A DNA stretch of 64,000 nt, taken from positions 70,673 to 134,672 of the forward strand of contig JACPDI010000031.1 in assembly GCA_016184105.1 (NCBI GenBank), in the 5' to 3' direction. Position numbers and translations under genes: made by a program. The notes beneath the pieces were generated by a model. The model was given only the letters and a program-made list of their open reading frames with translations. It had not been told where the DNA came from and did no database searches. Every line of letters begins with the position of its first letter. Within the stretch, counting starts at the first letter, position 1. This document shows positions 1 through 64,000 of this stretch, piece by piece. The stretch comes from Acidobacteriota bacterium. Its GTDB lineage: Bacteria; Acidobacteriota; Vicinamibacteria; Vicinamibacterales; 2-12-FULL-66-21.

Positions 1-1
1 C

Positions 2-1579
2 AAGTGGAACAACAGCACGGGCAACGAGGAGACCGCCGCCTTCGTGCCGCTGCCCCCGACCAAGCCCGCGTACCAGTCGCCGGCCGACGGCGCGACGGGG
101 CTCTCGACCACCGTGACGCTCGTCTGGCACGGCGGCCGCTGGGCCCACAAGTACGACGTGCTCCTGGGCACGACGCCGGCCTCGCTCGCAGCGGTGGCGG
201 CGAACCTGGAGTTGGGGCCGAGCGAAACCTCGACGCAGTACAAGAGCTACACGGTCCCGAACCTGACTCCAGGCACCACCTACTACTGGCAGATCGTCAG
301 CAAGACGATGGCGGATCAGGTTGCCACGGGACCCGTGCGGAGCTTCACCACTGGCGGAGCGCCGCAGCCGCCGCCCACCACCGGTGTCCTCGGTCCCGGT
401 GACATCCTCCTCTACGCCGGGACGGCCAGCGTAAACGGCACGTGGCGCGCGGCGTCGGACAGCACGGCCGCCGGCGCGGTGCGGATGTATCAGCCCAACG
501 CGGGCGCCGCGAAGATCACGACGGCGCTTGCCAGCCCGACCAATTACTTCGAGCTGACGTTCGATGCGACCGCGGGCGTCGGCTACCGCCTGTGGATGCG
601 CATGAAGGCGGAAGGCAACGCCGCCCCCAACGACTCGGTCCACGTGCAGTTTTCGGAAAGCGTCACCTCATCGGGCGCCCCGGTTTACCGGATCGGCACC
701 ACGGGCATGACCGAAGTGAACCTGGAGGACTGCAGCGGCTGCGGCCTCCTCGAATGGGGCTGGCAGGACAACGGCTGGGGCATCAACGTGCTCGGGCCGC
801 TGATCTATTTCGAGACGACGGGCACGCAGACGATCCGTGTGCAGCAACGCGAGGACGGAGCGTCGATCGACCAGATCCTCCTCTCACCGGAGAAGTTCAA
901 GACGGCGGCGCCGGGGGCGCTGAAGAACGACGCGACGATCTACCCGGCGAGCAGCGGCGATGGCGCACCGCCGCCTCCGCCGCCTCCGGCGAGCGCCGAG
1001 GTGGTGCTGTACGCGTCGAAGGCTCCGGTGGTCGCCGGCAACTGGACCGTGGCGGCCGACGCCACCGCGGCCGGAGGCATGATGATGCGCAGCGCCAACA
1101 ACGGAGCCCCGAAGATCGTGGCGGGCTCGCCGGTCATCGCCAGCCCGGCCGACTATTTCGAAATGAGCTTCAACGCCGACGCCGGGCGGCCGTACCGCCT
1201 GTGGCTGCGCATGAAGGCGTCGAACAACGATTACCCGAACGACTCCGTGCACGTGCAGTTCTCCGACAGCACGAACGAGGCGGGCGCTCCGATCTACCGG
1301 ATCGGCACCACCTCGTCGGCCGAGGTCAATCTCGAGGACTGCAGCGGGTGCGGGTTGTTGAACTGGGGCTGGCAGGATAACGGGTATGGAACGTCCGTGC
1401 TCGGCCCGCTCGTGTATTTCGAAACCACCGGCGCCCACACGGTCCGGATCCAGATCCGCGAAGACGGCGTGTCGATCGATCACATCATCCTGTCGCCGGA
1501 GCGCTTCATTACGTCGTCGCCTGGACTGCTGAAGAACGACGCGAACATCTATGCCGAAAGCGGCGGGACCGACGGGTGA
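2..1579 (+). CDS. Secreted glycan-binding-like protein, 5' end cut by the window edge: Fn3-like module plus two tandem ~185-aa beta-sandwich (CBM-like) repeats
   Basis: The frame is open from nt 2, with no stop before the GTG at 44. Pro-rich linkers (PQPPPTT, APPPPPPPAS) separate the modules. The two internal repeats share YRLW-RMKA, NDSVHVQFS, YRIGTT, EVNLEDCSGCGLL-WGWQDNG and REDG-SID-I-LSPE-F. Confidence 0.7.
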   Translation, partial: KWNNSTGNEETAAFVPLPPTKPAYQSPADGATGLSTTVTLVWHGGRWAHKYDVLLGTTPASLAAVAANLELGPSETSTQYKSYTVPNLTPGTTYYWQIVSKTMADQVATGPVRSFTTGGAPQPPPTTGVLGPGDILLYAGTASVNGTWRAASDSTAAGAVRMYQPNAGAAKITTALASPTNYFELTFDATAGVGYRLWMRMKAEGNAAPNDSVHVQFSESVTSSGAPVYRIGTTGMTEVNLEDCSGCGLLEWGWQDNGWGINVLGPLIYFETTGTQTIRVQQREDGASIDQILLSPEKFKTAAPGALKNDATIYPASSGDGAPPPPPPPASAEVVLYASKAPVVAGNWTVAADATAAGGMMMRSANNGAPKIVAGSPVIASPADYFEMSFNADAGRPYRLWLRMKASNNDYPNDSVHVQFSDSTNEAGAPIYRIGTTSSAEVNLEDCSGCGLLNWGWQDNGYGTSVLGPLVYFETTGAHTVRIQIREDGVSIDHIILSPERFITSSPGLLKNDANIYAESGGTDG

Positions 1580-1600
1580 GAGAGCAGGTCGGAGCGGACC

Positions 1601-2614
1601 TCAGGCGGACAGCGCCGTGGCGCCGCTCGCGCCGTGGGATGGCGCGACGTGCGACCGGACCTGCCGGAAGTAGCCGACGAAGTACGCGAGCATCATCACA
1701 TGTTCAGTTGATGCGACCGGGTCGCGGCGCAGCACTGAACGCAGCAAGCCGACGGCGTCCCGCAGCGCCACGCCATACATGAACCGCGGCAGACCCAGCA
1801 GGCGCGGCACACCCCGCAGGTCGACGCCCAGCTCGGTGACCGGCTGGATATCGTGCAGCCGCGCGTGCGAGACGCCCTTCCAGTACCACCAGCGGCGGTA
1901 ATACGAGCGCGTGAGGCGTGAGGCGGGCACATGGTGTCCCAGTGCCATTTCAGGGACGTACAGGCCCCGGGCGCCGGCCGCGCGCGACCGGCAGAAGAAT
2001 TCTGCCTGCTCCTGCCCCATGAGCGAATTACCGCGCCGGCCGAGTTCCGTACGAAAACCGCCGATCCGGTCGATCAGCGAGCGCCGCACAGCCATGTTCA
2101 CCCCGAGCGGCGTCTTCGCGCGGTCTTCGAACACGAACGCCACAGGGCCATGGTCCTTCACCGCGATGGTGCCCCCCAAGTTGCCGGCTGGATCGAGCCA
2201 CCGCGGCGGCGGCGTTTCCCAAATAGGCGCAACGGGCCCTCCGGTGTAGTCCGGGCCGTCATCGGGGAGCAACGGCGTCGTTGCGGCATCGAGCCATCCC
2301 GGCGGTATGCGCACGTCGTCATCCGTGAACGCGATCACGCGCGCGGCGGACGCCTGGATGCCCGTGTTCAGCGCGTACGACTTCCCCTGGCGTGGCTCGA
2401 ACAGGTACCGCAGCGGTGCTGGAAAGGAGGGGGTCAGTTCCAGGACGACGTCGCGCGTGCAGTCGGTGGACGCGTTGTCGACGACAATCGCTTCCCAGCG
2501 GAGCCGGGATCGCGTCCGGCCGAGGACTTCGAGGGTCTCGCCCAGACGCGCCGCACGGTTGTACGTGCAGATCAGAACGCTGACGTCCGGCGGACGGACG
2601 CCACGACTGCTCAT
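1601..2614 (-). CDS. Family 2 glycosyltransferase
   Basis: N-terminal VSVLICTYNRAARLGETL ... VDNASTDCTRDVV and a DDD motif are typical of GT2. ATGA overlap with the upstream gene. Confidence 0.85.
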   Translation of the reverse strand: MSSRGVRPPDVSVLICTYNRAARLGETLEVLGRTRSRLRWEAIVVDNASTDCTRDVVLELTPSFPAPLRYLFEPRQGKSYALNTGIQASAARVIAFTDDDVRIPPGWLDAATTPLLPDDGPDYTGGPVAPIWETPPPRWLDPAGNLGGTIAVKDHGPVAFVFEDRAKTPLGVNMAVRRSLIDRIGGFRTELGRRGNSLMGQEQAEFFCRSRAAGARGLYVPEMALGHHVPASRLTRSYYRRWWYWKGVSHARLHDIQPVTELGVDLRGVPRLLGLPRFMYGVALRDAVGLLRSVLRRDPVASTEHVMMLAYFVGYFRQVRSHVAPSHGASGATALSA

Positions 2615-3813
2615 GATCCCACCGCCACCGTCGGCAGCCGTGACACCGGCGTGGCCAACTCGATCGCCCGCTGGTCCGGCGACAGTTCCAGCGCACTGTA
2701 CAGCAGCCTCAGCGCACGCTCGGTGGCGCCGCCAGGCGCGTGGAATATCTGGGACGCCACGCGACGGCGGGCCTCAGCCCTCGCACCGGGGTGACGCAGC
2801 ACCGCTTCAAGCACGCGGGGGAGCTGGTCGGCGGCCGTCACAATGTCGGCCGCACTCCGAAGGAGCGCAACCTTCTCCGGGTTGATCCGCGCCACGCGCA
2901 CGAGGTCAGGTGCATCGAACACCACCACGGGTTGATCAATCGCGAGCGCCTCAAAGCCGATCGAGCTGTGATCGGTCAGGAGGATGTCGGAAGCGGCCAT
3001 ATAGGCAGTCGAGTCCGCTGAGCGCGCCAGGTGGAATCCCGAAAGAGAGGCAAAGCGGGCCAGCCGCCCGCGCCAGTCCACGTCGCCCGCGCACCGTTCC
3101 CCGCGCACGAAACAGTTGTCGTGGAGCTTTGCGATGACGTTGCACCCGCTCTCGAGCAGCGTCCCGATGATTGCCTCGCCGGCAACGTGCAGCGAGGACG
3201 CCGAGGACCACGTTGGCGCATACATGACTGTCGGACGATCCGGCGGGATTCCGAGGGAACGCCTGATGGCCGCCGCATCGAACGCCCCGGTCGCCAGGCG
3301 ATCCAGCTTCGGATACCCGACCAGCGCTGCCTGGGTGGGTGTCACGATCCCTGCGTCCAGGTACCGGCGCAGCCGGTCCTCGTTGACGAACGCGACGCGG
3401 TCGTAGCGGTCAAAGAGATGCGCGTCAGCAGGCGGCTGATCCAAGCCGTACTTGCCCGCCACCCCATGAAAGAAGTTGATCCAACCCGAGCAGCGCCTCA
3501 GCGGCGCCACGCACCAGGGATCGCCGTTGATGTAGAGATCGAACCGCCGCCAGGCGCAACCTTCGCGAGTGAGCAAGCGGTCGGCAAAGCCTGCCTCGTC
3601 AAACGCCGCAATGGTATCCGTCCGCCCCTCCGCAGAGCAGACCCACACCTCGACGCGCGGATCACGGCGCAGAAGTTCCAGGACCGGCCGCACGACTACA
3701 AAGTGCACCGGCAGACGGGCATCGAAGACGACCTGTCGTCGCCCGAGCCGTCGCCCGATGGCATGGTCGAGCGCGCGGACGGGCCCGGCGACCAAGGAAC
3801 GCAGCCGCTTCAT
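2611..3813 (-). CDS. CDP-glycerol glycerophosphotransferase (TagB/TagF) family protein
   Basis: VMYAPTW and ILLTDHSSIGFEALAIDQPVVVFD motifs. I chose the ATG at 3813 (MKRLRSL), which forms an ATGA overlap with the epimerase stop. The ORF-track extension to 4092 is Arg/Pro-rich junk. Confidence 0.75.
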   Translation of the reverse strand: MKRLRSLVAGPVRALDHAIGRRLGRRQVVFDARLPVHFVVVRPVLELLRRDPRVEVWVCSAEGRTDTIAAFDEAGFADRLLTREGCAWRRFDLYINGDPWCVAPLRRCSGWINFFHGVAGKYGLDQPPADAHLFDRYDRVAFVNEDRLRRYLDAGIVTPTQAALVGYPKLDRLATGAFDAAAIRRSLGIPPDRPTVMYAPTWSSASSLHVAGEAIIGTLLESGCNVIAKLHDNCFVRGERCAGDVDWRGRLARFASLSGFHLARSADSTAYMAASDILLTDHSSIGFEALAIDQPVVVFDAPDLVRVARINPEKVALLRSAADIVTAADQLPRVLEAVLRHPGARAEARRRVASQIFHAPGGATERALRLLYSALELSPDQRAIELATPVSRLPTVAVGS

Positions 3814-5000
3814 GCGACGAGATCCGCCCACCTGGCCCACTCGCGCGTGAGCGCCATGCCGGCGTGGAGGTCGAACCGGGGCTCGTAGCCGAGGAGCCGT
3901 GAGGCTTTGCCGATCTGAACCGCGGTCGGCGCCGCAAAGAGCCTGATGCGCGCCGGCCGCACCGGATGGATCTTCGCGGGTGGCTCGCGGGGACCTCCGG
4001 CGGGTGTCTCCCGGGCGGCGGCCTTGACGCGCGCCGTCAGAGTCTGCCGGACGCGTCGCGGCAGCGCTGCGCGGAGGCCGCTCGCAATCCACGCGCCTTC
4101 ACGGGTGGATGCCAGGCGCTCGCGAACGTGCCGATCGCCGAGGAGACGCAGCGCCTCCCCAACCAGTGACGTCGAGCCGGGCTGGCTCGCGTAGTAGTGC
4201 GCGAGCGCCTCGTCGGGCGTCATCGATACCGTGGCCGAGACGCCGAGCATGTGCTCGTACGATCCGTAGAAATCACGCCACGTGACCGGCTGCGGCCCAG
4301 AGACCAGGAAGGCCTCTCCCACCGCTTCGTCCCTCACAGCCGCCAGCAGCATGGCCGTCACGACATCGTCGACGTACACCGCATTGCAGCGGCCGCTGCC
4401 GCCGTTGACCAAAGGAAGCCGGCCGGTGCGAAGCTGCTGCAGCGGGTTGACGGTGAAGCTGAAACCGAACGGACCGTAGACGATCGTGGGCTGCACGATG
4501 CTGACCGGCACACGGTGCTGCCGCCAGTAACGGAACGCGACCTCTTCGGCTTCGACCTTGGAATCGCCGTACGTATCGCCGGTGATCCGGCGTGGTGCGG
4601 TTTCATCGAGGTGCGACGTCGTCAGTTCGCCGTACACGGAGAAGGTGCTGGCGTACACAATCCGCGACACGTTGTGGCGGAGCGACGCCGCGAGAACGTT
4701 CTCGGCGCCGGCGACCGTCGCGTGCCTGCGCGCGCGATCGTTTCCGTCCTTTCCATATGCGCAGTGAAAGACGAGGTCGCAACCGGTCACGGCGCGGTCG
4801 ATGTCCTCGGGACTGCTGATATCGCCCTGGACCAGCTCGACCGGAAATCTGGAAATTCGCGCCGCGCTGCCAAAGCGGCGAACGAGCACCCTCACGTTCG
4901 ACTGGCACTCTTTCGCCAGGCGGGCCACGAGCTGGCCGCCGATGAACCCGCTGCCTCCGGTGACGAGCACCCGCCTGCCGCAGAGCTTTTCCAGCATCAC
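3810..5000 (-). CDS. NAD-dependent epimerase/dehydratase (extended SDR)
   Basis: VLVTGGSGFIGGQLV Rossmann motif and YGDSK catalytic YxxxK. 4-nt overlaps on both sides. Confidence 0.85.
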   Translation of the reverse strand: MMLEKLCGRRVLVTGGSGFIGGQLVARLAKECQSNVRVLVRRFGSAARISRFPVELVQGDISSPEDIDRAVTGCDLVFHCAYGKDGNDRARRHATVAGAENVLAASLRHNVSRIVYASTFSVYGELTTSHLDETAPRRITGDTYGDSKVEAEEVAFRYWRQHRVPVSIVQPTIVYGPFGFSFTVNPLQQLRTGRLPLVNGGSGRCNAVYVDDVVTAMLLAAVRDEAVGEAFLVSGPQPVTWRDFYGSYEHMLGVSATVSMTPDEALAHYYASQPGSTSLVGEALRLLGDRHVRERLASTREGAWIASGLRAALPRRVRQTLTARVKAAARETPAGGPREPPAKIHPVRPARIRLFAAPTAVQIGKASRLLGYEPRFDLHAGMALTREWARWADLVA

Positions 5001-6052
5001 GCCTCCACCGTGACCACGGGCGCCGAGACCGGCAACGGCGCTTCCCAGGGGTACTCAATCGGCTGTCGCATCGCGTAGCAGGTTTCGATGAGCGCCACCG
5101 ACTTTCGCCCTTCCCCACCGGTCACCCTCGGTGGCCGTCCATCACGAATGGCATCACGGAAGTCCTCCAGTTGACGCGTGCACAGGTCCACGAGGGATGC
5201 GGGAGGGGCTCCACCTGGTTCGATCGGCTTGCCCGCGAGGACCGTGCGCCGATCACCGACGGCGAGGCGCACCGTTGAGTCTGTCTTGGTACCTACCTCG
5301 AGGACGCCGTAATGGCCTTCGAGGAGAGCGGTCCCAGGGAGATCGCGCGTGCGGCTCAGCGCAACCACAGCGCCAACTCCGTCGGGCAGGCCGACGCGGA
5401 TCTCACAGTCCGCCTCGACGCCACCAGCGGCGTCGTCGCGGTAGCTGAGGATCTCACAGTCGCCGAACCACCACACGAGAAGATCGAGGACGTGCGCCCC
5501 CGCGTCGGCGAGGACACCGCCCGCGGGGCGCTTGAACATCGCATCCGAAGCCAGCATCCACCGATATGCGGCGCCTTCGCGAATCTCCACTTTCTTCAAC
5601 CGCCCGATGAGACCTGTATCGATCGCACTCTTCGCGAAACGAAGCGAATCATGGAACCGCCGAAGAAGCCCGACCGCCAGCACGCGACCCGCCGCCTCGG
5701 CGGCGGCGATCATGGCGTCACACTCACCGGCATGGAGGGCCATGGGCTTCTCGACCAGGACATGCACGCCGCCGTCGAGCAATTCCGTCGAGATGTGCGC
5801 GTGGAGGTGATGCGGCACGGCGATGATCGCGGCATCGACACGGCCGATCGCTTCTCGATAGTCGGTACCGGTCGCCGGAACGGCGAACGCGCGAGCCAGG
5901 CCCGCTGCCCGGGGCACATCCGTGTCAATCAGCAGCGTCGTTCGCATGCCGGATATCGCTGCGAGGCTTGGCAGATGGACGAGCTGGGCGACGGCGCCGC
6001 ACCCGATGACAGCCACACGCAAATCGCTCAAGGCAGGACCCCATTGACGCAT
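4997..6052 (-). CDS. Gfo/Idh/MocA family oxidoreductase
   Basis: VAVIGCGAVAQLVHLPSL N-terminal Rossmann fold, EKPMAL motif. First gene of the minus-strand operon 6052->1601. Confidence 0.8.
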   Translation of the reverse strand: MRQWGPALSDLRVAVIGCGAVAQLVHLPSLAAISGMRTTLLIDTDVPRAAGLARAFAVPATGTDYREAIGRVDAAIIAVPHHLHAHISTELLDGGVHVLVEKPMALHAGECDAMIAAAEAAGRVLAVGLLRRFHDSLRFAKSAIDTGLIGRLKKVEIREGAAYRWMLASDAMFKRPAGGVLADAGAHVLDLLVWWFGDCEILSYRDDAAGGVEADCEIRVGLPDGVGAVVALSRTRDLPGTALLEGHYGVLEVGTKTDSTVRLAVGDRRTVLAGKPIEPGGAPPASLVDLCTRQLEDFRDAIRDGRPPRVTGGEGRKSVALIETCYAMRQPIEYPWEAPLPVSAPVVTVEA

Positions 6053-6190
6053 GAGTGCAATCAGCGGGCCATGCTCATGTGTTGCGGCAGGCGTACGTGG
6101 AAAAGGGCCGGATCCAACACCAGCAGGCTCCCCAGCTTCCGGTGCCGTCTCCGACCCTTGCCTATCCGCCGCGAGACCGCGGCGGAAGCT

Positions 6191-7606
6191 TCAGCGCACT
6201 TCGAACGTCGCCACGACCGGCCGGTGGTCCGAAACCGACCCGGTGTCGTAAACCTGCGCGCCCTTCAGAACGAGCGCGGTCGCGCCCTTCGAATAGAAGA
6301 TGTAATCGATCCGGCTGTTGCGCGTATTGCCGGCCTCGTTGCCGGAATATGCCACCGCCGTCCCCGCGCTCTGTGCCACTGCCCAAGCGTCGTAATACGT
6401 GCCGGTCATGCGACCAATCTCGCCGCCACCGGGCCATGTATTGAAGTCCCCTGCGATGAGCCGCTGCTCCGAGAACCCGGACGCCCAGTTCTTCAACTGC
6501 TCCATCTGGGCCGCGCGCTGGCTGCTCGAATCGTCGTCGAGGTGCGTCGAGAACATGTTGACGCTCCGTCCGTTGACGGTGATGGTCACCTGTGCGACCG
6601 ATCTCGTGTAGCTGAGGACGTGCGTGCCGCAGCTCTCGATGGGGATGCGCGACAGCAGCAGGTTCCCCTGTCCCGTCGAGCCACCGTTAATCTGCGCGAA
6701 GCACGTGTACCAGGCCGCGCCCGTCTTGCTCTTCAGCAGGGAGGCGAGTACCGCAGGCTGGTCGGCATTGCCCGTGTAGCCGTTCAGGCGCTCCACTTCG
6801 TTCAGGGACACGACATGTGGACTGATATTCGCGATCCACGTGGCAACGCGGTCCAGGTTGGACACGTTGCTCGTGTCGAGCCCGTGATGAATGTTCCAAT
6901 CCATGAACTTCAGCGTGCTCGAAGGCGATGGCGTCGGATCGGGCGGAGGCGTCGAAGAGGTGCCCAGCACGACCGCCAGCGTCGGCCCGGTGCCGCTGCC
7001 GGCCTCCATCGAATAGAACTCCTTGTACGAGTCGCGCGTGGAGGCCCCTTCGTCGACGAGCAGCACTCTCAGATAGCGCGAGCTGCCGTATGTGCCGCTC
7101 ACGATCTTCTGCACGACGGCGGTGACGTCGTAGGCCACCTTGGAGCCGGCCACGTTGGTGACGGTGGCCTGGCCGATGCGTTCGGCCATGTCGCCGCCCG
7201 GGGTCGACCAGTACGCCGAGGTGCGGCGGATCTTCCACGTCGCCTCGACGTCGGTGTACGGCTGCGACACCCTGTAGGCCGTCAGGGTGCGGCTCTGGCT
7301 GTTGCCGCCGCGGACGGTGAGCGTCAGCCTCGCCGAGCCGATCGTGCTGCCGGCGGCAATTGTGCTGTGCGTGTCGAACTTGAGCAGCACGCGGCGCTTG
7401 TACTCGTCGTTCGTGCTGGCGCGCGTCGCCAGCGTCGTGCTCCGGCCGTAATTGGTGCTGGCGTACGAGCCGCCGCGCAGCACCGTGTCGGCCGCGTCGG
7501 TCAGCACGAGCGATTGTGCCTGCGCGGCGCTCGAGAGCGCGCAGGTGGCGGCCAATGCCGCAAGGATCCTGGTGAGGCGCCGTGCGCCAGTGTGCGTGAC
7601 GTTCAT
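6191..7606 (-). CDS. Secreted endonuclease/exonuclease/phosphatase (EEP) family protein with an N-terminal DNRLRE-like beta-sandwich domain
   Basis: Signal peptide (LAALAATCALSSAAQA). The C-terminal half has WNIHHG, SLNEVE and SDHRPVVATFEV, which are EEP hallmarks. A Pro/Ser/Thr linker joins the two halves. Confidence 0.75.
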   Translation of the reverse strand: MNVTHTGARRLTRILAALAATCALSSAAQAQSLVLTDAADTVLRGGSYASTNYGRSTTLATRASTNDEYKRRVLLKFDTHSTIAAGSTIGSARLTLTVRGGNSQSRTLTAYRVSQPYTDVEATWKIRRTSAYWSTPGGDMAERIGQATVTNVAGSKVAYDVTAVVQKIVSGTYGSSRYLRVLLVDEGASTRDSYKEFYSMEAGSGTGPTLAVVLGTSSTPPPDPTPSPSSTLKFMDWNIHHGLDTSNVSNLDRVATWIANISPHVVSLNEVERLNGYTGNADQPAVLASLLKSKTGAAWYTCFAQINGGSTGQGNLLLSRIPIESCGTHVLSYTRSVAQVTITVNGRSVNMFSTHLDDDSSSQRAAQMEQLKNWASGFSEQRLIAGDFNTWPGGGEIGRMTGTYYDAWAVAQSAGTAVAYSGNEAGNTRNSRIDYIFYSKGATALVLKGAQVYDTGSVSDHRPVVATFEVR

Positions 7607-7653
7607 GATGGCTTCCCTGTCTGTCGTCCCGTAATGAATGGCCGTGCCCGCCG

Positions 7654-7995
7654 CTACTGCACCGAGGAGGTGACCAGCAGGGGCCGGTGATCCGACGGCC
7701 TCACGCCGCCGCTGTCAGCCGTCTCGTAGACGCGCGCGCTCTCCAGGACCAGCGCGGTCGCGTTCTTCGAGTGAAACACGCAGTCAATCCGGTTGTTCCG
7801 CGTCGCGCCTTTCGTGTTGCCGTTGTCGCCGACGGCCGTGCCCATCGCCGTCAGCCGCCGCATACCTGCCTTGTCGAAGCACACACGTCCGTGCATCACA
7901 CCTCCGGTCAAGCCACACGTCGCCTTGCCCCGTAACGGCGACGCCAGCGTTTGGTTTGATTTGAAATGCACCCAGCCGAGGCCAAGTGGAACCAA
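7654..7995 (-). pseudogene. Remnant of a duplicated EEP-family gene (C-terminal ~65 codons only)
   Basis: NTKGATRNNRIDCVFHSKNATALVLESARVYE...SDHRPLLVT aligns with GNEAGNTRNSRIDYIFYSKGATALVLKGAQVYD...SDHRPVVAT of the intact neighbour at 6191-7606. No catalytic N-terminal part is present. Confidence 0.6.
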
Positions 7996-8327
7996 CCGTA
8001 GAACGGCCGGGTCGCCCGCCCTATGGGCAAGGACGTGGCCAAGTTGGGCAATCCGCGAATTACTTGAGGTTTTCGATACGTCGTCTCAGCGCCGAGTGAC
8101 GTATGGCTGAGGTGTTGTTAGTTGAGACAACTCTGCCGTTTGTAAGACTTACATCTCTGTTCCAAGACTCCAGTAAAACCGGGCGAAGTACATTTTTCAG
8201 CAGAGTTGCAAACCCCTACAATGACGCGGTCGCGCGATCTCAGCAGGCTATCGTCCAACCCGGAATCTGAATTGGGATCGGACACATTCCGCGGGGCCCC
8301 AGCTTTGCAGTCCAGCTCGCTGACTTC

Positions 8328-9458
8328 ATGACTCGCGGGCCTTCGTCTGCTCGGTTGCGCGTCGCGATCGTTGCGCCCTCGCTCGGAATACTCGGTGGCC
8401 AGGCGGTCCAGGCCGATCGGCTCCTGCGGGCGTGGCGGGACGACCCCGAGGTCTGCGCGTACCTCGTGCCGGTCAACCCGGTGCCGCCCGGACCGCTGCG
8501 GGCACTGGTCCCGCTCAAGTATCTCCGCACGATCGCAACCCAGCTCACCTACTGGCCGCGGCTCCTGCGCGAGGTGCGGCGCGCGGACGTCGTGCACGTC
8601 TTCTCCGCGAGCTACTTCTCGTTCCTGCTGGCGCCGCTGCCCGCGATTCTCGTGGCGCGGGCGCTCGGAAAGCCGGTGCTCCTGAATTATCGCAGCGGCG
8701 AGGCGCCGGATCACCTCCGGCGGTCCGCGACCGCGCGGTGGGGGCTCCGGCGCGTCCAGCGCAACATCGTGCCGTCGGGGTTCCTCCGCGACGTGTTTGC
8801 CGGATTCGGCATCGACTCCGACGTCATTCAGAACGTCGTCGATCTGGAGCGGTTCCGGTTTCGCGACCGGCGACCGCTCCGCCCGCGCCTCGTGTCCACG
8901 CGCAATTTCGAGCGCCTCTACAACGTGGCGTGCACGCTCCGCGCGTTCAAGCGCGTGCAGCAGCAGGTGGCTGACGCCACTTTAACGCTGGTCGGCGATG
9001 GAGCTGAGCGGCCCGCCCTCGAGGCCCTCTCGCGCGAGCTGGGATTGCGTGGCGTGACTTTCGCCGGCCGCGTGGCGCCGGACGACATCTGGCAGTACTA
9101 CAACGAGGCAGACATCTACCTGCAGACGCCCGACATCGACAACATGCCCGCGTCGGTGCTGGAGGCGTACGCCAGCGGCCTGGCTGTCGTGTCCACGCGC
9201 GCGGGCGGAGTGCCCTACATCCTCCGCCACGAGCAGGAGGGGCTGCTGGCACCCTGCGGCGATGACGCGGCGGTTGCCGCCGCGGTCCTCAGGTTCCTCG
9301 ACTCTCCCGGGTTGGCTGCCCGCACGATTGCCGCGGGGCGCGCGTACGCCGGGAACTGCGACTGGGAATCGGTACGGTCGCGATGGCTGGAAGCGTACCG
9401 GCAACTGGCTGCGCCGGGGCGCGTCGCCGCGCCGGTCGCGATCCCCTCCGCGCGCTGA
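8328..9458 (+). CDS. Family 4 glycosyltransferase (GT-B)
   Basis: RVAIVAPSLGILGG start and the C-terminal EX7E-type motif VLEAYASGLAVVSTRAGG. Confidence 0.85.
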   Translation: MTRGPSSARLRVAIVAPSLGILGGQAVQADRLLRAWRDDPEVCAYLVPVNPVPPGPLRALVPLKYLRTIATQLTYWPRLLREVRRADVVHVFSASYFSFLLAPLPAILVARALGKPVLLNYRSGEAPDHLRRSATARWGLRRVQRNIVPSGFLRDVFAGFGIDSDVIQNVVDLERFRFRDRRPLRPRLVSTRNFERLYNVACTLRAFKRVQQQVADATLTLVGDGAERPALEALSRELGLRGVTFAGRVAPDDIWQYYNEADIYLQTPDIDNMPASVLEAYASGLAVVSTRAGGVPYILRHEQEGLLAPCGDDAAVAAAVLRFLDSPGLAARTIAAGRAYAGNCDWESVRSRWLEAYRQLAAPGRVAAPVAIPSAR

Positions 9459-9461
9459 CCA

Positions 9462-11651
9462 ATGGGCATGCTCGCACGCGCGCTCCGGATGGACCGGCGC
9501 GAACTGGCGTTCCGCGCACGGGTTGCCTCGCGCCAGGCGGCGCAACGAGTCTCTGTCGCCATCCGCACGCCGAAGTGGGACAGCGCCGGCATTGACGGGC
9601 TGCTCGCGGGCGCCGATCGCCGCCGGCTGGGCTCGCATTTTCGTTCGCGTTGCAGGCTCTTTCCGGTTCATCCCACTGACGCCGCCAGGCTGCGTGCGGC
9701 GATGCTCGAGCGGGATCCCGCCGCCTCGGACCACGCGCGCCAGCTCGCCGATCCGATCCTGGCGGGCCGCCTCGACATCCTCGGCTATCGCAATGTCGCC
9801 GTGGGCTCGCCGATCAACTGGCACCGCGATCCCGTCCACGACCGCACCGCGCCGATTCACTTCTGGGCGACCGTCCGGTATCTCGATCCCGCCATCGGCG
9901 ACCACAAGGTCACGTGGGAACTCAATCGGCACCAGCACTGGCTCGTCCTCGGGCGCGCGGCATGGCTGACCGGGGACGTTCGTTATCGTGACGCGATCGT
10001 CACGCAGCTCCGCGACTGGCTCGCGCAGAACCCGCCGCTCATGGGCATCAATTGGGCGAGCATGCTGGAGCTGGCGTTCAGATCGCTCTCATGGCTGTGG
10101 GCGTTGCAGTTCTGCGCGGCGTTCGACGACACGCCGGACGACTGGTTTGCCGAACTCCTCGTCGGACTGGACGCCCAGCTCCGCCACGTCCATGGGAATC
10201 TGTCGTACTACTTCAGCCCGAACACGCACCTGCTCGGCGAGGCGCTGGCGCTGTATGTCGCCGGACGCTCGCTGCCCGAACTGACGCAGGCGACAGACTG
10301 GGTCCGGACCGGGCGCCGCGTGCTGATCGATGAGATCGACCGCCAGGTGCATGCCGATGGCGGGCACGCCGAGCTGTCTGCGCATTACCACCGATACGCG
10401 CTGGACTTTTACCTGCTGGCGCTCTCGATCGCGCGCCTCACCGGCGACACCGGCGCTGAAGGGCGGTTCGAGGAGGTCTCGCGGCGGCTGGCGCGCTACG
10501 CGCGCGCGCTCGCCGACGACAGCGGCCGGCTCCCGCTCATCGGCGATGACGACGGCGGGCAGTTGTTTCCGATCTGCGGCCGCGATCCGGCCGATGCGAG
10601 ACCCTCGCTTGCCTGGGCTGCGGCGCTGCTGGGCGATCCGGCCCTTGCGCCGGACGGCGCGGCTCCGGAGGAGGTTTCGTGGCTCCTCGGGCGCGTTCCC
10701 GACCCGCCAACCGACACGCCGGCGAGCGCGCCAGGGCCCCTCATCCTCGTCTTTCCCGACAGCGGCTACGTGGTCGCACGGACGCTCCGGCGTGACCACG
10801 TGGTGTTCGACGTCGGCCGTCACGGGTTTCTCAACGGCGGCCACGCCCATGCCGATGCGCTCTCCCTCGTCGTCAGCGTGGGAGGACGCGCCGTGCTGAT
10901 CGACCCCGGCACGTCGACCTACACGATGGATGCTGCCCTGCGCGACCGGATGAGGGGCAGCGGCTCCCACAACACGCTGCTCGTCGACGGCCGCCAGCAG
11001 TCAGAACCCTCCGGGCCGTTTCACTGGCGGCGCACTGCCGGAGCGCAGCTCGCGCGCGCAGACACACACCCGCATGGCACCTGGATGTCCGCAGCACACG
11101 ATGGCTACTCCCCGCTCGTGCACCGGCGCGGCGTCTTCCTCTCCGACGACGGGTTGCTGCTCATCGTCGACGCGGTCGACGGAGACGGCGACGTGCTCCA
11201 TACCGCCGAGGTCCGGTGGCACCTGGAACCCTCCTGGGAATACCAGCGGGCGATGCGGGGAGCGAGGTTGATTCACAGTTCACACGCCGAGCTTCGCGTC
11301 AGCAGCACCGCGACACTCCACGCGGTCAAAGGGGGGGAAGGCGGTGGCTGGTGCGCGCCGGTGTACGGCCAGCTGCGGCCGACGTGGATGCTCCTCGGGA
11401 CCCATCGGGCGCCGGCCCCCTTCGAGATCGTGACGGCGCTCTGCGAGGGCTCTGTCCCGCCGAGCCTCGCTGTTCGCGCGGCGGACTCAGAAGACGGCCG
11501 CCGTCTCACGATTACCATCGGGCGCGAGGGTCGCGCCGACGTCTTCGAGATTCACGGTCACGAGCTCCGCCACCACAGCCGCACGGTGGCCCCGTCCGTG
11601 CATCTCCATGCGCCTGCCGCGGCTTCGCCGGCAGGGCGTCCGCGAGGGTAA
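9462..11651 (+). CDS. Heparinase II/III-like (alginate-lyase superfamily) protein
   Basis: DHKVTWELNRHQHWL, NWASMLELAFRSLSWLWAL and GHAHADALS motifs are typical of heparinase II/III-like proteins found in EPS loci. Confidence 0.75.
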   Translation: MGMLARALRMDRRELAFRARVASRQAAQRVSVAIRTPKWDSAGIDGLLAGADRRRLGSHFRSRCRLFPVHPTDAARLRAAMLERDPAASDHARQLADPILAGRLDILGYRNVAVGSPINWHRDPVHDRTAPIHFWATVRYLDPAIGDHKVTWELNRHQHWLVLGRAAWLTGDVRYRDAIVTQLRDWLAQNPPLMGINWASMLELAFRSLSWLWALQFCAAFDDTPDDWFAELLVGLDAQLRHVHGNLSYYFSPNTHLLGEALALYVAGRSLPELTQATDWVRTGRRVLIDEIDRQVHADGGHAELSAHYHRYALDFYLLALSIARLTGDTGAEGRFEEVSRRLARYARALADDSGRLPLIGDDDGGQLFPICGRDPADARPSLAWAAALLGDPALAPDGAAPEEVSWLLGRVPDPPTDTPASAPGPLILVFPDSGYVVARTLRRDHVVFDVGRHGFLNGGHAHADALSLVVSVGGRAVLIDPGTSTYTMDAALRDRMRGSGSHNTLLVDGRQQSEPSGPFHWRRTAGAQLARADTHPHGTWMSAAHDGYSPLVHRRGVFLSDDGLLLIVDAVDGDGDVLHTAEVRWHLEPSWEYQRAMRGARLIHSSHAELRVSSTATLHAVKGGEGGGWCAPVYGQLRPTWMLLGTHRAPAPFEIVTALCEGSVPPSLAVRAADSEDGRRLTITIGREGRADVFEIHGHELRHHSRTVAPSVHLHAPAAASPAGRPRG

Positions 11652-11666
11652 GAGGGTCACAACACG

Positions 11667-13589
<1,923 letters not shown>

Positions 13590-13720
13590 CCGCCGAACGC
13601 GCGGATGGGAAGTCCCTTTCACACACCACCCCCGCGTTTTCACACTCCGCGGGCGCCCGCGAGCGGAAGGGAAAAGAACTCCCGCTTTCCGGCGGTGTGC
13701 GTGGCACTTCGCTTGCTGAG

Positions 13721-14869
13721 ATGCACAGCGCTGTGATCATCACACCCCAGCCGCGCCTCGCGGTGTTCCTCACGAGCTTCCACCCGGGCGGAACCGAACG
13801 GCAGATGGTGGAGCTCGTCTGTCGCCTCGATCGCACCCGCTTCACGGTGTACGTGGCGTGCCTGCATCGCGAGGGCGCATGGCTGCCGAAGGCGGAAGAG
13901 GCCGCAGCAGAGGTCTCAGAGTTCCCCCTCTGCGGGTTTGCCCACGTCTCCGCGGTCCGCGCGGTTCGAGCGTTCGCCGCCTGGTGTCGCGACCGCGCGA
14001 TCCAGATCGTGCACACGTGTGATTTCTACGCGAACGTCGTGGGCCTGGCCGGCGCCGCGATCGCGCGCGTCCCGGTCCGCCTGGGCAGCCGGCGCGAACT
14101 CAAGCCGGATAAGTCCCGGGGGCAACTTGCCCTGCAGCGCGCCGCCTACCATGCGGCCCACCGCGTCATCGCCAACTCTCCCGCCGCGGCACAACAGCTT
14201 GCGCGCGAGGGTGTGAGCGCCGATCGCATCCGCATCATTCCGAACGGGCTCGACGTGGCGCGCTTTCCCCCGATCGCCCACAGCGGCCGTCTCCGCACGC
14301 TGGTGACGGTGGCACACCTGCGCGAGGAGAAGGCGCACGACGTGCTCCTCGAGGCGTTTGCGCGCGTCACCGCTTCAGAGGCCCTGGTGCTCAGGATCGT
14401 CGGAGACGGCCCCCGGCGCGCCGCCCTGGAGCGACAGGCGAGGGCGCTGGGGGTGGCTGACCGCGTTCAGTTCATGGGTCATCGCGAGGACGTCGCGGAG
14501 ATTCTTGCCTCGAGCGACCTGTTTCTTCTGCCTTCGCGCTCCGAGGCGTTTCCCAACAGCGCGATTGAAGCCATGGCCGCCGGCCTCCCCGTGATCGCCT
14601 CCGCGGTCGGAGGATTGCTGGATCTCATCGAGGACGGGCGAACGGGGCTGCTCGTCCCGGCACGGAATGCGGACGCGCTTGTCGCGGCCGTCGAGCGGCT
14701 CCTCGCGCAGCCAACGCTCGCCGCCGCGCTGGGCGCGTCCGCACGGCGGCACGTGCGGGAGCGCTACAGCTTCGACCGCATGGTCGCCGGCTTCGAGGCC
14801 CTTTACCTCGCGGAGTTGCACGCGCGCGCGCCGCTCGCCGCCGATCGTTCGGCCGTTACGGTGTCCTGA
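13721..14869 (+). CDS. Family 4 glycosyltransferase
   Basis: I chose the ATG at 13721 (MHSAVIITPQPRLAVFLTSF). C-terminal SRSEAFPNSAIEAMAAGLPVIAS. The ORF-track start at 13349 overlaps asnB copy 1 and is low-complexity. Confidence 0.8.
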   Translation: MHSAVIITPQPRLAVFLTSFHPGGTERQMVELVCRLDRTRFTVYVACLHREGAWLPKAEEAAAEVSEFPLCGFAHVSAVRAVRAFAAWCRDRAIQIVHTCDFYANVVGLAGAAIARVPVRLGSRRELKPDKSRGQLALQRAAYHAAHRVIANSPAAAQQLAREGVSADRIRIIPNGLDVARFPPIAHSGRLRTLVTVAHLREEKAHDVLLEAFARVTASEALVLRIVGDGPRRAALERQARALGVADRVQFMGHREDVAEILASSDLFLLPSRSEAFPNSAIEAMAAGLPVIASAVGGLLDLIEDGRTGLLVPARNADALVAAVERLLAQPTLAAALGASARRHVRERYSFDRMVAGFEALYLAELHARAPLAADRSAVTVS

Positions 14870-14872
14870 ACC

Positions 14873-16789
14873 ATGTGCGGAATCACGGGAACGGTGAATT
14901 TCGACGGGGCGCCGGTGGACCGGGCGCTCCTCGGCGCGATGACCGACGCGGTCACGCATCGCGGGCCCGATGCCGCCGGCTATCACTTCGCGCCCGGCGT
15001 CGGGCTGGGTCATCGCCGCCTCAGCATCATCGACCTCGTCACCGGGGACCAGCCGTTGGCCAATGAGGACGGCACCGTGTGGACCGTCTTCAACGGCGAG
15101 ATTTACAACTTCGCGGACGTGCGCGCGGAGCTGCAGGCGGCGGGCCATCGATTCCGCACCCGGAGCGACACCGAGGTCATCGTTCACGGCTACGAGGAAT
15201 GGGGCGAGGCCTGCGTCGAGCGTTTCCGCGGGATGTTCGCGCTCGCCGTGTGGGACGCGACGGCGCGGCGGCTCCTGCTCGCCCGCGATCGGCTTGGCGT
15301 CAAACCGCTGTACTATTCGGCGCTGCCGGGCGGCGGCCTGACCTTCGGGTCCGAGATCAAATCGCTGCTGGCCGATCCATCCGTGCCGCGCGACTGGCGC
15401 CCCGACGCGCTGGACGCCTACCTCACGCTGCTCTACGTCCCGGCGCCCGCCACGATTTACCGGTCCATCCAGAAGCTGCCCCCCGGCCACCTCCTCGTCG
15501 CCGAGCGCGGCAGCGTGAGAACACGGCAGTATTGGGACCTCGAGTTCACCGGCACGGGCGACGCCGCGCGGGCGGACGAGTACCTCGAGCAGCTCGACGC
15601 GCTGCTGCGCGAGTCTGTGAAGCTGCGGCTGATGAGCGACGTGCCGCTCGGCGCCTTCCTCTCGGGGGGCAGCGATTCCGCCACGGTCGTCTCGTACATG
15701 GTCGAGACGAGCGACGCACGGGTGGTCACGACGTCGGTGGGATTCGACGTGCACGCGTACGACGAGCTTCACCACGCCGAGGCCGTCGCGCGTCACCTCG
15801 GGTGCGAGTACCACCCGCAGGCTGCGGACCCGAAAGTGGAAGACCTGCTCCCGGCACTGGCGTGGCACTTCGACGAGCCGTTTGCGGACTCGAGCGCCGT
15901 GCCGACCTACTACGTGTCGAAGGCGGCGCGGGAGCTCGTGACCGTCGCGCTCTCGGGCGACGGCGGCGACGAGCTGTGGGCAGGCTACGCCCGTCATCGC
16001 GTCGAGCGGTGGGAGGCCCGCGCACGCCGGGCGCTCGGTGGGGCCGCGCGCCCGGCAGGCTGGGCGGCCCGGGCGCTGCCGCTCGGCATGAAGGGCGCGC
16101 GCGCCCTCCGTCGCCTCGCGCTCTCGCCCGCGGCGGCGTGCGCGGACAAACACGGGTACGGCATGTTCGAACGCGATGCGAAGGCGCGGCTGTACAGCGC
16201 GGATTTCACGCGCGCGGTCCGGCACAGCGACCCGTTCGCGCCGTTCATCGCCGCGTACAACGCCTGCGCGTCGAACGACCCCCTCGATCGCGCGCTCTAC
16301 GTGGACGTGAAGACCTACCTGCTCGACGACATTCTCACGAAGGTCGATCGCATGAGCATGGCGGTGTCGCTCGAAACGCGCGAGCCGCTGCTCGACCACA
16401 AGCTGTTGGAGTTTGCCGCCACGGTGCCCGTCTCGCTCAAGATCCGCGATGGCCACACCAAGTACCTCTTGCGCCGGCTGCTCGAGCGCAAGGTGCCCCG
16501 GCAGATCGTCGAGCGCGGCAAGCGCGGCTTCGAAGCCCCCATCGGCGAGTGGCTCCGCGGCCCGCTCGCCCCGATGGCCGACGACCTGCTGATGGGCGGC
16601 CGGCTCGCCGCTCGCGGCCTGTTCGAGCAGCGCGAAGTCAGCCGCCTCTGGGCCGAGCACCGGACCGGCGTCGCCGATCATCGGCATCGGCTCTGGCAGC
16701 TCGTGATGCTCGAGCTCTGGTTCCGCCAGTGCGCCGACACCGCCGCGGCCCGCCCGGCGACGCCGGGCCCCGTGAGGGAGGTGGCCTGA
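14873..16789 (+). CDS. Asparagine synthase family amidotransferase, copy 2
   Basis: MCGITG start and SGGSDSA PP-loop. The stop overlaps the start of copy 3 (TGATG). Confidence 0.9.
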   Translation: MCGITGTVNFDGAPVDRALLGAMTDAVTHRGPDAAGYHFAPGVGLGHRRLSIIDLVTGDQPLANEDGTVWTVFNGEIYNFADVRAELQAAGHRFRTRSDTEVIVHGYEEWGEACVERFRGMFALAVWDATARRLLLARDRLGVKPLYYSALPGGGLTFGSEIKSLLADPSVPRDWRPDALDAYLTLLYVPAPATIYRSIQKLPPGHLLVAERGSVRTRQYWDLEFTGTGDAARADEYLEQLDALLRESVKLRLMSDVPLGAFLSGGSDSATVVSYMVETSDARVVTTSVGFDVHAYDELHHAEAVARHLGCEYHPQAADPKVEDLLPALAWHFDEPFADSSAVPTYYVSKAARELVTVALSGDGGDELWAGYARHRVERWEARARRALGGAARPAGWAARALPLGMKGARALRRLALSPAAACADKHGYGMFERDAKARLYSADFTRAVRHSDPFAPFIAAYNACASNDPLDRALYVDVKTYLLDDILTKVDRMSMAVSLETREPLLDHKLLEFAATVPVSLKIRDGHTKYLLRRLLERKVPRQIVERGKRGFEAPIGEWLRGPLAPMADDLLMGGRLAARGLFEQREVSRLWAEHRTGVADHRHRLWQLVMLELWFRQCADTAAARPATPGPVREVA

Positions 16790-18745
16790 TGTGCGGCATC
16801 GCCGGAATCATCGCCGCCGATCGCCTGCACGCGGACGAGCGCGCCCGGCTGACCTTCATGCGTGATGTGTTGACGCATCGCGGGCCAGACGATGCGGGCA
16901 CCTATGTGGACGAGCGGGCAGGACTGGCCCACCGGCGCCTGTCGATCGTCGATCTCGCCTCCGGCCACCAGCCGCTGTCGAACGAGGAGGCCACCATCTG
17001 GATCGTGTTCAACGGCGAGATCTACAACCATCGCGAGATTCGCTCCCGCCTCGAAGCGGCCGGGCACCGTTACCGGACCACATCCGACACGGAAACGATC
17101 GTCCACGCGTACGAGCAATGGGGCGACGACTGCGTACACCACTTCCGTGGCATGTTCGCCTTCGCGATCTGGGACGCTCCCCGGCGCCGGCTGCTCCTCG
17201 CGCGCGATCGCCTGGGCGTGAAGCCGCTCTATTGGTGCCGGGTCGGCGACCGGCTGCTGTTCGCCTCGGAGATCAAGGCCATCCTCGAAAGCGGGCTGGT
17301 TCGGGCGGAGGCGAACGAGCCGGTTCTCGCCGAGGTGATCACCACGAGGTACACGTCGGACGAGCAGACGCTGTTCAGAGGCATCTTTCGGCTGCTCCCC
17401 GGGCACCTGCTGGTGTACGGCGATGGGCGGGTCCAGGCCCGGCAGTACTGGGATGTCCCGACCGGTGCGCCCGCACGCTCGCGGTCATTCGACGATCTCG
17501 CCGCCACGTTCCGCGAGCTGCTCGAGGAATCCGTGCGGTTGCGGCTGATGAGCGACGTGCCGCTCGGCATGCTTCTCTCGGGGGGCATCGACAGCAGCGC
17601 GATTGCCGCGCTCATGGCGCGCATGATCGCCCGGCCGCTGCAGACCTTCTCCGTGGCCTTCAAGGACCGCGCCTCGCTCCGTCGCGCACGCCATCAAGGC
17701 GGACCGCCACGAGATCGTCATCGACGAGCGGGACTTCTTTGGGGCGTTGCCGCAGCTCGTGTGGCACGAGGACGAGCCGATCGCGCACCCCTCGAGCGTC
17801 CCGCTCTACTTCGTCTCGCGCCTCGCGCGCGATCACGTGAAGGTGGTGCTCGCGGGCGAGGGCTCGGACGAACTGCTGGCGGGTTACGGCAAGTATCCGC
17901 GCTCGCTGGTCAACTGGCGCGCCGGCAGCATCTACGCGACAGTGGTCCCTGACGCCGCGCGGCTGTGGCTGCGCGAGCGCGTCGTGCCGCGCCTGCCGGG
18001 CCGGATGGGTCGGTACGCGCAGCGGTCCTTCCTCGGATTGCCCCACACGCCGGAGGCGATCTTCTTCGACACCTTCGCCGGCATCCGCCTGCCCCAGGCG
18101 CGCGGGCTGTTGAGCCGCCGCGCGATCGCCGCGGCGCGCGACCCGTACGCGGCATCGTGCGCGTGGCTCGACCGCGCCCAGCCGGGCACGCCGCTGCTCA
18201 ACCGCGTGCTCTACGCGGATCTCAAGACGTACCTGGTCGAGCTGCTCATGAAGCAGGACCAGATGAGCATGGCGGCGTCGATCGAGAGCCGCGTCCCGTT
18301 TCTCGATCACAGGCTCGTCGAGTTCGCCGCGATGCTGCCGCCGTCGGCGAAGCTGCGAGGCCTCACGACCAAGCGGATCCTGCGCGCCGCGGTCCGGGAC
18401 GTGCTGCCGCCCGAGATCCTGGCGCGCCCCAAGATGGGCTTTCCCGTGCCGTTCGGCCGCTGGATGCGGACCGAATGGAGTTCGGTGGCCCGCGACGTCC
18501 TGCTCGACCGCCGCACGCGCGAGCGCGGCATCATCGCGCCCGCGGCGGTCGAGCGGCTGATTGGCGCCCACCGCTCCGGCACCACCGATGGCGGCGATGC
18601 ACTCTGGGCGCTGCTCAACCTCGAGTTGTGGTACCGCACCTGCGTCGACGGCGACGGGGCGCAGGTCTTGAGCACGCCCGCAGGACTGCCGCCGTCGAAC
18701 ACGGCCGCTCCGGTCGACGTGACGGCGCGGGAGGCTATCGCGTGA
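16789..18745 (+). pseudogene. Asparagine synthase family amidotransferase, copy 3, disrupted by a frameshift/short deletion near 17674-17678
   Basis: The N-terminal 295 codons (MCGIAG...SGGIDSS...FSVAFKDRA) lie in frame 1. Homology then continues in frame 2 (SVAHAIKADRHEIVIDERDFFGALPQLVWHEDEPIAHPSS...). About 8 codons that are conserved in copies 1 and 2 are missing at the junction. Confidence 0.7.
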
Positions 18746-19989
18746 AGATTCTCTGGCTGAACGCCGGTCTCCCGTTGCCGCTCGACAAGGGGGGAAAGCT
18801 CCGCACGTGGCACCTGATGCGCCACCTTGCGCGCAGGCACGAGGTGACCTACCTGTCCTTTGCCGCTCCGAACCAGCCGCGGAGCGATCTCGAGGGCATG
18901 CGCGAAGTTGCCGCGCGCGTGCTCACGGTGCCGCGCGAGGACGCGCCGAAGGGCAGCCTCGCGTTCTACGTGGACGCGGCGCGCTACGTCATGAACCCGG
19001 CGCCGTACGCAGTCGCGAAGTACCGCTCTCAGGCCTACGCGGCCGCGTTGACATTCCTGTTGCGCGAACGAGCGTTCGACGTCGCGGTCTGCGATTTTCT
19101 GCCTCCGATCGTCAACATGCCGGCGGAGCTTCCCTGCCCGTCGGTGCTGTTCACGCACAACGTCGAGGCGGAGATCTGGCGGCGCCACGCGGAAACCGCC
19201 GGGCACCCCGTCAGGCGCGCGCTCATGCACGGCCAGTGGACGCGCATGCTCGCGTTCGAGCGCGCGGCGCTGGACCGCTTTGACCTGGTTCTCACGGTGT
19301 CCGATGCGGACCGCGCCACGTTCGAGCGGCTCTATCCCGCCACAGGTCGCGCGTACCACGTGGTGCCGACCGGCGTCGACACGGAGTACTTCGCGCCCGC
19401 CCGTGGCGCGGACCGCGCCCACGCCGCACGCGATCGGCATCTCGTCTTCACCGGCTCCATGGACTGGCTGCCCAACGAGGACGGGATGCTCTACTTCTGC
19501 CGCGAGATCCTCCCGCAGATACGGCAGCTCGAGCCCGGCGTCACGGTCAGCATCGTCGGCCGCGCGCCGACTCCCGCCGTGCGCCGCCTCGCCGAGGCGC
19601 GCGGCGTGGAGGTGACTGGCCGCGTCGACGACGTGCGGCCGCACGTTGCCGGCGCGTCCCTCTCCATCGTTCCCCTTCGAATCGGCGGCGGAACGCGCCT
19701 GAAGATCTTCGAGGCGATGTCGATGGCGAAGGCGGTCGTGTCCACGACCGTCGGTGCGGAGGGGCTGCCGGTGACGCCCGGACGCGACATCGTGATCGCG
19801 GACGAACCCGCGCGGTTCGCGGAAGCGGTGGTGGGCCTGCTCCGGCGGCCGGACGAGCGGCGGCAGATCGAGGCGGCCGCACGGCAGCTCGTGGTCGAGC
19901 GCTACGACTGGTCGGCGGTCGCCCGGGAATTCGAGGCGGCATTGGCACGAGTCGCCACCGCGGCCCGGGCAAAGGAACAGGTCGCGTAG
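18742..19989 (+). CDS. Family 4 glycosyltransferase
   Basis: The GTG at 18742 (VKILWLNAGLPLPLDKGG) overlaps the preceding stop. C-terminal GGGTRLKIFEAMSMAKAVVSTTVGAEG. Confidence 0.8.
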   Translation: MKILWLNAGLPLPLDKGGKLRTWHLMRHLARRHEVTYLSFAAPNQPRSDLEGMREVAARVLTVPREDAPKGSLAFYVDAARYVMNPAPYAVAKYRSQAYAAALTFLLRERAFDVAVCDFLPPIVNMPAELPCPSVLFTHNVEAEIWRRHAETAGHPVRRALMHGQWTRMLAFERAALDRFDLVLTVSDADRATFERLYPATGRAYHVVPTGVDTEYFAPARGADRAHAARDRHLVFTGSMDWLPNEDGMLYFCREILPQIRQLEPGVTVSIVGRAPTPAVRRLAEARGVEVTGRVDDVRPHVAGASLSIVPLRIGGGTRLKIFEAMSMAKAVVSTTVGAEGLPVTPGRDIVIADEPARFAEAVVGLLRRPDERRQIEAAARQLVVERYDWSAVAREFEAALARVATAARAKEQVA

Positions 19990-20005
19990 TACGGGAGAGG
20001 TCCAG

Positions 20006-21358
20006 ATGCAGGTCTCTGTGTTCGGTCTTGGATATGTCGGCTGCGTCTCCGCTGCGTCGTTTGCGAGCGACGGGCACCAGGTGACAGGCGTGGACGTCAA
20101 CGCGGGCAAGGTGGAGGCGATCAACCGTGGGCGCAGCCCGATCGTCGAGGGGGGCCTCGAGGAGCTGATCACAGAGACCGTCTCGCAGGGCACGCTGCGC
20201 GCCACGACGAACGCGGCCGAAGCGGTGGCAGGGACCGGTGTGTCGCTGCTCTGCGTCGGAACGCCCAGCCGGCGGAACGGCAGCCTCGATCTGTCGTACC
20301 TCACCCGGGTCTGCGAGGAAATCGGCGCCGCGCTGCGCGACAAGGCGGATTACCACGTCGTCGTCGTTCGAAGCACCGTGCTCCCCGGCACCGCGTTCAA
20401 CGTGGTCATTCCCCGGCTCGAGCGGCACTCCGGCAAGAAGTACGGCCAGGGGTTTGGCGTCGCGATGAACCCGGAGTTCCTGCGTGAAGGCACGGCGCTG
20501 CATGACTTCCGGAACCCGCCGCTGACGCTCGTGGGCGTCGATCACTCCGCGGACGCCGCTGCAGCGGTGGGCCTGTACGACAAGGTGGAGGCGCCGCTCG
20601 TGACCACCAGCGTGCGCACCGCCGAGATGATGAAGTACGCAAGCAACACGTGGCACGCGCTGAAGGTCTGTTTCGCGAACGAGATTGGCAACCTGTGCAA
20701 GCGCCTCGACATCGACAGCCACGAGGTGATGGACATCTTCTGCCAGGACACCAAGCTGAATCTCAGCTCGCACTACATGAAGCCGGGGTTCGCGTTCGGG
20801 GGGTCGTGCCTGCCCAAGGACGTGCGCGCGCTGCAGTACCGCGCGAAGGAAGTGGACCTGGAGCTGCCGGTCATTCAAGCCATCCTCGGGAGCAACCAGC
20901 TGCAGATCCAGCACGCGCTGGACCTGATCGTGGAGTCGGGGCACAAGCGCGTCGGCCTGCTCGGCTTCAGCTTCAAGGCGGGGACCGACGATCTCCGCGA
21001 GAGCCCGCTCGTGATCCTCGGCGAACAGTTGCTCGGCAAGGGCTACAAGCTGTGCATCTACGACCGGAACGTGTCGCTTGCCCGGCTGGTCGGCGCCAAC
21101 AAGGAGTACATCGAGCGGCAGATTCCCCACCTCTCATCGCTGCTGTGCGACACGGTGGACGAGGTGCTCGAGAACTGCGACGTGATTGTCGTGGGCAATC
21201 ATGCGGCGGAGTTTGCAGGCGCGCTGGCGCGCACGCGCCCCGGCCAGATCGTGATTGACCTCGTGCGCGTGAAGACGGATCTCACAACGATCCCGGCGCG
21301 GTATGAGGGGATCTGCTGGGGGCGTCCGTCGCCGGCCGACGTGCCGGCTGTGGCGTAA
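20006..21358 (+). CDS. Nucleotide-sugar 6-dehydrogenase (UDP-glucose/GDP-mannose dehydrogenase family, AlgD-like N-terminus)
   Basis: MQVSVFGLGYVGCVSAASFA...GVDVN...SPIVEGGLEEL and the GGSCLPKDV catalytic Cys motif. Confidence 0.9.
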   Translation: MQVSVFGLGYVGCVSAASFASDGHQVTGVDVNAGKVEAINRGRSPIVEGGLEELITETVSQGTLRATTNAAEAVAGTGVSLLCVGTPSRRNGSLDLSYLTRVCEEIGAALRDKADYHVVVVRSTVLPGTAFNVVIPRLERHSGKKYGQGFGVAMNPEFLREGTALHDFRNPPLTLVGVDHSADAAAAVGLYDKVEAPLVTTSVRTAEMMKYASNTWHALKVCFANEIGNLCKRLDIDSHEVMDIFCQDTKLNLSSHYMKPGFAFGGSCLPKDVRALQYRAKEVDLELPVIQAILGSNQLQIQHALDLIVESGHKRVGLLGFSFKAGTDDLRESPLVILGEQLLGKGYKLCIYDRNVSLARLVGANKEYIERQIPHLSSLLCDTVDEVLENCDVIVVGNHAAEFAGALARTRPGQIVIDLVRVKTDLTTIPARYEGICWGRPSPADVPAVA

Positions 21359-21386
21359 ACCAGGCCACAGGCGACGGCCTCGGCGG

Positions 21387-22079
21387 TTAGGTGGGCAGGT
21401 CGTTCAGTTCCTCGCCGAGCGAGTCCACGAGCGCGCGCCAGGGCAGCGGCGCGTTCTCTCCTTCCGAGAGCAGCGCCAGTCCGCCGAGCAACGCGCCCGG
21501 CGAGGTGAGACGGTCGGTCCAAATCGTTTCCGCCTCTATATAAAGGTTGAGCGCGGGCATCCGCACTGGCACGGTCGGCGGCAGCGGCGTGTCGGGCGCC
21601 GCCATCGCGAAACGCAGCCCGCCGTAGCTCACATCCAGCAAGCGTGCCGGCCACGAACCGATCTGCACGTGAAAGGCTTCGGGTGCGTGGTGCCGGGGCC
21701 AGCGGCGCTCGCGACGCACTTGCGCGAGCAACCGTTCGACCGAGCGCATGAACTGCTTCGGCTCGAGCGGCTTCTCCATGTACACCGCCCCGTAGCGGGA
21801 CGCCTCGAATTCCAGCGACCGCTCCGGGTAGCCCGTCATCATGATGACGGCCATGTCAGGGTGCAGTAACCGACTCAAGCGAACAAGATGTAGCCCGTTG
21901 TACGACCGAAGTCTGATGTCGGCAACGAGAAGGTCGTAGTGGCCGACGTCCAGGAGACGCCGGGCCGCGTCAAATGTCGCCGCGCCAGTCGTCTGGTGGC
22001 CGGCGTCGCGGAGCAACTCGATCAGGCCGGCCAATGCGGCCTCATCATCATCGACGACGAGAATCTGGAACGGCAGCAT
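21387..22079 (-). CDS. Response regulator with C-terminal PilZ-like domain
   Basis: REC domain (ILVVDDDEAA ... LLVADIRL ... MEKP). The C-terminus has RRERRWPR followed by LLDVSYGGLRF, which fits the PilZ RxxxR / DxSxxG pattern. I prefer the ATG at 22079 over the upstream TTG at 22124. Confidence 0.7.
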   Translation of the reverse strand: MLPFQILVVDDDEAALAGLIELLRDAGHQTTGAATFDAARRLLDVGHYDLLVADIRLRSYNGLHLVRLSRLLHPDMAVIMMTGYPERSLEFEASRYGAVYMEKPLEPKQFMRSVERLLAQVRRERRWPRHHAPEAFHVQIGSWPARLLDVSYGGLRFAMAAPDTPLPPTVPVRMPALNLYIEAETIWTDRLTSPGALLGGLALLSEGENAPLPWRALVDSLGEELNDLPT

Positions 22080-22223
22080 GAAAGCAGTTGGTCGCTGGGG
22101 TGCGGTTCGTCCGGTAAGAGGCAAGGACGGTGCCGCCCACGCATGGACGACAATACAACAAGTTAGCGGGAGCGTGGGCGGGAACGACCGACAAGAACTG
22201 TCACCGGTTTGCGAAAGTGAAAT

Positions 22224-22868
22224 CTAGGGCCGCGCGGGCAAACCAAGGAATACGCGGGTTTCCTCCCAGATGTCCGGCATGCTGGACAGCAACTGATGGT
22301 CGTCATCCAGCAGCCGGAGCGTGACGTTAGTCCTCGTGCTTGCGAACTTCCGGGCAACCGCCGGGTTCACCACTGCGTCGCGCGTACCCTGGAAAACGAG
22401 CATGGGCTGTGTCAGCTCAAGTCCGAATGCGTCATATCGTGCCGCATCTTCATAGAGCGCGTAGCCGACCTGCGCCAATCGGCCGAAGCCGTAATGAAAG
22501 ACGTCCAGCAATCCGGTCTCGCGCCACCTCGCGATCGCGTCGTCGCCAAGATCCCGCATCCGCGTTTCAGCAAAATCGAGCGCGGGCGCGAGCAGCACGA
22601 GTTTCTCCACGGCCGCGCGCTGCGCGGCGACGTGCACGGCAACAAAGGCCCCGAGGCTCGACCCAATCAACGCCACCGGTTCCGAGCCGCCATCGATGGC
22701 GCGCACCGCATGCTCGATCATGCGCGTGATGGTGAGCGTTTCAAAGGAGGGCTGGTTGAAATCGAGCGCCTCGAGGACGATGTCGTAGGGGGCAAGCCGA
22801 TCCGCGAAGGTTCGCGCTTTCGACGACCGCGCGGACGAGGCGAACCCGTGGAGATAGATGCCGCGCAT
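22224..22868 (-). CDS. YqiA/UPF0227-like alpha/beta-hydrolase (esterase)
   Basis: MRGIYLHGFASS start and the GSSLG nucleophile elbow. I chose the ATG at 22868, which overlaps the SET gene stop by 1 nt. The upstream ORF extension is Arg-rich junk. Confidence 0.65.
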   Translation of the reverse strand: MRGIYLHGFASSARSSKARTFADRLAPYDIVLEALDFNQPSFETLTITRMIEHAVRAIDGGSEPVALIGSSLGAFVAVHVAAQRAAVEKLVLLAPALDFAETRMRDLGDDAIARWRETGLLDVFHYGFGRLAQVGYALYEDAARYDAFGLELTQPMLVFQGTRDAVVNPAVARKFASTRTNVTLRLLDDDHQLLSSMPDIWEETRVFLGLPARP

Positions 22869-23296
22869 TACAGGCGCGTGCGGCACCCGGGCCGGCACCG
22901 GCACGGAATGATCTTGGCGCCGTCGGTGGCGTAGTCGTAGGTGATCTCTTCGCCCTTGCGGATCGTGCGCGACGCACGGATCCAGATCACGTCGCCGACG
23001 ATCTGGACGTAGCAGTTGGGCTTGCAGGAGTGGTTGATGTAGCGCGCGACGTTGCCGCCGACCGCCGCGTCGCGCACCCATCGCGAATTCAGGCGGAAGC
23101 ACCAGATGTGCCCGCGGTCGAGGTAATTCGCCTCGCGCTTCGCGCTCTCGCGGATGGAGATCTTCTCGCCCGCGTAGTCGACAATGCGCTTGTTTTTCGG
23201 AATGCCGTGGGTGGCGAACACCCCCCAGCCATGAATGCCCGAACGCCGACGCTCAATCACGAGATCGAATATATCCCACCGCGCACGAGAACTCAC
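22868..23296 (-). CDS. SET-domain protein (putative protein-lysine N-methyltransferase)
   Basis: GWGVFA, RYINHSCKPN, EEITYDY and the post-SET Cys cluster CRCRPGC. Confidence 0.85.
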   Translation of the reverse strand: MSSRARWDIFDLVIERRRSGIHGWGVFATHGIPKNKRIVDYAGEKISIRESAKREANYLDRGHIWCFRLNSRWVRDAAVGGNVARYINHSCKPNCYVQIVGDVIWIRASRTIRKGEEITYDYATDGAKIIPCRCRPGCRTRL

Positions 23297-23310
23297 CGCA
23301 GGGGACGCAG

Positions 23311-23880
23311 TCAGTTTCCGGACCAGTACCGAACGCGCCCTACGTCCACGTGCACGAAGTTCGACGAGGGGTAGATGCCGACGCCGCCCTTCTCGAGAGA
23401 CACCGCCGCCTTGTGAAGTTGGCCGAGCGGCACGCCGGGCACGCGGATATCAATCGCCTTGCCCACCATGTGCAGCGACTTGGACGCGACGCCGGTATGC
23501 GCGCCGCCCCGCGCGCGCAGCATGGTGTTGGTCCTGGGCGAGCGGTACCCGGAGATCACATGATACGGCTCGCGCGTCTGGAGCTGTCCGTTCAGCGAGA
23601 ACAGGAGATCGAGCAGGCGCACGTCGATCGCCTTGACCTCATTGACGCGGAAGTCCCGGAGCAGATGGTTAATCCGACGCAGCGATTCCGGCTTGTATAC
23701 GCCTTCGCAGCAGTACTCCGCCGCCAGGCTCTCGCCTGTATGCGTGTGGAAGAACGAAAGCTGTCTGTTGCCGGACGCCGGCGTTGCGGCACTGAGGCTG
23801 CGCGGCAGCAGCAGAGACGCGGCCGCCATGGCCCCGAGCGCGCAGAATTTCCGGCGGCTCAGATCACGGTCGCTCAACAT
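23311..23880 (-). CDS. DUF882 / peptidase M15A (YcbK/MepK-like) Tat-exported protein
   Basis: Twin-Arg signal (SRRKFCALGAMAAASLLLP), SGYRSP, SLHMVGKAIDI and FVHVD motifs. Confidence 0.8.
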   Translation of the reverse strand: MLSDRDLSRRKFCALGAMAAASLLLPRSLSAATPASGNRQLSFFHTHTGESLAAEYCCEGVYKPESLRRINHLLRDFRVNEVKAIDVRLLDLLFSLNGQLQTREPYHVISGYRSPRTNTMLRARGGAHTGVASKSLHMVGKAIDIRVPGVPLGQLHKAAVSLEKGGVGIYPSSNFVHVDVGRVRYWSGN

Positions 23881-23996
23881 TCATCGTCCAGTTGTCTGGG
23901 TGTGGGTTCCGGCGAAAGGGCCGGACATTCAGTGTCGCAGACGAGGGACTTCGGTTCAAGCTGCGCTATAATTCGGCGCAGCTCAGCACACATCGC

Positions 23997-24500
23997 ATGG
24001 CAGCCACCGCGTCGTTCGACATCACTTCGACGGTAGACCTCCAGGAGGTTGACAACGCCGTCAATCAGGCGAAGAAGGAAGTCGCGCAGCGATACGACTT
24101 CAAGGGCGCCAAGGCGGACATCGCGTTCAGCCGCGCCGAGAACGCGCTCACGCTGGTCGCCGACGACGAGTTCAAGCTGAACGCGTTGTGGGAGATCGTG
24201 CAGACGCGCCTGGTGCGCCGCGGCGTCCCGGTGAAGAACCTGAAACCGGGAGACCTCGAGCGCGCCGCCAACGACACGGTCCGCCGGGTGGTCGCGCTCC
24301 AGCAGGGTATTCCCGGCGACGCGGCCAAGGAAATTGCCAGGTTCATCAAAGAGCAGAAGCTCAAGCGCGTCCAGGCCGCGATTCAGGGAGACCAGGTTCG
24401 CATCAGCTCTGCCTCGAAGGACGAGCTGCAGTCGGTCATGCGCCTTCTCCGCGAGCAGGATTTCGGCATCGCCCTCCAGTTCGGCAATTATCGAGGCTGA
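23997..24500 (+). CDS. yajQ: YajQ family nucleotide-binding protein (UPF0234)
   Basis: ASFDITSTVDLQEVDNAVNQAKKEVAQRYDFKG and the C-terminal ALQFGNYRG are characteristic. The ATG is at 23997. Confidence 0.85.
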   Translation: MAATASFDITSTVDLQEVDNAVNQAKKEVAQRYDFKGAKADIAFSRAENALTLVADDEFKLNALWEIVQTRLVRRGVPVKNLKPGDLERAANDTVRRVVALQQGIPGDAAKEIARFIKEQKLKRVQAAIQGDQVRISSASKDELQSVMRLLREQDFGIALQFGNYRG

Positions 24501-24536
24501 GCTCGTTCCGGTCACGTTCTTGAATTGGCATCCCGC

Positions 24537-25130
24537 ATGACGATGCGCTACTCCGTGGCGTTGGCGGCCGTGGTTTCCTCATGCGCGGCTCCCGCGGCGG
24601 TGCACCGGCAACCGGTCACGCCGGCGCAGGCCGCCGCCGGCGTCAACCGCGACGCGCAAATCCAGAAGGACTTCCTGGACGGCGTGGCGAAGTACCTCGA
24701 GCTCCGGAAGGCCGAAGAGCAGAAACTGCCCTCCCTCTCGGACGAAGCGAAGCCCGAGGACATCGCGGCGCACCAGAAGGCGCTGCTCGGGGCGCTTCAG
24801 CAGGCCCGGCGCGGCGCCAGACAGGGGGACATCTTCACGGCGCCGAGCCGCGCGCTCATCCGGCGCCTGCTCGCGAGCCCGAACCCGAAGCCGGGGACCT
24901 CGATCCGTCGTGCCATCGAGGACGAGGACCCGGGTCCGATCACGATCGCGGTCAATGGTGCCTATCCGACGACGGTGCCGCTGCCGACCATGCCGCCGCA
25001 GGTGCTCGCCGCGCTGCCACGGCTTCCCGACGAACAGATCGAGTTCCGGTTCGTGGGCACGCGATTGATCCTCCTCGACGCGCGAGCCAACATGATCGTC
25101 GATTACATGGAGCGAGCGCTGCCGCGCTAG
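24537..25130 (+). CDS. Hypothetical lipoprotein
   Basis: MTMRYSVALAAVVSSC lipobox-like signal. I recognise no family. Confidence 0.5.
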   Translation: MTMRYSVALAAVVSSCAAPAAVHRQPVTPAQAAAGVNRDAQIQKDFLDGVAKYLELRKAEEQKLPSLSDEAKPEDIAAHQKALLGALQQARRGARQGDIFTAPSRALIRRLLASPNPKPGTSIRRAIEDEDPGPITIAVNGAYPTTVPLPTMPPQVLAALPRLPDEQIEFRFVGTRLILLDARANMIVDYMERALPR

Positions 25131-25157
25131 CACGTCCGCTCTTCGAGGTTGAACGCC

Positions 25158-26075
25158 ATGCGTCGCTTGATGCTCACCGTGTTGCTCGCCGGGCTCTCGC
25201 TGGCGGCGGTCGACGTGCGCCTGCCGAACAAGGAAGACTCGCTCCGGATGGCGGTCCTGGGCGACACGGGCACGGGCGGGCGCTCCCAGTACCAGGTCGG
25301 CGAGCGCCTGGCCGAGGCGCGGCAGAAGTACCCGTTCGAGATTGCCCTGATGGTCGGAGACAACCTGTACGGCGCCGAGCGGCCGCAGGATTTCGCGAAG
25401 AAGTTCGAGCGGCCCTACAAGCCGCTGCTCGATGCCGGCGTGAAGTTCTACGCGGTGCTCGGCAACCACGACGACCGCGAGCAGCGCAACTACAAGCTGT
25501 TCAACATGAATGGCGAGCTGTACTACACCTTCAAGGCGCCTCGTCAGAACGTGCGCTTCTTCGGGATCGAGTCGAGCTACATGGATCGCAGGCAGCTCGA
25601 CTGGCTGGAGCGGCAGCTGCAGACCCATGACGAGGACTGGAAGATCGTCTTCATGCACCACCCGATCTATTCGTCGGGCGGCCGCCACGGGTCGAGCATC
25701 GCGCTCAGGCAGGTGCTCGAGCCTCTCTTCATCAAGTACAACGTGAGCGTGGTGCTCGCCGGCCACGAGCACTTCTACGAGCGGCTCAAGCCGCAGAACG
25801 GCATCTCGTACTTCACGGCGGGCGGATCGGCAAAGCTGCGGAAGGGGAACCTGCGCGACGGCTCGCAGCTCACCGCAAGAGGCTTCGACACCGATAATTC
25901 ATTCATGCTCGCGGAGATCAACGGCGACCAGATGCGGTTCCAGGTCATTTCGCGCACCGGGCAGACGGTGGACGAAGGTGTCGTCGTGCGGCGAAAGGCG
26001 TCGCCGCTCACGTCTGCGCTGAAGCGGCCGCCTCCTTTCCCGCAGCTTGCGCCGCTTCCCTGGCGGCGGCCGTAA
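25158..26075 (+). CDS. Calcineurin-like metallophosphoesterase (purple-acid-phosphatase-like), secreted
   Basis: Signal peptide, then GDTGTG, GDNLY, GNHD, MHHP and GHEHFYER metal-ligand motifs. Confidence 0.85.
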   Translation: MRRLMLTVLLAGLSLAAVDVRLPNKEDSLRMAVLGDTGTGGRSQYQVGERLAEARQKYPFEIALMVGDNLYGAERPQDFAKKFERPYKPLLDAGVKFYAVLGNHDDREQRNYKLFNMNGELYYTFKAPRQNVRFFGIESSYMDRRQLDWLERQLQTHDEDWKIVFMHHPIYSSGGRHGSSIALRQVLEPLFIKYNVSVVLAGHEHFYERLKPQNGISYFTAGGSAKLRKGNLRDGSQLTARGFDTDNSFMLAEINGDQMRFQVISRTGQTVDEGVVVRRKASPLTSALKRPPPFPQLAPLPWRRP

Positions 26076-26904
26076 GCGCCCAATCCTCGTCGAAGGTTGC
26101 GAGGATGCGCCGCACCGTGGGCCGGTGCGCGATCAGCATGCCGACCTCCCGGCGCTCGTCGAGCTCCACCTTCCGAAGGCTCTGGCTGCCGACGAACGCA
26201 TGCTCGCCGTCTTTCACGATCGCCCGGATGTGGAGGCGGTAATGCGCCAGCGTGTCCCATTTCAGCCGCGCGCCCGCCTTCGCGCAGCGTCCCAGGACGC
26301 GCACGTCCACGCCGGCCTTCGCGCGCTCCTCGATCAGGCGGATCATCGACCGGTCCGAGAGACGCGCATCGTAGATCACGAGCTGCTCGCGCGCGCCCCT
26401 GATGAACGACGCCAGGCGCTCGCGGGCGTTTTCCGGGCTGACGACCAGCGCGTGGTGCCGCGGCGTGTACTGCTGCTTCAGGAGGTCCGCCTCGAACAAC
26501 CGGATGGCCTCCTTCACCACCGCGTCGTCCTCGACGATGAGCCCGAGGCTGCGGCTCTTGTCGATATCGAGTTTCGTGTAGTTGAACCCGAGCAGCAGGA
26601 GCCGGCCGCGGTCCACGATGATCATCTTGCCGTGGTACCGCACGAGGTCATCGTCCGAGCGCGCGACGGTCACTCCCTCGTCGAGCAGCTTCAGCTCCAG
26701 TTTTCTGAGCGCCTTGTCGCCGCTGCTGTTGGTGTGGGCAATCAGCGCGCGCACCGCGACGCCCCGCTGAACGGCCTCCGCAAGCGCCTTGATCACCGCG
26801 GCGCGATCGAGCCGGAAGACGGTGATGTCGATGCTCTTCTTCGCGTCCGCGATCGCGGCGAGGATGGGCACGAGGCCTTCCTGGGGCTGGACGATGAGAT
26901 CCAC
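26008..26904 (-). CDS. Phospholipase D-like (HKD) domain protein
   Basis: First HKD motif is YHGKMIIVD. The second is a degenerate copy, LHIRAIVKDGEHAFVGSQSL. Last gene of the 29599->26008 operon. Its 3' end overlaps the convergent phosphoesterase by 68 nt. Confidence 0.7.
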   Translation of the reverse strand: MDLIVQPQEGLVPILAAIADAKKSIDITVFRLDRAAVIKALAEAVQRGVAVRALIAHTNSSGDKALRKLELKLLDEGVTVARSDDDLVRYHGKMIIVDRGRLLLLGFNYTKLDIDKSRSLGLIVEDDAVVKEAIRLFEADLLKQQYTPRHHALVVSPENARERLASFIRGAREQLVIYDARLSDRSMIRLIEERAKAGVDVRVLGRCAKAGARLKWDTLAHYRLHIRAIVKDGEHAFVGSQSLRKVELDERREVGMLIAHRPTVRRILATFDEDWALTAAAREAAQAAGKEAAASAQT

Positions 26905-26907
26905 CGG

Positions 26908-27663
26908 CTATTTCCCTTTCTTCTTCTCTTCCCACTCGACCGACGTCCCGCCCGATTCGTCGAGGCGAAGAATGGCATTGGACAGCCGGTCGGTGCGGCG
27001 ATCATACGGCAGGTCGACCAGGTAACTGAGTTCGTCCTGGGAGGATGTGCGAAGCTCGTACCGGATTTCCTGGCGCCGAAGAAGATTTTCAATGGCCGAA
27101 CGCAGCGCTGAGCTGTCCTTCGTGCGGACGTGCAGTTCGAAGGTTTTCGTCGTTTTGGGCTCGAGCGACTCGATCACCCACATCACCACCAGCATGAATG
27201 CCGTGGAAAACGTGACCAGCGCGTAGAGGCCGACGCCGGCGCCCAGCCCGATCGCCAGCGAACACAACATCACGCCGGCGTCCTTCGGGTCATCGATCTT
27301 CGCCCGGTAGCGTACCAGGCTTGCGGCGCCCACGACCGCGAACGCGCGCGCAATGCTCGCACCCACGACGAGCATCACGACGGCGCCGACGATGGCGAGG
27401 ATGATCTGCGTCTGGATGACGGCAGGCGTTCGCGGAGGCGTGCCGCGGCGCCGCGGCCGAAACGCCAGCGTCGTGCCGAGGAGCGTCGCCAGCGGGAGCG
27501 CCACGAGCGCCGAATCGAGTTCGTGCAGCGGATGCATGGCGTGCTCGGGAAGCTCCTGCGGGGCCGGCATCTGCAACGGCCCCTCCGGCGGCACCTGCGC
27601 GAGCGCCGGACCCGAGGCGGCGAGCACGACGAGCATCAAGGCGGGAAGCACGCGCGACATCAT
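26908..27663 (-). CDS. DUF4956-like membrane protein
   Basis: Signal/TM segments, then SLVRYRAKIDDPKDAGVML...GLGAGVGLY, and a soluble charged C-terminal domain. The start ATG at 27663 overlaps the upstream stop. The ORF-track extension to 28740 is rejected. Confidence 0.6.
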   Translation of the reverse strand: MMSRVLPALMLVVLAASGPALAQVPPEGPLQMPAPQELPEHAMHPLHELDSALVALPLATLLGTTLAFRPRRRGTPPRTPAVIQTQIILAIVGAVVMLVVGASIARAFAVVGAASLVRYRAKIDDPKDAGVMLCSLAIGLGAGVGLYALVTFSTAFMLVVMWVIESLEPKTTKTFELHVRTKDSSALRSAIENLLRRQEIRYELRTSSQDELSYLVDLPYDRRTDRLSNAILRLDESGGTSVEWEEKKKGK

Positions 27664-28646
27664 TCCCTCCGCGCGGCGGGCGCGGCGCGTAGCGCGAGCC
27701 CCTGCGCAATCTTGGCCTTCAGTTTCCTGATGAAGCGGGCGCGATCCGCGGCGGCGTATCCGCCCGCACGGAACGCGTCGTCGAGCTGGCGATCGGTGAG
27801 CTGCGACGCGAGATCGCACGCCCAGGCGACGTCTTCCTGCGAAAGGTCGGCGAGCAGCTCCTGGTGACGCCCGCGGTACTCGAACTGCACGCGGCCGTCC
27901 TTCACGCCCGTGATGAATCCATGCGACTCGAAGTCGCGCACGTTGTTGCGCGTTCCGTGCGGGAAGCGTCGGCTCTTGCCGAACGCGGCGCCGAGGTCGC
28001 GCACGACATACCGGAGCGCGGGGCCGTCGCCGGGATCGGCGACCTGGTACACCTTGTTGTTCGTGGTCTTGAGATCCCAGTTGTTGATGAGGAGGTTGAG
28101 CACCACCAGGCCCTTGAACGGCCGCGTGCCGACGAAGGGGTTCTGCTGCCAGCTCCAGTCCGCGAGCTTTCGCGCGTTCGGCAGTTCCGGGCGGAAGCGC
28201 CCGGCGGGCTTCGGGCCCGGCCGCGGGCCGCCGTCGAGGCGCCAGTGCCGGACCAGATACATGGGGGGCTGGTGATAGCCAACCGCCCAGAGCAGCCGCG
28301 ACGCGGCGATCTCGCTCTGGACCTCGAGCCCCTGCTTCACGCTCCACTCGCGCCCGCCGGCGTCCACCACGTCGTAGCCGCCGCTGTAGCCGAGCACGTC
28401 GAGTCTCTTGAAGCGGAAGGTCGCGTCCTCGGGAGGGAGCAGCCCGGGACCGCCGGGCCCGTGGAAGAGATCGCGGGAGGACAGACCTGCCGGCGGAATC
28501 CACAGCTCCGCGAGTTGCCGCGCCGCGATCGGCCCCGTCGCGGTGGACCGCATCGCCGGCGCGCAGCCTGAAAACGATCCGACGAGAAGGAGCAGCAGCA
28601 CCATCACGCTTCGCCGCTGCCGGCCGCTCAGCACCCGCGCGGGCAC
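27660..28646 (-). CDS. Lipoprotein with protein-kinase-like motifs (paralog B)
   Basis: Lipobox LVGSFSGC. It has WSVKQG (beta3-Lys-like), EIAASRL (alphaC-Glu-like), NNWDLKTTNN (DxKxxN catalytic-loop-like) and RDLGAAFG (DFG-like). Collinear homology to the next gene. Confidence 0.55.
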   Translation of the reverse strand: MPARVLSGRQRRSVMVLLLLLVGSFSGCAPAMRSTATGPIAARQLAELWIPPAGLSSRDLFHGPGGPGLLPPEDATFRFKRLDVLGYSGGYDVVDAGGREWSVKQGLEVQSEIAASRLLWAVGYHQPPMYLVRHWRLDGGPRPGPKPAGRFRPELPNARKLADWSWQQNPFVGTRPFKGLVVLNLLINNWDLKTTNNKVYQVADPGDGPALRYVVRDLGAAFGKSRRFPHGTRNNVRDFESHGFITGVKDGRVQFEYRGRHQELLADLSQEDVAWACDLASQLTDRQLDDAFRAGGYAAADRARFIRKLKAKIAQGLALRAAPAARRE

Positions 28647-29599
28647 GCCGCGAGCCCGTCCGCGATCTTTTCCTGCAGGCGTGCGATAAAGCGGCCGGCG
28701 ATCGCATCGGGATATCCCGCGGCGCGAAACGCGTCGGCAAATTGCCGGTCCGTGATCCGGGCCAGCCGTTCGGAGATCCAGCGGATGTCGCGCCGGCGCA
28801 GCTGATTCAGCAGCTCGTCGTGGCGCCCCTGGTCGCCGAAGCGCGGCCGGTCACCATCGAACGCGATGATGAAGGGATGCGCCTCGAAGTGATCGGGATT
28901 GTTGCGGGAGCCGTCCGGCCACCGCGGCCGGCCGAAGGTGGCGCCGAGATCGCGCGCCACGTACCAGCGGCGCGCGCCGTCGCGCGGCTCGCCGAACTCG
29001 TAAATCTTGTTCTGCGAGGGCTTGATGTCCCAGTTGTTCAGGATGACGGCGAGTGCAAGCAGCCCGCGGTACGGCTGCGTGCCGACGAAGGGATTCCGGT
29101 GCAGCGACCATTCCCCGATGACCTTGCCGATCTCGGGACGGAACCGTGCGGAGTTCTGCGCCCCGGACGAGGGCCCCCCTTCCACGCTCCAGTGCGCGAG
29201 GAAGTAGGTCGGCGGCTGGCGATAGCCGGCAGCCCAGTAGATGCGCGAGGCGACGACCTCGGTCTGGGCCTCGGGGCCTTGCTTCGCGCTCCATTCGCGA
29301 CCCTGCGCGTCTTCGACGGTCAAGCCCGGGCTGAACCCGCCGGCTTTTTCCTCCTTGAACGTGAACGTGGCGCCATTCCGGGGCGCGAGCGCCCGACCGC
29401 CCGGCCCCCAGAACAGGTCGCGTGCCGCGATGTTCGACGGCTCGACCCACAGCTCGGCCATCTGCGCCGGCGCCGGCGGGCGCGGCGCAGTCCGGCGAAT
29501 CCTGGGCTCGCCGCACGCCGCGGCCGTGCAGGCGCAGAGCACGACGAGGAGGGCCGTCGGCGGCCGACGGCAGAGATGGAACGACATCGCGCCCACCAT
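28628..29599 (-). CDS. Lipoprotein with protein-kinase-like motifs (paralog A)
   Basis: Signal/lipobox LLVVLCACTAAAC, then WSAKQG, EVVASRI, NNWDIKPSQN and RDLGATFG. Shares the C-terminal ITDRQFADAFRAAGY...FI.RL..KI motif with paralog B. Confidence 0.55.
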   Translation of the reverse strand: MVGAMSFHLCRRPPTALLVVLCACTAAACGEPRIRRTAPRPPAPAQMAELWVEPSNIAARDLFWGPGGRALAPRNGATFTFKEEKAGGFSPGLTVEDAQGREWSAKQGPEAQTEVVASRIYWAAGYRQPPTYFLAHWSVEGGPSSGAQNSARFRPEIGKVIGEWSLHRNPFVGTQPYRGLLALAVILNNWDIKPSQNKIYEFGEPRDGARRWYVARDLGATFGRPRWPDGSRNNPDHFEAHPFIIAFDGDRPRFGDQGRHDELLNQLRRRDIRWISERLARITDRQFADAFRAAGYPDAIAGRFIARLQEKIADGLAACPRGC

Positions 29600-29669
29600 A
29601 CGGACGAGGCGATCTGCAAGGTTCGTACTCGCGCCCCCAACACCTCAACCGCAGAAGGCGCAAACGCGC

Positions 29670-32600
29670 TCAGTGAAAGTCGCGCGCCTCGACATCAGGG
29701 CCGCCGCCGCCGAGACCGTACAACCGCTCAGCTTTAATGGACGTCACTCCTTCCTGGATTTGCAGTGTGCCTTCCACCAGCAGGTAAGCCTCGCCGACCA
29801 CCGAACGCCGCTGCTTGGCGAACAGATCCGGCCGGACGATGATGTTGGCGATGCCCGTTTCGTCTTCAAGCGTGAGAAAGACGAACCCTTTCGCGGTGCC
29901 CGGCCGCTGGCGCGCGATGACGGCGCCCGCGACGCGCACGCGGCGGCCGTGCCGCCCCTGCGGCAGATCGCAGGCGCGCAGCACGCCGCGCAGCGCCAGC
30001 TCCTGGCGCCTGAGCGACATCGGATGCGGCCCGATCGTGAGACCGGTGCCCGCATAGTCCGCCTCGATGCGCTCGGCAAGCGTCATCCGGGCCAGCGGAC
30101 TCGCGTCGGCGGGGTCGGGAACCTGGGACCCGGGATCCGAAAACAGCTCACCCGCCGGCCGCATCGCGCGCTCGATCTGCCACATCGCGGCGCGCCGCTC
30201 GTAACCGAACGCGTTGAGCGCGCCGATGTCAGCCAGCGCGCGCAGCTCGTCGCGATGCACGCCGCTGCGCGCCACGAAGTCGTCCAGGGAGGTGAAGCGC
30301 GAAGGCGGCCGGCTGCACGTGGCACGTCGCACGTCGCACGTGGCACGTGGCACGTGGACCGCCCACTCGTGCGCGCAGACGCTACAGAAGCACGTCGTCC
30401 CCACGCGCTCGATCATCGCTTCGTCGTCCGAACCGCACTTGGGGCAAATGTCACGTGCGACGTGCGACGTGCCACGGTGCGACGTGCGATCGTGCGACGT
30501 GCGATCGTGCGACGTGCGATCGTGCGACGTGCGATCGTGCGGCGGACCGGCCTGCTCGATGGCCTTTCCCGCCTCCGCGCGCAGCCCATTGACGTATCGC
30601 AGCCCGAGGCGCACGCGCCCGTCCTCCTCGATGCTGCAGCCCCACCCCGACACCTGCACGTCGATCGGCGCGAAGCGCACGCCGCGGCGCTGCGCATCCT
30701 TGACGAGCGTGGCCGGCGAGTAGAACCCCATCGGCTGGTTGTTCAGCATCGCGGTGTAGAACGCCGCCGGGTAATGCGCCTTCAGGTAGGCGCTGGCATA
30801 GACGAGCAGCGCGAAGCTCGCGGCGTGCGACTCAGGGAAGCCGTAGAGCGCGAACGACGTGATCGCGCGGATGATCTCCTCCGCCGCGTCGTCACCGATC
30901 CCCTGCTTCGCGATGCCATCGCGCAGCTTCTGTTCGATCACGCGCATCCGCTTCTCCGAGCGCTTGAAGCCGAACGCGCGGCGCAGCTCCTCCGCTTCCC
31001 CTCCCGTGAATCCCGCCGCGACCATCGCCATGCGCAGGAGCTGCTCCTGGAAGAGCGGCACGCCGAGCGTGCGCTCGAGGATCGGCGCGAGCGACGGGTG
31101 CGGGTACACCACCGGCTCCACGCCGCGGCGCCGCTTCAGGTACGGGTGCACCATCTGGCCGACGATCGGACCGGGCCGGATGATCGCCACCTCGACGACG
31201 ATGTCGTAGAAACGCTCGGGCTTCATCCGCGGCAGCGTGGCCATCTGGGCGCGTGACTCCACCTGGAAGATGCCGATCGTGTCCGCCTCCTGCAGCATGC
31301 GGTAGACCGCGGGGTCGTCGGGGGGGAGGTGGACCAAATCCAGAGGGGCCGCAGGCGCTCCTCTGGCCTCTGAATTCACAATCGTCAGCGCATCTTGAAG
31401 CACCGCCATCATCCCCAGTCCAAGCAGGTCAACCTTCACGATCCCCATGTCCGCGCAGTCGTCCTTGTCCCACTGCGCGACGACGCGGCCGGGCATGCTG
31501 GCGTTTTCGAGGGGAACGACTTCATCGAGCCGCCCCTGGCAGACGATCATGCCGCCGGAGTGCTGCCCGAGGTGCCGCGGCAGATCGTGGATGCGCTCCC
31601 ACAGGTGGCCGAACGTGCGCAGCGCCGCGTTGGCGGGATCGAGCCCCGCGTCGCGCAGGTGCCGCTCGAGCGTGTCCTTCGGGTCGATCCACTCGAAGGG
31701 GTTCATCACCTTCGCCAGGCGGTCCACCTCGCCGGGCTCCAGCCCGAGGACCTTGCCGATATCGCGCGCCGCGCTGCGCCCGCGATAGGTGATGACGTTG
31801 GCGGTCATTGCCGCACTCTGCCCTTCGGGGGCCGCACTCTGCCCTTCGGGGGGCGCGCCACGCTTCCCGTAGCGCTCGTAGACGTACTGAATCACTTGCT
31901 CGCGGCGGTCGCCGCTCGGCAGATCGAGATCGATGTCGGGCCACTCGCCGCGCTCCTCGGAAAGAAACCGTTCGAAGAGCAAATCCATCCCGACCGGGTC
32001 CACCGCGGTGATGCCCAGGCTGTAGCAGACCGCGCTGTTGGCCGCCGAGCCGCGCCCCTGCACGAGGATCCCGTGCTGCCGGCAGTAGTTCACGATGTCC
32101 CAGACGATGAGGAAGTACCCGGCGAGATCGAGCTTCTCGACGAGCGACAGCTCGCGCTCGATCTGCGCGCGCGCGCGCGCGTGGTACGGCCGATAGCGCT
32201 CGCGCGCCCCCGCGTCCGTGATCTTCCGCAGGAACGAGCCCATCGTCTCGCCGGCGGGCACGGGGTACTCGGGAAAGCGGTAGCCGAGATCGGCCATCGT
32301 GTACTGCAGGCGGTCCGCCAGATCGCGCGTCGCCGCCACCGCGTGCGGCAGATCGTGGAAGAGCACCGCCATCTGCTCCGGCGACTTGAGGTACCGCTCC
32401 GCGTTCACGCTGAGGCGCCGGCCTGCGCGCGCGATCGTCGTCTTGTGACGGAGGCACGTGAGGACGTCGTACAGCGGGCGATCGGCCGGCTCGGCAAAGC
32501 GCACGCCGTTGGTCGCGATGACGGGGACGTGAAACGCCGAGGCCAGCGACAGCAGCGCGTGGTTGTCCGATTCCTCGTCGCGGCGCAGATGGCGCTGCAG

Positions 32601-33122
32601 CTCGACGTACACGCTGCCGCGCCCGAACATGCCGACGGCGCGGTCGACGAGCCCGCCCACGCCGTGCCGCGGCCCCTGCAGCGCCTCGCGCCCGATGAGC
32701 GCGACGAGCCCCGCCGTGCGGCCGTCGAGCTCCTCGAGGTCGAGCGACCCCTCGCCTTTCGGCGCGCGGAGCTTCATCTGCGTGATCAGGCGGCAGAGAT
32801 TCTTGTAGCCAATGGCGGACTCGACGAGGACCGGGAGACGCCAGAGGGAGAAAAAGGGGTCGGGAGCCTTTTTCGAGGCGTCAACGGCGAAAAAGGCTCC
32901 CGACCCCTTTTTCTCCCTGATCGTGATCTCCGCGCCGACAATCGCGCGCAGCCCCGCTTTCTTCGCCGCCAGGTGAAATCGCGGCGCGCCGTAGAAGCCG
33001 TCTCGATCGACGAGGGCGAGCGCCGGATAGCCGAGCGCCGCCGCGCGGTCGACGAGCGCTTCGGGCAGCGAGGCGCCGTCGAGGAATGAAAAGGCCGAAG
33101 CGGAATGGAGTTCGATATACAC
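29670..33122 (-). CDS. dnaE2: Error-prone DNA polymerase III alpha subunit DnaE2 (ImuC), with several in-frame insertions
   Basis: GTG start, then MYIELHSASAFSFLDGAS PHP domain. Pol III alpha core motifs run throughout and a C-terminal OB region is present. Sits downstream of imuA-imuB. Confidence 0.9.
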   Translation of the reverse strand: MYIELHSASAFSFLDGASLPEALVDRAAALGYPALALVDRDGFYGAPRFHLAAKKAGLRAIVGAEITIREKKGSGAFFAVDASKKAPDPFFSLWRLPVLVESAIGYKNLCRLITQMKLRAPKGEGSLDLEELDGRTAGLVALIGREALQGPRHGVGGLVDRAVGMFGRGSVYVELQRHLRRDEESDNHALLSLASAFHVPVIATNGVRFAEPADRPLYDVLTCLRHKTTIARAGRRLSVNAERYLKSPEQMAVLFHDLPHAVAATRDLADRLQYTMADLGYRFPEYPVPAGETMGSFLRKITDAGARERYRPYHARARAQIERELSLVEKLDLAGYFLIVWDIVNYCRQHGILVQGRGSAANSAVCYSLGITAVDPVGMDLLFERFLSEERGEWPDIDLDLPSGDRREQVIQYVYERYGKRGAPPEGQSAAPEGQSAAMTANVITYRGRSAARDIGKVLGLEPGEVDRLAKVMNPFEWIDPKDTLERHLRDAGLDPANAALRTFGHLWERIHDLPRHLGQHSGGMIVCQGRLDEVVPLENASMPGRVVAQWDKDDCADMGIVKVDLLGLGMMAVLQDALTIVNSEARGAPAAPLDLVHLPPDDPAVYRMLQEADTIGIFQVESRAQMATLPRMKPERFYDIVVEVAIIRPGPIVGQMVHPYLKRRRGVEPVVYPHPSLAPILERTLGVPLFQEQLLRMAMVAAGFTGGEAEELRRAFGFKRSEKRMRVIEQKLRDGIAKQGIGDDAAEEIIRAITSFALYGFPESHAASFALLVYASAYLKAHYPAAFYTAMLNNQPMGFYSPATLVKDAQRRGVRFAPIDVQVSGWGCSIEEDGRVRLGLRYVNGLRAEAGKAIEQAGPPHDRTSHDRTSHDRTSHDRTSHRGTSHVARDICPKCGSDDEAMIERVGTTCFCSVCAHEWAVHVPRATCDVRRATCSRPPSRFTSLDDFVARSGVHRDELRALADIGALNAFGYERRAAMWQIERAMRPAGELFSDPGSQVPDPADASPLARMTLAERIEADYAGTGLTIGPHPMSLRRQELALRGVLRACDLPQGRHGRRVRVAGAVIARQRPGTAKGFVFLTLEDETGIANIIVRPDLFAKQRRSVVGEAYLLVEGTLQIQEGVTSIKAERLYGLGGGGPDVEARDFH
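30315..30356 (+). repeat. Heptamer tandem array (GCACGTS x6) inside dnaE2
   Basis: gcacgtg gcacgtc gcacgtc gcacgtg gcacgtg gcacgtg, 42 nt. On the coding strand it translates as VHVPRATCDVRRATC. Confidence 0.9.
30452..30540 (+). repeat. Inverted-orientation heptamer / 15-mer tandem array (SACGTGC units; gacgtgcgatcgtgc x4) inside dnaE2
   Basis: cacgtgc gacgtgc gacgtgc cacggtgc, then four copies of gacgtgc-gatcgtgc. Encodes (HDRTS)x4. The units are the reverse complement of those at 30315-30356. Confidence 0.9.
31810..31851 (+). repeat. Perfect 21-bp tandem duplication inside dnaE2
   Basis: gccgcactctgcccttcgggg x2, encoding PEGQSAA-PEGQSAA. Confidence 0.9.
32846..32917 (+). repeat. 72-nt perfect palindromic element inserted in frame in dnaE2
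   Basis: 28-nt arms gggagaaaaaggggtcgggagccttttt / aaaaaggctcccgacccctttttctccc around a 16-nt loop. 24 codons (EKKGSGAFFAVDASKKAPDPFFSL). Confidence 0.9.
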
Positions 33123-33191
33123 GAAGGTTCACACGAAGGTTCACACGAAGGTTCACGCGAAGGCTCACGCGAAGGCTCGCACGAAGGTTCG
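33120..33191 (+). repeat. 12-bp tandem array x6 abutting the dnaE2 start codon (imuB-dnaE2 spacer)
   Basis: cacgaaggttca x3, cgcgaaggctca, cgcgaaggctcg, cacgaaggttcg. On the coding strand the units read TGAACCTTCGTG, and the last GTG is the dnaE2 start. Confidence 0.9.
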
Positions 33192-33248
33192 ACCGCGCGC
33201 TCTGAATCCTCGCCGGAACCACCGTTCGAACCCTCGTGAGAACCTTCG

Positions 33249-34721
33249 TCAGTCCAGAATCCCCTCTACAAACCACCTGTCCTCGTGACGATCGCGGCAG
33301 ATCCGGTAGGCCGCGCCGTCGGCGAGCGTTACGTCGTATTCATCGCGGTCCCAGCAGGCGCCGGGGTCGCGGCCGCTCCACCAGCCGCCGGACGATCGCC
33401 ACGGCCCGGCGCACTGCTCCACCGCGCCGCCGCGGATGCCAATCCGATCCGTGGTCACGCGCGCCACCCGCTCGCCCTCGAGCGCCACGCGCGCGACAAC
33501 GGGGATGCGAAAGCGTCGCAGAACAGGTCTCGCCTTCGCGCTTCGCGCTTCGGCGCAGCTGGCGCCCCTGTTCGCGCTTCGCGCTTCGGCGGGCGCGAAC
33601 GGCGCGAGCGTGAACGCGTCCGGCGCGTGCGAGTCGAGGAGCACCGGCGAGCCCACGCGTCCCTCTCCCATCAGCGCCGTCAGCCTCGACACCACCGTCG
33701 CGATCGTTTCGGGCTGCGTCCCGGCGCGCTCGAGCAGCGAGAACTGGACGATGCGTCCCGGGGCCGGCTCGAGCCGGACGGCGATACGATCGATGCCCGC
33801 CGGCGGCGGATGGGACTCGAGATCGAGCAGGATGAGCGTGCGCAGCACGCGCGCCTCGCGCATCGGCGCGGGCAGCTCGATGCGCCGCACGTGCGTCTCG
33901 CGCGTCTTCGTCCCGTCCGCATCCACGCGGGCGGTCACGAGCGTGAGCGTCGTCTCGAGAACGGCTGCGCCGCGATCGGCGCGCTCGAGCGCGGCGCTCA
34001 ACGGATCGAGCAGCCGCGTGAGCACGAACGACACCGGCTGCAGCGCGTCGAGCGGCCACTCGAGATCGAAGGACGCCTCGAAGCGCGCCTCGTCGAGGAC
34101 CGGCACGAGCGGCTGCGTGTCGAGGCCGCGCGCGAACCGCTGCAGCACGACGCCGGCCTGGCCGAGCCGCGCCGCCAGATCGGCCGCGGGCAGCGCCGCG
34201 AGATCGCCGAGCGTGACCAGCCCCCATCGGCGCAGCGTGGCAAGCTCGGTGCACGCGCCGCCCGGCTCGCCGCAACGGCCGGGCGCGCCGGCCAGGCGGC
34301 ACAACGCGCAGGCGCGAACAAGGGGCCGGGAGCCTTTTTTCTGCAGCCGCGGCGGTAAAAAGGCTCCCGGCCCCTTGTTCGCCGCCAGCGTGTCGAACAC
34401 CTCCAGCGACAGCGCGCCCACGGCGGCCGCGGTCCTCCCCGGCAGGACGACGCTGTACGGCTGCGCGATGGCGAGCAGGAGGGCCGCCGTGCGGGAGGGC
34501 GCGACCGCCACCGACACGGTCACGTGCGGCGTGCGACGTGCGGCGTGCGACAGTTCTTCCGCGATCGCCGCGGCATCGCCAACGATGCGCGTGAGGCCGG
34601 CGGTGTCGATGAGCACCAGCCGCCCGCCGAGCTGCGGCTCGACGCGCGGCGAACACGCCTGTGCCGCGGCAAGCAGCGCAGCGGCATCCTTACTGTCCGG
34701 GCTGAACAGTGCGGCGAACAC
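33249..34721 (-). CDS. imuB: ImuB, Y-family-polymerase-like mutasome subunit
   Basis: Position between imuA and dnaE2, and VFAALFSP...LVLIDTAGLTRIVG N-terminus. I propose the GTG at 34721, preceded by GGAGG-containing repeats. The ORF-track start at 34829 lies inside imuA. Confidence 0.75.
   Translation of the reverse strand: MFAALFSPDSKDAAALLAAAQACSPRVEPQLGGRLVLIDTAGLTRIVGDAAAIAEELSHAARRTPHVTVSVAVAPSRTAALLLAIAQPYSVVLPGRTAAAVGALSLEVFDTLAANKGPGAFLPPRLQKKGSRPLVRACALCRLAGAPGRCGEPGGACTELATLRRWGLVTLGDLAALPAADLAARLGQAGVVLQRFARGLDTQPLVPVLDEARFEASFDLEWPLDALQPVSFVLTRLLDPLSAALERADRGAAVLETTLTLVTARVDADGTKTRETHVRRIELPAPMREARVLRTLILLDLESHPPPAGIDRIAVRLEPAPGRIVQFSLLERAGTQPETIATVVSRLTALMGEGRVGSPVLLDSHAPDAFTLAPFAPAEARSANRGASCAEARSAKARPVLRRFRIPVVARVALEGERVARVTTDRIGIRGGAVEQCAGPWRSSGGWWSGRDPGACWDRDEYDVTLADGAAYRICRDRHEDRWFVEGILD
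33535..33606 (+). repeat. Imperfect 36-nt tandem duplication inside imuB
   Basis: ttcgcgcttcgcgcttcggcg occurs at 33535-33555 and at 33571-33591. Encodes the AEARSA...AEARSA repeat. Confidence 0.75.
34314..34382 (+). repeat. 69-nt perfect palindromic element inserted in frame in imuB (same family as 32846-32917)
   Basis: 26-nt arms gcgaacaaggggccgggagccttttt / aaaaaggctcccggccccttgttcgc around a 17-nt loop. 23 codons (ANKGPGAFLPPRLQKKGSRPLVR). Confidence 0.9.
34521..34548 (+). repeat. Heptamer array (cacgtgc ggcgtgc gacgtgc ggcgtgc) inside imuB
   Basis: Same SRCGTGC unit family and orientation as 30452-30540. Confidence 0.8.
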
Positions 34722-35493
34722 TCCCCGAACCTCCGTGCGCACCTCCGTGCGAACCTCCGTGCGAAGCCCGCCCCAGCACGCGCGCCTGCGGCGCAATCCC
34801 GTCGAACAGCCGCGCGCGCGCCGACGCACCGCGCCACCGGGGCGCGGCGGCGCCGCCGAGCACGATCGTCACGCCCCCCGCGCTGCGGCCGGCGCGCTCG
34901 GGCGCGACGAGCAGCGCGGCGGTGGATCCCCCTTCGATCAGCCGCGCCAGGCGAAGCCAGGTCGTGAACGGCAGCCGCCGCAGGACGGGCGGCGGCACGT
35001 CGGCGAGATCGCAGACCGCGAGGCCGAAGGCGCGCGACTCCAGCACGACGGTGAACGCCTTGAGCGCGCGCTCCACTGCACGCCAAAGCGATGAGGTGTT
35101 TCCCGGCGCCGCGTGCCCGCTCGCGCGGATCGCCTCGACGCTGGCCGCCACGCCGCGCACCCACAACAGGTTCCCGAGCTGCACCCCCGTGGCCGCCGCC
35201 GACTCCACATCGAACCGATCCAGCGCGTCCACCAGCGCCGCCGCCCCGCCGGCCGCGGTCGCCGACGCAAGCGCGGCACACATGAGCGTGGTCCGCCCGG
35301 TGGAGCGCGCTCCCGCAATCTCCGACAGCTCACCCCGCGGCAATCCACCGCCAAGCCGCGCGTCGATCTCGGCATGGCCGAGCGGCAGCAGCGGCCGCCC
35401 GGCGTCGAGCGCCGGGCGCAGGTGCGTCAGCGTGGCGTCGAGCTTTTTCGCGCGAAGCAGCGATTCGAGGTGGGCGCGGGCCGCGGCAGCCAT
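34690..35493 (-). CDS. imuA: ImuA, RecA/SulA-like mutasome subunit
   Basis: LPLGHAEIDARLGGGLPRGELSEIAGARSTGRTTL Walker-like segment. First gene of the cassette. ATG at 35493. Confidence 0.75.
   Translation of the reverse strand: MAAAARAHLESLLRAKKLDATLTHLRPALDAGRPLLPLGHAEIDARLGGGLPRGELSEIAGARSTGRTTLMCAALASATAAGGAAALVDALDRFDVESAAATGVQLGNLLWVRGVAASVEAIRASGHAAPGNTSSLWRAVERALKAFTVVLESRAFGLAVCDLADVPPPVLRRLPFTTWLRLARLIEGGSTAALLVAPERAGRSAGGVTIVLGGAAAPRWRGASARARLFDGIAPQARVLGRASHGGSHGGAHGGSGSVRRTVQPGQ
34727..34762 (+). repeat. 12-bp tandem array x3 at the imuA 3' end / imuB start
   Basis: gaacctccgtgc gcacctccgtgc gaacctccgtgc. The coding strand reads GCACGGAGGTTC, so each unit contains GGAGG. Encodes (SHGG)x3 at the ImuA C-terminus. 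The unit resembles the reverse complement of the 33120-33191 unit. Confidence 0.85.
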
Positions 35494-35538
35494 GGTGTCC
35501 GGTCGAGGTGTTTCGCTTTTATTTCGCCTGCCGGACGC

Positions 35539-35568
35539 AGTATAAACCACCCAGCGACGCTGGGGCAA
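35539..35568 (-). promoter_or_regulatory. Candidate sigma70-type promoter of imuA with a palindrome in the spacer
   Basis: The minus strand reads TTGCCC-N18-TATACT. The spacer contains the inverted repeat CCAGCG-t-CGCTGG (35551-35563). The -10 lies about 46 nt upstream of the imuA ATG. Confidence 0.3.
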
Positions 35569-35578
35569 CATCGCCGCG

Positions 35579-35630
35579 GAACACGCAGAACACGCGGAAA
35601 AATACGGGATCCTGCGTGTTCAGCGCGTTC
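35579..35630. promoter_or_regulatory. Inverted repeat with GAAC/GTTC tetrads in the imuA / MFS divergent region (candidate operator)
   Basis: GAACACGCAGAAC ... 26 nt ... GTTCAGCGCGTTC. The inner arms GAACACGCAG / CTGCGTGTTC are perfectly complementary over 10 nt. Confidence 0.35.
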
Positions 35631-35655
35631 CGCGGCGCAGCCCTCTCCTGCTAAG

Positions 35656-36930
35656 ATGATTTCCTTGTCCTCTGACGCCCTGAAAACCGAAGGTGAGGCC
35701 GCCCCTTCGGTTCCGAACCACGGGTTCATCCGCCGGACCGCCGCCGCCTTCACTTACCGCGATTTCCGCATCCTCTGGACAGGCGCCTTCATGTCCACGG
35801 TCGGCACGTGGATGCAGAAGGTCGCGCAAAGCTGGCTGGTCCTCTCGCTCACCGGGTCGTCATTCTTCCTGGGGCTCGACGATTTCCTCGCGCAGCTTCC
35901 CATCCTGCTCCTGACGCTGATTGGCGGCGTGATTGCCGATCGCTACGACCGGCGCCGGCTCCTCATCGGCTCGCAGTACGTGCAGATGACGGCCGCGTTC
36001 ATCCTCACGGCGCTCGTCTACTGGCAGGTCGTGGAGCTGTGGCACATCCTCGCGCTGTCGTTCATCACCGGCGTCGCGCAGGCGTTCGGCGGCCCGGCGT
36101 ACCAGTCGCTGATCCCGTCGCTCGTGGATCGCAAGGACCTGCCCAACGCGATCGCGCTCAACTCGATCCAGTTCAACCTGGCGCGCGTGTTCGGGCCGAT
36201 CCTCGCCGGCGCCACGCTCGCCGCGTTCGGCACGGCGATGTGCTTCGCGGTCAACGGCGTTTCGTTCCTCATCGTGATCGTCGCGCTGATGGCGCTCGGC
36301 GTGAAACACATCCCGCCGCTGACACGCCAGCCGATGATGGACGAGCTGCGCGGCGGCATCGCGTACGCCCGCAGCGAGCCGGCGATCATCTCGCTCACCC
36401 TCCTCGGCTTCGTCACGACGTTCCTGGGGCTGCCGCTGCTGACGCTGCTGCCGGTCTTCGCGCGCGACGTCTTTCACGGCGGTGTCGGCCGCTACACGCA
36501 GATGATGGCCTTCTCCGGCATCGGCGCCGTCTCCGGCGCGCTCATCGTCGCGTGGCTGGGACGGTTCAGGCACATGGGGCTGGCGACGCTGCTCCTGCAG
36601 ATCGTGTTCGGGCTGTTGCTCGTCGGCTTCGCGCTGTCGCGCCTGCTGTGGCTGAGCAACGTCCTGCTCTTCGTGGCGGGCGCCGCGCTGATCGCGGTGT
36701 TTTCGTTCACGGCCTCCCTCGTGCAGCTGATCGTGCCGGATCACCTCCGTGGCCGTGTCGTCAGCATTTACATGGTGGCGTTCCGCGGCGGCATGCCGCT
36801 TGGCGGGCTGGCCGCGGGCACGATGGCCAGCATCACCTCGGCGCCGACCGCGCTGGTGACGGGAGGAACGCTGCTCGTCGCGATCGCGGTCTATTACCTG
36901 TTCCGCGGCCACGGCCTCCGGGAGTTGTAA
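35656..36930 (+). CDS. MFS transporter (EntS/MFS_3-like)
   Basis: FRILWTGAFMSTVGTWMQKVAQSWLV and GGVIADRYDRRRLL, with about 12 predicted TM segments. ATG at 35656. Confidence 0.8.
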   Translation: MISLSSDALKTEGEAAPSVPNHGFIRRTAAAFTYRDFRILWTGAFMSTVGTWMQKVAQSWLVLSLTGSSFFLGLDDFLAQLPILLLTLIGGVIADRYDRRRLLIGSQYVQMTAAFILTALVYWQVVELWHILALSFITGVAQAFGGPAYQSLIPSLVDRKDLPNAIALNSIQFNLARVFGPILAGATLAAFGTAMCFAVNGVSFLIVIVALMALGVKHIPPLTRQPMMDELRGGIAYARSEPAIISLTLLGFVTTFLGLPLLTLLPVFARDVFHGGVGRYTQMMAFSGIGAVSGALIVAWLGRFRHMGLATLLLQIVFGLLLVGFALSRLLWLSNVLLFVAGAALIAVFSFTASLVQLIVPDHLRGRVVSIYMVAFRGGMPLGGLAAGTMASITSAPTALVTGGTLLVAIAVYYLFRGHGLREL

Positions 36931-36939
36931 GAGATCGGA

Positions 36940-37656
36940 TCAGACAGCCAGGATCCAGTACAGACCGAGGCCGATCGATGCCACCGCCATCAGCAGCGCG
37001 GCGCCGCGGCCGAGCCGCGCGACGACGCGCGTGGAGAGCGTGCGCGCGAGGGCCACGCCAAACAGCGACATCGAGATGAGGATGCCGACGGCGAACAGCA
37101 CGATGAGCAGCACGATCTGCGGGATCGCGGCCGCCGCCGTCGAGCCGCCGAACGGCGCGAACGTGGCCAGCGCGCGCAGGCTGCTGATGGCGAAGACCGC
37201 GCCAAGCAGGGCGGGCAGCTGCGAGTGCGCGACGCCGTGCGCCTGCGGGCGGCCGAGATGCAGGTGCCATGCGCCCGGATCGTGGCTCTGCGGGTGCGCG
37301 TGCGCGTAGAAGCGGCCGGAAACCGCCGCCATCAGCGCCGTGACGCCGAGGGCGACCAGCAGCACTCCCCCCAGCTGCTCTCCGCCGCGCTCGACGGTCT
37401 GCGGAATCGTCCACCCGGCCACCACGACGAGGCTCGCGCCAAATGCGAGCACCAGCGCGTGGCCGGCTGCGAATCGGACGGCGACCGCAAGCGCGCGCGC
37501 GCGACGGACGGCAACCGTTTCTTCGCCGCGGACCGTCAGCGCGGCGATGGCCATGAGATGGTCGGCGCCGAGCCCGTGCAGGAAGCCGAGCACGAGCGCC
37601 GAAGCAATCAGAAACACCGGGTTATTGTAGCCGCAGGTCCCATCGAACGGGGACAT
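36940..37656 (-). CDS. NicO/RcnA/UreH-like putative nickel/cobalt transporter
   Basis: LGFLHGLGADHLMAI (HxxxADH-type) in TM1, a His-rich loop YAHAHPQSHDPGAWHLHLGRPQAHGVAHS, and about 6 TMs. Confidence 0.5.
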   Translation of the reverse strand: MSPFDGTCGYNNPVFLIASALVLGFLHGLGADHLMAIAALTVRGEETVAVRRARALAVAVRFAAGHALVLAFGASLVVVAGWTIPQTVERGGEQLGGVLLVALGVTALMAAVSGRFYAHAHPQSHDPGAWHLHLGRPQAHGVAHSQLPALLGAVFAISSLRALATFAPFGGSTAAAAIPQIVLLIVLFAVGILISMSLFGVALARTLSTRVVARLGRGAALLMAVASIGLGLYWILAV

Positions 37657-38083
37657 TTACCGGGCGGTAGCACATCAAATCGTCACATGCCTGGTAGCGC
37701 ACGGTGCCCAGCACGCGCACGGCCGCGCCCGGTCGGCCAGGCGGCACCGTGACCGGGACGGCAAGCGAGAACGCCTTGTCGTAGACGCGCACGCGTTCCC
37801 CTGCGAACATTCGAACCACCGCCGGGGGAAACCGGACGCTGCCGGCATGCCCGTCCGGGATCGGCTCGATCGTCAGAGACACGGGAATGTACCGTTCTTG
37901 CGGGGGCGCGTAGATGTGGATGCCTTCGCGCGGGGTCACGGTGACTTTGAGCGGCACCGGCGTGCCCGGCTTCACGGGAGCCGAACGCCGCACGGCCTCG
38001 ACACGCGCCAGCGGCGCCTGAGGAGACCGGAGCGCGCCGGCAGTGGCCGCCTGCAGCAGCACGAGAAGGAGCGCCGGGATCAT
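37622..38083 (-). CDS. Periplasmic DsbD/DsbC N-terminal-domain-like protein
   Basis: Signal peptide MIPALLLVLLQAATAGA. GIHIYAP...VRYQACDDLMCYRP is typical of the DsbD alpha-domain fold family. ATG at 38083. Confidence 0.6.
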   Translation of the reverse strand: MIPALLLVLLQAATAGALRSPQAPLARVEAVRRSAPVKPGTPVPLKVTVTPREGIHIYAPPQERYIPVSLTIEPIPDGHAGSVRFPPAVVRMFAGERVRVYDKAFSLAVPVTVPPGRPGAAVRVLGTVRYQACDDLMCYRPVNVPVRWDLRLQ

Positions 38084-38209
38084 CGTCGTATTGTGGACAA
38101 ACGACCGGCGCTTGACAACAGGCGCGCTGCAGAATGCGCGGAACACGCAAAAAACCACGTCCCCCCACATACGGGAGGGACGTGGCTCCAGATCGCCGAG
38201 CAGTTCCCC

Positions 38210-38827
38210 TTAGTTCCGCCTCGTGATCTGATCCCAGATGGCCGCGCTGCCGCCGCCAATCGCCGCGCCGATGAGCGCCCCCTTCTTGCCGCCGACCGCC
38301 GCGCCGACACCGGCGCCCACGCCTGCCGACGACCCGATGATGATCGCGCTTTTCTTCACGCTGCGGCCGCTCGACCGCTCGGTGACGACGCCCCGCTGCG
38401 AGACGGTGCGGGGCCGCGCCTCGCGGTAGACCACCGCAGGCTGCTGCACCACCGCAGGCTGCACCACGCGCGTGTCGTAACCGTAGTCACGAACCGCGAG
38501 CGCGCCGTTGCCGTACGCCACCGGCGCCGCTGCGTATGGCACCTCTGCGGACACGCACTGCACCTGCGCCACGGGCTGGCCGCTGACCACGGCCTGCCGG
38601 ACGAGCGTGCGCTGGTTCGGCTCGCAGTTGACGAGGACCTGCCCGTTTGCGGCGCCCGCCACCTGCTGGGCGACCGGCTGGGCGAACCCGCCCTCGTACC
38701 CGAGCGCGCGGACGCTGCTGTCGGCCTTCGTGCCGCATGCAGCCGTCACCACGAGCGCGCCCACGCCCGCCAGGCCGAGCGCCGCGCGCCGCAGACTGCT
38801 GATGCTCATTGCTCCGTTGGTCCTCAT
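38210..38827 (-). CDS. Lipoprotein with C-terminal glycine-zipper
   Basis: GGAGGGA Shine-Dalgarno 7 nt before the ATG at 38827, lipobox VVTAAC, and a C-terminal IIGSSAGVGAGVGAAVGGKKGALIGAAIGGG. Confidence 0.65.
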   Translation of the reverse strand: MRTNGAMSISSLRRAALGLAGVGALVVTAACGTKADSSVRALGYEGGFAQPVAQQVAGAANGQVLVNCEPNQRTLVRQAVVSGQPVAQVQCVSAEVPYAAAPVAYGNGALAVRDYGYDTRVVQPAVVQQPAVVYREARPRTVSQRGVVTERSSGRSVKKSAIIIGSSAGVGAGVGAAVGGKKGALIGAAIGGGSAAIWDQITRRN

Positions 38828-39007
38828 CTCAGACTCCCTCCGAATCACGTTCCGCCCGGTAAGGTTCCAAGGCACGTGCCGCCCGGAAATCGCGATTTGC
38901 CGAGGCTTTTGCGGCCGAGCGCGGTGACGTTGTCCTCTGAAGGGCTCAACCGTACAATCGGGGGGAGACAGGGAGAATCGGACGGTTCGAACCTTTCCAC
39001 ACGCCCC

Positions 39008-39688
39008 ATGCCCCACATCCTCATCGCCGAAGACGATCGCGACATCGCCGATCTGATCGACCACAGCCTCCGCAAGGCGGGGCACGAGACCGAGATCGTC
39101 GGGTCGGGGTCGGAGGCGCTCGCGCGGGCGCGCGCGGCGCGTCCCGACGCGCTCGTGCTCGACGTGATGCTCCCCGGGCTCGACGGCATGCAGGTGTGTC
39201 GCGCGCTGAGGGCGGAGCCGGACACGGCGGCCACTCCGATCATCATGGTGACCGCGCGCGGGGAGGAAGCGGACCGCGTCGGCGGCCTCGAGCTGGGCGC
39301 GGACGATTACCTGACCAAGCCGTTCAGCCCGCGCGAGCTGGTCGCACGCGTCGCGGCGCTCCTCCGCCGGTCGCGCCCGCCGGCTGCGCCCACGGCCACG
39401 GTCCTCCGCTATCGCGATCTCGTCGTCGACGGCGATCGCCACCGCGTGACAGCCAACGGCGCCGAGGTGAAGCTCACGGCGAAGGAATTCCTGCTGCTCC
39501 AGTACATGATGCAGCGCGCGGGACGCGTGGTCTCGCGCGACCAGCTCCTCACCGACGTCTGGGGCTACCAGTACACCGGGGGCACCCGGACCGTGGACGT
39601 GCACGTCCGGCGGTTGCGTGAGAAGATCCCGCTGCTCGAGCAGGTCATCGAAACCGTGAAGCAGTTCGGGTACAAGCTCGCCGAATGA
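39008..39688 (+). CDS. OmpR/PhoB-family response regulator (PhoB-like by context)
   Basis: ILIAEDDRDI...LVLDVMLPGLDG...TKPF REC domain plus a winged-helix output (LTAKEFLLLQYMM...VDVHVRRLREKI). Confidence 0.85.
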   Translation: MPHILIAEDDRDIADLIDHSLRKAGHETEIVGSGSEALARARAARPDALVLDVMLPGLDGMQVCRALRAEPDTAATPIIMVTARGEEADRVGGLELGADDYLTKPFSPRELVARVAALLRRSRPPAAPTATVLRYRDLVVDGDRHRVTANGAEVKLTAKEFLLLQYMMQRAGRVVSRDQLLTDVWGYQYTGGTRTVDVHVRRLREKIPLLEQVIETVKQFGYKLAE

Positions 39689-41439
39689 GTTTCCGCCGGA
39701 AGATCTTCCTCGCCGCCTTCGTGGCCGCGTTCGCCACGGTCGCCGCGGCCACTGCGCTCGTTTCGTGGGCGGTGCGGCGCGATCTGATCTCGCGCCTCGA
39801 GCGCGGCCTCATCTCCGAGGCGCAGCTCGCGGCCGCGCTGGTGTCGCATCACGTGGACGCCGCGTCGCTCGACGACCAGGCGGATGATATCGGCGCCCGC
39901 GTCTCCGCGCGCGTGACGCTTGTCGCGCGCGACGGCCGTGTCGTCGGCGACTCGGAACGCGACGGCCGGGAGCTGGCGGCCATGGAGAACCACGGCGGCC
40001 GGCCGGAAGTACTCGGCGCGCTCCGCGCCGGCAGAGGCATCTCGACCCGCCATAGCACCACCGTCCAGACCGACATGCTGTACGTCGCGGTTCCCGTTCG
40101 GGATGGACCCGGGGCGGTGGCGGTCGTGCGGCTCGCGCTGCCGCTGGCGGAAGTCGAAGAGCAGCTGAGCACCGTCCGCCGGCTGTCGGTGCTCGCGCTC
40201 GCCGTCGGCATCGTGACGGCGGCGGCGCTCGCGTGGTGGATGGCCGCGCTCGTCTCGCGCCGGGTCAGCGCCATCGCGGCGAGAGCGGAACGGTACGCGC
40301 GGGGGGAACGCCTGCGCACGCCGGCCGATTACGGCGCCGACGAGGTCGGCACGGTCGCGCGGGTGCTCGACGACGCCGTGCAGGATCTGAGCAGCCGCGT
40401 CGCGGAACTGGCGCGCGATCGCGCGCTGACGGCCGGCATTCTCTCCGGCATGACCGAGGGAGTCGTCGTCGTGGACGCGCGCGGGCAGCTGCAGCTCGTC
40501 AACGAGGCGGCGCGTCGCATGCTGGCGCTGGAGCCGCGCGGGGCGGGGCGCCACTACCTGGAGGCGGTGCGGCATCCGGCGATCGCCCAGCAGCTCGGCT
40601 CGGCCCTCGCCGGGGACGCGCCCGCGCCGGTGGAGGTCACCCTGACCGCCGCGGGAGACCGCGTGTTCATCGCGCGCGCGAGCGCCGTGGACGTGCCCGG
40701 AGGACGCATTGCGATCGTCGTGCTGCACGACGTGTCGGACCTGAAGCGCGCCGACCGCATGCGCCGGGATTTCGTGGCGAACGTTTCCCACGAGCTGAGA
40801 ACGCCGCTCACGGCCATCCGCGGCTACGCCGAGGCGCTGGCCGACGGCATCGACGACCCCGCGCAGGCGAAGAAGTTCCTCGAGGTGATCGCGAGGCACA
40901 GCACGCAGATGGAGCGGCTGGTGCGCGACCTGCTGCGCCTCGCCCGCATCGAGGCCGGGCAGGAACGCCTGGACGTGAGCGACGTCCCGGTCGCCGGGCT
41001 GTTCGCCGACGTCGAAACGGCGCTCGGCCCCGTGATCGAACCACGCGGCCAGCGCATCGCGCGCGACATCGCCGCCGATGCCGCGACGATCCGCGCCGAC
41101 GCCGCGCACATGCATGACGTCCTGCGCAACCTCCTGGAGAATGCAAGCCGCCACTCGCCAGAGGGGGCGACAATCCACCTCCGCACGCGCGCGGCTGATG
41201 GCCGGATCGTGATCGACGTCGAAGACGAAGGAACGGGAATTCCCGAGCCGGATCTCACCCGGGTGTTCGAGCGGTTCTATCGCGTGGACAAGGCGCGGGC
41301 GCGCGCCCCCGAGCACGGCGGCGGCACGGGCCTGGGCCTCGCGATCGTCAAGCACCTCGTGGGCCTGCACGGCGGCACGGTCACCGCGCGAAACCGACCG
41401 GAGGGGGGCGCGGTGTTCAGCGTGTCCCTGCCGGCCTGA
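39685..41439 (+). CDS. Sensor histidine kinase (PhoR-like by context)
   Basis: Two TMs, HAMP, a PAS-like segment, the HisKA H-box FVANVSHELRTPLTAIRGY, and HATPase N/G boxes. 4-nt overlap with the regulator gene. Confidence 0.85.
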   Translation: MSFRRKIFLAAFVAAFATVAAATALVSWAVRRDLISRLERGLISEAQLAAALVSHHVDAASLDDQADDIGARVSARVTLVARDGRVVGDSERDGRELAAMENHGGRPEVLGALRAGRGISTRHSTTVQTDMLYVAVPVRDGPGAVAVVRLALPLAEVEEQLSTVRRLSVLALAVGIVTAAALAWWMAALVSRRVSAIAARAERYARGERLRTPADYGADEVGTVARVLDDAVQDLSSRVAELARDRALTAGILSGMTEGVVVVDARGQLQLVNEAARRMLALEPRGAGRHYLEAVRHPAIAQQLGSALAGDAPAPVEVTLTAAGDRVFIARASAVDVPGGRIAIVVLHDVSDLKRADRMRRDFVANVSHELRTPLTAIRGYAEALADGIDDPAQAKKFLEVIARHSTQMERLVRDLLRLARIEAGQERLDVSDVPVAGLFADVETALGPVIEPRGQRIARDIAADAATIRADAAHMHDVLRNLLENASRHSPEGATIHLRTRAADGRIVIDVEDEGTGIPEPDLTRVFERFYRVDKARARAPEHGGGTGLGLAIVKHLVGLHGGTVTARNRPEGGAVFSVSLPA

Positions 41440-41448
41440 GGATCGCGA

Positions 41449-42438
41449 TTAAAACAGCGCGCGCATCGCCTTCACGACGCCCCAGCTGATCCCCGCGCAG
41501 ATCGGGAAGGTCAGAATCCACGCCGTCACCAGCTCGCGCGTCACTCCCCAGCGTACCGCCGAGACGCCGCGCGTGGCTCCCACGCCCATGATCGCCGTCG
41601 AAATGGTGTGCGTCGTGCTCAGGGGAATGCCCAGCCGCGAGGCCAGCTCGATGGTGCTCGCCGCCGCCATTTCCGCGGCAAACCCCTGGTGCGTTTCGAG
41701 CTTGGTGATCTTCATGCCGAGCGTCCGCATGATGCGCCAGCCGCCGGTGATCGTGCCGAGCGCCATCGTGCCGGCGCAGAGGAAGATCACCCACTTGGGG
41801 ACGGCGAACGTCCCGAGCTGCCCTCCCAGCACCAGCGCCAGCGTGAACGCTCCCATGAACTTCTGGCCGTCGTTCGAGCCGTGGCTGAACGCCATGAACC
41901 CGGACGACAGGACCTGCATCCAGCGGAAGATGCGCTTGGTCGGCCCCGGCGTCGCGCGCCGGAACAGGCGGTACACCGCCGTCATCATCAGCAGCCCTCC
42001 CCCGAAGCCGAGGAAGGTCGAGAACAACAGCCCGTAGCCCACCTTCGTCCATCCGGAGAGCACGAGGGCGTCCGGTCCGGCCGTGGCCAGTCCGGCCCCT
42101 GCCAGTCCCGCGACGAGCGCGTGGCTCTCGCTGGTGGGGATGCCCCAGTAGGCGGCGACCGTGGACCAGATAATGATGCCCACCATCGCTCCGCCCACCG
42201 TCGTCAGATCGACGATGCTGGGATCGATGATGTCCTTGCCGATGGTCGCCGCGACGGCGGTGCCCGACAGCACGCCGACCAGGTTCAGGACGGCCGCCAT
42301 CAGGATCGCCTGGATCGGCGAGAGCGACCGCGTCGAGACGACCGTGGCAATCGCGTTTGGCGCGTCCGTCCACCCGTTGACGAACTCCGCGCCCAGGATG
42401 AGGACGAGCACGACGAGGAGCCCGATGCTGATCTCCAT
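41449..42438 (-). CDS. Inorganic phosphate transporter, PiT family
   Basis: GAEFVNGWTDAPNAIAT and SHGSNDGQK signature repeats. Confidence 0.9.
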   Translation of the reverse strand: MEISIGLLVVLVLILGAEFVNGWTDAPNAIATVVSTRSLSPIQAILMAAVLNLVGVLSGTAVAATIGKDIIDPSIVDLTTVGGAMVGIIIWSTVAAYWGIPTSESHALVAGLAGAGLATAGPDALVLSGWTKVGYGLLFSTFLGFGGGLLMMTAVYRLFRRATPGPTKRIFRWMQVLSSGFMAFSHGSNDGQKFMGAFTLALVLGGQLGTFAVPKWVIFLCAGTMALGTITGGWRIMRTLGMKITKLETHQGFAAEMAAASTIELASRLGIPLSTTHTISTAIMGVGATRGVSAVRWGVTRELVTAWILTFPICAGISWGVVKAMRALF

Positions 42439-42448
42439 CGCGTCCCCG

Positions 42449-43069
42449 TCAGCCGTGCTTCACGACGACGCTCTCGAGGACGTTGGCGACGTCCTCGCAG
42501 CGGTCGGTTGCGGCCTCGAGGAAGTCGAGGATCTCCTTCCACTTGATGATGGCAATCGCGTCGTGCTCGTCGGCGAACAGCTGCTTCAACGCCAGCTGGT
42601 GGGCGCGGTCCGCCTCGTTCTCCAGGCGGTTGATTTCCACGGCGTGCTCGTGGATGCCCTTGCGGCGATCGAGCGCTGGCATGGCCTTGACGATCTGGTC
42701 GGTCGACTGCGCGATGATCCGCGCCAGCTCCCGCGCGCCCGGCCGCACCCTGGCGATCTGATAGAGCCGGATGACGCCCGCCGACGCGTCGATGGCGTCC
42801 ATGACATCGTCCAGGCTGCGGGCGAGAGAGTGGATGTCTTCCCGGTCCAGCGGCGTGATGAACGTGCGGTTCAGCCGCTGGATGACCTCGTGCGTGAGGA
42901 AGTCGCACTTGTGCTCGACTTCCTTGATCTCGTCGGCCTTGTCCCACACCGGATGCTCCGGCGCCAGCATCTCTTCGAGCATCGCGGCACCACGGGTGAT
43001 TTCACGCGCCATCGTCTCGAAATCGTCAAAGAACCGCTCCTCGCGCGGGATCAAGCTGAATCTGGCCAC
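42449..43069 (-). CDS. DUF47 / PhoU-related phosphate-transport regulator (YkaA-like)
   Basis: FFDDFETMAREI...HKCDFLTHEVIQRLNRTFITPLDREDIH. Classic pairing upstream of PiT. Confidence 0.8.
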   Translation of the reverse strand: MARFSLIPREERFFDDFETMAREITRGAAMLEEMLAPEHPVWDKADEIKEVEHKCDFLTHEVIQRLNRTFITPLDREDIHSLARSLDDVMDAIDASAGVIRLYQIARVRPGARELARIIAQSTDQIVKAMPALDRRKGIHEHAVEINRLENEADRAHQLALKQLFADEHDAIAIIKWKEILDFLEAATDRCEDVANVLESVVVKHG

Positions 43070-43107
43070 TCAACCTCCTCAGGCAACCGTAGATCCTATC
43101 CCAAGTC

Positions 43108-43124
43108 GTTACACGGACGTTACA
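43108..43124 (-). promoter_or_regulatory. Pho-box-like pair of direct hexamers (TGTAAC-N5-TGTAAC on the minus strand) upstream of DUF47-PiT
   Basis: The plus strand reads GTTACAcggacGTTACA. The period is 11 bp, and the box ends 39 nt from the DUF47 start at 43069. Confidence 0.5.
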
Positions 43125-43156
43125 CGCCGGCGCGCGCCCGGCGGCGGCCGGATGGA

Positions 43157-43184
43157 TTTAACGCGCCCGTAACCGTCACGTAAC
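43157..43184 (+). promoter_or_regulatory. Pho-box-like triple of phased hexamers upstream of porin-pstSCA
   Basis: TTTAACgcgccCGTAACcgtcaCGTAAC with an exact 11-bp period. It ends 36 nt before the porin ATG at 43220. Confidence 0.5.
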
Positions 43185-43219
43185 GTCTCGGTCATCCTGT
43201 CGTCGTACGTTTCAAGCTC

Positions 43220-44323
43220 ATGACGACCGCAAGAAAGACAGGACGGACTCGTGCCGCCACCCTTTTTGTCGCCGCGCTGCTCGCTCCAGCGCCCGCCCTC
43301 GCGCAGGTGACCCCTGCCCAGGGCTACACCCCGCCGGACGACACCCCGTCGATCCGGGTCGGGACGACGATTTTCCTGGACTACACGCTGCAGCAGTCGC
43401 CGGACGTGAAGGACGCTGCAGGCCGCAACGTCAACTTCAACGCGTTCCAGGTCGGCCGGACCTACATCAACGTGACGGGCCAGGTCCATCATCGGCTGTC
43501 GTTCCGGATCACGCCGGACATCCGGCAGGAGACCGGCACGGGCAGCTCGCTGAACGGCAGCCTGACGTTCCGTCTCAAGTACGCGTACGCGCAGGTCAAC
43601 CTGGACGACTGGCTGACGGGCGGGAGCTGGGTGCGCATCGGGATGCAGCAGACGCCGATGATCGATTACCAGGAAGGGGTGTACCGGTACCGCTTCCAGG
43701 GCACCGTGTTCGCCGACCGCGAGGGTTTCCTCAGTTCGTCGGACTCCGGCGTCTCGTTCCGCACGCAGTTCAAGAACAACTACGGCGACGTGCACGCGGG
43801 GATCTACAACGGCGAGACGTTCTCGAAGCTCGAGGCGAACGATCAGAAGGCGTTCATGGTTCGCGCCACGTTTCGCCCGATGCCCAGGGCGCGAACCCTG
43901 CGCGGCCTGCGCGTGAGCGGGTTCTACGACGCCGACGCGGCGGTGAAGGACGGGCGTCGCCGCCGCGCCCTTGGGGACCTCACCTTCGAGCACAGGTTCG
44001 TCAACACCGGGTTCATCTATCTCGCCACCTCCGACCAGGCGCTGCCGGCGTCGGCTCGGATCGACGGTCGCGGCTTCTCCATCTGGGCGACGCCGCGCAC
44101 CACCAAGGGCTGGGAGGGGCTGCTCCGATTTGACCGCCTCGAGCCGAACACCGGCGACGACGACCGGAAGAACCGCGCGATGGCGGGCGTCGCGTACTGG
44201 CTGCCGATCTCCGGCGCCCAGGCCGCGTTCCTGCTCGACTTCGAGAAGGTGGACTACAGGAACTACGCGCCGGCGCGCCCGAAGGAACAGCGCGTGGCGC
44301 TCCACATGCTGCTTAACTTCTGA
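43220..44323 (+). CDS. Outer-membrane beta-barrel porin (phosphate-selective OprO/P-like by context)
   Basis: Signal peptide ending ALAQ, alternating beta-strand pattern, C-terminal ...HMLLNF. Sits directly upstream of pstS. Confidence 0.6.
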   Translation: MTTARKTGRTRAATLFVAALLAPAPALAQVTPAQGYTPPDDTPSIRVGTTIFLDYTLQQSPDVKDAAGRNVNFNAFQVGRTYINVTGQVHHRLSFRITPDIRQETGTGSSLNGSLTFRLKYAYAQVNLDDWLTGGSWVRIGMQQTPMIDYQEGVYRYRFQGTVFADREGFLSSSDSGVSFRTQFKNNYGDVHAGIYNGETFSKLEANDQKAFMVRATFRPMPRARTLRGLRVSGFYDADAAVKDGRRRRALGDLTFEHRFVNTGFIYLATSDQALPASARIDGRGFSIWATPRTTKGWEGLLRFDRLEPNTGDDDRKNRAMAGVAYWLPISGAQAAFLLDFEKVDYRNYAPARPKEQRVALHMLLNF

Positions 44324-44344
44324 GGGAAGGATCGATACCGAATC

Positions 44345-45355
44345 ATGAAGAAAGTGCTGACACTCCTGACCGCGGCCGCGACCGTGGGCCTTGCCGCGCA
44401 GGCGGTCCAGATCAACGGCGCGGGCGCGACGTTCCCATATCCGATCTACTCGAAGTGGTTCGCCGAGTACAACAAGGTCCGTCCGAACGTCCAAATCAAC
44501 TACCAGTCGATCGGATCGGGCGGCGGCATCCGCCAGATCACGCAGGAGACGGTCTTTTTCGGGGCGACCGACGGGCCGATGACCAGCGATCAGCTGCGCG
44601 CGGCGCCCGGCAAGATCTTCCACTTCCCCACCGTGCTCGGCGCGGTCGTACCCGTCTACAACATCCAGGGGGTGGACGACGAGCTGAAGTTCACCGGCCC
44701 GGTGCTCGCCGACATCTTCCTCGGGAAGATCACCAGGTGGAACGATCCCGCCATCGCGAAGCTGAACGCGGGGGTCAAGCTGCCCGCCAGCGACATCACC
44801 GTCGTGCACCGGTCCGACGGCTCCGGCACGACCTACATCTGGGTCGATTACCTGGCCAAGGTCTCCGCCGAATGGAAGCAGAAGGTCGGCGTCAACACGT
44901 CGGTCAGGTGGCCGGCCGGCGTCGGGGGCAAGGGGAACGAGGGAGTCGCGGGGCTCGTGCGGCAGTCGCCGAACTCCATCGGCTACGTCGAGCTGATCTA
45001 CGCGCTCCAGAACAAGATCGATTACGGCTCCGTGCAGAACGCCGCGGGCAAATTCGTGCGCGCGTCGATCGAGACCACCACGGCGGCCGCGGCCGCCGCG
45101 GTGTCGAAGATGCCCGCCGACTTCCGCGTGTCGATCACGAACGCGCCCGGCGAGGCCGCCTACCCCGTCGCGTCCTTCACCTGGCTGCTGCTCTACGAGA
45201 ACCCGAAGAACAAGGCGCAGGCGAAGGTGATGGTGGACTTCATGAAGTGGGCGCTCACGGAGGGCCAGAAGTTCGCCGCGCAGCTCGGCTACGCGCCGCT
45301 GCCGGAGAGCGTGGTGAAACTGGAGCTGGCACAGCTCGCCAAGGTGAGACTGTAG
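44345..45355 (+). CDS. pstS: Phosphate ABC transporter substrate-binding protein PstS
   Basis: INGAGATFPYPIYSKW...YQSIGSGGG...HRSDGSGTT motifs. Confidence 0.95.
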   Translation: MKKVLTLLTAAATVGLAAQAVQINGAGATFPYPIYSKWFAEYNKVRPNVQINYQSIGSGGGIRQITQETVFFGATDGPMTSDQLRAAPGKIFHFPTVLGAVVPVYNIQGVDDELKFTGPVLADIFLGKITRWNDPAIAKLNAGVKLPASDITVVHRSDGSGTTYIWVDYLAKVSAEWKQKVGVNTSVRWPAGVGGKGNEGVAGLVRQSPNSIGYVELIYALQNKIDYGSVQNAAGKFVRASIETTTAAAAAAVSKMPADFRVSITNAPGEAAYPVASFTWLLLYENPKNKAQAKVMVDFMKWALTEGQKFAAQLGYAPLPESVVKLELAQLAKVRL

Positions 45356-45396
45356 CGGGGCTCGGGGCTGAGGCGTGGGAGCCTGGGAGATCTGCG

Positions 45397-46344
45397 ATGA
45401 GACAGCGCGACGATTGGACGCTCCTCTTCCTCACCGGCGGCTTCGGGCTGCTGCTCGTCGCCATCGTGCTCGGCATCGGCGTCCAGCTCTATCGCGAGTC
45501 GTACCTGTCGATCGAGAAATTCGGCTGGAGCTTCTGGGCCAGCGAGACGTGGGACCCCGTGCTGGGCGAGTTCGGCGCGTTCCCGTTCATCTGGGGCACG
45601 CTGTACTCCTCCGCGCTCGCGATGCTGATCTCGACGCCGATCGCGCTTGGCGTGGCCGTCTTCATCTCCGAGCTCTCCCCCGCCTGGCTGCAGCGGCCGC
45701 TGGTGTTCCTCACCGAGCTGCTCGCCGCGATCCCGTCCATCGTCTACGGGCTGTGGGGCATCTTCGTGCTCGTGCCGATCGTGCGGCAGGCGGAGACCGC
45801 GGTGCCGGAGTGGATGAAGGGCTTTCCGCTGTTCCAGGGACCGCCGCTCGGGGTCGGGATGCTCGCGGCGGCGCTCGTGCTCGCCATCATGGTCATCCCG
45901 TTCACGTCGTCGGTCGCGCGCGAGGTGCTGCGCGCCGTCCCGCGCGCGCAGCGCGAGGCCGCCTACGCCCTTGGCGCGACGCGGTGGGAAGCGATCCGCG
46001 CGGCGCTGTTCTTCGGGCGGACCGGGGTCATCGGCGCGGTGATGCTCGGCTTCGGCCGCGCGCTGGGGGAGACGATGGCCGTCACGATGGTCATCGGCAA
46101 CAACCCGCAGGTGAGCTGGTCGCTGTTCGCGCCGCAATACACGATGGCCGCCGTGCTGGCCAACGAGTTCACCGAGGCGACCGAGGAGATCTACCTCCAC
46201 GCGCTCGTGGAGATCGGGCTCGTCCTCTTCGCCATCACCCTCGTCGTGAACCTCCTGTCCCGCGGGCTGATCTGGGTCGTCAGCGGCAGCGCGCGCCGCC
46301 ACGCGCAGCCCGCGCCGGCGGCGGTCGTGCCGGGAGGAGCGTAA
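45397..46344 (+). CDS. pstC: Phosphate ABC transporter permease PstC
   Basis: ATG at 45397 (MRQRDDWTLLFL). EAAYALGATRWE EAA loop. Confidence 0.9.
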   Translation: MRQRDDWTLLFLTGGFGLLLVAIVLGIGVQLYRESYLSIEKFGWSFWASETWDPVLGEFGAFPFIWGTLYSSALAMLISTPIALGVAVFISELSPAWLQRPLVFLTELLAAIPSIVYGLWGIFVLVPIVRQAETAVPEWMKGFPLFQGPPLGVGMLAAALVLAIMVIPFTSSVAREVLRAVPRAQREAAYALGATRWEAIRAALFFGRTGVIGAVMLGFGRALGETMAVTMVIGNNPQVSWSLFAPQYTMAAVLANEFTEATEEIYLHALVEIGLVLFAITLVVNLLSRGLIWVVSGSARRHAQPAPAAVVPGGA

Positions 46345-46345
46345 C

Positions 46346-47188
46346 GTGCGGCGCCGCAAGGTGACATCCGCCATCGCCGTCGGCCTGTGCGCCCTGTCGG
46401 TGGCCACCGCGCTGCTGCCGCTGGCGGCGGTCCTCTACTTCGTCGTCAGCCAGGGCGTCTCGTCGCTCAACCTCGCGTTCTTCACGCAGATGCCGAAGCC
46501 GGTCGGTGAGACCGGCGGCGGCATGGCGAACGCGATCGCGGGCACCGTGATCCTGACGGGCCTCGGTGCGGCATTCGCGATCCCGATCGGGGTCCTGAGC
46601 GGCATCTACATCTCCGAGTACGGCGGCTCGCGTTTCGCGTCCCTCGTCCGGTTTGCGGCCGACACGCTCAACGGCGTGCCGTCGATCGTGATCGGCGTGT
46701 TCGCGTACGCGGTGTTCGTGCTGCCCTTCAAGCAGTTCAGCGCTCTCGCGGGAGGCGCCGCGCTGGGCATCATGATGATCCCCATCATCACGCGCACCAC
46801 CGAGGAGCTGTTGAAGCTCGTGCCCTCCGCGCTGCGCGAGGGGGCGCTCGCGCTGGGTGCGACGCGCGCGCGGGCGGTCTTCACGGTGGTGCTGCCGGCC
46901 GCGCTGCCCGGGATCCTCACCGGCATTCTGCTGGCGCTCGCGCGCATCGCCGGGGAAACCGCCCCGCTGCTCTTCACCGCGTTCAACAACCGGTTCTGGT
47001 CCACGGACCTCGGCCAGCCAATCTCCTCGCTCACCGTGCAGGTCTTCACCTACGCGATTTCGCCGTACGAGGACTGGCACCGCCAGGCCTGGGCGGGGGC
47101 CCTTGTCCTGGTGTCGATGGTGTTGGTCTGCGCGCTGCTGGCGCGGATAACGACCGCGCGGCTCGAGCGGATGCAGCGCGGCCTCTGA
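46346..47188 (+). CDS. pstA: Phosphate ABC transporter permease PstA
   Basis: GTG at 46346, 1 nt after the pstC stop. REGALALGATRAR EAA loop. Confidence 0.9.
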   Translation: MRRRKVTSAIAVGLCALSVATALLPLAAVLYFVVSQGVSSLNLAFFTQMPKPVGETGGGMANAIAGTVILTGLGAAFAIPIGVLSGIYISEYGGSRFASLVRFAADTLNGVPSIVIGVFAYAVFVLPFKQFSALAGGAALGIMMIPIITRTTEELLKLVPSALREGALALGATRARAVFTVVLPAALPGILTGILLALARIAGETAPLLFTAFNNRFWSTDLGQPISSLTVQVFTYAISPYEDWHRQAWAGALVLVSMVLVCALLARITTARLERMQRGL

Positions 47189-47192
47189 GTCA

Positions 47193-47231
47193 TTTCACGC
47201 CGATTTAACGGTCGCGTGACGCGGCTGTGAC
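47193..47231 (+). promoter_or_regulatory. Four phased Pho-box-like hexamers between pstA and the ArsR gene
   Basis: TTTCACgccgaTTTAACggtcgCGTGACgcggcTGTGAC with an exact 11-bp period. Confidence 0.45.
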
Positions 47232-47254
47232 CGCCGCCCGGTAGGCTCCCGATC

Positions 47255-47716
47255 GTGCATGCACGACACGCGTGTTACTATTTCGTGGTGTCCCCACACA
47301 GCAAGCCGCCGGTCACCGCGCGCCACCTGATTGACGCGGCCAAGGCGCTTGGGCACCCGGCGCGCCTGCGGATCCTCGCGATGCTGCAGGGGCGCACGCT
47401 CTGCGTGTGCCAGATGACGTCCGTCCTCCAGCTCGCCCCCTCCACGGTCTCGGGTCACCTCAACGAGCTGCGGCGCAGCGGGCTCGTGCTCGAGGACAAG
47501 CAGGGAAAGCTGGTGTTCTACCGGCGCAACGCCTCGAGCCCCTTTGCCGCCGTTGTCGCGAACGCGCTCGCCCTCGTCGCCGGCGATGAGGCGATCGTCG
47601 CCGATCGGGCCGTCATCGACCGCGTCCGCACCATCCCGATCGAGGTGCTGACACGGGCCGGGCTGGACCTCGAAACGGCCGGCATCCGCCGCCCGCGGGC
47701 GCGCGCCGCGATCTGA
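47255..47716 (+). CDS. ArsR/SmtB-family transcriptional regulator with CVC motif
   Basis: LGHPARLRILAMLQGRTLCVCQMTSVLQLAPSTVSGHLNELRRSGLV is the HTH, with LCVC at the position of the ELCVCDL As(III) site. The true start may be a GTG at 47285/47288. Confidence 0.8.
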   Translation: MHARHACYYFVVSPHSKPPVTARHLIDAAKALGHPARLRILAMLQGRTLCVCQMTSVLQLAPSTVSGHLNELRRSGLVLEDKQGKLVFYRRNASSPFAAVVANALALVAGDEAIVADRAVIDRVRTIPIEVLTRAGLDLETAGIRRPRARAAI

Positions 47717-47773
47717 TCCCGATAACCATTCGTAATATCCCGAACTGATGTCCTCACGATCGGGTGCCTCAAA

Positions 47774-47845
47774 TTTGAAATAGTAAAAGTGGAATTGAAA
47801 AAGGCACGAAGGAAGAAGTTCAAGGGTGGGAAGTTAAATTGGGGC
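47774..47845 (+). repeat. Cassette repeat copy A (AT-rich, inverted relative to copies B and C)
   Basis: Contains gaaatagtaaaagtg, aaaaggcacgaaggaa and gggaagttaaattgg. The reverse complements of these recur at 47854-47939 and 48399-48470. Confidence 0.7.
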
Positions 47846-47853
47846 TCGCGCGC

Positions 47854-47939
47854 CCAACCTGCTTTTACCGCTTTTAGGCTTAAAGTTCGTGCCCTTCTCG
47901 CTTCACGTTTTACTATTTTCCTTTCTTCCGTCTTCTCCT
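47854..47939 (-). repeat. Cassette repeat copy B (forms an imperfect ~150-nt palindrome with copy A; overlaps the 3' end of the four-helix-bundle gene)
   Basis: ttcgtgcccttctcgcttcacgttttactattttcctttcttccgtc. It is a direct repeat of copy C (shared ttcgtgcc.tt and cttcttccgtc). Confidence 0.6.
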
Positions 47940-48332
47940 ATTCGCCGTCTTGAGTGAGGCGACGAAGATCGCCACCAGCTCCGACGATTCCCTGCGCAGC
48001 CACTCCAGCGAATCATCTTGCAGGCCGATGTCGGCCAGGACTTCAAGCCAGTGCTGGCACTCGTCGGCTTCTTCGCGAACCGTCCCGAGCTTCGCAGTGA
48101 ATTCATCGCAAGAACGCCCGCACCGCGCTGCGCGATAGTTGGAGGCCACGCCGTCGGCCGCACGCCGGAGCTGGTCGCCGATGTCCTGGTACTCCGCCGA
48201 CTGCGGCAACCGCCGCCACAGGGCGATCACCTGCAGCGAAAACTGCTTCGTGCGCTGGCGCAGATCCTCTGAACGCATGCCGCCGCTGCTGTGCACGGCG
48301 AATGCCAGCCGAAATATCCCGGATGTCGGCAT
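47913..48332 (-). CDS. Four-helix-bundle protein (23S rRNA intervening-sequence protein family)
   Basis: TKQFSLQVIALWRRLP...IGDQLRRAADGVASNYRAA...EFTAKLGTVREEADECQHWLEVL fits the family pattern. Confidence 0.8.
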   Translation of the reverse strand: MPTSGIFRLAFAVHSSGGMRSEDLRQRTKQFSLQVIALWRRLPQSAEYQDIGDQLRRAADGVASNYRAARCGRSCDEFTAKLGTVREEADECQHWLEVLADIGLQDDSLEWLRRESSELVAIFVASLKTANRRRRKKGK

Positions 48333-48398
48333 GCGTCGCGACGCAACCGGCCGAATTCTACGGTGTAGACCGCCCGTCGAAGACGCACATTCCGCGTA

Positions 48399-48470
48399 CC
48401 AACTTAACTTTCAACTTCCCCCCTTTTTCCTTCGTGCCTTTTGACTTCTTCCGTCAACTGTTTTCCTTTG
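48399..48470 (-). repeat. Cassette repeat copy C (upstream of the four-helix-bundle gene)
   Basis: ccaacttaactttcaacttccccccttttccttcgtgccttttgacttcttccgtc. A 16/16 core, ttccttcgtgcctttt, is the reverse complement of the copy A core. Confidence 0.7.
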
Positions 48471-48560
48471 ATCGGGCTCTTTCCCTCCCGATCTCGGTAA
48501 TCCGCCCGATACCCCCGCGCGCTCCAGGGACCTACATTGGTAGTGTCAATGGAGGCGGTC

Positions 48561-48869
48561 ATGTTGAAGCACACAGGCGGCGAGACGGTGAAGGGCGGGT
48601 TCTACTGGAACCAGGCGCAGTGGCACCTGGAGAACGTCGAAGGCAGGCACGGGGTGCTGCCGGGGACCGAAGACACGCGGTATACGCGCGTGCCCACGCT
48701 GCTGATGTTCGTGCTCGCGCCGCTGATGGGCGCGCTCTTCGTCGTGTTCCTGCCGTTCATCGGCTTCGCGCTGCTGGTCGGCATGGTGGCGGCCAAGGCC
48801 CTCGGGCTGTTCCGGAAGACCCCGGTGGCGGCGCCGAAGCCGCCGGAGGAGCAGAGGAAGGCCGCGTAG
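48561..48869 (+). CDS. Small hypothetical membrane protein
   Basis: GGAGG 5 nt upstream of the ATG at 48561. One or two TM segments (TLLMFVLAPLMGALFVVFLPFIGFALLVGMVAA). I recognise no family. Confidence 0.45.
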   Translation: MLKHTGGETVKGGFYWNQAQWHLENVEGRHGVLPGTEDTRYTRVPTLLMFVLAPLMGALFVVFLPFIGFALLVGMVAAKALGLFRKTPVAAPKPPEEQRKAA

Positions 48870-48870
48870 G

Positions 48871-49515
48871 TCAGGTCTCCTGGATGATGCCGCGGCGGAT
48901 CGCGAAGCGCGTCAGGTCCGTGCGGTTGTGGAGATTGAGCTTCTGCATCACGTGCTCGCGGTGCGTCATCGCGGTCTTGACGCTGATGTCCAGGAGCGAG
49001 GCGATCTCCTTGTTGCTCCGCCCCTCCGCGACGAGCTTCAGCACCTGCCGCTCGCGGTCGGTCAGTGACTCGTAGGGATCGTCGGCGGGCTCGGTGCCGC
49101 CATCGGGTTCTTTCAGGGCCTCGCGCGCGATCGCGGGATCGAGCACCAGGCCTCCCCGGTGCGCGGCGCGGATGGCCGAGATGAGCTCCGCGCCCGCGGC
49201 TTTCTTCAGCACGTAGCCGGCGACGCCCAGCCGCAGGAAGCGGCGCACGTAGTCGGCGTGCTCGTACTGGGTCAGGATCAGAATGCGCGCGCGCGGCGCC
49301 TCGCGCTGGATGAGCGGCACCGCCTCCAGGCCGCCCAGTCCGGGCATCGCGATGTCCAGCAGGACGACGTCCGGGGACGTCTCGCGCGCGCGGTCGGTCG
49401 CTTCGCGGCCGTCCCCCGCCTCCGCCACCACTTCGATATCGTCGGCGGTCGAGAGCAGCGCGCGCACGCCGTCCCGCACCAGCGCGTGATCGTCGGCAAT
49501 CAGGACTTTGATCAC
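48871..49515 (-). CDS. NarL/LuxR-family response regulator
   Basis: KVLIADDHALVRDG REC domain plus the LTDRERQVLKLVAEGRSNKEIA HTH. Confidence 0.9.
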   Translation of the reverse strand: MIKVLIADDHALVRDGVRALLSTADDIEVVAEAGDGREATDRARETSPDVVLLDIAMPGLGGLEAVPLIQREAPRARILILTQYEHADYVRRFLRLGVAGYVLKKAAGAELISAIRAAHRGGLVLDPAIAREALKEPDGGTEPADDPYESLTDRERQVLKLVAEGRSNKEIASLLDISVKTAMTHREHVMQKLNLHNRTDLTRFAIRRGIIQET

Positions 49516-49521
49516 CTCTCG

Positions 49522-50958
49522 TCACCTTCCAACCGCGGAAGCCGCAGAACTCGCGGAATCACGGCGTATGTCTGCGTGTTGTGCGCTTTCTGCGGTGGTC
49601 ATCGGTACTTGTACCAGAATTCTGGTCCCCTGCCCCGCCTGCGATTCGATCGTGCACGACCCGCCGACCAGGAACAGCCGCTCGCGCATGCCGAGCAGGC
49701 CGAGCCCCTGTCCCGACTCGCGGGGCTGGTCCATCTCGCCGGGATCGAACCCGACGCCGTCATCTTCGATCTCGATCGTCAGGTGCGAGACGGACAGGTC
49801 GCACGCGACCAGCACCGTTTCGGCCTTCGCGTGCCGCTCGATGTTCGACAACGCTTCCTGGACCGCCCGGTAGACGGCGGTGACCACTTCCGGCGGGAGG
49901 TCGATGGGCGTGTCGGGGAACTCGAACTGGACGGCAATCCCGCGCGAGGCGAGGCGGCGCTCCGCGAACCATCGGATCGCCGGCAGCAGGCCGAGATCGT
50001 CGAGCATCGAGGGGCGGAGGTCGTAGATCACGCGGTGCAGGCCATCGATCATCCGGCCCACCAGGGCCCGGGCATCCGCGAGCCGCGCCGACGCGTTCGG
50101 CGGCGCGCCGGGCAGGGCGCGTTCGACAAGGTCGATCTGCATGCCGAGCGCGGTCAGCTGCTGCGAGGTCTCGTCGTGCAGTTCCCGCGCGAGGCGTTTG
50201 CGCTCCTCTTCCTGCGCGGTGATCGACTTTCTGAGCAGCCGGCCGAGCAGCTCGTCGTGCACGAGCGCCAGCCGCATCTTCTCCAGCGCGTGGGCGAGCT
50301 GCCCGATCTCGTCCACGCCCGCCGGGGCGATCGGCCGGCGCAGCTCGCCGCGGGCCAGGCGCTGCGCGTCCGCCGTGAGCCGCTGGATGGGACGGCGGAT
50401 GCTCTGCGCGAAGCCCCACGCCAGGAGAATCGTCATCGCGCACGAGAGGATCGACGCCCAGATGAGCAGGCGCCTGAGCCAGAAGACCGGCTCGAGCGCC
50501 GCGCTGCGGGCCTGGTCGACGCGGATCGACCAGTCGGTGTGACCGACGCGCGCCGTGGAGCTGACCCGCGTGCGCGCATCAACGCCGGACGGGGCGCGCT
50601 GGCTTGCGGCCAGCTCCTGCCCCTGCGCGTCGACGAGGTGGACGCAATACGGCTCCCCGGCGTACTCGCCGAGCAGCGCGCCAAGCGCGGGCACCGTCCG
50701 GCCCAGTTGCGCCGGCAGCGGCAGGGCCCCCGCCCCGGGCTCGAGGTACAGGCGTGACAACTCCGTGTCGATCGCCCGTTCCACGCGCGCCGCGATTCGC
50801 TGCGCGACTTCCGCGCGCTCGCTCTGGAGTGCGGCCGTGATGCGGCCGGTCGCGATCGCGGACGCGCCGCCGACGGCCACGACCCACGCGATGAGCGCGA
50901 CGGCGGACAAGGTCTCCAGCCGCCGCTCGATCGCCCGCCGCCACCATCCGTACGGCAT
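49522..50958 (-). CDS. Sensor histidine kinase, HisKA_3 (NarX/DesK-like) with periplasmic loop and HAMP
   Basis: Two TMs flank a ~150-aa extracytoplasmic segment. HAMP, the H-box RELHDETSQQL, and HATPase G boxes are present. Confidence 0.85.
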   Translation of the reverse strand: MPYGWWRRAIERRLETLSAVALIAWVVAVGGASAIATGRITAALQSERAEVAQRIAARVERAIDTELSRLYLEPGAGALPLPAQLGRTVPALGALLGEYAGEPYCVHLVDAQGQELAASQRAPSGVDARTRVSSTARVGHTDWSIRVDQARSAALEPVFWLRRLLIWASILSCAMTILLAWGFAQSIRRPIQRLTADAQRLARGELRRPIAPAGVDEIGQLAHALEKMRLALVHDELLGRLLRKSITAQEEERKRLARELHDETSQQLTALGMQIDLVERALPGAPPNASARLADARALVGRMIDGLHRVIYDLRPSMLDDLGLLPAIRWFAERRLASRGIAVQFEFPDTPIDLPPEVVTAVYRAVQEALSNIERHAKAETVLVACDLSVSHLTIEIEDDGVGFDPGEMDQPRESGQGLGLLGMRERLFLVGGSCTIESQAGQGTRILVQVPMTTAESAQHADIRRDSASSAASAVGR

Positions 50959-50961
50959 GGC

Positions 50962-51648
50962 CTACGCCACGTGCTTCTCCTCGGCGCCTTCGATCCGTTC
51001 GAGCTCCCGCGGGTGCTCGTGGCGCATGCGCTCGAGGCTGATGCGGCCGGTGAAAATCGTCGTGTCGAACGGAAACACGTCCGGGTTCAGGTGCGCGTTG
51101 TAGATGTGCCAGATGAGGATGGTGAGGAACGCCAGCAGCCCCTCGTTGCTGTGCGCCACCATCGCGACCGGCACGAGCGTCCCGGGCAGGTGCTGCGTGA
51201 CCTCGACCGGGTAGAGCAACACGAGCCCGGTGCTCACGACGAGCACCGACCCGAGGACCAGGCCCCAGTACTCGAACTTCTGCCGGTAGTCGAACCGGTC
51301 GAACCGCGCCTGCTCGTCCGACAGTCCCAGGTAGAACCGCAGGGTGACGATCGCGTCGCGGAAGTCCCGGCGGCTCGGGACGAGCGAGAGCGAGCCGCCC
51401 CCGCGCAGCAGCGCGAAGATCTCCACCGCGAAGTGCACCACCATCAGGACGGCAAACGACAGGCCGCACGCGCGATGGATCCAGCGCGCGCGGTCCACGC
51501 CCCCGAAAAACCCGAGCAGCGACGCCGCCCAGCCCGCCTCGTAGAACTTCTGCGGCAGCCCGGTCGCGCACAGCAGCGTGAACAGGACCATCACGCAGAC
51601 GTGCTGCAGCCGCTGCCAGCGGCTGAAGCGCTGCAGGGATCGCGTCAT
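50962..51648 (-). CDS. Membrane di-heme cytochrome b (FdnI / Ni-Fe-hydrogenase b-type cytochrome family)
   Basis: ATG at 51648 (ATGA overlap). RWQRLQHVCVMVLFTLL, with conserved His residues in TM helices (WIHRACG, VAMVAHSNEG, IWHIYNAHL). Confidence 0.7.
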   Translation of the reverse strand: MTRSLQRFSRWQRLQHVCVMVLFTLLCATGLPQKFYEAGWAASLLGFFGGVDRARWIHRACGLSFAVLMVVHFAVEIFALLRGGGSLSLVPSRRDFRDAIVTLRFYLGLSDEQARFDRFDYRQKFEYWGLVLGSVLVVSTGLVLLYPVEVTQHLPGTLVPVAMVAHSNEGLLAFLTILIWHIYNAHLNPDVFPFDTTIFTGRISLERMRHEHPRELERIEGAEEKHVA

Positions 51649-52694
51649 CGATTCACCGCCATTCGCCACAGGTGCAGCAGCATCTGCAGGATCAACCCGC
51701 CGATGATGAACGGAATGAAGACCGAATACCCGACCTTCACGGCGTAGACCGCCGGCGTGCGCTCCCAGCTCGGCTCGTAGTGCGAGAGCCATGCCTGCGA
51801 GAAGTTGGCGCTCGCCTTCGCGTGGCACTGCCGGCACGTCGTCGCGAGGTTCGCCTGGATGACTTTCGAGGTGCTGTCGCCGACGCGGGCAATGTCGTGC
51901 ACGCCGTGGCAGTCCGAGCAGAGCGCGACGAAGGCCCGCCCGTCCGCCGCGTCCGTCCCCTTCCGGAGCGACGCGGTCTTGCCGTGGAAGTCGGCGACGT
52001 ACGTCTTGAGGACGTTCGTCGACAGGCCGTACTTGCGCATCCGCTCCTCATCGGCGTGGCAGTTGCCGCAGATGTCCGGGCTCGCGGTCTTCCATCCCTT
52101 CTGGCGCGGGCCGCCGATGTCGTGCGTGCGGTGGCAGTCGGTGCACGTGGGCACGTCCGCCACGTTCTTCGCGGCGTCGCGGCCGTGCACGCTGGCCGCG
52201 TACGTCTTGGCGACCCCTTCGTGGCACTTCGCGCACGTGCCGGCGATCCTCGTCCGCGGCACGTCCGGCCGCGTCATGTCGTGGCCGCCATGGCAGTCCA
52301 CGCAGACCGGCGCCATCAGGTCGCCGCGCCTGACCGCCGCGGCGTGGGCGCTGTCCAGCGTGCGCCGGTAGTCCGAGAAGTGACAGCGCTGGCAGCTCTC
52401 GGACATCGACGTCGCGAGCTGGCGCGCCGAGGCAAACCTCCGCCCGGCGTGCGGGATGTCGCGCTGCTGCGGGTGGCAGTCCGCGCATGTCACCTTGCCG
52501 CCGTGCACCGATTGTGCAACGGTGTCGCCGTCGATGCGCAGCGACTTGCTGGACCCGTCGCCAAACGTGATCGCGAGATCCGGCTCGGCGTGACAGGCAA
52601 GACATTCGCCGGCGGCCGGCGCCGGCGCGGGGGCAGGAGCCTGGGCGGCTGGCGGCAGCGCCAGTAAGAACGCGAACACCAGCGGTGGAGACAT
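51645..52694 (-). CDS. Multiheme c-type cytochrome (nine CxxCH motifs) with signal peptide and C-terminal TM anchor
   Basis: The nine motifs are CLACH, CADCH, CQRCH, CVDCH, CAKCH, CTDCH, CGNCH, CSDCH and CRQCH. The C-terminal helix is FIPFIIGGLILQMLLHLW. ATG at 52694. Confidence 0.85.
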   Translation of the reverse strand: MSPPLVFAFLLALPPAAQAPAPAPAPAAGECLACHAEPDLAITFGDGSSKSLRIDGDTVAQSVHGGKVTCADCHPQQRDIPHAGRRFASARQLATSMSESCQRCHFSDYRRTLDSAHAAAVRRGDLMAPVCVDCHGGHDMTRPDVPRTRIAGTCAKCHEGVAKTYAASVHGRDAAKNVADVPTCTDCHRTHDIGGPRQKGWKTASPDICGNCHADEERMRKYGLSTNVLKTYVADFHGKTASLRKGTDAADGRAFVALCSDCHGVHDIARVGDSTSKVIQANLATTCRQCHAKASANFSQAWLSHYEPSWERTPAVYAVKVGYSVFIPFIIGGLILQMLLHLWRMAVNR

Positions 52695-52924
52695 GGAAAC
52701 CTCGTGGGATCCGTTGACGTCTTTAGCAACGGCACTGCCAGCGGGTCTTCGCGGCGCGTCGAGATATTCAGCACGTTTACGGCGCATTCGTCGCCTCGCT
52801 CCACCGCGCGTGCCGGATGGTCGATATCCGCAGCTGCCCCGCTGACGGCATTCCGGCAATTCCGCGCAATATCCGCGTGTCTTCTCGCGCCGGGAGTGGC
52901 ACGCGTTACGCATGGTCGCGAGTC

Positions 52925-53419
52925 ATGCTGCCCGTCGTCGCACTCGCGACGGCGCTGATTGCCCTCCCCGCGTCTGCGACCGTTGCGAATATTCAGAACA
53001 TACGAACATCGACCCCGTTCCTGGCGGAACTGATCGCCGACACGCGCGCGCATTCTCAAACCTTCGCGGAGATGTTTGACCGCGTCGAGCGGTCGGACGT
53101 GATCGTCTACTTCGAGCCCAGCCAGCGCGCGGATTCCGGTCTGCGCGGCTGCGTGCACTTCATGGGCACCGCGGGCCGGTACCGTTACATCCGCGCCCAG
53201 ATCAAGACGCTGATGAACCGGTTCGACGTCGTGGCCAGTCTGGCCCACGAACTGCAACACGCGATCGAGATTGCGGACCATCCCGAGGTACGCAGCGAGG
53301 AATCGCTGGCCGAGCTCTATCGCCGCATCGGCAGCGAGCGCGAGTGGCGCATGTTCGAAACCGATCGCGCGCAGACCACCGGCCGCGCGGTGCGCGCCGA
53401 GGTCCTGGCGGCCCCGTGA
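52925..53419 (+). CDS. Small secreted protein with HExxH motif (putative minimal metallopeptidase)
   Basis: Signal peptide MLPVVALATALIALPASA, and LAHELQHAIEIADHPE. Confidence 0.45.
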   Translation: MLPVVALATALIALPASATVANIQNIRTSTPFLAELIADTRAHSQTFAEMFDRVERSDVIVYFEPSQRADSGLRGCVHFMGTAGRYRYIRAQIKTLMNRFDVVASLAHELQHAIEIADHPEVRSEESLAELYRRIGSEREWRMFETDRAQTTGRAVRAEVLAAP

Positions 53420-53477
53420 CGCGGCGTCCCACATCCGCACACCACTAAACCCGCGAGCCCGCGCGCTCGTCTAATGG

Positions 53478-53984
53478 CTACTTCCGGAGCAGTCGCAGCA
53501 TCTTCGGCGTGGCGAACCACCGGAGATGCCCGGGGCGGGCAGGGGGAAGCGTCTCGACGTCGATCCGGCAGATCGCACCCTTCTTGAACTCGAGCGCGGC
53601 ACGCGCGCCGATCAATTTGGCCGCCAGCTCGCCGATGGTCGGCTCGTGCCCGACGATCGCGATTCGTCTCTGCCGGGAGTACTTCCCGAGTTCCTCGATG
53701 GCCTGCGCCGTGGTGCCCCCAGGCGCGAGCGCGTCGGCCAACGCGATCGGCGCCGTCGAGCCGGCGCCGTCCGCGAAAATCTCCGCCGTCTGCCGCGTGC
53801 GCACGAGCGGGCTGGTCACGACCTGATCGAACACCACCCCGAGCGCCTCGAGCGCCCTCGCTTCCCGGCGCAGGCGGACGATGCCCTTGTGCGTGAGGGG
53901 GCGTTTACCGTCGTCCGGGAACTGGTCGCCGCGCGCGGCGGCAAGCCCGTGTCGAATCAGGTACAGCTCTATTGTCTCAGCCAT
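53478..53984 (-). CDS. sixA: Phosphohistidine phosphatase SixA
   Basis: LYLIRHG...TSPLVRTRQTAE...GHEP, the histidine-phosphatase-superfamily short form. Confidence 0.8.
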   Translation of the reverse strand: MAETIELYLIRHGLAAARGDQFPDDGKRPLTHKGIVRLRREARALEALGVVFDQVVTSPLVRTRQTAEIFADGAGSTAPIALADALAPGGTTAQAIEELGKYSRQRRIAIVGHEPTIGELAAKLIGARAALEFKKGAICRIDVETLPPARPGHLRWFATPKMLRLLRK

Positions 53985-54040
53985 CTCTGTCAGCGCGGGG
54001 CCTTCAGCCCGGCGCGTCCTGCGCGTCGGTCGCGACCGCG

Positions 54041-55006
54041 TCAGGCGCCGGCCTTCAAGGCCTGGCGCCCGCGCCCGCTGCGTGTCTTCAATCCTGCCCG
54101 CAACTGCCTTCGTGCCCGTGCCGCGCGCGTGAGTTCCGGCACGACCTCCTGCCGCACCGCCGCACCCGCGGCGAGCAGCCCGTCGCGCTGACGCAGGAAC
54201 TCGGCGTGCAGCTCGCGAGCGGACTGCTCGAGCTGCGCGGCGATCGCCAGGAGACCATGCCGCGCCGCATCATCTGTCGCATGACCGGCCACCTCGTGCA
54301 CCTCGCGCACGAGCACGTGGCGATCCTGCAGGCGACCGAGCGTGATCTGCGAGCGCCGGACGATCGCGGCGAGCCTCGCCGCCTCGCGCACGCCGCCTTC
54401 GGCCGCGATCTCGAGCGCGTACCGCAGCTTCTTGGCCGCGAGCCGGACGCCGTGCAGCCGCTCCGGCACGTAGATCGCCCCCGCCTCGGCCGCCGCGTCG
54501 TGCAAGCGCGCCGCGCGCCGCGTGAGCAACGCCGCCAGGCGGCGTCGCCACGCCGCGGGATCCACGTCGCCCACGATGGCGACCAGCTCATCGAGCCGGC
54601 GGTCGAGCTTTTTCAGACTCAACGTGTGCAGCTTGCGGAGCATCTGCTCGCGTCGTGCCTCGCGCCCGCTCCGCACGTGCTGACGAGCCTCGAACAACGC
54701 GAGGCGCGGCACCCCTTCGCCGAGCGTGTCGAGCAGCTGCAGCGCGACGTCCATCTCGCGAACGCGGCCGAGCAGTCGCGTCAACCGGCGGACTCGCTTT
54801 CGCGTCTTTCCCAGCTTTGCGCCTGGTGCGCGCAGCACGGGCAGAAGCTCGCGCAGCCGCCGGGAGGCCACCCTTGCGCGGTGCAGCGCGGCGATATCTC
54901 CTTCCAGCGCAAGGGGAAGCGCGGCGCCGAGCGCCTTCGTTCGCCGTTTCACGACTGTGACAGGGAGTGGCTCGGTGCGCATGCTAGGATGGCCGCTGAT
55001 TGGCAC
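54041..55006 (-). CDS. CHAD-domain protein
   Basis: Repeated helical motifs with LHRARVASRRLRELL and VRLAAKKLRYALEI, typical of CHAD. Confidence 0.75.
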   Translation of the reverse strand: MPISGHPSMRTEPLPVTVVKRRTKALGAALPLALEGDIAALHRARVASRRLRELLPVLRAPGAKLGKTRKRVRRLTRLLGRVREMDVALQLLDTLGEGVPRLALFEARQHVRSGREARREQMLRKLHTLSLKKLDRRLDELVAIVGDVDPAAWRRRLAALLTRRAARLHDAAAEAGAIYVPERLHGVRLAAKKLRYALEIAAEGGVREAARLAAIVRRSQITLGRLQDRHVLVREVHEVAGHATDDAARHGLLAIAAQLEQSARELHAEFLRQRDGLLAAGAAVRQEVVPELTRAARARRQLRAGLKTRSGRGRQALKAGA

Positions 55007-55062
55007 GAGGGCTGACGCTCGTCCATCAGTCTACTCACCGGCGTTGAAGCTCTGCAAATCGC

Positions 55063-56868
55063 ATGCGCATCGCGGCCATCGACCTCGGCAGCAACTCCAT
55101 CCACATGATCGTGGTGCAGGTGCACGGCGATCTGTCCTTCGAGGTCATCGACCGGGAAAAGGAAATGGTCCGGCTCGGAGCGGGTGGACTGGATGGCGGT
55201 CACCTGACGGAGCAGGCTGTGGCTGACGCGCTCGACGTGCTGTCACGGTACCGGCGCCTCGCCGATTCCCACGGCGTCGACGAGATCCTCGCCGCCGCAA
55301 CGAGCGCGACCCGCGAGGCGGAAAATGGCGGCGACTTCCTCCGTCGTGTGGAGCGCGAGGTGGGCATTCGCGTGCACGTGATTTCGGGCACGGAGGAAGC
55401 GCGTCTCATCCACCTCGCGGCCGGCTATGCGACCGACATCGGCCGGCGGCGCGGCGTGGTGATCGACATCGGCGGTGGCAGCGTGGAAATCACGCTCGGC
55501 ACCTCGGCGCGACCGATGCTCTCGCGGAGTTTCAAGATGGGCGTCATCCGTCTCGCGGAGCGATTCGTCGCGAGCGATCCGATCTCCGACGCGGACGAGC
55601 GCAGGCTCTCGCGCCACATCCTCAGGCAGTCGGGAAAGTACCTCGACGAGATCGCGAACCGCGGCTTCGACCGCGTCATCGGGACCTCCGGCACGATCCT
55701 CAGCCTCGGCGCGCTGGCCGCCGGGCAGGAGGCGCCCAAAGACCTGCGGAACTTTCGCGTCAGCGCGAAGAGCATTCGCCGCGTGCGCGAGCGGCTGGCC
55801 CGGCTCGACCTGCAGCGGCGCCTGAAGCTCCCGGGGCTCGACCCGAAGCGCGCCGACATCGCCGTGCCCGGCAGCATCCTGCTCGACACGCTGCTCGACC
55901 GGCTCGGCGCGCGCGAGATTACGCTGTGCGACTTCGCGCTGCGCGAGGGGCTGGTCATCGATTTCATCCGTCGCAACACGTCGACGATCCGCCAGCTCGA
56001 ACGCTATCCCGACGTCCGCCAGCGCAGCGTCGTCGAGCTCGGCCAGCGGTGCCGGTTCGACGCGGACCATTCGCGGCACGTCGCGGATCTGGCCGCGCGG
56101 CTGTTCGACCGCACGCGGAGGTGGCACGGGCTGGGAGAGCGCGAGCGGCAGTGGCTCGAGTACGGCGCGCTCCTGCACGACGTGGGCGTGCACATCAGCT
56201 ACGAGCGCCACCATCGCCATTCCTACTATCTGATCAAGAACGGCGGGCTGCGCGGCTTCGAGCCCGAGGAGATCGAGGTCATCGCGCTGATCGCGCGCTA
56301 TCACCGCCGCGGCACGCCGAAGCGCGCCCACGAGGGGTTCGGCACGCTGCCCCGCGCGCTGCGCAGGACCGTCCGGGTTCTCGCCACGCTCGTCCGGCTC
56401 GCCGAGGGGCTCGACCGCACGCGGAACGGCGTCATACACGATGTGGAGATCTCGCCGGACGACACGAGCGTCTCCGTGCGGCTGTCTGCCAGGGGGGACG
56501 CGGAGCTCGAGCTCTGGGCCGCCCAGCGCCAGGGCAGCCTGGTCGAACAATGGGTCGGGCTCCCGATCCGATTCGAAGTCGTCAGCGCCGCGGGGGAGCC
56601 CGCGGCCGGCGGGGAAACCGATGGCCAACAGTCTGACAACACCGCACCAGTATCCGGGCAAGCTGTTCGTGGTCGAAGGGATCGACGGCTCGGGAAAGAC
56701 AACGCAGCTGGGGCTGCTGGCCAAGTGGCTCAGCGCCGCGGGGCACCGCGTCTTCGTCACCGAGTGGAACTCGTCGGCGCTGGTGAAGGCCGCCACCAAG
56801 GCGGGGAAGAAGAAGAACCAGCTCACGCCGATGACCTTCAGCCTGCTGCACGCCACCGACTTCGCTGA
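55063..56868 (+). CDS. ppx: Exopolyphosphatase / guanosine pentaphosphate phosphohydrolase (Ppx/GppA family)
   Basis: AAIDLGSNSIHMIV, DIGGGSVE and an HD-like C-terminal domain. Recognisable homology ends near 56585. The last ~94 codons are low-complexity and overlap the next gene in another frame. Confidence 0.85.
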   Translation: MRIAAIDLGSNSIHMIVVQVHGDLSFEVIDREKEMVRLGAGGLDGGHLTEQAVADALDVLSRYRRLADSHGVDEILAAATSATREAENGGDFLRRVEREVGIRVHVISGTEEARLIHLAAGYATDIGRRRGVVIDIGGGSVEITLGTSARPMLSRSFKMGVIRLAERFVASDPISDADERRLSRHILRQSGKYLDEIANRGFDRVIGTSGTILSLGALAAGQEAPKDLRNFRVSAKSIRRVRERLARLDLQRRLKLPGLDPKRADIAVPGSILLDTLLDRLGAREITLCDFALREGLVIDFIRRNTSTIRQLERYPDVRQRSVVELGQRCRFDADHSRHVADLAARLFDRTRRWHGLGERERQWLEYGALLHDVGVHISYERHHRHSYYLIKNGGLRGFEPEEIEVIALIARYHRRGTPKRAHEGFGTLPRALRRTVRVLATLVRLAEGLDRTRNGVIHDVEISPDDTSVSVRLSARGDAELELWAAQRQGSLVEQWVGLPIRFEVVSAAGEPAAGGETDGQQSDNTAPVSGQAVRGRRDRRLGKDNAAGAAGQVAQRRGAPRLRHRVELVGAGEGRHQGGEEEEPAHADDLQPAARHRLR

Positions 56869-57355
56869 CCGGCTGCTCTACAGCATCATCCCGCCGCTCA
56901 AGGCGGGGATGGTGGTCCTCGCGGACCGGTACGCCTACACGGCGTTCGCGCGCGACGTGGCGCGCAACGTCGACCGCTCGTGGGTGCGCGAGTTGTATTC
57001 CTTCGCGGTGCGCCCCGACCTGGCCGTGTACTTCCGTGTGCCGATCGACGTCTCCCTCGACCGCCTGCTCGCCCGGCGCGTGAAGCTGAAATTCTACGAG
57101 GCAGGCATGGACATGGGCTGGAGCACGAACCCGACCGAGAGCTTTCGGCTGTTCCAGGGGAAGGTGCTCGAGGAGTACGACCGCCTGGTCGAAGAATTCG
57201 GCCTCGACGTGATCGACGCGACCGGCAGCATCACGGAACAACAGCGCGTCTTCCGCCGCGTCGTCGCCGCGTACCTCGGCGTGCCGGCCACCGACGAACC
57301 GATCGAGGAGGCCGTGGAAGCGGCCGCGGCCGAGGGCCAGGGAGGACGCAGTTGA
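56621..57355 (+). CDS. Thymidylate-kinase-like protein 1 (canonical P-loop)
   Basis: KLFVVEGIDGSGKTTQ P-loop and LADRYAYTAFA (DRY motif). Confidence 0.7.
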   Translation: MANSLTTPHQYPGKLFVVEGIDGSGKTTQLGLLAKWLSAAGHRVFVTEWNSSALVKAATKAGKKKNQLTPMTFSLLHATDFADRLLYSIIPPLKAGMVVLADRYAYTAFARDVARNVDRSWVRELYSFAVRPDLAVYFRVPIDVSLDRLLARRVKLKFYEAGMDMGWSTNPTESFRLFQGKVLEEYDRLVEEFGLDVIDATGSITEQQRVFRRVVAAYLGVPATDEPIEEAVEAAAAEGQGGRS

Positions 57356-58062
57356 CGCCGACGCCCGCAGGTTTGTACTACGGCAACCCGATTCCCTACC
57401 TCCCCATTCCGGTGGAGGGGTTTCCGGGGAAGATCATCGCCGTCGAAGGGACCGACGGCGTCGGCCGCTCGACGCAGATCCGGCTGCTCCGCGAGTGGCT
57501 CGAGGTGCAGGGCTACGGCGTCGTCGAGACCGGGTGGACGCGGTCGCCCTTGATGTCCCCGACCATCGACCTGGCGAAATCCAGCAACACGCTGAACAAG
57601 CTGACGTTCACGCTGCTCTACGCCACGGACTTCGCCGACCGCCTCGAGAAGGAGGTGATTCCCGCGCTCAAGGCAGGATTCATCGTCCTCACGGATCGCT
57701 ACCTGTACACGGCGCTGGCTCGCGCGGGCGTTCGCGGCATCGACCGCACGTGGATGCGGAACCTGTACAGTTTCGCGATCGCGCCGCACCTGGTGTTCTA
57801 CCTGCGCATCGACGAGAAGACGCTGATCCGGCGCGTGCTCCAGTCGCGAGGCATGAACTTCTGGGAATCCGGCATGGACCTGAAGCTGGCCGACGACATT
57901 TACGACAGCTTCCGGGCGTACCAGCGCGCGCTGCTGCGCGAGTACAACGCCATGGCGGAGGAGTTCAGCTTCCGCGTCATCGACGCGCGGCGCAAGATCG
58001 ACTGGATCCAGGAGGAGCTGCGGAAGCAGGTTGGAGAGTTCCTCGCCGGTGCGGGGACGTAG
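57352..58062 (+). CDS. Thymidylate-kinase-like protein 2 (degenerate P-loop)
   Basis: A TTG at 57352 is preceded by GGAGGA and overlaps the preceding TGA. KIIAVEGTDGVGRSTQ has Lys replaced by Arg. LTDRYLYTALA. Collinear paralog of the previous gene. Confidence 0.6.
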   Translation: MTPTPAGLYYGNPIPYLPIPVEGFPGKIIAVEGTDGVGRSTQIRLLREWLEVQGYGVVETGWTRSPLMSPTIDLAKSSNTLNKLTFTLLYATDFADRLEKEVIPALKAGFIVLTDRYLYTALARAGVRGIDRTWMRNLYSFAIAPHLVFYLRIDEKTLIRRVLQSRGMNFWESGMDLKLADDIYDSFRAYQRALLREYNAMAEEFSFRVIDARRKIDWIQEELRKQVGEFLAGAGT

Positions 58063-58073
58063 GAGGAGTTGCC

Positions 58074-58613
58074 TCAGGGCACTCCCGCAAACCCATAAAT
58101 CTGTTTCTTCAGCCCGGTATACCAGGACCGCATGCCGATCGCCCGCGCTTCGGCGTACGCCCGGGCGTTGTCCCAGCGGTGGCGGGCGATGCGGTAGAAG
58201 CCCACGAGCGCGCCCGTGCGATCGGCGCCACGCCGGCAGTGCAGGAACACCGGGCCGTCCTGGGCGCCGTCGACAACCGCGAAGAACGACCGGATGGTTT
58301 CGCCCGGGATCGTGCGCGAGCGCGTGAAGAAATTCCCGTCGCGGACCGGCAGGTGGATGTAGCGCATCCCGAGCGACTCGACGATCCGCTGCTCGGCGCC
58401 CGTCCTGGCCTCGTCGTCGTCGCGCAGGTTGACGACCGTGCGCACGCCGAGGTCGCGCAGGTAGCGGAACCCCTCCGCGTCCGGCTGTGCGCCGCGGTAG
58501 AGCCGACCGTCCACCCGGTGAAACCGCGGGATTGGCGCCGCCGTGTCCGCCGCCACTGCGGCGGGCACCGCCAGCGAACCAACCACGAGCGCCGCGCCAA
58601 TGCGGGGGGACAT
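58074..58613 (-). CDS. Secreted protein-tyrosine/dual-specificity phosphatase-like protein
   Basis: Signal peptide and the CX5R active site HCRRGADRTGA. Confidence 0.8.
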   Translation of the reverse strand: MSPRIGAALVVGSLAVPAAVAADTAAPIPRFHRVDGRLYRGAQPDAEGFRYLRDLGVRTVVNLRDDDEARTGAEQRIVESLGMRYIHLPVRDGNFFTRSRTIPGETIRSFFAVVDGAQDGPVFLHCRRGADRTGALVGFYRIARHRWDNARAYAEARAIGMRSWYTGLKKQIYGFAGVP

Positions 58614-58653
58614 CCTTGAAAGTATAGACGCGCTCCACGGCGCGTCGGCCGGT

Positions 58654-58681
58654 GTTTACACCGAGTTAACGCGGCCGAAAC
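58654..58681 (+). promoter_or_regulatory. Pho-box-like triple of phased hexamers upstream of pstB-phoU
   Basis: GTTTACaccgaGTTAACgcggcCGAAAC with an 11-bp period. It ends 37 nt before the pstB GTG at 58718. Confidence 0.45.
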
Positions 58682-58717
58682 GGCGAGGCAACCGCGGCCG
58701 GCTACCCTGTCGGGGCG

Positions 58718-59557
58718 GTGACCGTCCCAACAGCCTTCGCGCCCCCCGCGCCCGGTTCGTCGCTGCCGGCCGGGGCCCGGTCCGCCCCGGCGCCCGAACG
58801 CGGCCCGAAGATCACGGTCTCCCGCCTGAACTTCTATTACGGCCAGGTCCGCGCGCTGCAGGACATTGCCATCGAGGTGCCGGAGCGGATGGTCACCGCG
58901 TTCATCGGCCCGTCGGGATGCGGCAAGAGCACGTTCCTGCGGACGCTCAACCGCATGAACGACCTGATTCCCGGCGTGCGCGTCACCGGAGAGGTCCGCA
59001 TCGACGGCCAGGACATCTACGCGTCGTCCATCGACGTGGTGGGCCTGCGGCGGCGCGTCGGCATGGTGTTCCAGAAGTCGAACCCGTTTCCGAAATCCGT
59101 GTTCGAGAACGTGGCGTACGGGCTGCGGATCAACCGGCTCGCGGGCAGCCGCGCGGAGTTGCACGGCCGTGTCGAGGAAAGCCTGCGCGCCGCGGCCTTG
59201 TGGGACGAAGTCAAGGACCGGCTGCACGCCCCGGCCGCCGCGCTCTCCGGCGGCCAGCAGCAGCGGTTGTGCATCGCGCGCGCCCTTGCGGTGCGGCCGG
59301 AGGTGCTGCTGATGGACGAGCCGGCGTCCGCGCTCGACCCGATCGCCACCCAGCGCATCGAGGAGTTGATCTACGAGTTGAAGGAGCGCTATACGATCGT
59401 GATCGTCACCCACAACATGCAGCAGGCGGCGCGCGTGTCGGACCTCACCGCGTTCTTCTGGCTGGGCAAGCTGGTGGAAGTTGACGAGACCCGGCGCGTG
59501 TTCACCGCGCCGCGTGAGAAGCTGACCGAAGATTACGTGACGGGGCGATTCGGCTGA
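58718..59557 (+). CDS. pstB: Phosphate ABC transporter ATP-binding protein PstB
   Basis: GPSGCGKST Walker [10 protein letters not shown] signature and LLMDEP Walker B. Confidence 0.95.
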
Positions 59558-60228
59558 TGCCGGACACACATCGATTTCAGGAGGAGTTCGACGCGTTCAA
59601 GGCGCGGCTGCTCGAAATGGCGGGCCTCGCCGAGGAGCGCGTACGCGCCGTGGTCCGCGCGCTCGTCGAGCGTGATCCGGACGTCATCGAGCAGGTTGCC
59701 GCCGGCGACGATCCGATCAACCGCCTCCAGGTCGAGATCGACAACCGCGGCTTCCTCCTCCTGGCCCTCTACCAGCCGGTGGCCACCGACTTGCGGGCGA
59801 TCATGGCCGCGCTCAAGATCAATACGGATCTCGAGCGCGTCGGCGATCTCGCGGTGAACATCGCGGAGGCGGCCCGCCGCTGCCTCACCCATCCCCCTGT
59901 GAAGCCGCTCATCGACATCCCGCGGATGGCCGGCATTGCCGAGGGCATGCTGCGCGACTCGCTGGACGCGTTCGTCCGGCGGGATCCCGCGCTCGCGCGC
60001 GACGTCCTGGGCCGCGATGACACCCTCGACACCCTCAAGACGCAGGTCTTCCGCGAGCTGCTCACCTACATGCTCCAGGACCCCTCGACCATCGAGCCCG
60101 CCCTCGACCTGGTCCTGATCTCCCGGCACCTCGAACGCATCGGCGACCACGCCACCAATGTCGCGGAGGAGGTCATCTTCATGGTCTCGGCACGCGACGT
60201 CCGCCACCAGGCCGCTGAAAAGGCATAA
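59557..60228 (+). CDS. phoU: Phosphate signalling complex protein PhoU
   Basis: Two PhoU repeats (DLERVGDLAVNIAE and HLERIGDHATNVAE). TGATG junction with pstB. Confidence 0.95.
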   Translation: MPDTHRFQEEFDAFKARLLEMAGLAEERVRAVVRALVERDPDVIEQVAAGDDPINRLQVEIDNRGFLLLALYQPVATDLRAIMAALKINTDLERVGDLAVNIAEAARRCLTHPPVKPLIDIPRMAGIAEGMLRDSLDAFVRRDPALARDVLGRDDTLDTLKTQVFRELLTYMLQDPSTIEPALDLVLISRHLERIGDHATNVAEEVIFMVSARDVRHQAAEKA

Positions 60229-60256
60229 ACAGCCCGACCGCGGGATAGAATGGTCC

Positions 60257-60427
60257 GATGGCTCCGGGTGAAGTGTGCGTGTACTGCCGACGCCGCCCGG
60301 TGGCGCCCGAATGGAAGCCGTTCTGCAGCCAGCGCTGCCGGATGGCGGATCTCGGCCGCTGGCTCTCACAGGACTACCGCGTGGCGGGCGACACGTCGCC
60401 CCCCGAATCTGACGACGACGATGCCTG
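60257..60427 (+). CDS. yacG: DNA gyrase inhibitor YacG (zinc finger), 56 aa, absent from the supplied ORF track
   Basis: My own translation is MAPGEVCVYCRRRPVAPEWKPFCSQRCRMADLGRWLSQDYRVAGD.... It has the CxxC...PFCSxRCxxxDLGxW signature. The TGA at 60425-60427 overlaps the gltA ATG at 60421. Confidence 0.7.
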
Positions 60428-61713
60428 ATACTCTGACAATTACCGACAACCGTACCGGCAAGCAGTACGAAATCCCGATCCAGGACGACACAATCAAGGC
60501 CATGGATCTGCGGCAGATCAAGGTCAAGCCCGACGACTTCGGCATGATGACCTACGACCCCGCCTTCCAGAACACGGCCGCGTGCCGCAGCCGGATCACG
60601 TACATCGACGGCGACAAGGGGGTGCTGCTCTACCGCGGCTACCCGATCGAGCAGCTCGCCGAACACAGCGACTTCCTCGAAACCGCGTACCTGCTCCTCT
60701 TCGGCGAGCTGCCGACGGCGGCGCAGATGCAGGCGTGGATCAAGGAGGTCACCCTCCACACGATGGTCCACGAGAACATCAAGAAGTTGATGGAGGCGTA
60801 CCAGTATGACGCACACCCGATGGGGATCTTCCTGAGCACGGTGGGCGCCTTCTCGACCTTCTACCCGGACGCCAAGCAGATCTTCAACCCCGAGGCGCGC
60901 CGCCGGCAGATCGTGCGGCTCGTCGCCAAGGTGCCGACGATTGCGGCCTACGCGTTTCGCCACAGCATCGGTCGCCCGTACGTGTACCCGGACAACGACC
61001 TGAGCTACACGGGCAACTTCCTGAACATGCTGTTCAAGATGACCGAGCTGAAGTACCAGTCGCACCCCGTGCTGGAGCGCGCGCTCGACGTCCTCTTCAT
61101 CCTCCACGCAGACCACGAGCAGAACTGCAGCACGAGCGCGATGCGCGGCATCGGCAGCTCGCACGCCGATCCGTACTCGTCGATGGCGGGCGCCGCCGCC
61201 GCGCTGTACGGCCCGCTGCACGGGGGCGCGAACGAGGCCGTGCTGCGCATGCTGCACGAGATCGGATCGCTCTCGAACGTGCCGGCATTCATCAAGAAGG
61301 TGAAGGCGGGCGAAGGGCGGCTGATGGGATTCGGCCACCGGGTGTACAAGTCGTACGACCCGCGCGCCAAGATCATCAAGAAGATCGCCGACCTCGTGTT
61401 CGCCGTGACGGGGCGCAACCCGCTGCTCGACATCGCCCTCGAGCTGGAGCGCATCGCGCTCGAGGACGAGTACTTCGTCAACCGGAAGCTGTACCCGAAC
61501 GTCGACTTCTACTCGGGCCTCATCTACCAGGCGATGAAATTCCCGGTCGAGATGTTCCCGGTGCTCTTCGCGATCCCGCGCGCGGCGGGCTGGATGGCGC
61601 AGTGGGAAGAGATGATCCTGGACCAGGACCAGAAGATCGCGCGCCCGCGGCAGATCTACGTCGGGAGCGCGAAGCGGGATTACGTGCCGAGGGACAAGCG
61701 GAAGGAAGTCTGA
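60421..61713 (+). CDS. gltA: Citrate synthase (type II)
   Basis: MPDTLTITDNRTGKQYEIPI..., plus HADHEQNCSTS and GFGHRVYK active-site motifs. Confidence 0.95.
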   Translation: MPDTLTITDNRTGKQYEIPIQDDTIKAMDLRQIKVKPDDFGMMTYDPAFQNTAACRSRITYIDGDKGVLLYRGYPIEQLAEHSDFLETAYLLLFGELPTAAQMQAWIKEVTLHTMVHENIKKLMEAYQYDAHPMGIFLSTVGAFSTFYPDAKQIFNPEARRRQIVRLVAKVPTIAAYAFRHSIGRPYVYPDNDLSYTGNFLNMLFKMTELKYQSHPVLERALDVLFILHADHEQNCSTSAMRGIGSSHADPYSSMAGAAAALYGPLHGGANEAVLRMLHEIGSLSNVPAFIKKVKAGEGRLMGFGHRVYKSYDPRAKIIKKIADLVFAVTGRNPLLDIALELERIALEDEYFVNRKLYPNVDFYSGLIYQAMKFPVEMFPVLFAIPRAAGWMAQWEEMILDQDQKIARPRQIYVGSAKRDYVPRDKRKEV

Positions 61714-61717
61714 GCGA

Positions 61718-61778
61718 AAGGGGGACAGTCACACTTTCCTCGGCAGGGCCAGGAAAGTGTGACTGTCCCCCTTTTTTC
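61718..61778 (+). terminator. Rho-independent terminator between convergent gltA and the LeuA-like gene
   Basis: Perfect 22-bp stem (aagggggacagtcacactttcc / ggaaagtgtgactgtccccctt), a 12-nt loop, and a T6 run at 61772-61777. Confidence 0.85.
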
Positions 61779-62987
61779 TCAACTGCCGATTTCGTCGAGG
61801 ATTTCCGCCTCGCTCAGCACCGTCGCCGACCGCTTCGCGCGGGCGAAGATGCGATCCACCAGCTCGTCGCCCGCGGGCAGGCCGCGTCTTTCCAGCCAGT
61901 AGATCACGTTCGATCGGCCTGACATCGGTCCGACCTCGATCTCCTGCTCGCGCCCGATCAACCGCGCGGGCACCGAGGAGTAGACCGCGTCGGCGAGCTC
62001 CCGGTCGTTCTTGCGGAACGCCTTGACGACCGCCGCGGCGTGGACGCCGGTCGCCGTGCGAAACGCGTCCCGGCCGAGCACCGGGTAGTTCGGCGGCAGC
62101 GGCACACGGCAGGCGTCGGACACCAGACGGGCATACTCGGGCAGCGGCGTGAGATCGCGGTTCAGGTATCCCATCAGCACCAGGTTGACGAGCAGCAGAT
62201 CCATCGGCGTGTTGCCCACGCGCTCGCCGATGCCGATGGCCGTTCCGTGCAGCCGCGTGGCGCCCGCCTCGTACGCCGCGATCGTCGAGATCACGCCCAG
62301 GTCGCGGTCGCGGTGGCCGTGCCAGTCGATGCCGATCTGATCGCCCCCGCTCTCCTTGATCACCTCCGCGATGAACCGCACAACGGCGCGCGCGCCCGCC
62401 GGCGTCGCATGCCCGACGGTATCCGCCACGCACAGGCGGCTCGCGCCGGCGCGGAGGGCCGTGGAATAGAGCTTGCGGATGCTGTCCGGGTCCGCCCGCG
62501 TCGTGTCCTCGGTGACGTACATGACCGGCAGCCCTTCGCGCACCGCGAACGTGATGGCGTCCTCCGTCCACCGCTGCAGCTCGTCGATCGTCCAGCCCTC
62601 CGCGTACTGGCGGATGGGACTCGACCCGATGAACGCGCAGCACTCGATCGGGATGCCGACGCGCTGCGAGATCTCCGCGATCGGCCGTATGTCGGCAATG
62701 ACCGTCCGCGCGGCGCAGTTCGGCCTGATGTTGAGCCCCGCGTCCGCGATCTCGCGCGCGAGCAGCTCCACGTCTCGGACCACGTGCGGCCCGGCGCCCG
62801 GCAGCCCGATGTCGGCCGTGTCGATCCGGAGCGCCTCCATGAGATGGAGGATGCGGATCTTGTCCTCGATCGCGGGCGCGCAGACCGACGGGGACTGGAG
62901 CCCGTCGCGCAGCGTCTCGTCGTCCAGCATCGGCGCGTGCGCCGGCGCCTCGCCGCGCTGGTTCCAGTCGAAGATGAGCGGGTGCAT
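61779..62987 (-). CDS. HMGL-like 2-isopropylmalate/homocitrate synthase family protein (short form, no LeuA regulatory domain)
   Basis: LDDETLRDGLQSP and HGHRDRDLG (HxH metal site). Confidence 0.8.
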   Translation of the reverse strand: MHPLIFDWNQRGEAPAHAPMLDDETLRDGLQSPSVCAPAIEDKIRILHLMEALRIDTADIGLPGAGPHVVRDVELLAREIADAGLNIRPNCAARTVIADIRPIAEISQRVGIPIECCAFIGSSPIRQYAEGWTIDELQRWTEDAITFAVREGLPVMYVTEDTTRADPDSIRKLYSTALRAGASRLCVADTVGHATPAGARAVVRFIAEVIKESGGDQIGIDWHGHRDRDLGVISTIAAYEAGATRLHGTAIGIGERVGNTPMDLLLVNLVLMGYLNRDLTPLPEYARLVSDACRVPLPPNYPVLGRDAFRTATGVHAAAVVKAFRKNDRELADAVYSSVPARLIGREQEIEVGPMSGRSNVIYWLERRGLPAGDELVDRIFARAKRSATVLSEAEILDEIGS

Positions 62988-62988
62988 G

Positions 62989-63312
62989 TCAGTGCCCGGC
63001 GGGACTCCGCGGCCGTGACAGGCGGAGGACCGTCACCGCCCCGGCGCCGCCGACGAGCAGCGCCCACAGTGACGCGGTGACCGCCGCGTCGCGCACGGTC
63101 TGGTCCATGATCTCGTGCATGGTGACGCGCGGTCCGCGTCCCAGCTCGTGGTCCGCCTGCCGGTACAGATACTCCTTCACGCCGCGGGTGACGAGAATAT
63201 CGAACACGCCGTTCCACACGACCGCCGACACGAGGAGCCACACGCCAAGCCAGGGCCACAGGCGAAATGCCGGGCGCCACAAACGCGATGCCTGCGGGCT
63301 CTTACCCGTCAT
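62989..63312 (-). CDS. Small hypothetical membrane protein
   Basis: The ATG at 63312 overlaps the upstream gene by 11 nt. Two hydrophobic segments (WPWLGVWLLVSAVVW, ASLWALLVGGAGAV). Confidence 0.4.
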   Translation of the reverse strand: MTGKSPQASRLWRPAFRLWPWLGVWLLVSAVVWNGVFDILVTRGVKEYLYRQADHELGRGPRVTMHEIMDQTVRDAAVTASLWALLVGGAGAVTVLRLSRPRSPAGH

Positions 63313-64000
63313 AGCGGAGCACCATGGCCGTGATGTCGTCGGCCTGCGGCACGCCGGTGGCGTACTCGCGGACGGACGACAGCAGCCCCTCGAGCACGTC
63401 CGACGGCTCGTCGGCGTCCGGGCGCTGCTGGAGCACATCGATGATGCGCGGCTCGCCGTACTCCTCCCCTCCCGCGTTCACCGCTTCGGACACGCCATCG
63501 CTGAAGATCACCAGGCGGTCGCCCGGCGTCAGCATCAGCGTTTCCTCGTCGAACGACGCGGCCTCGAAGAGCCCGACGATCGGGCCGCCGACTTCGAGCT
63601 TGCGCAGCGCGCGCTTCCCTACCAGCAGCGGCGGGTTATGGCCCGCGTTGCAGTAGGTGAGGCGCCCGTCCCGGGTGAGGGTGGCGTAGAAGATCGTCAC
63701 GAAGCGCGACTCGATGCCGCGCCGCACGAGCGCGGCGTTCACCAGCCTGATGGTCGCCGCCGGCCCCAGCGTGGATGCCGCCTGCGCCGCGAAGATGCCC
63801 TGCATCAGCGCGCTGAGCAGCGCCGCGGGAGGGCCTTTGCCCGCCACGTCGCCGAGCGCGAACCCGAACGCCGAGTCGCCGAGGTTGATGTAGTCGAAGA
63901 AGTCCCCGCCGATCGACCGGCACGGGATCGAGGCGGCCGCCGCCCGGAAGAAGGGACCTGCCTGTGTCGCTCTCGGCCACAGCGCCTGTTGAATCTCCGC
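63302..64000 (-). CDS. PP2C/SpoIIE-family serine phosphatase domain protein (5' part beyond the window)
   Basis: The frame is open to nt 64000. GGDFFDYI, GDVAGKG, NAGHNPP and FSDGVSE motifs. Confidence 0.8.
   Translation of the reverse strand, partial: AEIQQALWPRATQAGPFFRAAAASIPCRSIGGDFFDYINLGDSAFGFALGDVAGKGPPAALLSALMQGIFAAQAASTLGPAATIRLVNAALVRRGIESRFVTIFYATLTRDGRLTYCNAGHNPPLLVGKRALRKLEVGGPIVGLFEAASFDEETLMLTPGDRLVIFSDGVSEAVNAGGEEYGEPRIIDVLQQRPDADEPSDVLEGLLSSVREYATGVPQADDITAMVLRYDG

Follow-up and report, generated by a model that had tools for sequence, protein, structure and literature searches.

Inverted heptamer arrays flank a predicted zinc ribbon in dnaE2 and repeat arrays recur along the imuA-imuB-dnaE2 operon of Acidobacteriota

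The window analyzed here, a 64-kb stretch of DNA from an Acidobacteriota bacterium, carries the genes imuA (RecA-like), imuB (inactive Y-family polymerase) and dnaE2 in this order, with dnaE2 as the last gene, which is the arrangement of a DnaE2/ImuC operon (Table 1). DnaE2 is reported to act with ImuA and ImuB as the main damage-induced mutagenesis machine of about one third of bacteria (PMC11002988). The dnaE2 product follows the C-family polymerase order of PHP, palm/thumb, fingers, helix-hairpin-helix and OB fold. Pfam domains PHP, DNA_pol3_alpha, DNA_pol3_finger, HHH_6 and the OB fold all score above threshold, and residues 3-851 match structures of Pol III alpha. When the predicted model of the protein was searched against known folds, the matches were to Pol III alpha and OB folds alone, none being specific to the ribbon described below.

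Table 1. Genes and repeat features of the operon; positions are those of the window.
Feature	Position	Strand	Details
dnaE2 (imuC), error-prone DNA polymerase	29670..33122	-	1150 aa, GTG start; ORF and translation
C-side array, six heptamers (plus strand GCACGTS)	30315..30357	-	encodes VHVPRATCDVRRATC; reverse complement of N-side units
Hairpin-forming segment	30318..30476	.	28-nt arms 30318-30345 and 30449-30476, 96% complementary, 103 nt between
83-codon insertion, aa 859-941	30300..30548	-	N-side linker, zinc ribbon, C-side linker
Predicted zinc-ribbon core CPKCGSDDEAMIERVGTTCFCSVCAHEW, aa 893-920	30363..30446	-	invariant residues, homologs, AlphaFold2
N-side array, gene orientation (CACGATCGCACGTCG)x4, CACCGTGGCACGTCG, CACGTCG	30453..30541	-	encodes (HDRTS)x4 HRGTS HV
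21-mer tandem repeat in dnaE2 (APEGQSA x2.2)	31810..31856	-	Tandem Repeats Finder
Perfect palindrome in PHP domain, in frame	32845..32918	-	31-nt arms, 100%, 12-nt spacer; encodes ...EKKGSGAFFAVDASKKAPDPFFS...
12-mer array GAACCTTCGTGT x6 abutting dnaE2 start codon	33119..33249	-	degenerate inverted copies upstream, 47-nt arms, 77%
imuB, 490 aa	33249..34721	-	99% identical to P0121; relatives named 'protein ImuB' in sources
imuB palindrome, same sequence family as PHP palindrome	34314..34382	-	34-nt arms, 91%
imuB heptamer array CGCACGY x4, encodes SHAARRTPHV	34521..34551	-	87-89% complementary to dnaE2 C-side arm
imuA, 267 aa, RecA-like	34690..35493	-	Pfam RecA; same 267-aa gene call in L105-L112
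12-mer array x3.3, imuA C-terminus (HGGS repeats), just before imuB start	34726..34765	-	complementary to junction array
Hairpin upstream of imuA, built from 9-mers (GAACACGCR)	35572..35637	.	24-nt arms, 92%, 18-nt spacer

Toward its C-terminal part the polymerase carries a segment that a sequence-only reading of this DNA had taken for an insertion relative to other DnaE2 proteins. Indeed, in Acidobacteriota other than Vicinamibacteria the DnaE2 anchors RLGLRYV.GL and PF.SI.DL are separated by just 25 codons, and the extra segment splits the HHH_6 match after profile position 44, which places it between two helix-hairpin-helix motifs. Comparison with orthologs revealed that the ribbon is conserved and that the repeats are secondary. 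The open reading frame runs ...AGKAIEQAGPP(HDRTS)x4HRGTSHVARDI-CPKCGSDDEAMIERVGTTCFCSVCAHEW-AVHVPRATCDVRRATCSRPPS-RFTSLDDF, in agreement with the translation given in that reading.

The center of the insertion is predicted to be a four-cysteine zinc ribbon, as had also been proposed. Its four cysteines (C893, C896, C913 and C916) form two CxxC knuckles 16 residues apart and are invariant, together with K, D, M, E, F and W residues, in 105 aligned sequences. AlphaFold2 models the ribbon with pLDDT values of 78-93 and three strands (segment residues 148-151, 154-157 and 163-165), and models both linkers as disordered (pLDDT <50). Profile and structure searches with the core returned zinc ribbons, but only as weak matches below family thresholds: Pfam Zn_Ribbon_YjdM at E 0.02 (15.2 bits versus a cut-off of 30.8) and the RpoM ribbon (PDB 7oqy_Y) at E 0.009. 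No curated zinc-ribbon family matched the core significantly, with scores of 13-15 bits against the cut-off of 30.8. Thus, the segment resembles the Zn_Ribbon_YjdM/PhnA and RNA polymerase subunit M/TFIIS-type ribbons in its two knuckles, its modeled three-stranded sheet and these weak matches, but differs from the named families in being embedded between the helix-hairpin-helix motifs of a C-family polymerase. Our literature searches found no description of a zinc ribbon at such a place.

All 120 of the top 120 homologs carry the ribbon. Every member of the Vicinamibacteria that was sampled has it in this position, and it is invariant in more than 100 DnaE2 proteins of the class. It is missing in Terriglobales, Pyrinomonadaceae and Bryobacterales, where the site spans 25 codons. 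The ribbon is an ancestral, clade-wide domain that has been vertically inherited in Vicinamibacteria, and its site is a surface loop between the motifs of a duplex-DNA-binding domain. Presumably it serves to bind DNA or a partner.

Both linkers around the ribbon are encoded by tandem repeats. The N-side array can be read as ACGTGCG heptamers or as 6.0 copies of the 15-mer ACGTGCGATCGTGCG (Tandem Repeats Finder, repeat finder), and the C-side array consists of 6.1 heptamers of the GCACGTG type (sequence reading and the same two tools). The two arrays are inverted with respect to each other, as the sequence-only reading had noted, and their 28-nucleotide arms enclose the 103 nucleotides that encode the ribbon. 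The arms reach a complementarity score of 25.5, whereas the best of 200 shuffles scored 10. Seven exact copies of the double-unit pattern GCACGTSGCACGTS lie at the dnaE2 arrays; allowing one mismatch, there are 12 matches in the window versus 0.73 expected, a count reached in none of 100 shuffles. When folded as sense RNA, both arrays join in a single long stem (-141 kcal/mol, z -2.98), and the sense-strand DNA fold pairs them in the same way (z -3.20). Each arm is bordered on its outer side by a GCCGG(T)CCGCC-like sequence, a candidate target-site duplication, but this sequence is self-complementary and takes part in the stem. Array lengths are identical in L105, which was assembled independently from the same species, so the arrays are not an assembly artefact.

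The arms do not share the distribution of the ribbon. In several relatives, among them L003, L004, L008, L012 and L017, the ribbon is followed by a C-side linker of 24-30 nucleotides and there is no arm complementarity. Where long linkers are present on both sides, complementary arms were found in seven of nine loci, with scores of 18.5-30.5 against shuffle maxima of 10-12.5. The sequences of these arms differ from locus to locus, including CGTGGCACGTCG..., (CGGGATC)n, (CGGGGCT)n, (GGGCTCG)n and others, and some lineages, for example L015, have their inverted arrays within the ribbon loop. Other lineages keep the ribbon with short, repeat-free linkers, which shows that the arms are secondary and lineage-specific. 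The best explanation is that the ribbon and its repeat linkers are two layers of different age.

The linker arrays are one case among many in this operon. The 12-mer array in front of dnaE2 and its inverted copies form a hairpin that spans the imuB-dnaE2 junction, and further arrays and palindromes lie in all three genes and upstream of imuA (Table 1). The sequence-only reading had proposed checking whether the same heptamers bound other insertions in the genome; within the 64 kb only operon-internal arrays were found, and all strong arrays are confined to the operon. Two of these features coincide with breaks in assemblies: Logan contigs of the species end at the PHP-domain palindrome, and assembly GCA_040960765.1 breaks at the 21-mer repeat of dnaE2. 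No Rfam family matched at gathering scores, and below threshold only generic miRNA-precursor hairpins matched the palindromes. The LexA box of Alphaproteobacteria and Acidobacterium is GTTC-N7-GTTC. We considered the GAAC/GTTC-containing 9-mers and 12-mers as candidate LexA boxes and dropped the idea because their spacings of N5 and N8 do not fit.

Comparison with same-species contigs (98.6-99% identity to the window) revealed that insertions and deletions in the operon are confined to the repeats and hairpins. For example, the junction 12-mer array has six units in the window versus four in all eight same-species contigs, and the 21-mer has 2.2 copies versus 3.2 in L105 and L106, giving a DnaE2 of 1157 residues. 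The unit-number polymorphism anticipated for the ribbon-flanking arrays was likewise found: the N-side 15-mer is present four times in the window and L105 but five times in L001 and L106, and the N-side heptamer is present in the window and L105 but absent in L001. The C-side array has equal unit numbers in L105 and L001, with two to three substitutions. The 9-mer hairpin upstream of imuA has lost one spacer nucleotide in all same-species contigs.

The combined changes in L001 (+15 and -7, a net gain of eight nucleotides) shift the frame of dnaE2 and place a stop inside the ribbon in this single metagenome-derived contig. With a unit of seven, which three does not divide, some alleles inactivate dnaE2, and one such allele was seen; the unit length and this allele agree with the prediction that a change of a single unit would cause a frameshift. 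A second dnaE2 gene, on a JGI contig, is internally split according to its gene call only. More broadly, about 60 of 80 dnaE2 loci are in a single frame (tblastn frames). The broken genes lie mostly on contigs with long-read-assembler-style names and contain several shifts each, so we did not use these frameshift counts as evidence. Another 29 gene calls start at the invariant methionine inside the ribbon, and we rejected these as split genes. The L113 and L114 reading frames are open to the contig edge, and such starts are assembly-edge effects because these contigs end within the N-side array.

To place the window in context, arrays were counted in 53 Acidobacteriota imuA-imuB-dnaE2 loci and in about 7 kb of flanking sequence per locus. 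The cassettes contain 172 tandem arrays (120 with period 7 and 21 with period 8) versus 21 in the flanks, making the density in the operon approximately ten times that of the flanks, and 16 of the 53 loci are free of arrays. Relative to the dnaE2 start, arrays concentrate at -100 to 0, at +200 to +300 and at +2400 to +3000. The first of these is the commonest site across loci and corresponds to the junction 12-mer array of the window, and the second corresponds to its PHP palindrome. Among 83 array pairs separated by 0-50 nucleotides, 33 are inverted and two are direct. Arrays more than 300 nucleotides apart share their unit five to eight times more commonly within a locus than between loci.

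A scan of metagenomes for relatives yielded 12 loci, all distant, which also contain nested inverted heptamer arrays; six imuA-imuB-dnaE2 cassettes from other phyla or classes contain no such arrays. The G-rich or purine-rich arm tends to be 5′ (32:17, a mild bias). A wobble-pair test for a hairpin in the sense RNA gave an asymmetry opposite to expectation (A:C 105 versus G:T 53 among sense-strand arm mismatches), from which we draw no conclusion because the counts are not independent. Overall, paired and mostly heptameric arrays occupy a few permissive sites along the Acidobacteriota operon, a pattern for which our literature searches found no description.

We favor the interpretation, with a probability of roughly 55%, that these are hypermutable hairpin repeats built by slippage and template switching and tolerated in disordered linkers. 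Disordered, permissive linkers would have been colonized in this lineage by 7-nucleotide tandem repeats, one array of which was probably re-patterned to 15 nucleotides. Given the opposite orientation of the arrays, one strand could form a long hairpin whose loop is the ribbon-coding segment. Judging from the anatomy of the locus and from published mechanisms, replication slippage would drive growth, shrinkage and turnover of the repeats, and hairpin-templated strand switching (quasipalindrome correction) would keep the arms complementary. The expected outcome is a hypermutable dnaE2 in which repeat-unit indels separate close strains and some alleles inactivate the gene. Heptameric repeats are over-represented in bacteria, possibly via polymerase slippage (PMC4692102), and three reports describe homogenization and expansion of inverted-repeat arms by template switching between them (PMC13100816, PMC8604942, PMC7202029).

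Repeat instability is thus best regarded as a tolerated by-product that may be exploited; a selected on/off switch is less likely, given that dnaE2 is in frame in most genomes. However, neutral tolerance leaves the approximately tenfold operon density and the restriction to Acidobacteriota unexplained, and the strong preference within coding sequence for units of 7-8 nucleotides, neither a multiple of three, is opposite to what tolerance at the protein level would predict by itself. The array-free loci and the arm mismatch spectrum (non-independent counts) are also not accounted for, and slippage and template switching are deduced rather than observed.

The sequence-only reading had instead viewed the insertion as a miniature mobile element, a terminal-inverted-repeat module that brought the ribbon into dnaE2. 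Such an origin would agree with a compact coding module lying between inverted arms and with the GCCGG(T)CCGCC-like sequence on both outer sides. It is largely refuted, and we consider it very improbable, since the ribbon is ancestral and clade-wide with invariant cysteines and occupies the same site with or without arms. Only the arms vary: relatives with the ribbon have short linkers and no complementary arms, arm sequences change between lineages and are not conserved, and the arrays are one case of the repeats that fill the operon. Moreover, the window holds no further copy apart from operon-internal arrays, and the flanking GGCCGG is self-complementary and belongs to the stem. We also rejected a miniature inverted-repeat transposable element, as neither dispersed copies outside the operon in the 64 kb nor presence or absence of the whole module among the sampled Vicinamibacteria was found. 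An inversion switch, in which the 159-nucleotide segment turns around by recombination or template switching at its arms and so swaps the ribbon for another peptide, seems scarcely credible. A flipped allele would remain open in frame, and one report gives spacer inversion as a known outcome of inverted-repeat template switching (PMC8604942). However, stop-free antisense frames are common at 70% G+C, and no inverted allele was seen in L001, L105 or more than 120 homologs.

Instability could also be selected. In a contingency (phase-variation) switch, slippage at non-triplet arrays would turn the mutasome off and on stochastically, such that the population always contains cells with and without error-prone synthesis. 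This is unlikely. In its favor, the units in reading frames are overwhelmingly 7 or 8 nucleotides long, the arrays are specific to the operon and to the phylum, and copy number varies among near-identical strains, one allele being frameshifted and the JGI gene call perhaps representing another split gene. Arguing against it are the roughly three quarters of loci (60 of 80) in a single frame, the concentration of broken genes, each with several shifts, on long-read-style contigs, and the assignment of ribbon-internal starts to contig edges. The arrays also have no more than 4-6 units each and are spread over several sites, one of them in the 3′ part of the gene, and many have periods of 9, 12, 15 or 21 or are true palindromes, so that they cannot cause frameshifts; nor would slippage require inverted pairing. 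It is similarly tentative to regard the operon across Acidobacteriota as a self-destabilizing locus, in which lineage-specific, self-complementary heptamer arrays, kept at the same permissive places (imuB-dnaE2 junction, PHP loop, and linkers around the helix-hairpin-helix domain and ribbon), would stochastically switch or throttle the polymerase through slippage and hairpin formation. We find it rather doubtful that the stems, in mRNA or single-stranded DNA, were selected as regulatory hairpins that lower or tune the output of mutagenic polymerase, whether through RNase III cleavage, ribosome stalling, occlusion of the start codon at the imuB-dnaE2 junction or REP-like protection of upstream mRNA. 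Complementarity does persist while arm sequence changes between lineages, neighboring array pairs are overwhelmingly inverted, the arrays pair with each other in the RNA and DNA folds (z about -3), the commonest site is directly upstream of the dnaE2 start codon, and the G-rich or purine-rich arm shows its mild 5′ bias. Yet template switching alone could produce arm complementarity, G:U-compatible mismatches in the sense strand are not in excess (the excess is opposite), Rfam families gave no match, and both the 16 array-free loci and the many Vicinamibacteria with a ribbon but without arms lack the proposed hairpin.

Parts of this pattern recall known systems. Rehm et al. 2015 (PMC4692102) described heptameric repeats in Xanthomonas (GGGAATC) and in Nostoc, which vary in length between related strains while keeping the repeat type; the Xanthomonas arrays often occur as two close arrays on opposite strands that are capable of forming a stem-loop. 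Those arrays are mainly intergenic, G-rich and quadruplex-forming, with one unit genome-wide at about 190 sites (PMC4692102). The dnaE2 arrays likewise consist of 7-nucleotide tandem units in convergent inverted pairs. In contrast, the operon arrays lie in frame within coding sequence and are concentrated in one operon, and their unit differs between lineages, that of the window (CGCACGT) having no G runs.

Repeat-based contingency loci are found in phase-variable genes of Haemophilus, Neisseria and Campylobacter, where the targets are surface or restriction-modification functions. Like them, the dnaE2 reading frame holds a non-triplet unit, with copy numbers that differ between near-identical strains and one allele out of frame. 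However, dnaE2 is mostly in frame, each gene carries more than one short array, in part close to its 3′ end, its product is a DNA polymerase, and inverted pairing is foreign to the contingency paradigm. The palindromic elements of Rickettsia are in-frame palindromic insertions in protein genes that belong to dispersed families of conserved sequence. The operon similarly tolerates hairpin DNA within reading frames where conserved proteins have surface loops, and the PHP-domain palindrome (32845-32918) is closest to such elements, but there is no dispersal within 64 kb and the arms are lineage-specific repeats. Finally, quasipalindrome template-switch mutagenesis would explain complementarity despite turnover by homogenizing and extending imperfect arms. 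It is a mutational process rather than an element family, tandem-repeat arms are not its classical substrate, and we infer its action here.

According to our surveys and literature searches, a conserved zinc ribbon in the helix-hairpin-helix domain of DnaE2 throughout a whole bacterial class appears to be undescribed, as do the phylum-wide concentration of non-triplet hairpin-forming repeats in the coding sequence of this operon and the strain-level evidence that these repeats are indel hot spots able to inactivate the polymerase. A practical consequence is that the repeats break metagenome assemblies and dnaE2 gene calls at predictable points. If the operon is indeed a self-destabilizing locus, hypermutable control would extend to the mutation supply of the cell. 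Were the instability selected, the operon would represent contingency control of a mutator function among abundant soil bacteria; otherwise it would still offer a clean natural system for following how paired intragenic repeats arise and persist through slippage and template switching.

The open reading frame that closes the imuA-imuB-dnaE2 operon contains the full set of C-family polymerase domains and is a bona fide DnaE2. Its match to the HHH_6 profile is interrupted after profile position 44, and alignment to Pol III alpha places an extra segment in the loop between two helix-hairpin-helix motifs. Among a comparison set of 80 Acidobacteriota loci, the anchors RLGLRYV.GL and PF.SI.DL are separated by exactly 25 codons in Terriglobales, Pyrinomonadaceae, Bryobacterales and others, whereas in Vicinamibacteria-level loci they lie 65-135 codons apart. 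The segment is therefore a true insertion, as a sequence-only reading of this gene had proposed, and it is one at the class level.

Genes and repeat features of the operon (window positions)
Feature	Position	Strand	Remarks
dnaE2	29670-33122	minus	1150 aa; last gene of operon
Extra segment of DnaE2	30300-30548		aa 859-941
C-side array, GCACGTS heptamers	30315-30357	plus	6.1 copies, 94% matches
N-side array, reverse-complement unit ACGTGCG	30453-30541		one added base gives the 15-mer ACGTGCGATCGTGCG
Top inverted pair of the two arrays	30318-30345 with 30449-30476		28 nt, 96% complementary, spacing 103 nt
21-mer tandem repeat in dnaE2	31810-31856		APEGQSA
Perfect in-frame palindrome, dnaE2 PHP domain	32845-32918		31-nt arms; encodes ...EKKGSGAFFAVDASKKAPDPFFS...
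imuB-dnaE2 junction 12-mer array	33119-33249		GAACCTTCGTGT x6, degenerate inverted copies upstream
imuB	33249-34721		in operon with imuA and dnaE2
In-frame imuB palindrome	34314-34382		91%; same sequence family as PHP palindrome
Related heptamer array in imuB	34521-34551
imuA, RecA-like	34690-35493		first gene of operon
12-mer array at imuA C-terminus	34726-34765		TTCGCACGGAGG; complementary to junction array
Hairpin of 9-mer units with GAAC/GTTC	35572-35637		just upstream of imuA; 24-nt arms, 92%

The motif CPKCG[CSN][DE]D.SM[IL]E...FCN[IV]C[AS]HEW occupies the insertion site in 120 of the 120 best homologs of the DnaE2 C-terminal half, which are 55-70% identical and whose few source names are Vicinamibacterales or Acidobacteriota MAGs. 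A 105-sequence alignment shows no variation at the four Cys residues or at K, D, M, E, F and W. Using this alignment, AlphaFold2 predicts three short strands for the ribbon (pLDDT 78-93) and scores the array-encoded linkers below 50. These results bear out the earlier proposal of a four-Cys zinc ribbon. The predicted fold fits the structural definition of this class, yet matches no curated family beyond suggestive similarities to Zn_Ribbon_YjdM (E 0.02) and the archaeal RpoM ribbon (E 0.009). A fold search with the model returned output dominated by polymerase and OB parts, and no insertion of this kind is described in surveys of C-family and Y-family polymerases. In Vicinamibacteria DnaE2 the ribbon is an old, conserved feature. 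Vicinamibacteria-type dnaE2 genes with the ribbon are also present in public MAGs titled Acidimicrobiia or Bifidobacteriaceae (loci L005, L007, L008, L011 and L017), whose taxonomy is probably mislabelled or whose contigs are probably mis-binned.

Direct reading of the region and repeat finding agree with the earlier description of the heptamer arrays and their peptide, in which (HDRTS)x4 is followed by the CPKC...CSVC ribbon and then by VHVPRATCDVRRATC. A double-unit pattern with at most one mismatch has 12 matches in the window versus 0.73 expected, a number reached by 0 of 100 shuffles. RNA and DNA folds of the window place both arrays in one long stem (z about -3).

All strong tandem arrays in the 64-kb window lie within the operon. 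The junction 12-mer array stops exactly at the dnaE2 GTG start and its inverted copies start directly after the imuB stop, so that by their pairing the entire intercistronic region can form one hairpin; no Shine-Dalgarno motif is found near the dnaE2 start codon. The palindrome family shared by the PHP domain and imuB has no third copy in the 64-kb window. Each repeat family is represented once close to the end of imuA or the start of imuB and a second time within or ahead of dnaE2. For the 12-mer and the heptamer, these copies are oriented complementary to their dnaE2-side partners; members of the third family are palindromes. Because each family thus has two complementary or palindromic copies, pairing or copying between them over 1.5-4 kb is possible. 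GAAC-containing 9-mers occur at several sites in further Vicinamibacteria cassettes (L010, L015, L062). The LexA box of Alphaproteobacteria and Acidobacterium is GTTC-N7-GTTC, and we rejected the GAAC/GTTC 9-mers as LexA operators because their spacings of N5 and N8 do not fit. Different Terriglobales genomes (L024, L025, L028, L053) have arrays built from recurring unit families such as CACAGAG and CACGGAG, which are similar to the 12-mer at the imuA C-terminus of the window. Some units may be older or more constrained than a picture of rapid turnover implies.

The concentration of arrays extends to cassettes across the phylum Acidobacteriota, all from metagenome-derived relatives. At 53 loci with full flanks, counting arrays of at least 3 copies and a score of at least 40, the 6-kb cassettes contain 172 arrays versus 21 in the flanks, which are short (~7 kb per locus), although the 64-kb window agrees. 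The period is 7 in 120 of the cassette arrays, 8 in 21 and 14 in 8; individual loci have from none (16 loci) to 16 arrays. Clusters lie at -100 to 0, +200 to +300 and +2400 to +3000 relative to the dnaE2 start, and these are exactly the sites taken by the junction hairpin, the PHP palindrome and the ribbon arrays of the window. Among the 83 pairs of arrays that lie 0-50 nt from each other, 33 are reverse-complementary and 2 direct, and 17 of 36 pairs 50-100 nt apart are inverted. For arrays separated by more than 300 nt, sharing of a unit is 5-8 times more frequent at one locus than across different loci. Outside the cassettes, the few arrays are for the most part intergenic hairpins. Tandem arrays of this kind are absent from the imuA-imuB-dnaE2 cassettes of Ca. 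Manganitrophus (DnaE2 57% identical), Burkholderia, Methylocella, Ralstonia, Thermomicrobium and Streptomyces. In 53 inverted pairs from L002-L082 and the window, with counts that are not independent, sense-strand arm mismatches are A:C in 105 instances versus G:T in 53, and the 5′ arm is more often the G-rich or purine-rich one (32:17 and 34:17).

The arrays had been read as terminal inverted repeats bounding a module that adds the ribbon to dnaE2. However, in L003, L004, L008, L012, L017 and other Vicinamibacteria the ribbon has a C-side linker of just 24-30 nt and its two sides are not complementary, showing that the ribbon is independent of the arms. The arms also differ by lineage, and dispersed copies, a feature of transposable elements, are absent from the 64-kb window outside the operon; a mobile module is very unlikely. 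Of the 9 loci in which both linkers are long, 7 have an N-side linker that matches the reverse-complemented C-side linker; the ungapped arm scores are 18.5-30.5, and the highest scores from 200 shuffles are 10-12.5. The arm sequence is CGTGGCACGTCGCACGTG in the window and the same-species contig L001, CGGCTGGCGACTCGCGATTCGCGGC in L002, (CGGGATC)n in L101, (CGGGGCT)n in L102, (GGGCTCG)n in L104 and a non-tandem 33-mer in L070. Peptide repeats of homologs (GIRDPGS / SRIPDPGS, DSRFAVRDP / TANREPR, GLGARGSG / SPESRAPSPEP) result from heptamers and their complements read in three frames. The arms are therefore secondary, lineage-specific and complementary. The ribbon's own loop holds an inverted array pair in L015 and a lone tandem array in L013. 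L002 has nested arrays around the ribbon (5668, 5760, 6600, 6829, 7051), resembling an in-frame nested composite hairpin in a distant DnaE2 (27% identity; L083:429-700, metagenome contig SXGT01904881.1) ordered (GTCAGGG)n (GATTTGA)n, loop, (TCTCAAA)n (CCCCAGC)n.

Repeat numbers vary within the species, and the invariance named beforehand as evidence against the sequence-only reading was not observed. Eight same-species contigs (3 NCBI and 5 Logan assemblies, 98.6-99% identical DNA) were found via ImuB, and L001 is a ninth. The junction 12-mer has 6 units in the window versus 4 in all the others; the 21-mer has 2.2 copies versus 3.2 in L105 and L106, giving a DnaE2 of 1157 aa; and the number of N-side 15-mers is 4 for the window and L105 versus 5 for L001 and L106, with substitutions present in 0, 2 or 3 of them. 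The heptamer CACGTCG of the window and L105 is missing from L001, and the promoter-hairpin spacer has a 1-base deletion relative to the window. The repeats are also where contigs break off: L106 stops within the N-side array, L108 and L001 stop at the 21-mer, and every short-read Logan contig of the species stops within the PHP palindrome. Operon indels between strains are repeat-unit indels only, with one null allele: the net +8 nt of L001, a single contig, leads to a TGA within the ribbon and a second open reading frame from the ribbon's Met. Such variation is in keeping with a selected switch in dnaE2, which is nonetheless a weak candidate at present. A single frame is kept in about 60 of 80 loci, the rest being mostly contigs named in long-read-assembler style with several frame changes each. 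Likewise, 29 gene calls starting at the ribbon's Met resembled split genes, but both readable ones are contig-edge cases; one further internal split was seen in a gene call without DNA. Moreover, the operon repeats of 9, 12, 15 and 21 nt and the palindromes are unable to shift the frame. Other rivals are an inversion switch between the arms and regulatory hairpins in the mRNA.

The data reveal an ancestral ribbon, disordered linkers, and paired non-triplet arrays whose units change while their sides stay complementary, clustered, within a single phylum, at a handful of permissive positions in a single operon. We propose that the arrays grow and shrink through replication slippage, that hairpin-templated strand switching would keep the arms complementary and extend them, and that units may move between operon sites through like short-range copying. 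Passages in earlier reports document homogenization and expansion of inverted-repeat arms by template switching (PMC13100816, PMC8604942, PMC7202029). As a speculation, the operon may be transcribed precisely at times of disturbed replication and frequent template switching. A contingency switch and regulatory hairpins are functional rivals that are compatible with this proposed origin.

Heptameric repeats are over-represented in bacteria, and in Xanthomonas they often form inverted, convergent pairs between genes (PMC4692102). The window arrays resemble these, but the Xanthomonas arrays are intergenic and G-rich while those of the window are not. They likewise resemble contingency repeats, although demonstrated switching is a feature of the latter and not of the window arrays. 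We found no description in the literature of non-triplet hairpin repeats inside the coding sequence of a mutagenesis operon across a phylum. The main interest of these findings lies in the phylum-wide presence of such non-triplet, hairpin-forming repeats within mutagenesis-operon coding sequence.

Follow-up and report, generated by a model that had tools for sequence, protein, structure and literature searches.

The imuA-imuB-dnaE2 mutasome operon of an Acidobacteriota bacterium from soil carries a marked excess of short repeats, and this local excess is a phylum-wide property of the operon, not an oddity of a single genome. The repeat-rich operon recurs through much of Acidobacteriota, a pattern previously undescribed. 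In the reading tentatively preferred here, at a little under even confidence, dispersed heptanucleotide and hairpin SSRs would be gained and lost through slippage and template switching, would be filtered by selection at permissive sites and would mostly be tolerated passengers.

Genes and repeats of the operon

The window is the whole stretch of DNA analysed, 64,000 nucleotides long. The operon takes up 5.9 kb (9.2%) of it and contains the following features.

29670-33122, minus strand: dnaE2, error-prone Pol III alpha paralogue (NF004225, 1210 bits vs cut-off 939)
30315-30357, minus strand: heptamer array GCACGTG/GCACGTS x6.1 in dnaE2, C-terminal of the Zn ribbon (score 72)
30363-30446, minus strand: four-Cys Zn-ribbon-like insert (DnaE2 aa 893-920, within the HhH domain; HHH_6 split)
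30449-30541, minus strand: array of 7-mer x12 = 15-mer x6, encoding (HDRTS)n, N-terminal of the Zn ribbon (score 150)
31810-31856, minus strand: exact 21-bp tandem duplication APPEGQSAAPEGQSA (DnaE2 aa 423-437)
32845-32918, minus strand: palindromic in-frame insertion in the DnaE2 PHP domain (aa ~69-93), KKGSGAFFAVDASKKAPDPFF, 31-nt perfect arms
33119-33190, minus strand: 12-mer array C x6, antisense-type units, at the imuB-dnaE2 junction (score 109)
33121-33249, minus strand: imuB-dnaE2 intercistronic hairpin, in which array C pairs with the degenerate sense 12-mers of array B (33203-33249)
33249-34721, minus strand: imuB, diverged inactive Y-family-like protein (sub-threshold DinB-type matches)
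33535-33591, minus strand: exact 21-nt segment in two copies (33535-33555 and 33571-33591) at 36-nt spacing (ImuB aa ~377-397)
34314-34382, minus strand: palindromic in-frame insertion in imuB (aa ~113-136), 34-nt arms, 91% complementary
34522-34551, minus strand: heptamer-family array, 14-mer x2.1 (ACGTGCG/GCGTGCG), imuB aa ~57-67 (score 60)
34690-35493, minus strand: imuA, RecA-fold protein (PF00154, 43.9 bits)
34726-34765, minus strand: 12-mer array A, sense-strand CACGGAGGUUCG x3.3, encoding the ImuA C-terminal SHGG repeats (score 73)
35510-35568, minus strand: promoter-like -35/-10 of imuA (TTGCCC ... TATACT, 35568-35539; promoter scan)
35572-35637, minus strand: hairpin upstream of the imuA -35 box, made up of 9-nt tandem units (24-nt arms at 92% complementarity)

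For imuA, the ATG at 35493 is probably the true start, in preference to the one at 35571. After the promoter stands a direct repeat, GGCGAAATAAAAGCGAAAC (CGAA-N7-CGAA, 35528-35510), conserved in four syntenic relatives and a candidate SOS operator. The imuB start is likely the GTG at 34721, and more than 60 loci carry an orthologue of the window imuB between imuA and dnaE2. The window DnaE2 has 1150 aa, about 110-130 aa above insert-free orthologues. Its Zn-ribbon-like insert is non-repeat, is conserved in vicinamibacterial DnaE2 and is located in a hot spot of array insertion.

The first-pass annotation had counted nine repeat structures in the operon. Eight were as described; the ninth, given as a 36-nt duplication, proved to be the 21-nt segment at 36-nt spacing. 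The hairpin at 35572-35637 is a tenth structure just beyond the interval then covered; it was specific to the window in comparison with loci L202, L204 and L205, and arrays upstream of imuA were also present in 13 related loci. This hairpin, the inverted relation of the dnaE2 heptamer arrays and the stop-to-start junction hairpin had been missed.

With all intragenic repeats, the three ORFs stay open. The two palindromes are one element family with the core AAAAAGGCTCCCGRCCCC in common, which has four copies in the window, all in the operon, against 0.05 expected. Both have a GC stem with A5 and U5 tracts on either side, and the RNA fold was -64.2 kcal/mol (z -10) for 32845-32918 and -66.5 kcal/mol (z -8.6) for 34314-34382. 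The dnaE2 heptamer arrays at 30315-30357 and 30449-30541 are mutually inverted copies (28 nt at 96% complementarity) flanking the Zn-ribbon insert; the unit family of the former was present at the same site in the closest relative (L206). The 12-mer arrays at 33119-33190 and 34726-34765 are also related and inverted in orientation, and array A has in every unit a GGAGG motif that lies shortly before the GTG start of imuB. The unit lengths at 30315-30357 and 34522-34551 are not divisible by three, and the longest window arrays, with 12- and 15-nt units, are frame-neutral. Neither copy of the duplication at 31810-31856 was present in the closest relative. The segment at 33535-33591 has internal TTCGCGC 7-mers and encodes AEARSA...AEARSA.

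Repeat enrichment in the window and across the phylum

The operon had been proposed as a local repeat outlier, and the repeat density of the window agreed with this. Seven of the eight window arrays with a TRF score of at least 60 were inside the operon (binomial p=4e-7), as were all five with a score of at least 70 (binomial p=7e-6) and five of the six longest inverted repeats. Bases in arrays made up 6.3% of the operon and 0.9% of the rest of the window. The summed array score per non-overlapping 5.9-kb block was 618 for the operon and 0-189 for the others. The codon-shuffled operon gave 0.07 arrays of score at least 60 per shuffle. The outlier status covers the 64-kb window and, independently, 80 related genomes, rather than the whole source genome.

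The suggested comparison with related genomes was carried out on 80 species-level Acidobacteriota loci, with the operon set against its ±6-kb flanks; these flanks and the one 64-kb window form the background for enrichment. Arrays of period 7/14/21/28 (TRF score of at least 50) occurred at 0.300/kb in the operon and 0.025/kb in the flanks, an enrichment of about 12-fold (132 vs 16 arrays, p=3e-34). Arrays of period 8/15/16 were enriched 3-fold, and the 1.4-fold ratio of other periods was not significant. The per-locus paired test favoured the operon in 46 loci and the flanks in 5 (p=2e-9). The repeat load had also been called unusual for this cassette, rightly. Among Proteobacteria and Nitrospirota, six imuABC/dnaE2 loci all lacked 7-mer arrays. 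Such arrays were likewise absent from most acidobacterial loci with an insert-free (~1000-1040 aa) DnaE2.

The same heptamer family also turned up in metagenomes, where 120 loci had (CACGTS)3 arrays. None of the 120 was in a mutasome gene; most arrays lay in non-coding sequence or at 5' ends of genes of other kinds. Other phyla are known to have long heptanucleotide SSRs, as well as heptamer arrays that directly adjoin start codons (PMC4679880, citing Mrazek 2007).

Recurrent positions and turnover

Arrays recurred at aa 60-100, 580-600 and 820-1020 of DnaE2, at aa 120-160, 260-280 and 380-400 of ImuB, and in the leader and both gene junctions. The recurrent sites within genes are probably loops or domain boundaries of the two proteins; the predicted structure meant for loop placement had a mean pLDDT of 37.5, too low for use. 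The same insertion positions were used across three classes, and seven of the nine window repeats lie on recurrent positions. An unrelated insert occupied the position of 32845-32918 in 47 of 68 orthologues. The site of 34314-34382 belongs to the ImuB aa 120-160 hot spot, and of all ImuB hot spots that of 33535-33591 is the strongest (17 arrays among related loci); at the equivalent site, L201 and L202 have a 7-mer x14 array plus a 9-mer array of x36 or x10. The site of 34522-34551 showed no recurrence, with one array nearby across other loci. That of 31810-31856 was used in 2 of 68 broad-set orthologues, yet was variable among genus-level relatives. Related loci had 31 arrays at the imuA-imuB junction, and 29 related loci had arrays at the imuB-dnaE2 junction. 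Long linkers at the hot spots were not found in DnaE2 of repeat-free clades, so these sites are not obviously pre-existing disordered regions.

No motif was common to the array units across loci; the units were diverse and lineage-specific and frequently served as hairpin arms. In 27 of 39 loci, one unit was present at two or more distant operon sites; unit sharing was 22% within loci and 3.8% between loci. Inserts were unrelated between genus-level relatives. In sequence pairs 96-99.9% identical, five of six real indels were at hot spots. The dN/dS of hot-spot codons was 0.75-0.78 in two close pairs and 0.30 in a distant pair, against 0.14-0.15 and 0.04 in the DnaE2 core. The insert peptides drift near-neutrally and the DnaE2 core is constrained.

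Origin of the repeats

In the preferred reading, the repeats would belong to a heptanucleotide-type SSR and hairpin class scattered through the genomes of the source and many other Acidobacteriota, which outside the operon would be mostly extragenic and often directly before start codons. Within the operon they would occupy a fixed insertion-tolerant set of sites: the leader, the two junctions and, in ImuB and DnaE2, a small number of loops and domain boundaries. Judging by repeat anatomy, replication slippage may expand and contract the units, and template switching or gene conversion may produce the inverted copies and spread units within the operon. Fast turnover would then leave unrelated sequences at one position in sister lineages. 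Selection would act as a filter only, and inside genes the in-frame, stop-free versions would survive.

Tolerance alone is insufficient for the effect size, because about 200 arrays were found inside the three operon genes over 80 genomes, whereas in the flanks (~600 kb) only 2 of the 10 repeat-bearing ORFs scanned against Pfam had a recognisable domain. Simple tolerance also fits poorly because it predicts 3n units, whereas non-3n units, a hallmark of contingency loci, dominate within coding sequence. The palindrome family of the window has just two members, and as both lie in the operon, local spread suits them better than seeding across the genome.

The imuB-dnaE2 junction bears on selected regulation at the RNA level, in which hairpins would be kept to control expression of a dangerous polymerase; this is considered unlikely. 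The window junction hairpin (-74.1 kcal/mol, z -7.5, 17 bridging pairs) spans exactly stop to start codon, and at its stem base the imuB UGA meets the dnaE2 GUG. No Shine-Dalgarno sequence was found before this GUG, and the array terminates exactly at the dnaE2 start codon in the window and in many loci. Such a hairpin would hide the start, so that only ribosomes which terminate on imuB could make DnaE2. Attenuation of transcription or translation, or RNase entry, would be the role of the terminator-like palindromes, with their stem between A5 and U5 tracts, and of the intragenic hairpins. When 45 junction spacers were folded, 71% had a stem bridging stop and start (median z -4.2) despite sequences unrelated between lineages. 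Array A paired with array C as strongly as the local array B did (-72 vs -65 kcal/mol), and a part in translational regulation has been put forward for start-abutting heptamer arrays elsewhere (PMC4679880). However, A.C mismatches in stems exceeded G.U on the mRNA strand (113 vs 63; hairpins 56 vs 30, p=0.007), opposite to the prediction of mRNA-level selection, of which the mismatches gave no sign. At the main hot spots within genes, strong folding was limited to 40-50% of inserts, and hairpins of all kinds were enriched 2.5-fold in the operon, far below the 7-mer arrays. The palindromes were not called by the terminator scan, and no Rfam family matched. The junction hairpins would suit a role in translational coupling; the earlier suggestion of regulatory devices nevertheless gained no support. 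The imuB-dnaE2 gap was -2 to +7 nt in several array-free loci, 40-400 nt in array-rich loci and 0-15 nt in five of six other-phyla controls, the sixth having no adjacent imuB. The two genes overlap or abut in repeat-free relatives, and in the SSR-passenger reading junction repeats would persist as hairpins rejoining stop and start, presumably preserving the coupling of dnaE2 translation to imuB.

A contingency switch, also raised earlier as phase variation, is quite improbable. One-unit slippage in the imuB and dnaE2 heptamer arrays would reversibly toggle inducible mutagenesis under second-order selection. The predominance of 7-, 8- and 14-nt units in coding sequence and the multiple independent arrays per operon are consistent with it. 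Five of the 80 assemblies (L010, L013, L014, L048 and L078) changed dnaE2 frame exactly where an array lies, and split dnaE2 ORFs on long contigs started right after hot spots (P0151, P0186), but dnaE2 was intact in 72 of the 80 loci and most array-coincident breaks were in nanopore MAGs. In the sole broken/intact pair available for comparison (L201 vs L202), the break consisted of 1-nt homopolymer indels, attributed to long-read errors because the flanks had the same kind of indel. An imuB 9-mer array differed by 25 units between 99.4%-identical strains, but this may be short-read collapse. Hot-spot differences between near-identical strains were in-frame indels without demonstrable frame switches. 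Three 90%-identity clusters (3-10 full-length members each) had no length variation, the remaining clusters had in-frame indels only, and the longest window arrays cannot shift the frame by whole units.

The mutasome's own activity or SOS-time expression had been offered as the cause. A mutasome made co-transcriptionally in SOS, or gap filling at the operon under its strong induction, would preferentially resynthesise this locus and leave slippage and template-switch products; this is very unlikely. Base substitutions are the known mutasome signature. The dS of imuA, imuB and the dnaE2 core was not raised: between close relatives it was 0.057-0.097, compared with 0.156 as the median of 17 genes nearby, and a second pair gave a similar outcome. 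Neither other phyla nor array-free Acidobacteriota had arrays in their imuABC operons, and the heptamer family is widespread elsewhere in metagenomes. Adjacent lexA genes had no arrays, a weak result with n=4 and about one expected. On the other side, nothing else accounts for the enrichment that is specific to the operon and conserved across classes, units spread between sites of one operon, the window palindrome family is restricted to the operon, and a 7-nt step has been proposed to reflect polymerase-DNA contact (Mrazek 2007, via PMC4679880). The dS values and the metagenomic heptamers lend the proposed cause no support; a slippage-specific cis effect is possible.

Selected flexible linkers are still less probable. 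The mutasome would need long domain-boundary spacers, SSR expansion would be their quickest source, and length would be selected with sequence free. The positions shared by three classes, the near-neutral peptides, the conserved Zn ribbon gained at one hot spot and the correlation of DnaE2 length with array number (rho 0.57) suit this explanation. However, insert length per site ranged from 0 to ~95 aa among orthologues and differed even between close relatives, insert-free clades retain the operon, and the intergenic and leader arrays and the hairpin symmetry are unexplained. An assembly or sequencing artefact is hardly credible: many related loci are MAGs, some nanopore with evident indel errors, but the repeats are in frame, are common to the closest relative with variation, and recur at orthologous sites in independent Illumina and long-read assemblies.

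The repeats would therefore tentatively be seen as mostly SSR passengers, not as the footprint of a mutasome copying its own gene, a judgement again just short of even. The repeats would occasionally be exapted, as the Zn ribbon located in one hot spot suggests.

The mutasome operon and its repeats in the window

The genes imuA, imuB and dnaE2 lie in this order on the minus strand between 35493 and 29670, and both gene order and synteny were kept in relatives. The main features of the locus are as follows.

Start probably at ATG 35493, minus strand: imuA, first gene, RecA fold (PF00154, 43.9 bits against a cut-off of 27)
29670–33122, minus strand: dnaE2, NCBIfam NF004225 "error-prone DNA polymerase" (1210 bits against a cut-off of 939, aa 2–1150)
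32845–32918 and 34314–34382, minus strand: palindromic in-frame insertions, translated, with GC stems and U5 tails

The genomes closest to this locus were Acidobacteriota of the class Vicinamibacteria. Genus-level relatives shared the neighbourhood MFS / imuA-imuB-dnaE2 / hypothetical / MgtC-DUF4956 / PLD / metallophosphatase. DnaE2 contained the Pfam domains PHP, DNA_pol3_alpha, finger, HHH_6 (HhH) and OB. The ImuA and ImuA' models matched the imuA product below their cut-offs. The product of the middle gene gave sub-threshold DinB-type/Y-family matches (E 4e-7 to 1e-4) and no Pfam match; its assignment as ImuB was backed by its position and by its orthologues, which occupy the middle of more than 60 related operons.

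The ATG at 35493 is probably the true imuA start, and a promoter-like TTGCCC-18-TATACT was found upstream of it. The direct repeat GGCGAAATAAAAGCGAAAC (CGAA-N7-CGAA, 35510–35528, minus strand) sits downstream of the −10 box and ahead of the start codon. It was conserved in four relatives and was seen in the imuA leaders of the relatives L202, L204 and L205. The alphaproteobacterial SOS box is GAAC-N7-GAAC. Since its architecture resembles this box, the repeat is a candidate LexA operator for the lineage of the window. The lexA gene adjoined imuA in four Pyrinomonadaceae loci and was also adjacent in the Manganitrophus control.

The first-pass annotation had listed nine repeat structures in the operon and called it the repeat hotspot of the window. 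The tandem-repeat finder TRF called arrays at the positions listed, and both palindromes were recovered by the inverted-repeat finder. One duplication was described there as 36 nt long; the duplication was real but the length was not, as an exact 21-mer is repeated at 36-nt spacing. The hotspot itself was confirmed. The operon makes up 9.2% of the window and held 7 of the 8 arrays with a score of at least 60 (p = 4e-7), all 5 arrays with a score of at least 70 (p = 7e-6), and 5 of the 6 longest inverted repeats. Arrays covered 6.3% of operon bases versus 0.9% of the rest of the window. The operon arrays scored 60–150, and codon-shuffled operons gave 0.07 arrays with a score of at least 60 per shuffle.

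Heptamers formed the basis of 3 of the 9 structures; the remaining ones used 12-, 15- and 21-nt units. Every intragenic repeat of the operon kept the reading frame. Units not divisible by three were found inside the ORFs at 30315–30357 (7 nt × 6.1) and 34522–34551 (14 nt × 2.1). Within the 64-kb window, all copies of the heptamer unit family were in the operon. The palindrome family had two copies in the 64 kb, both in the operon, and no copy in 1.78 Mb of related and metagenomic loci. A consensus terminator scan called neither palindrome, since both have loops longer than 8 nt and stems longer than 20 bp. No known RNA family and no tRNA was found in the window.

Three relationships had escaped the first-pass annotation, one of them the imuB/dnaE2 junction hairpin described below. 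The two heptamer arrays of dnaE2 are inverted copies on either side of a four-Cys Zn-ribbon-like insert, and the 12-mer array at the imuA/imuB junction (array A, 34726–34765) is complementary to that at the dnaE2 start (array C, 33119–33190). Arrays A and C and a third array, B (33203–33249), belong to one 12-mer family. For the six units of array C, the adjacent array B is one possible partner, at −65 kcal/mol. Array A, which lies 1.5 kb upstream, is the other, at −72 kcal/mol, and this pairing would loop out the entire imuB cistron. Every array A unit carries a GGAGG motif ahead of the imuB start.

Two further structures were observed elsewhere in the window. An AT-richer cassette at 47700–48500, with a GC content of 0.49–0.54 on either side of a small minus-strand ORF (about 47950–48280), is bounded by the inverted repeats aaaggcacgaaggaagaagttcaaggg ... 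ccccctttttccttcgtgcctttt and looks like an insertion in its own right. Outside the operon there is one strong hairpin alone, at 61717–61774, with perfectly matched 24-nt arms around a loop of 10 nt. It sits between the convergent ORFs 60229–61713 (plus) and 61779–63032 (minus) and is probably a bidirectional terminator.

Recurrence of the repeats across Acidobacteriota

TRF was run on 80 species-representative acidobacterial loci with ±6-kb flanks. The comparison with related genomes that the first-pass annotation had proposed showed that the operon excess recurs: in a paired test by locus, 46 loci favoured the operon and 5 the flanks (p = 2e-9). The operon had 8–12 times the flank density of period 7/14/21/28 arrays; at a score of at least 50, there were 0.300 per kb in the operon and 0.025 per kb in the flanks (p = 3e-34). 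Arrays of period 8/15/16 were enriched 3–5 fold, and other periods showed no significant enrichment. Period 7 accounted for 81 and period 14 for 52 of about 240 arrays with a score of at least 50. At least one operon array of period 7/14/21/28 was present in 52 of the 80 loci, and three or more in 38. Intragenic arrays of imuB and dnaE2 in related operons were mostly of period 7/14, which are not multiples of three. The background for enrichment consisted of 64 kb of the window genome and the ±6-kb flanks of relatives, many of which are MAGs, and related species were counted though they are not independent samples. The TRF thresholds were arbitrary, and the enrichment result was the same at scores of 40, 50 and 60. 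Of the arrays assigned to flanks, 8 of 30 actually lay within 350 nt of the operon, and 8 of 10 repeat-bearing flank ORFs had no Pfam match. Arrays were absent from most loci with an insert-free DnaE2 (about 1000–1040 aa) and from six imuABC/dnaE2 loci of Burkholderia, Ralstonia, Sinorhizobium, Variovorax and a Nitrospirota plasmid.

The arrays recurred at defined positions. An alignment of 68 DnaE2 sequences showed discrete insertion hot spots after core columns 75, 566, 810, 841, 875 and 903, the first being occupied in 47 sequences. In window numbering, arrays clustered at aa 60–100, 580–600 and 820–1020 of DnaE2 and at aa 120–160, 260–280 and 380–400 of ImuB. Further clusters marked the leader (13 arrays), the imuA/imuB junction (31) and the imuB/dnaE2 junction (29). 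Of the nine repeats of the window, seven fall on recurrent positions. The AlphaFold model of DnaE2 had a mean pLDDT of 37.5 with a shallow alignment, and the hot spots were placed by Pfam domain boundaries instead.

Across genomes, the typical insert was a hairpin with arms of tandem 7–8-mers. One unit occurred at two or more distant sites of a single operon in 27 of 39 loci, and unit sharing was 22% within loci versus 3.8% between loci. A shared binding motif in the units, such as a LexA half-site, was rejected; the 206 heptamer arrays were diverse, with no 4-mer in more than 18% of them. In Terriglobia (L025, L028, L038, L041, L061, L045, L076 and other loci), recurring insert peptides were observed at DnaE2 hot spots 810 and 875, such as PQRHRDTEK...SVSLCLRGE (from CACAGAGA/TCTCTGTG hairpins) and FVIPTPERKRGAEESR. 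The element was often present at two sites within one dnaE2. These inserts resemble families of palindromic elements that are spread genome-wide and translated in frame.

The Zn-ribbon-like insert (30363–30446, minus strand, DnaE2 aa 893–920) lies inside the HhH/beta-binding domain. Its pattern is CPKCG[CS][DE]D..M[IL]E...C[FY]CNxCxHxW, and Pfam zinc-ribbon matches were sub-threshold. It was found in the vicinamibacterial orthologues examined and was absent in other Acidobacteriota and other phyla. In Vicinamibacteria it occupies the column-841 hot spot, with variable repeat-encoded linkers on both sides. This exact placement in a repeat hot spot suggests that the Zn ribbon is a domain captured at an insertion-prone site.

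At the imuB/dnaE2 junction, array C pairs with degenerate inverted 12-mers at 33203–33249, and the hairpin so formed begins and ends exactly at the imuB UGA and the dnaE2 GUG (z = −7.5). The two genes overlapped or were separated by at most 7 nt in several array-free loci, while the gap was 40–400 nt in array-rich genomes. It was 0–15 nt in 5 of 6 out-of-phylum controls; the sixth, Variovorax, was without an adjacent imuB. Among 45 folded spacers, 69% had z < −3, and the stem base joined the stop and start regions in 71%. A Shine-Dalgarno sequence was usually missing at the dnaE2 starts of array-rich junctions. We infer that the junction accepts hairpin inserts because they would bring stop and start back to the closeness that termination-reinitiation needs.

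The inserts turned over quickly between relatives. Among genus-level relatives (80–88% aa identity), the core was highly conserved with many invariant columns, and the sequences and lengths at the hot spots were unrelated. The closest relative, L206, still had arrays of the ACGTGCG family around the Zn ribbon, with 13-mers in the junction hairpin versus the 12-mers of the window. It lacked the palindrome and both copies of the 21-bp repeat. In 90%-identity clusters, 5 of 6 real indels (pairs 96–99.9% identical) fell in hot spots, and all were in frame. The strains L201 and L202 are 99.4–99.8% identical and differed by 25 copies of a 9-mer, GCACCCCAG, in imuB, with about 36 copies in L201 (1641–1961) and 10 in L202 (3633–3722). 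The array encodes GTP/GTL repeats and adjoins a 14-copy heptamer array, at the ImuB site of the 21-nt repeat of the window. Either genuine variation of the VNTR type or collapse of short reads may account for the difference. Two DnaE2 sequences of 99.9% identity (P0068 and P0136) differ by a tandem duplication of 45 aa (135 nt) in the hot spot at aa 570–590. It takes in part of the conserved flank (MMAVLQDALEVVN) and a palindrome-like GAPAA..EGESSSPEA..GGGAP insert. A similar insert was seen in the DnaE2 sequence P0086, and a remnant, EARGAPAA, in the window.

Comparison with known repeat systems

Heptanucleotide long simple-sequence repeats (LSSR; Mrazek, Guo & Shah 2007) and cyanobacterial STRR are head-to-tail arrays of 5–11-nt units, dominated by 7 nt and mostly non-coding (PMC4679880). 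The operon arrays are like them in the dominant 7-nt unit, the many unit sequences, the patchy distribution across lineages and the presumed polymerase slippage. The (CACGTS)n family of the window was likewise widespread in metagenomes and mostly non-coding among the matches listed. In contrast to LSSR/STRR, the operon arrays are about 12-fold concentrated in one conserved operon and mostly coding. They lie at orthologous positions across three classes, often as inverted pairs forming long hairpins, and the predominance of 3n units inside genes was not seen in imuB and dnaE2.

The metagenome scan with (CACGTS)3 found no array in mutasome genes among the matches listed (at least 120 loci), and an operon-specific origin of the heptamer family was therefore ruled out. 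Most of the arrays listed fell outside coding sequence or at the 5' end of an unrelated gene (for example AFOR, GlgE, XerC or MurC). In the lone imuA-bearing locus among them, 2.2 kb separated the array from imuA, and it lay upstream, on the wrong side. The metagenomic locus L166 carried an in-frame heptamer array (2733–2780) in the linker between the UvrD-like helicase and PD-(D/E)XK nuclease domains of a DNA-repair protein.

TAACTGA direct repeats occur in marine Beggiatoaceae, cyanobacteria and Bacteroidetes (MacGregor 2015, PMC4679880). As in that system, the heptamer arrays stop a few nucleotides from start codons lacking a Shine-Dalgarno sequence and are occasionally in frame at protein termini or linkers. 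GAACTGA units were found directly upstream of dnaE2 in some Terriglobia loci. The TAACTGA system uses one heptamer genome-wide with no functional bias in the downstream genes (PMC4679880), whereas the mutasome units are diverse, arranged in hairpins and concentrated in one operon.

The window palindromes (32845–32918 and 34314–34382) resemble RPE or MITE-like elements, being 65–75-nt palindromes in frame at permissive surface positions and translated as an extra peptide. Rickettsia palindromic elements (RPE) were reportedly found inserted in frame in genes by Ogata et al. in 2000. RPE form high-copy families over many genes. The window family, in contrast, has two detectable copies, both in the operon, and most inserts of the phylum are 7–8-mer arrays rather than fixed-consensus elements. 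REP/REPIN sequences are high-copy 20–40-nt extragenic palindromes with an associated RAYT transposase. Shared traits are the strong hairpins, a consensus that is specific to the lineage, and a position between genes that are convergent or co-transcribed. The mutasome hairpins differ in being mostly intragenic, with arms of tandem units and a low copy number per consensus. No RAYT gene was seen in the loci, and no transposase in the window ORFs examined or in annotated relatives.

Short tandem repeats within mutation-rate genes are known from SSR contingency loci, for example the 6-bp repeat in mutL of Salmonella and Pseudomonas. The mutasome arrays share this setting; however, they are impure (87–96% matches), variation between near-identical strains is in frame, and they affect the translesion mutasome, which is inducible, instead of mismatch repair. 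In 8.3 million full texts, no report was found that connects imuA, imuB, dnaE2 or Acidobacteria with heptamer or hairpin repeats. The repeat class is known, and its phylum-wide concentration at conserved sites of the mutasome operon appears to be new.

Origin and significance of the repeats

The repeats best fit dispersed heptanucleotide and hairpin SSRs, a class known from other phyla (Mrazek 2007 as summarised in PMC4679880). Slippage and template switching would turn the repeats over. They would persist only at the few operon positions where an in-frame peptide or a stop–start-bridging hairpin does no harm. Selection on the inserts was consistent with this. The dN/dS of the DnaE2 core was 0.14–0.15 in close pairs and 0.04 in a distant pair, versus 0.75–0.78 and 0.30, respectively, for hot-spot codons. 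Therefore, the enzyme is maintained and the insert peptides are near neutral. Dispersed SSRs explain this neutrality, the array period, the unit diversity, the tandem-unit hairpins, the generic distribution of unit families and the absence of arrays in repeat-lacking clades. The size of the operon excess, the dominance of non-3n units in genes and the confinement of the palindrome family to the operon are left unaccounted for. Three minority readings therefore keep some probability: hairpins with a regulatory role, switching of mutability by slippage, and cis-mutagenesis specific to slippage.

The first-pass annotation had offered regulation as one role of the repeats. If hairpins were selected in the mRNA, G.U should exceed A.C among stem mismatches. 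In 166 hairpins from 81 operons (the window and the 80 loci), sense-strand stems had 113 A.C and 63 G.U mismatches, the opposite sign. A.C-richer hairpins outnumbered G.U-richer ones 56 to 30 (p = 0.007), and the ratio by locus was 29 to 16 (p = 0.07). The antisense/template strand would therefore fold better; the A.C excess may reflect mutation bias, or structure mattering on the template DNA strand. Moreover, only 40–50% of inserts at the main intragenic hot spots folded strongly. Both results speak against regulatory hairpins.

A switch of mutability by slippage would draw on units that are not multiples of three, so that slippage by one unit would switch the gene off. However, the dnaE2 ORF was intact in 72 of the 80 loci. 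Frame changes at arrays in five nanopore-derived MAGs were indistinguishable from assembly error. Frameshifted relatives were rejected as proof of phase variation: L201, whose twin L202 is intact, owes its breaks to 1-nt homopolymer insertions. Such insertions are scattered through its flanks as well and are thus sequencing errors. With only in-frame indels between near-identical strains, the earlier proposal of a phase-variable device gained no support.

Slippage-specific mutagenesis in cis would make the repeats a product of the mutasome itself, as the first-pass annotation had also suggested. The dS values of imuA (0.097), imuB (0.093) and dnaE2 (0.057) were not above the median of 17 syntenic neighbours (0.156), which argues against the mutasome's own activity as the cause, and the operon dS of a second pair was likewise not above its neighbours. 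A generally raised local mutation rate at the operon was ruled out by the same values. Overall, it is unlikely that the conserved, self-renewing heptamer/hairpin set is due to the function of the operon, either as a reversible mutagenesis switch or as a signature of DnaE2 slippage and template switching in cis.

In roughly a third of bacteria, the ImuA-ImuB-DnaE2 mutasome drives mutation after DNA damage and the evolution of resistance. Its genes are the strongest local hot spot of slippage repeats across a major soil phylum, with conserved positions and fast turnover. The operon offers a natural setting in which to study how heptanucleotide repeats are seeded and kept, including their so far unexplained origin and 7-nt step. 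The stop-to-start bridging hairpins provide a tractable model of translational coupling that survives large insertions. The hot spots show where DnaE2 and ImuB tolerate insertions, and one of them seems to have captured a Zn-ribbon domain. If a switch or a cis signature were true, the operon would report naturally on the activity of the mutasome or would add a new layer to the control of evolvability; in the switch version, it would be a contingency locus for mutability itself. The finding would then bear directly on the evolution of evolvability, whether through a phase-variable mutasome or through mutagenesis in cis.

Follow-up and report, generated by a model that had tools for sequence, protein, structure and literature searches.

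How does a perfect palindrome come to lie in frame inside a gene for a DNA polymerase, and does its presence there call for a regulatory role? The question is raised by dnaE2 in the 64-kb stretch of Acidobacteriota DNA analysed here (the window), in which the arm gggagaaaaaggggtcgggagccttttt is followed, within 32846-32917, by a 16-nt loop and then by its exact reverse complement. A preliminary description had seen this perfect 72-nt hairpin with 28-nt arms, which stands as described, and had left two readings side by side, an intragenic attenuator or terminator and a selfish, MITE-like element. We suggest, with a probability of roughly 80%, that the hairpin is a non-autonomous REPIN-like satellite (a TIR dimer) of a Y1 transposase of the RAYT, TnpA-REP or TIRYT type.

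Two in-frame hairpins in one mutasome operon

The host gene of copy 1, on the minus strand at 29670-33122, is an intact ORF of 1150 aa that matches error-prone DNA polymerase (NF004225, 1210 bits), with a PHP domain at aa 4-178. Pairing in copy 1 exceeds the 28-nt arms, by one base outward and two inward, giving an element at 32845-32918 (no strand assigned) with 31-nt arms (32845-32875 and 32888-32918, 31/31 complementary) around a 12-nt loop. The conserved family core, AAGGGGTCGGGAGCCTTTTT, occupies 32854-32873 and its complement 32890-32909, and the G+C-rich stem is preceded by A5 and followed by T5. As had been noted, the 72 nt amount to exactly 24 codons, and the ORF remains intact. Translation across the element on the minus strand reads ...ITIREKKGSGAFFAVDASKKAPDPFFSLWRLPVLV..., and the in-frame peptide of the copy is EKKGSGAFFAVDASKKAPDPFFSL (DnaE2 aa 70-93).

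A second copy had been placed in imuB, and we find it there, at 34314-34382 (no strand assigned), in frame in an imuB-like gene (inactive Y-family-polymerase-like; 33249-34829, minus strand) whose true start, judging by ortholog alignment, is probably near 34721 (VFAALFSP...). Copy 2 consists of the perfect arms GCGAACAAGGGGCCGGGAGCCTTTTT and complement around a 17-nt interior, with cores at 34320-34339 and 34357-34376 and perfect core arms of 26 nt. Its 69 nt make 23 codons and contribute ...NKGPGAFLPPRLQKKGSRPLVR... to the ImuB-like protein on the minus strand. Relative to copy 1, a T-to-C difference is matched in both arms, and TTGTT stands in the place of a U-tract. The 64 kb hold no further copy, in agreement with the preliminary description: the core motif, with up to three mismatches allowed, gave four matches that correspond to two elements (0.00 expected from shuffles), and a profile HMM built from 204 family arms found only copies 1 and 2. 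An Rfam scan of 29000-36500 at permissive E-values returned nothing but generic matches to microRNA hairpins, which scored far under the gathering thresholds.

The imuA-imuB-dnaE2 operon begins with an imuA-like (RecA-fold) gene on the minus strand (34690-35571), in which there is no element copy. At 5.9 kb, this mutasome operon makes up 9% of the window, yet contains both copies (p about 0.01 under a random neutral model; 0.09 for the second copy given the first). Tandem repeats are about 8-fold enriched in the operon. In Vicinamibacterales, the operon also carries hairpins built from heptamers, as well as 7- and 8-nt tandem arrays that are in frame only as unit triplets.

Insertion into permissive loops

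The peptide of copy 1 had been called foreign to Pol III alpha, and the alignment of orthologs proposed at the time bears this out. The 24 residues are an insertion between two beta-strands of the DnaE2 PHP domain. E. coli alpha makes a short turn here, and a short loop of the 'GTAASVF' type is seen in about half of 120 DnaE2 orthologs; among these 120, the peptide is present in the window protein only. The closest DnaE2 orthologs, at 86-81% identity, do not have the element, and no arm match was found in six syntenic loci (94.5 kb). Other inserts occur at both sites in relatives: unrelated hairpins (L156, L157 and L158) and 21-nt tandem repeats (L035) in the same DnaE2 loop, and NRS/NPS tandem repeats (L034 and L035) at the ImuB site of copy 2. 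Together, these comparisons indicate that both copies are lineage-specific, recent insertions into loops that are permissive for other inserts in relatives. The suggestion that a surface loop tolerates the insert also agrees with the AlphaFold prediction, a low-confidence coil at DnaE2 residues 71-91 (pLDDT about 50) between strands 59-70 and 92-100.

A dispersed palindromic family

That the two copies belong to a dispersed palindromic family is now documented well beyond the window. The arm core, AAGGGG[T/A/C]CGGGAG[T/C]CTTTTT, is found in genomes of Acidobacteriota, Planctomycetota and Nitrospirota (32 genome loci, plus metagenome matches), and the consensus arm of about 25 nt reads (G)AAAAAGGGG[T/A]CGGGAG[T/C]CTTTTT(C). 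We collected at least 104 complete elements with the arrangement arm, variable interior, inverted arm, the interiors measuring 3-135 nt among the matches listed. Among the arm matches listed, the partner arm lies downstream in 129 (T-run facing the interior, like the window copies) and upstream in 8. The two arms of an element covary in the matches listed, at core position 7 (T/T 77, A/A 15, C/C 1, discordant 7) and at core position 14 (T/T 78, C/C 14, discordant 8). Pairing between the arms is above background for only about 5 nt outside the core, a stretch that equals the A/T run. Palindromy reaching far into the target DNA was considered and is not borne out, the flanks past about 5 nt being at background. 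Neither of the findings that the preliminary description had named as contrary, the peptide in distant orthologs without the palindrome or a core absent elsewhere, was made. We infer from the distribution of its copies that the family is mobile.

Several other identities were examined for the repeat. Known DNA uptake sequences occur about once per kb, and with just two elements in 64 kb the repeat is therefore rejected as one. It is not an integron attC site either, as copy 1 is without R''/R' motifs and its surroundings hold no integrase. In viral contigs, a lone arm without a partner was found on one A+T-rich contig and is taken as chance. The arm sequence and the encoded peptides were also sought in the literature by text search, and no paper was found.

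Most family copies are intergenic, many of them at gene ends, and a smaller share are carried in frame by real genes. Among the matches listed, no reading frame stays open over +/-180 nt in 52 of 91 elements, a frame open for 100 codons or more ends within 30 nt of 47 of 88, and about 10 (about 10%) are read through by a coding frame. A GC3-based coding test on 104 elements is only a rough guide in such high-G+C DNA, and Pfam was used for eight cases. All eight read-through copies checked in this way lie inside or between domains of real genes (Porphobil_deam, PseudoU_synth_2, AMP-binding, chorismate-binding, DEAD, Pkinase, ATP-grasp and EamA), with HemC, RluA, a DEAD-box helicase and a protein kinase among the hosts. 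The arms are free of stop codons in all six frames, and the read-through copies use all three frames of each arm.

Association with a RAYT-like transposase

The family arms flank or adjoin a conserved gene for a 223-aa Y1 (HUH) transposase at no fewer than 12 independent loci. At L071, arms at 283-305 (+) and 1010-1033 (-) bracket an ORF at 342-1013 that matches PF01797 Y1_Tnp (48 bits) and NF047646, 'REP-associated tyrosine transposase' (73 bits, cutoff 80), and whose sole PDB relative is E. coli TnpA-REP (4ER8, E = 1e-5). Arms stand on both sides of the gene in L071, L160 (Terriglobia), L161/L162, L165, L166, L171 and L173 (Nitrospira), all of these except L071 having been retrieved via the protein alone and not by the DNA motif. 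Among loci retrieved by the DNA motif only, nine have a transposase of the 223-aa type or a fragment of one. In L071, L024, L099 and L004, the transposase frame runs at its 3' end directly up to an arm, the arm in L099 abutting a Y1 transposase fragment that adjoins an ISL3-like N-terminus; in L037, L116, L145 and L146, an arm lies within or beside a transposase frame or fragment. What the arms bracket is the promoter together with the transposase gene. The 223-aa protein has the motif YVERNP (of the Y---NP type) and the HUH motif PNHWH; its Y1_Tnp match covers residues 12-126, and the remaining 95 or so residues are without a Pfam match. A search with the transposase gave at least 7993 relatives at E <= 1e-20 among 8000 candidates scored. 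No transposase of this family is encoded within the 64-kb window.

Since the same two arms flank a RAYT-like gene elsewhere, we favour reading the hairpin as a non-autonomous repeat of the REPIN-like or TIR-dimer kind. Several observations weigh against this reading: such a transposase is missing from the window, a single arm makes no convincing REP hairpin and has no classical REP tag, its match to the published TIRYT motif is 7/8, and both window copies fall in one operon. By analogy with IS200/IS605 and with TnpA-REP biochemistry, copies would be made in trans, by a transposase that acts on single-stranded, folded arms without duplicating the target. No target-site duplication of 2-8 bp above the shuffled expectation was found at boundary offsets 0-8, as expected for HUH transposition.

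The copies in dnaE2 and imuB probably survive because of three properties. Whichever of the six frames is read, the arms would introduce no stop codon; the lengths of 24 and 23 whole codons would keep the frame; and the peptide, rich in Gly, Ser, Lys and Pro, may form a disordered loop at the surface without abolishing protein function. Effects on the mRNA, such as slowing of ribosomes or latent termination if translation were uncoupled, would be a side effect of the element and not the cause of its presence.

Alternative explanations

The element could instead be a selected mRNA hairpin that throttles the mutagenic ImuA-ImuB-DnaE2 cassette by attenuation, by latent bidirectional termination or by giving entry to an RNase. 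The RNA folds are very stable, at -64 to -75 kcal/mol for the two copies, with -64 to -65 kcal/mol for copy 1 (z = -8.8 to -9.9; 0/200 shuffles as stable). A5/T5 runs bound the stem of copy 1, both copies of the 64 kb fall in one operon, different hairpins occupy the same DnaE2 codon position in other lineages, and intergenic family members often stand directly after stop codons, as terminators do. However, the element is not conserved, being absent from the 86-81% identity orthologs and the six syntenic operons, and a consensus terminator scan calls neither copy. An intrinsic terminator has a G+C-rich stem, a short loop and a U-tract after it, and stands where a transcript ends; both copies lie inside ORFs with loops of 12-17 nt, and copy 2 is without a U-tract. 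Moreover, the identical element is found within hemC-like, rluA-like, helicase and kinase genes, which are unrelated to mutagenesis, and its sequence is that of a transposase-flanking repeat. We therefore regard selection for regulation as unlikely, and the attenuator or terminator of the preliminary description finds no support here.

Another reading, which we hold to be improbable, concerns the operon as a whole. The Vicinamibacterales imuA-imuB-dnaE2 operon might be a dedicated hotspot for slippage-prone, hairpin-forming DNA, in which the repeats would tune or phase-vary inducible mutagenesis, either as contingency switches or through single-strand-DNA processing that acts on them. If so, the repeat tracts of the operon would be more than merely tolerated junk.

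A classical MITE, that is, a deletion derivative of a DDE-transposase IS that moves by cut-and-paste with target-site duplication, would have terminal inverted repeats around a short interior and many dispersed copies, as this family does. We nevertheless consider it very unlikely: no boundary tested has a direct duplication of 2-8 bp, the gene between full-length arms encodes a Y1 HUH transposase and not a DDE enzyme, and the two arms that lie 2 kb apart in L058 enclose an ordinary outer-membrane-type ORF and no transposase. Thus, of the selfish MITE-like element first proposed, the selfish character stands, given the dispersed family and the transposase-flanking arms, and the classical MITE does not.

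It is harder still to credit a palindrome that arose locally, for instance when template switching or slippage struck an indel-prone loop, without membership in a mobile family. Perfect pairing would fit such an origin, as would the operon's enrichment in tandem repeats and a loop that is an indel hotspot with many kinds of hairpins and tandem repeats, but the 20-nt core recurs, identical or nearly so, in over 100 elements of other phyla and in the transposase-flanking arms, which contradicts it. Least credible of all is an error of assembly, a fold-back chimera for instance, in what is a metagenome-assembled contig; perfect palindromes can come from library or assembly errors and the exact window DnaE2 protein is without a record elsewhere, but two different copies sit exactly in frame in intact genes, and homologous elements occur in many independent assemblies from different assemblers.

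Significance

With the hairpin read as a transposase-associated repeat that is readable in every frame, a perfect palindrome in an essential-looking gene can be explained without regulation. A very widespread repeat, of which we found no published description, is now linked to a conserved RAYT-like transposase. DnaE2 and ImuB of Acidobacteriota join a published, still unexplained pattern of palindromic repeats in replication and repair genes. Inserts of this type inflate protein lengths, add low-complexity, 'foreign' peptides to annotations, and can be mistaken for regulatory RNA structures.

Comparison with known systems

An in-frame palindromic repeat in dnaE2 is a kind of insertion already known from other bacteria: REPs in frame inside genes, including dnaE2 and genes for an RNA helicase and a pseudouridine synthase, were published in 2013 (PMC3733652). 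The closest described systems are the TIR-flanked RAYT-like genes known as TIRYTs or TIRtrons (Di Nocera et al., 2013, PMC3733652), which are TnpA-REP subclass 2.1 (Quentin et al., 2018, PMC6006769). They share with the present family a RAYT-like Y1 gene with the Y---NP motif (here YVERNP), long inverted repeats in place of REP hairpins, repeats that begin GGGG[AT][CG] and that are also dispersed in the genome, often as dimers, and a presence in Acidobacteria along with a spread across phyla. The arm differs from the TIRYT motif GGGG[AT][CG]A[CG] at one position, GGGG[T/A]CGG matching it at 7/8 with G for A at position 7. A C-terminal extension resembling a helix-turn-helix is a further trait of the TIRYT type; the 223-aa protein has about 95 residues past its Y1_Tnp match. 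We found no account in the literature of this arm, of how widely it is spread over Nitrospirota, Acidobacteriota and Planctomycetota, or of copies lying in frame. A separate hairpin in the window, at 61717-61774, matches the TIRYT motif GGGG[AT][CG]A[CG] exactly, with GGGGACAG.

The REP/REPIN-RAYT systems of E. coli and Pseudomonas resemble the family in that inverted doublets fold into a long hairpin, units flank a single RAYT-type gene in inverted orientation (for our arms, in other genomes only), copies are mostly extragenic and just downstream of genes, no target is duplicated, and in-frame intragenic copies occur occasionally. In contrast to REPs, the arm profile is without a GTAG or CGTC tag. 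A REP unit is an imperfect palindrome of 20-40 nt, whereas a single arm is no clear palindrome, the consensus having only weak A5G/CT5 pairing and a core, GGGGTCGGGAGTC, that is not self-complementary. Classical REP families are genus- or species-specific, whereas the arm sequence is kept across phyla. REPs number tens to hundreds per host genome; the 64 kb analysed here contain two copies of the present element.

The likeness to Rickettsia palindromic elements (RPEs) drawn in the preliminary description is strengthened by the other copies found in frame within unrelated housekeeping genes. RPEs, too, are palindromic and stop-free, and the surface peptides that they add come from in-frame insertion into housekeeping genes unrelated to one another (PMC10969869). 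However, the sequences are unrelated, the present family has free-living hosts from soil and water (Acidobacteriota, Planctomycetota and Nitrospirota), its elements measure about 50-170 nt as against about 100-150 nt for RPEs, only about 10% of the copies listed are intragenic, and a candidate transposase partner has been identified. Finally, SPRITE and other terminator-like mobile repeats share intergenic copies with a G+C-rich stem between A/T runs after stop codons; the present family differs from them in its long, variable interiors and in its association with a Y1 transposase.

Two in-frame hairpins in the mutasome operon

The hairpin at 32846-32917, in dnaE2 (29670..33122, minus strand), has the sequence given in the preliminary description and is a perfect palindrome, but its reported extent of 28-nt arms around a 16-nt loop was too short: pairing covers 31-nt arms of perfect complementarity (32845-32875 and 32888-32918) with a 12-nt loop. 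RNA folding gives about -64 to -65 kcal/mol for either strand (z about -9 to -10), whereas dinucleotide shuffles reach -29 to -31 and 0 of 200 fold as well. The 72 nt form 24 codons, translated in frame as EKKGSGAFFAVDASKKAPDPFFSL within a full-length error-prone DNA polymerase DnaE2 (NF004225, residues 2-1150, 1210 bits), in which Pfam recognises PHP, DNA_pol3_alpha, finger, HHH_6 and OB domains. The second copy, also noted at the outset, occupies 34314-34382 (69 nt, 23 codons) in frame in the ImuB-like ORF (33249..34829, minus strand), and its 26-nt core arms are perfect; upstream of this ORF lies an ImuA-like gene (34690..35571, minus strand) with a RecA fold. A search of the 64 kb with the 20-nt core at up to 3 mismatches returned these two elements only (0.00 expected), as first described, and a profile HMM of the family found no third copy in the window.

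The listed imuB ORF starts 36 codons upstream of the ortholog start (M/VFAALYSP...; window 34721-34829), and by comparison of the sequences the true start is probably near 34721. The extra N-terminus (…TEVRTEVRTEVR…) originates in a tandem array of 12-nt units (34726-34765) that overlaps the end of imuA.

An insertion in a variable loop

The closest DnaE2 homologs come from Vicinamibacterales (Acidobacteriota) MAGs and range from 1099 to 1426 aa. In an N-terminal alignment of 120 of the best homologs, the copy 1 peptide is present in the window protein only, which bears out the suspicion that its 24 residues are an insertion. About half of the homologs have a short loop at the site (…AELTIAI-GTAASVF-RLPVLVES…), and in the remainder unrelated inserts, the longest of about 50 residues, fall exactly there. 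The peptide had been judged foreign to Pol III alpha, and E. coli alpha (2HNH, 4JOM) has a PHP-domain turn at this position, between 'GADFNVQ' and 'LTHLTVLAAN'. Placement in a surface loop agrees with an AlphaFold model of DnaE2 residues 1-300 (mean pLDDT 76), in which strands 59-70 and 92-100 are joined by a coil with pLDDT of about 50.

We also read the DNA of the insert site in six orthologous loci (L034, L035 and L156-L159). Three of them (L156, L157 and L158) have different strong hairpins (-57 to -81 kcal/mol), built from GGGATTC/GGGGCTC-type heptamers and their complements, a repeat family other than that of the window. The site holds 21-nt tandem repeats in L035 and short loops in L034 and in the nearest relative, L159 (86% identity), while NRS/NPS tandem repeats occupy the ImuB copy 2 site in L034 and L035. 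The PHP-domain loop at 32837-32917 (DnaE2 aa 69-95), with its equivalents in L035 and L156-L158, is an indel hotspot. No arm of the window family occurs in the six syntenic loci (94.5 kb), and both copies are accordingly recent, lineage-specific insertions.

A dispersed family readable in all frames

An exact scan for AAGGGGNCGGGAGCCTTTTT in one representative genome per species gave 32 loci, mainly in Planctomycetota and Acidobacteriota including Vicinamibacterales, plus Nitrospiraceae, and many have a second arm in the architecture seen in the window. Because several of these partner arms read GACTCCC, GGGAGTC was suspected to be the commoner variant; when either C or T was accepted at that position, metagenomes yielded at least 120 loci, with GGGAGTC in almost all matches listed. 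We collected 104 complete elements, each consisting of an arm, a 3-135-nt interior and an inverted arm; the partner arm lies downstream (T-run towards the interior) for 129 arm matches and upstream for 8. Arms follow the consensus (G)AAAAAGGGG[T 80% / A 16%]CGGGAG[T 82% / C 17%]CTTTTT(C). Outward from the core, pairing stays above background for only about 5 nt; inward, the length over which it continues varies. The two arms of one element co-vary strongly, both at core position 7 (T/T 77, A/A 15, C/C 1, discordant 7), where the sole C/C case is window copy 2, and at position 14 (T/T 78, C/C 14, discordant 8). Subfamilies share conserved interiors, for example one of 55 nt in several contigs of one sample. 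The hairpin structure matched no Rfam family, and a literature text search for the arm sequence or encoded peptides found no paper.

Where flanking sequence sufficed, no frame stays open across +/-180 nt for 52 of 91 elements, and for 47 of 88 a frame open over at least 100 codons terminates within 30 nt on one side or both; in many cases the arm itself merges into a TAA stop. About ten elements are read through. The eight checked with Pfam lie inside or between domains of real genes, namely those for porphobilinogen deaminase, an RluA-type pseudouridine synthase, an acyl-CoA synthetase, a PabB-like chorismate-binding enzyme, a DEAD-box helicase, a Ser/Thr kinase, an ATP-grasp ligase and an EamA transporter; the copies in L014 and L025 belong to genomes of Planctomycetota and Acidobacteria, respectively. 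Direct reading of the consensus arm finds no stop codon in six frames, and all three frames are in use on one strand (KGSGVF, RGRESF, GVGSLF) and on the other (KDSRPL, KTPDPF, KRLPTP).

These placements bear on the earlier proposal of an intragenic attenuator or terminator. The hairpin may have a latent effect on the mRNA, but a selected role of this kind is unlikely: the element is unconserved even in close relatives, copy 2 has no U-tract, neither copy is called by a terminator scan, and the same element sits inside unrelated housekeeping genes.

A repeat-rich operon

The imuA-imuB-dnaE2 (mutasome) operon makes up 9% of the window and contains both copies. Across six Vicinamibacterales loci, tandem repeats are about 8-fold enriched in the operon relative to its flanks (4.78% versus 0.58% of bases; spans compared were window 29670-35571, L034 7757-13387, L035 7670-13561, L156 3812-9666, L157 3776-9675 and L158 322-5998). 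Many of these arrays are built of 7- or 8-nt units, which keep the frame solely when grouped into 21- or 24-nt super-units, so gain or loss of one unit would shift the frame; examples in the window are 30315-30357 and 30453-30541, the second of which encodes TSHDR x5. We regard a contingency-switch role for the operon's repeats as improbable; the simple explanation for both the copies and the tandem repeats is that constraint is relaxed on an operon that is normally repressed and dispensable.

Other features of the operon were observed alongside. Six tandem 12-nt units (ACACGAAGGTTC; 33119-33190) take up most of the imuB-dnaE2 spacer, which is 126 nt in the window versus 37 nt in L034. A Cys4 zinc-ribbon-like insert (CPKCG...CSVCAHEW; DnaE2 aa 912-946, window about 30280-30390), outside the standard DnaE2 profile, follows the start of the HHH_6 (HhH) match and lies well before the OB domain; it is kept in aligned Vicinamibacterales orthologs (consensus RCPKCGCDD...FCNVCAHEW), with variable repeats on its flanks. 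Ahead of imuA, a palindrome with 24-nt arms at 35572-35637 (92% complementary, with repeated GAACACGC units) stands just upstream of a TATACT -10-like box. The TATACT region is common to relatives and the palindrome is absent from them; the palindrome may be an operator or a further repeat insertion.

A candidate partner transposase

A motif search of six-frame translations located a Y1 transposase-like ORF in L071, one of the loci fetched from other genomes, with one arm (AAAAGGGGTCGGGAGTCTTTTC) 37 nt upstream of its ATG and another (AAAAAGACTCCCGACCCCTTT) overlapping its stop codon. The 223-aa product scores 48 bits against Pfam Y1_Tnp (cutoff 23) and 73 bits, under the cutoff of 80, against the NCBIfam 'REP-associated tyrosine transposase'; its only solved relative is E. 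coli TnpA-REP (4ER8, E = 1e-5, whole catalytic core). At least 7993 relatives have E <= 1e-20 (8000 candidates scored), and nearly all of the best 120 have a length of 223 aa and an identity of 67% or more with the query, with Nitrospira/Nitrospirales and Terriglobia as named sources. In a reciprocal test, loci fetched through the transposase protein alone were inspected for arms: both bracket the gene in L160, L161/L162, L165, L166, L171 and L173, TTGACA follows the upstream arm, and in L163/L164 the upstream arm alone remains. Conversely, a transposase profile detected the gene or fragments in 9 loci fetched by DNA motif only; in L071, L024, L099 and L004 the frame directly adjoins an arm at its 3' end, and in L037, L116, L145 and L146 an arm lies within or beside the frame. 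In the window this profile had no match.

On Nitrospira sp. contigs (L165-L174), the arm-flanked gene for the 223-aa protein P0233, a protein identical in many samples, keeps a fixed context, adjoining a PIN-domain toxin pair and RHS-repeat genes, which is easier to reconcile with a single-copy, vertically kept RAYT-like gene (REP-associated Y1, or HUH, tyrosine transposase) than with a multi-copy IS. Some 2.5 kb further downstream, L165-L170 contain a weaker Y1-like ORF match.

The label MITE-like, in the DDE sense, is unlikely to apply: no target-site duplication of 2-8 bp exists at any plausible boundary, which fits HUH chemistry (IS200/IS605, RAYT) and counts against a DDE-type MITE, and the arm-flanked gene is a Y1 transposase. 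The best-supported reading of the window hairpin is a selfish, non-autonomous hairpin repeat. The initial likening to Rickettsia palindromic elements (RPEs) survives in this form, with in-frame copies in unrelated genes and the transposase family now identified. A RAYT/TIRYT-type transposase would copy the repeat in trans via single-stranded DNA, and copies would persist in DnaE2 and ImuB because they can be read through in frame and landed in loops that tolerate any insert.

Comparison with known systems

TIRYTs, or TIRtrons, are RAYT-like genes with long inverted repeats in place of REPs; they share the motif GGGGWSAS, and an Acidobacteria group has been noted (PMC3733652). Moderately abundant TIR families often occur as dimers (Di Nocera et al. 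2013, PMC3733652). TIRYT corresponds to TnpA-REP subclass 2.1 (Quentin et al. 2018, PMC6006769), the sole class-2 subclass not restricted to one taxonomic group (PMC6006769).

Elsewhere in the window, a perfect hairpin at 61717-61774 (24-nt arms, AAAGGGGGACAGTCACACTTTCCT; 10-nt loop, then T6) sits precisely in the gap between two convergent ORFs, 60250..61713 (+) and 61779..62987 (-). Within this hairpin, GGGGACAG agrees at every position with the TIRYT inverted-repeat consensus from the literature, GGGG[AT][CG]A[CG]. The hairpin is probably a further repeat of the transposase-associated kind, in the intergenic, terminator-like setting that is usual for such elements.

Our finding represents no new mechanism; it ties an arm sequence not found in the literature, and present in several phyla, to its transposase. 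The family resembles TIRYT in its Y---NP motif, in having TIR-flanked genes and dispersed dimers, and in its spread over phyla, but its arm matches the published motif at 7/8 positions only. Unlike REPs, the arms have no GTAG or CGTC tag, and a single arm forms no convincing hairpin. The window element is like RPEs (PMC10969869) in behaviour, not in membership. In-frame palindromic repeats have been described in dnaE2 of Opitutus terrae (aa 934-971) and Sphingomonas wittichii (aa 166-246) (PMC3733652), and RNA helicase and pseudouridine synthase genes are also among the repeat-bearing genes listed by Di Nocera et al. 2013 (PMC3733652); the present copies extend this published, puzzling link of palindromic repeats with replication and repair genes.
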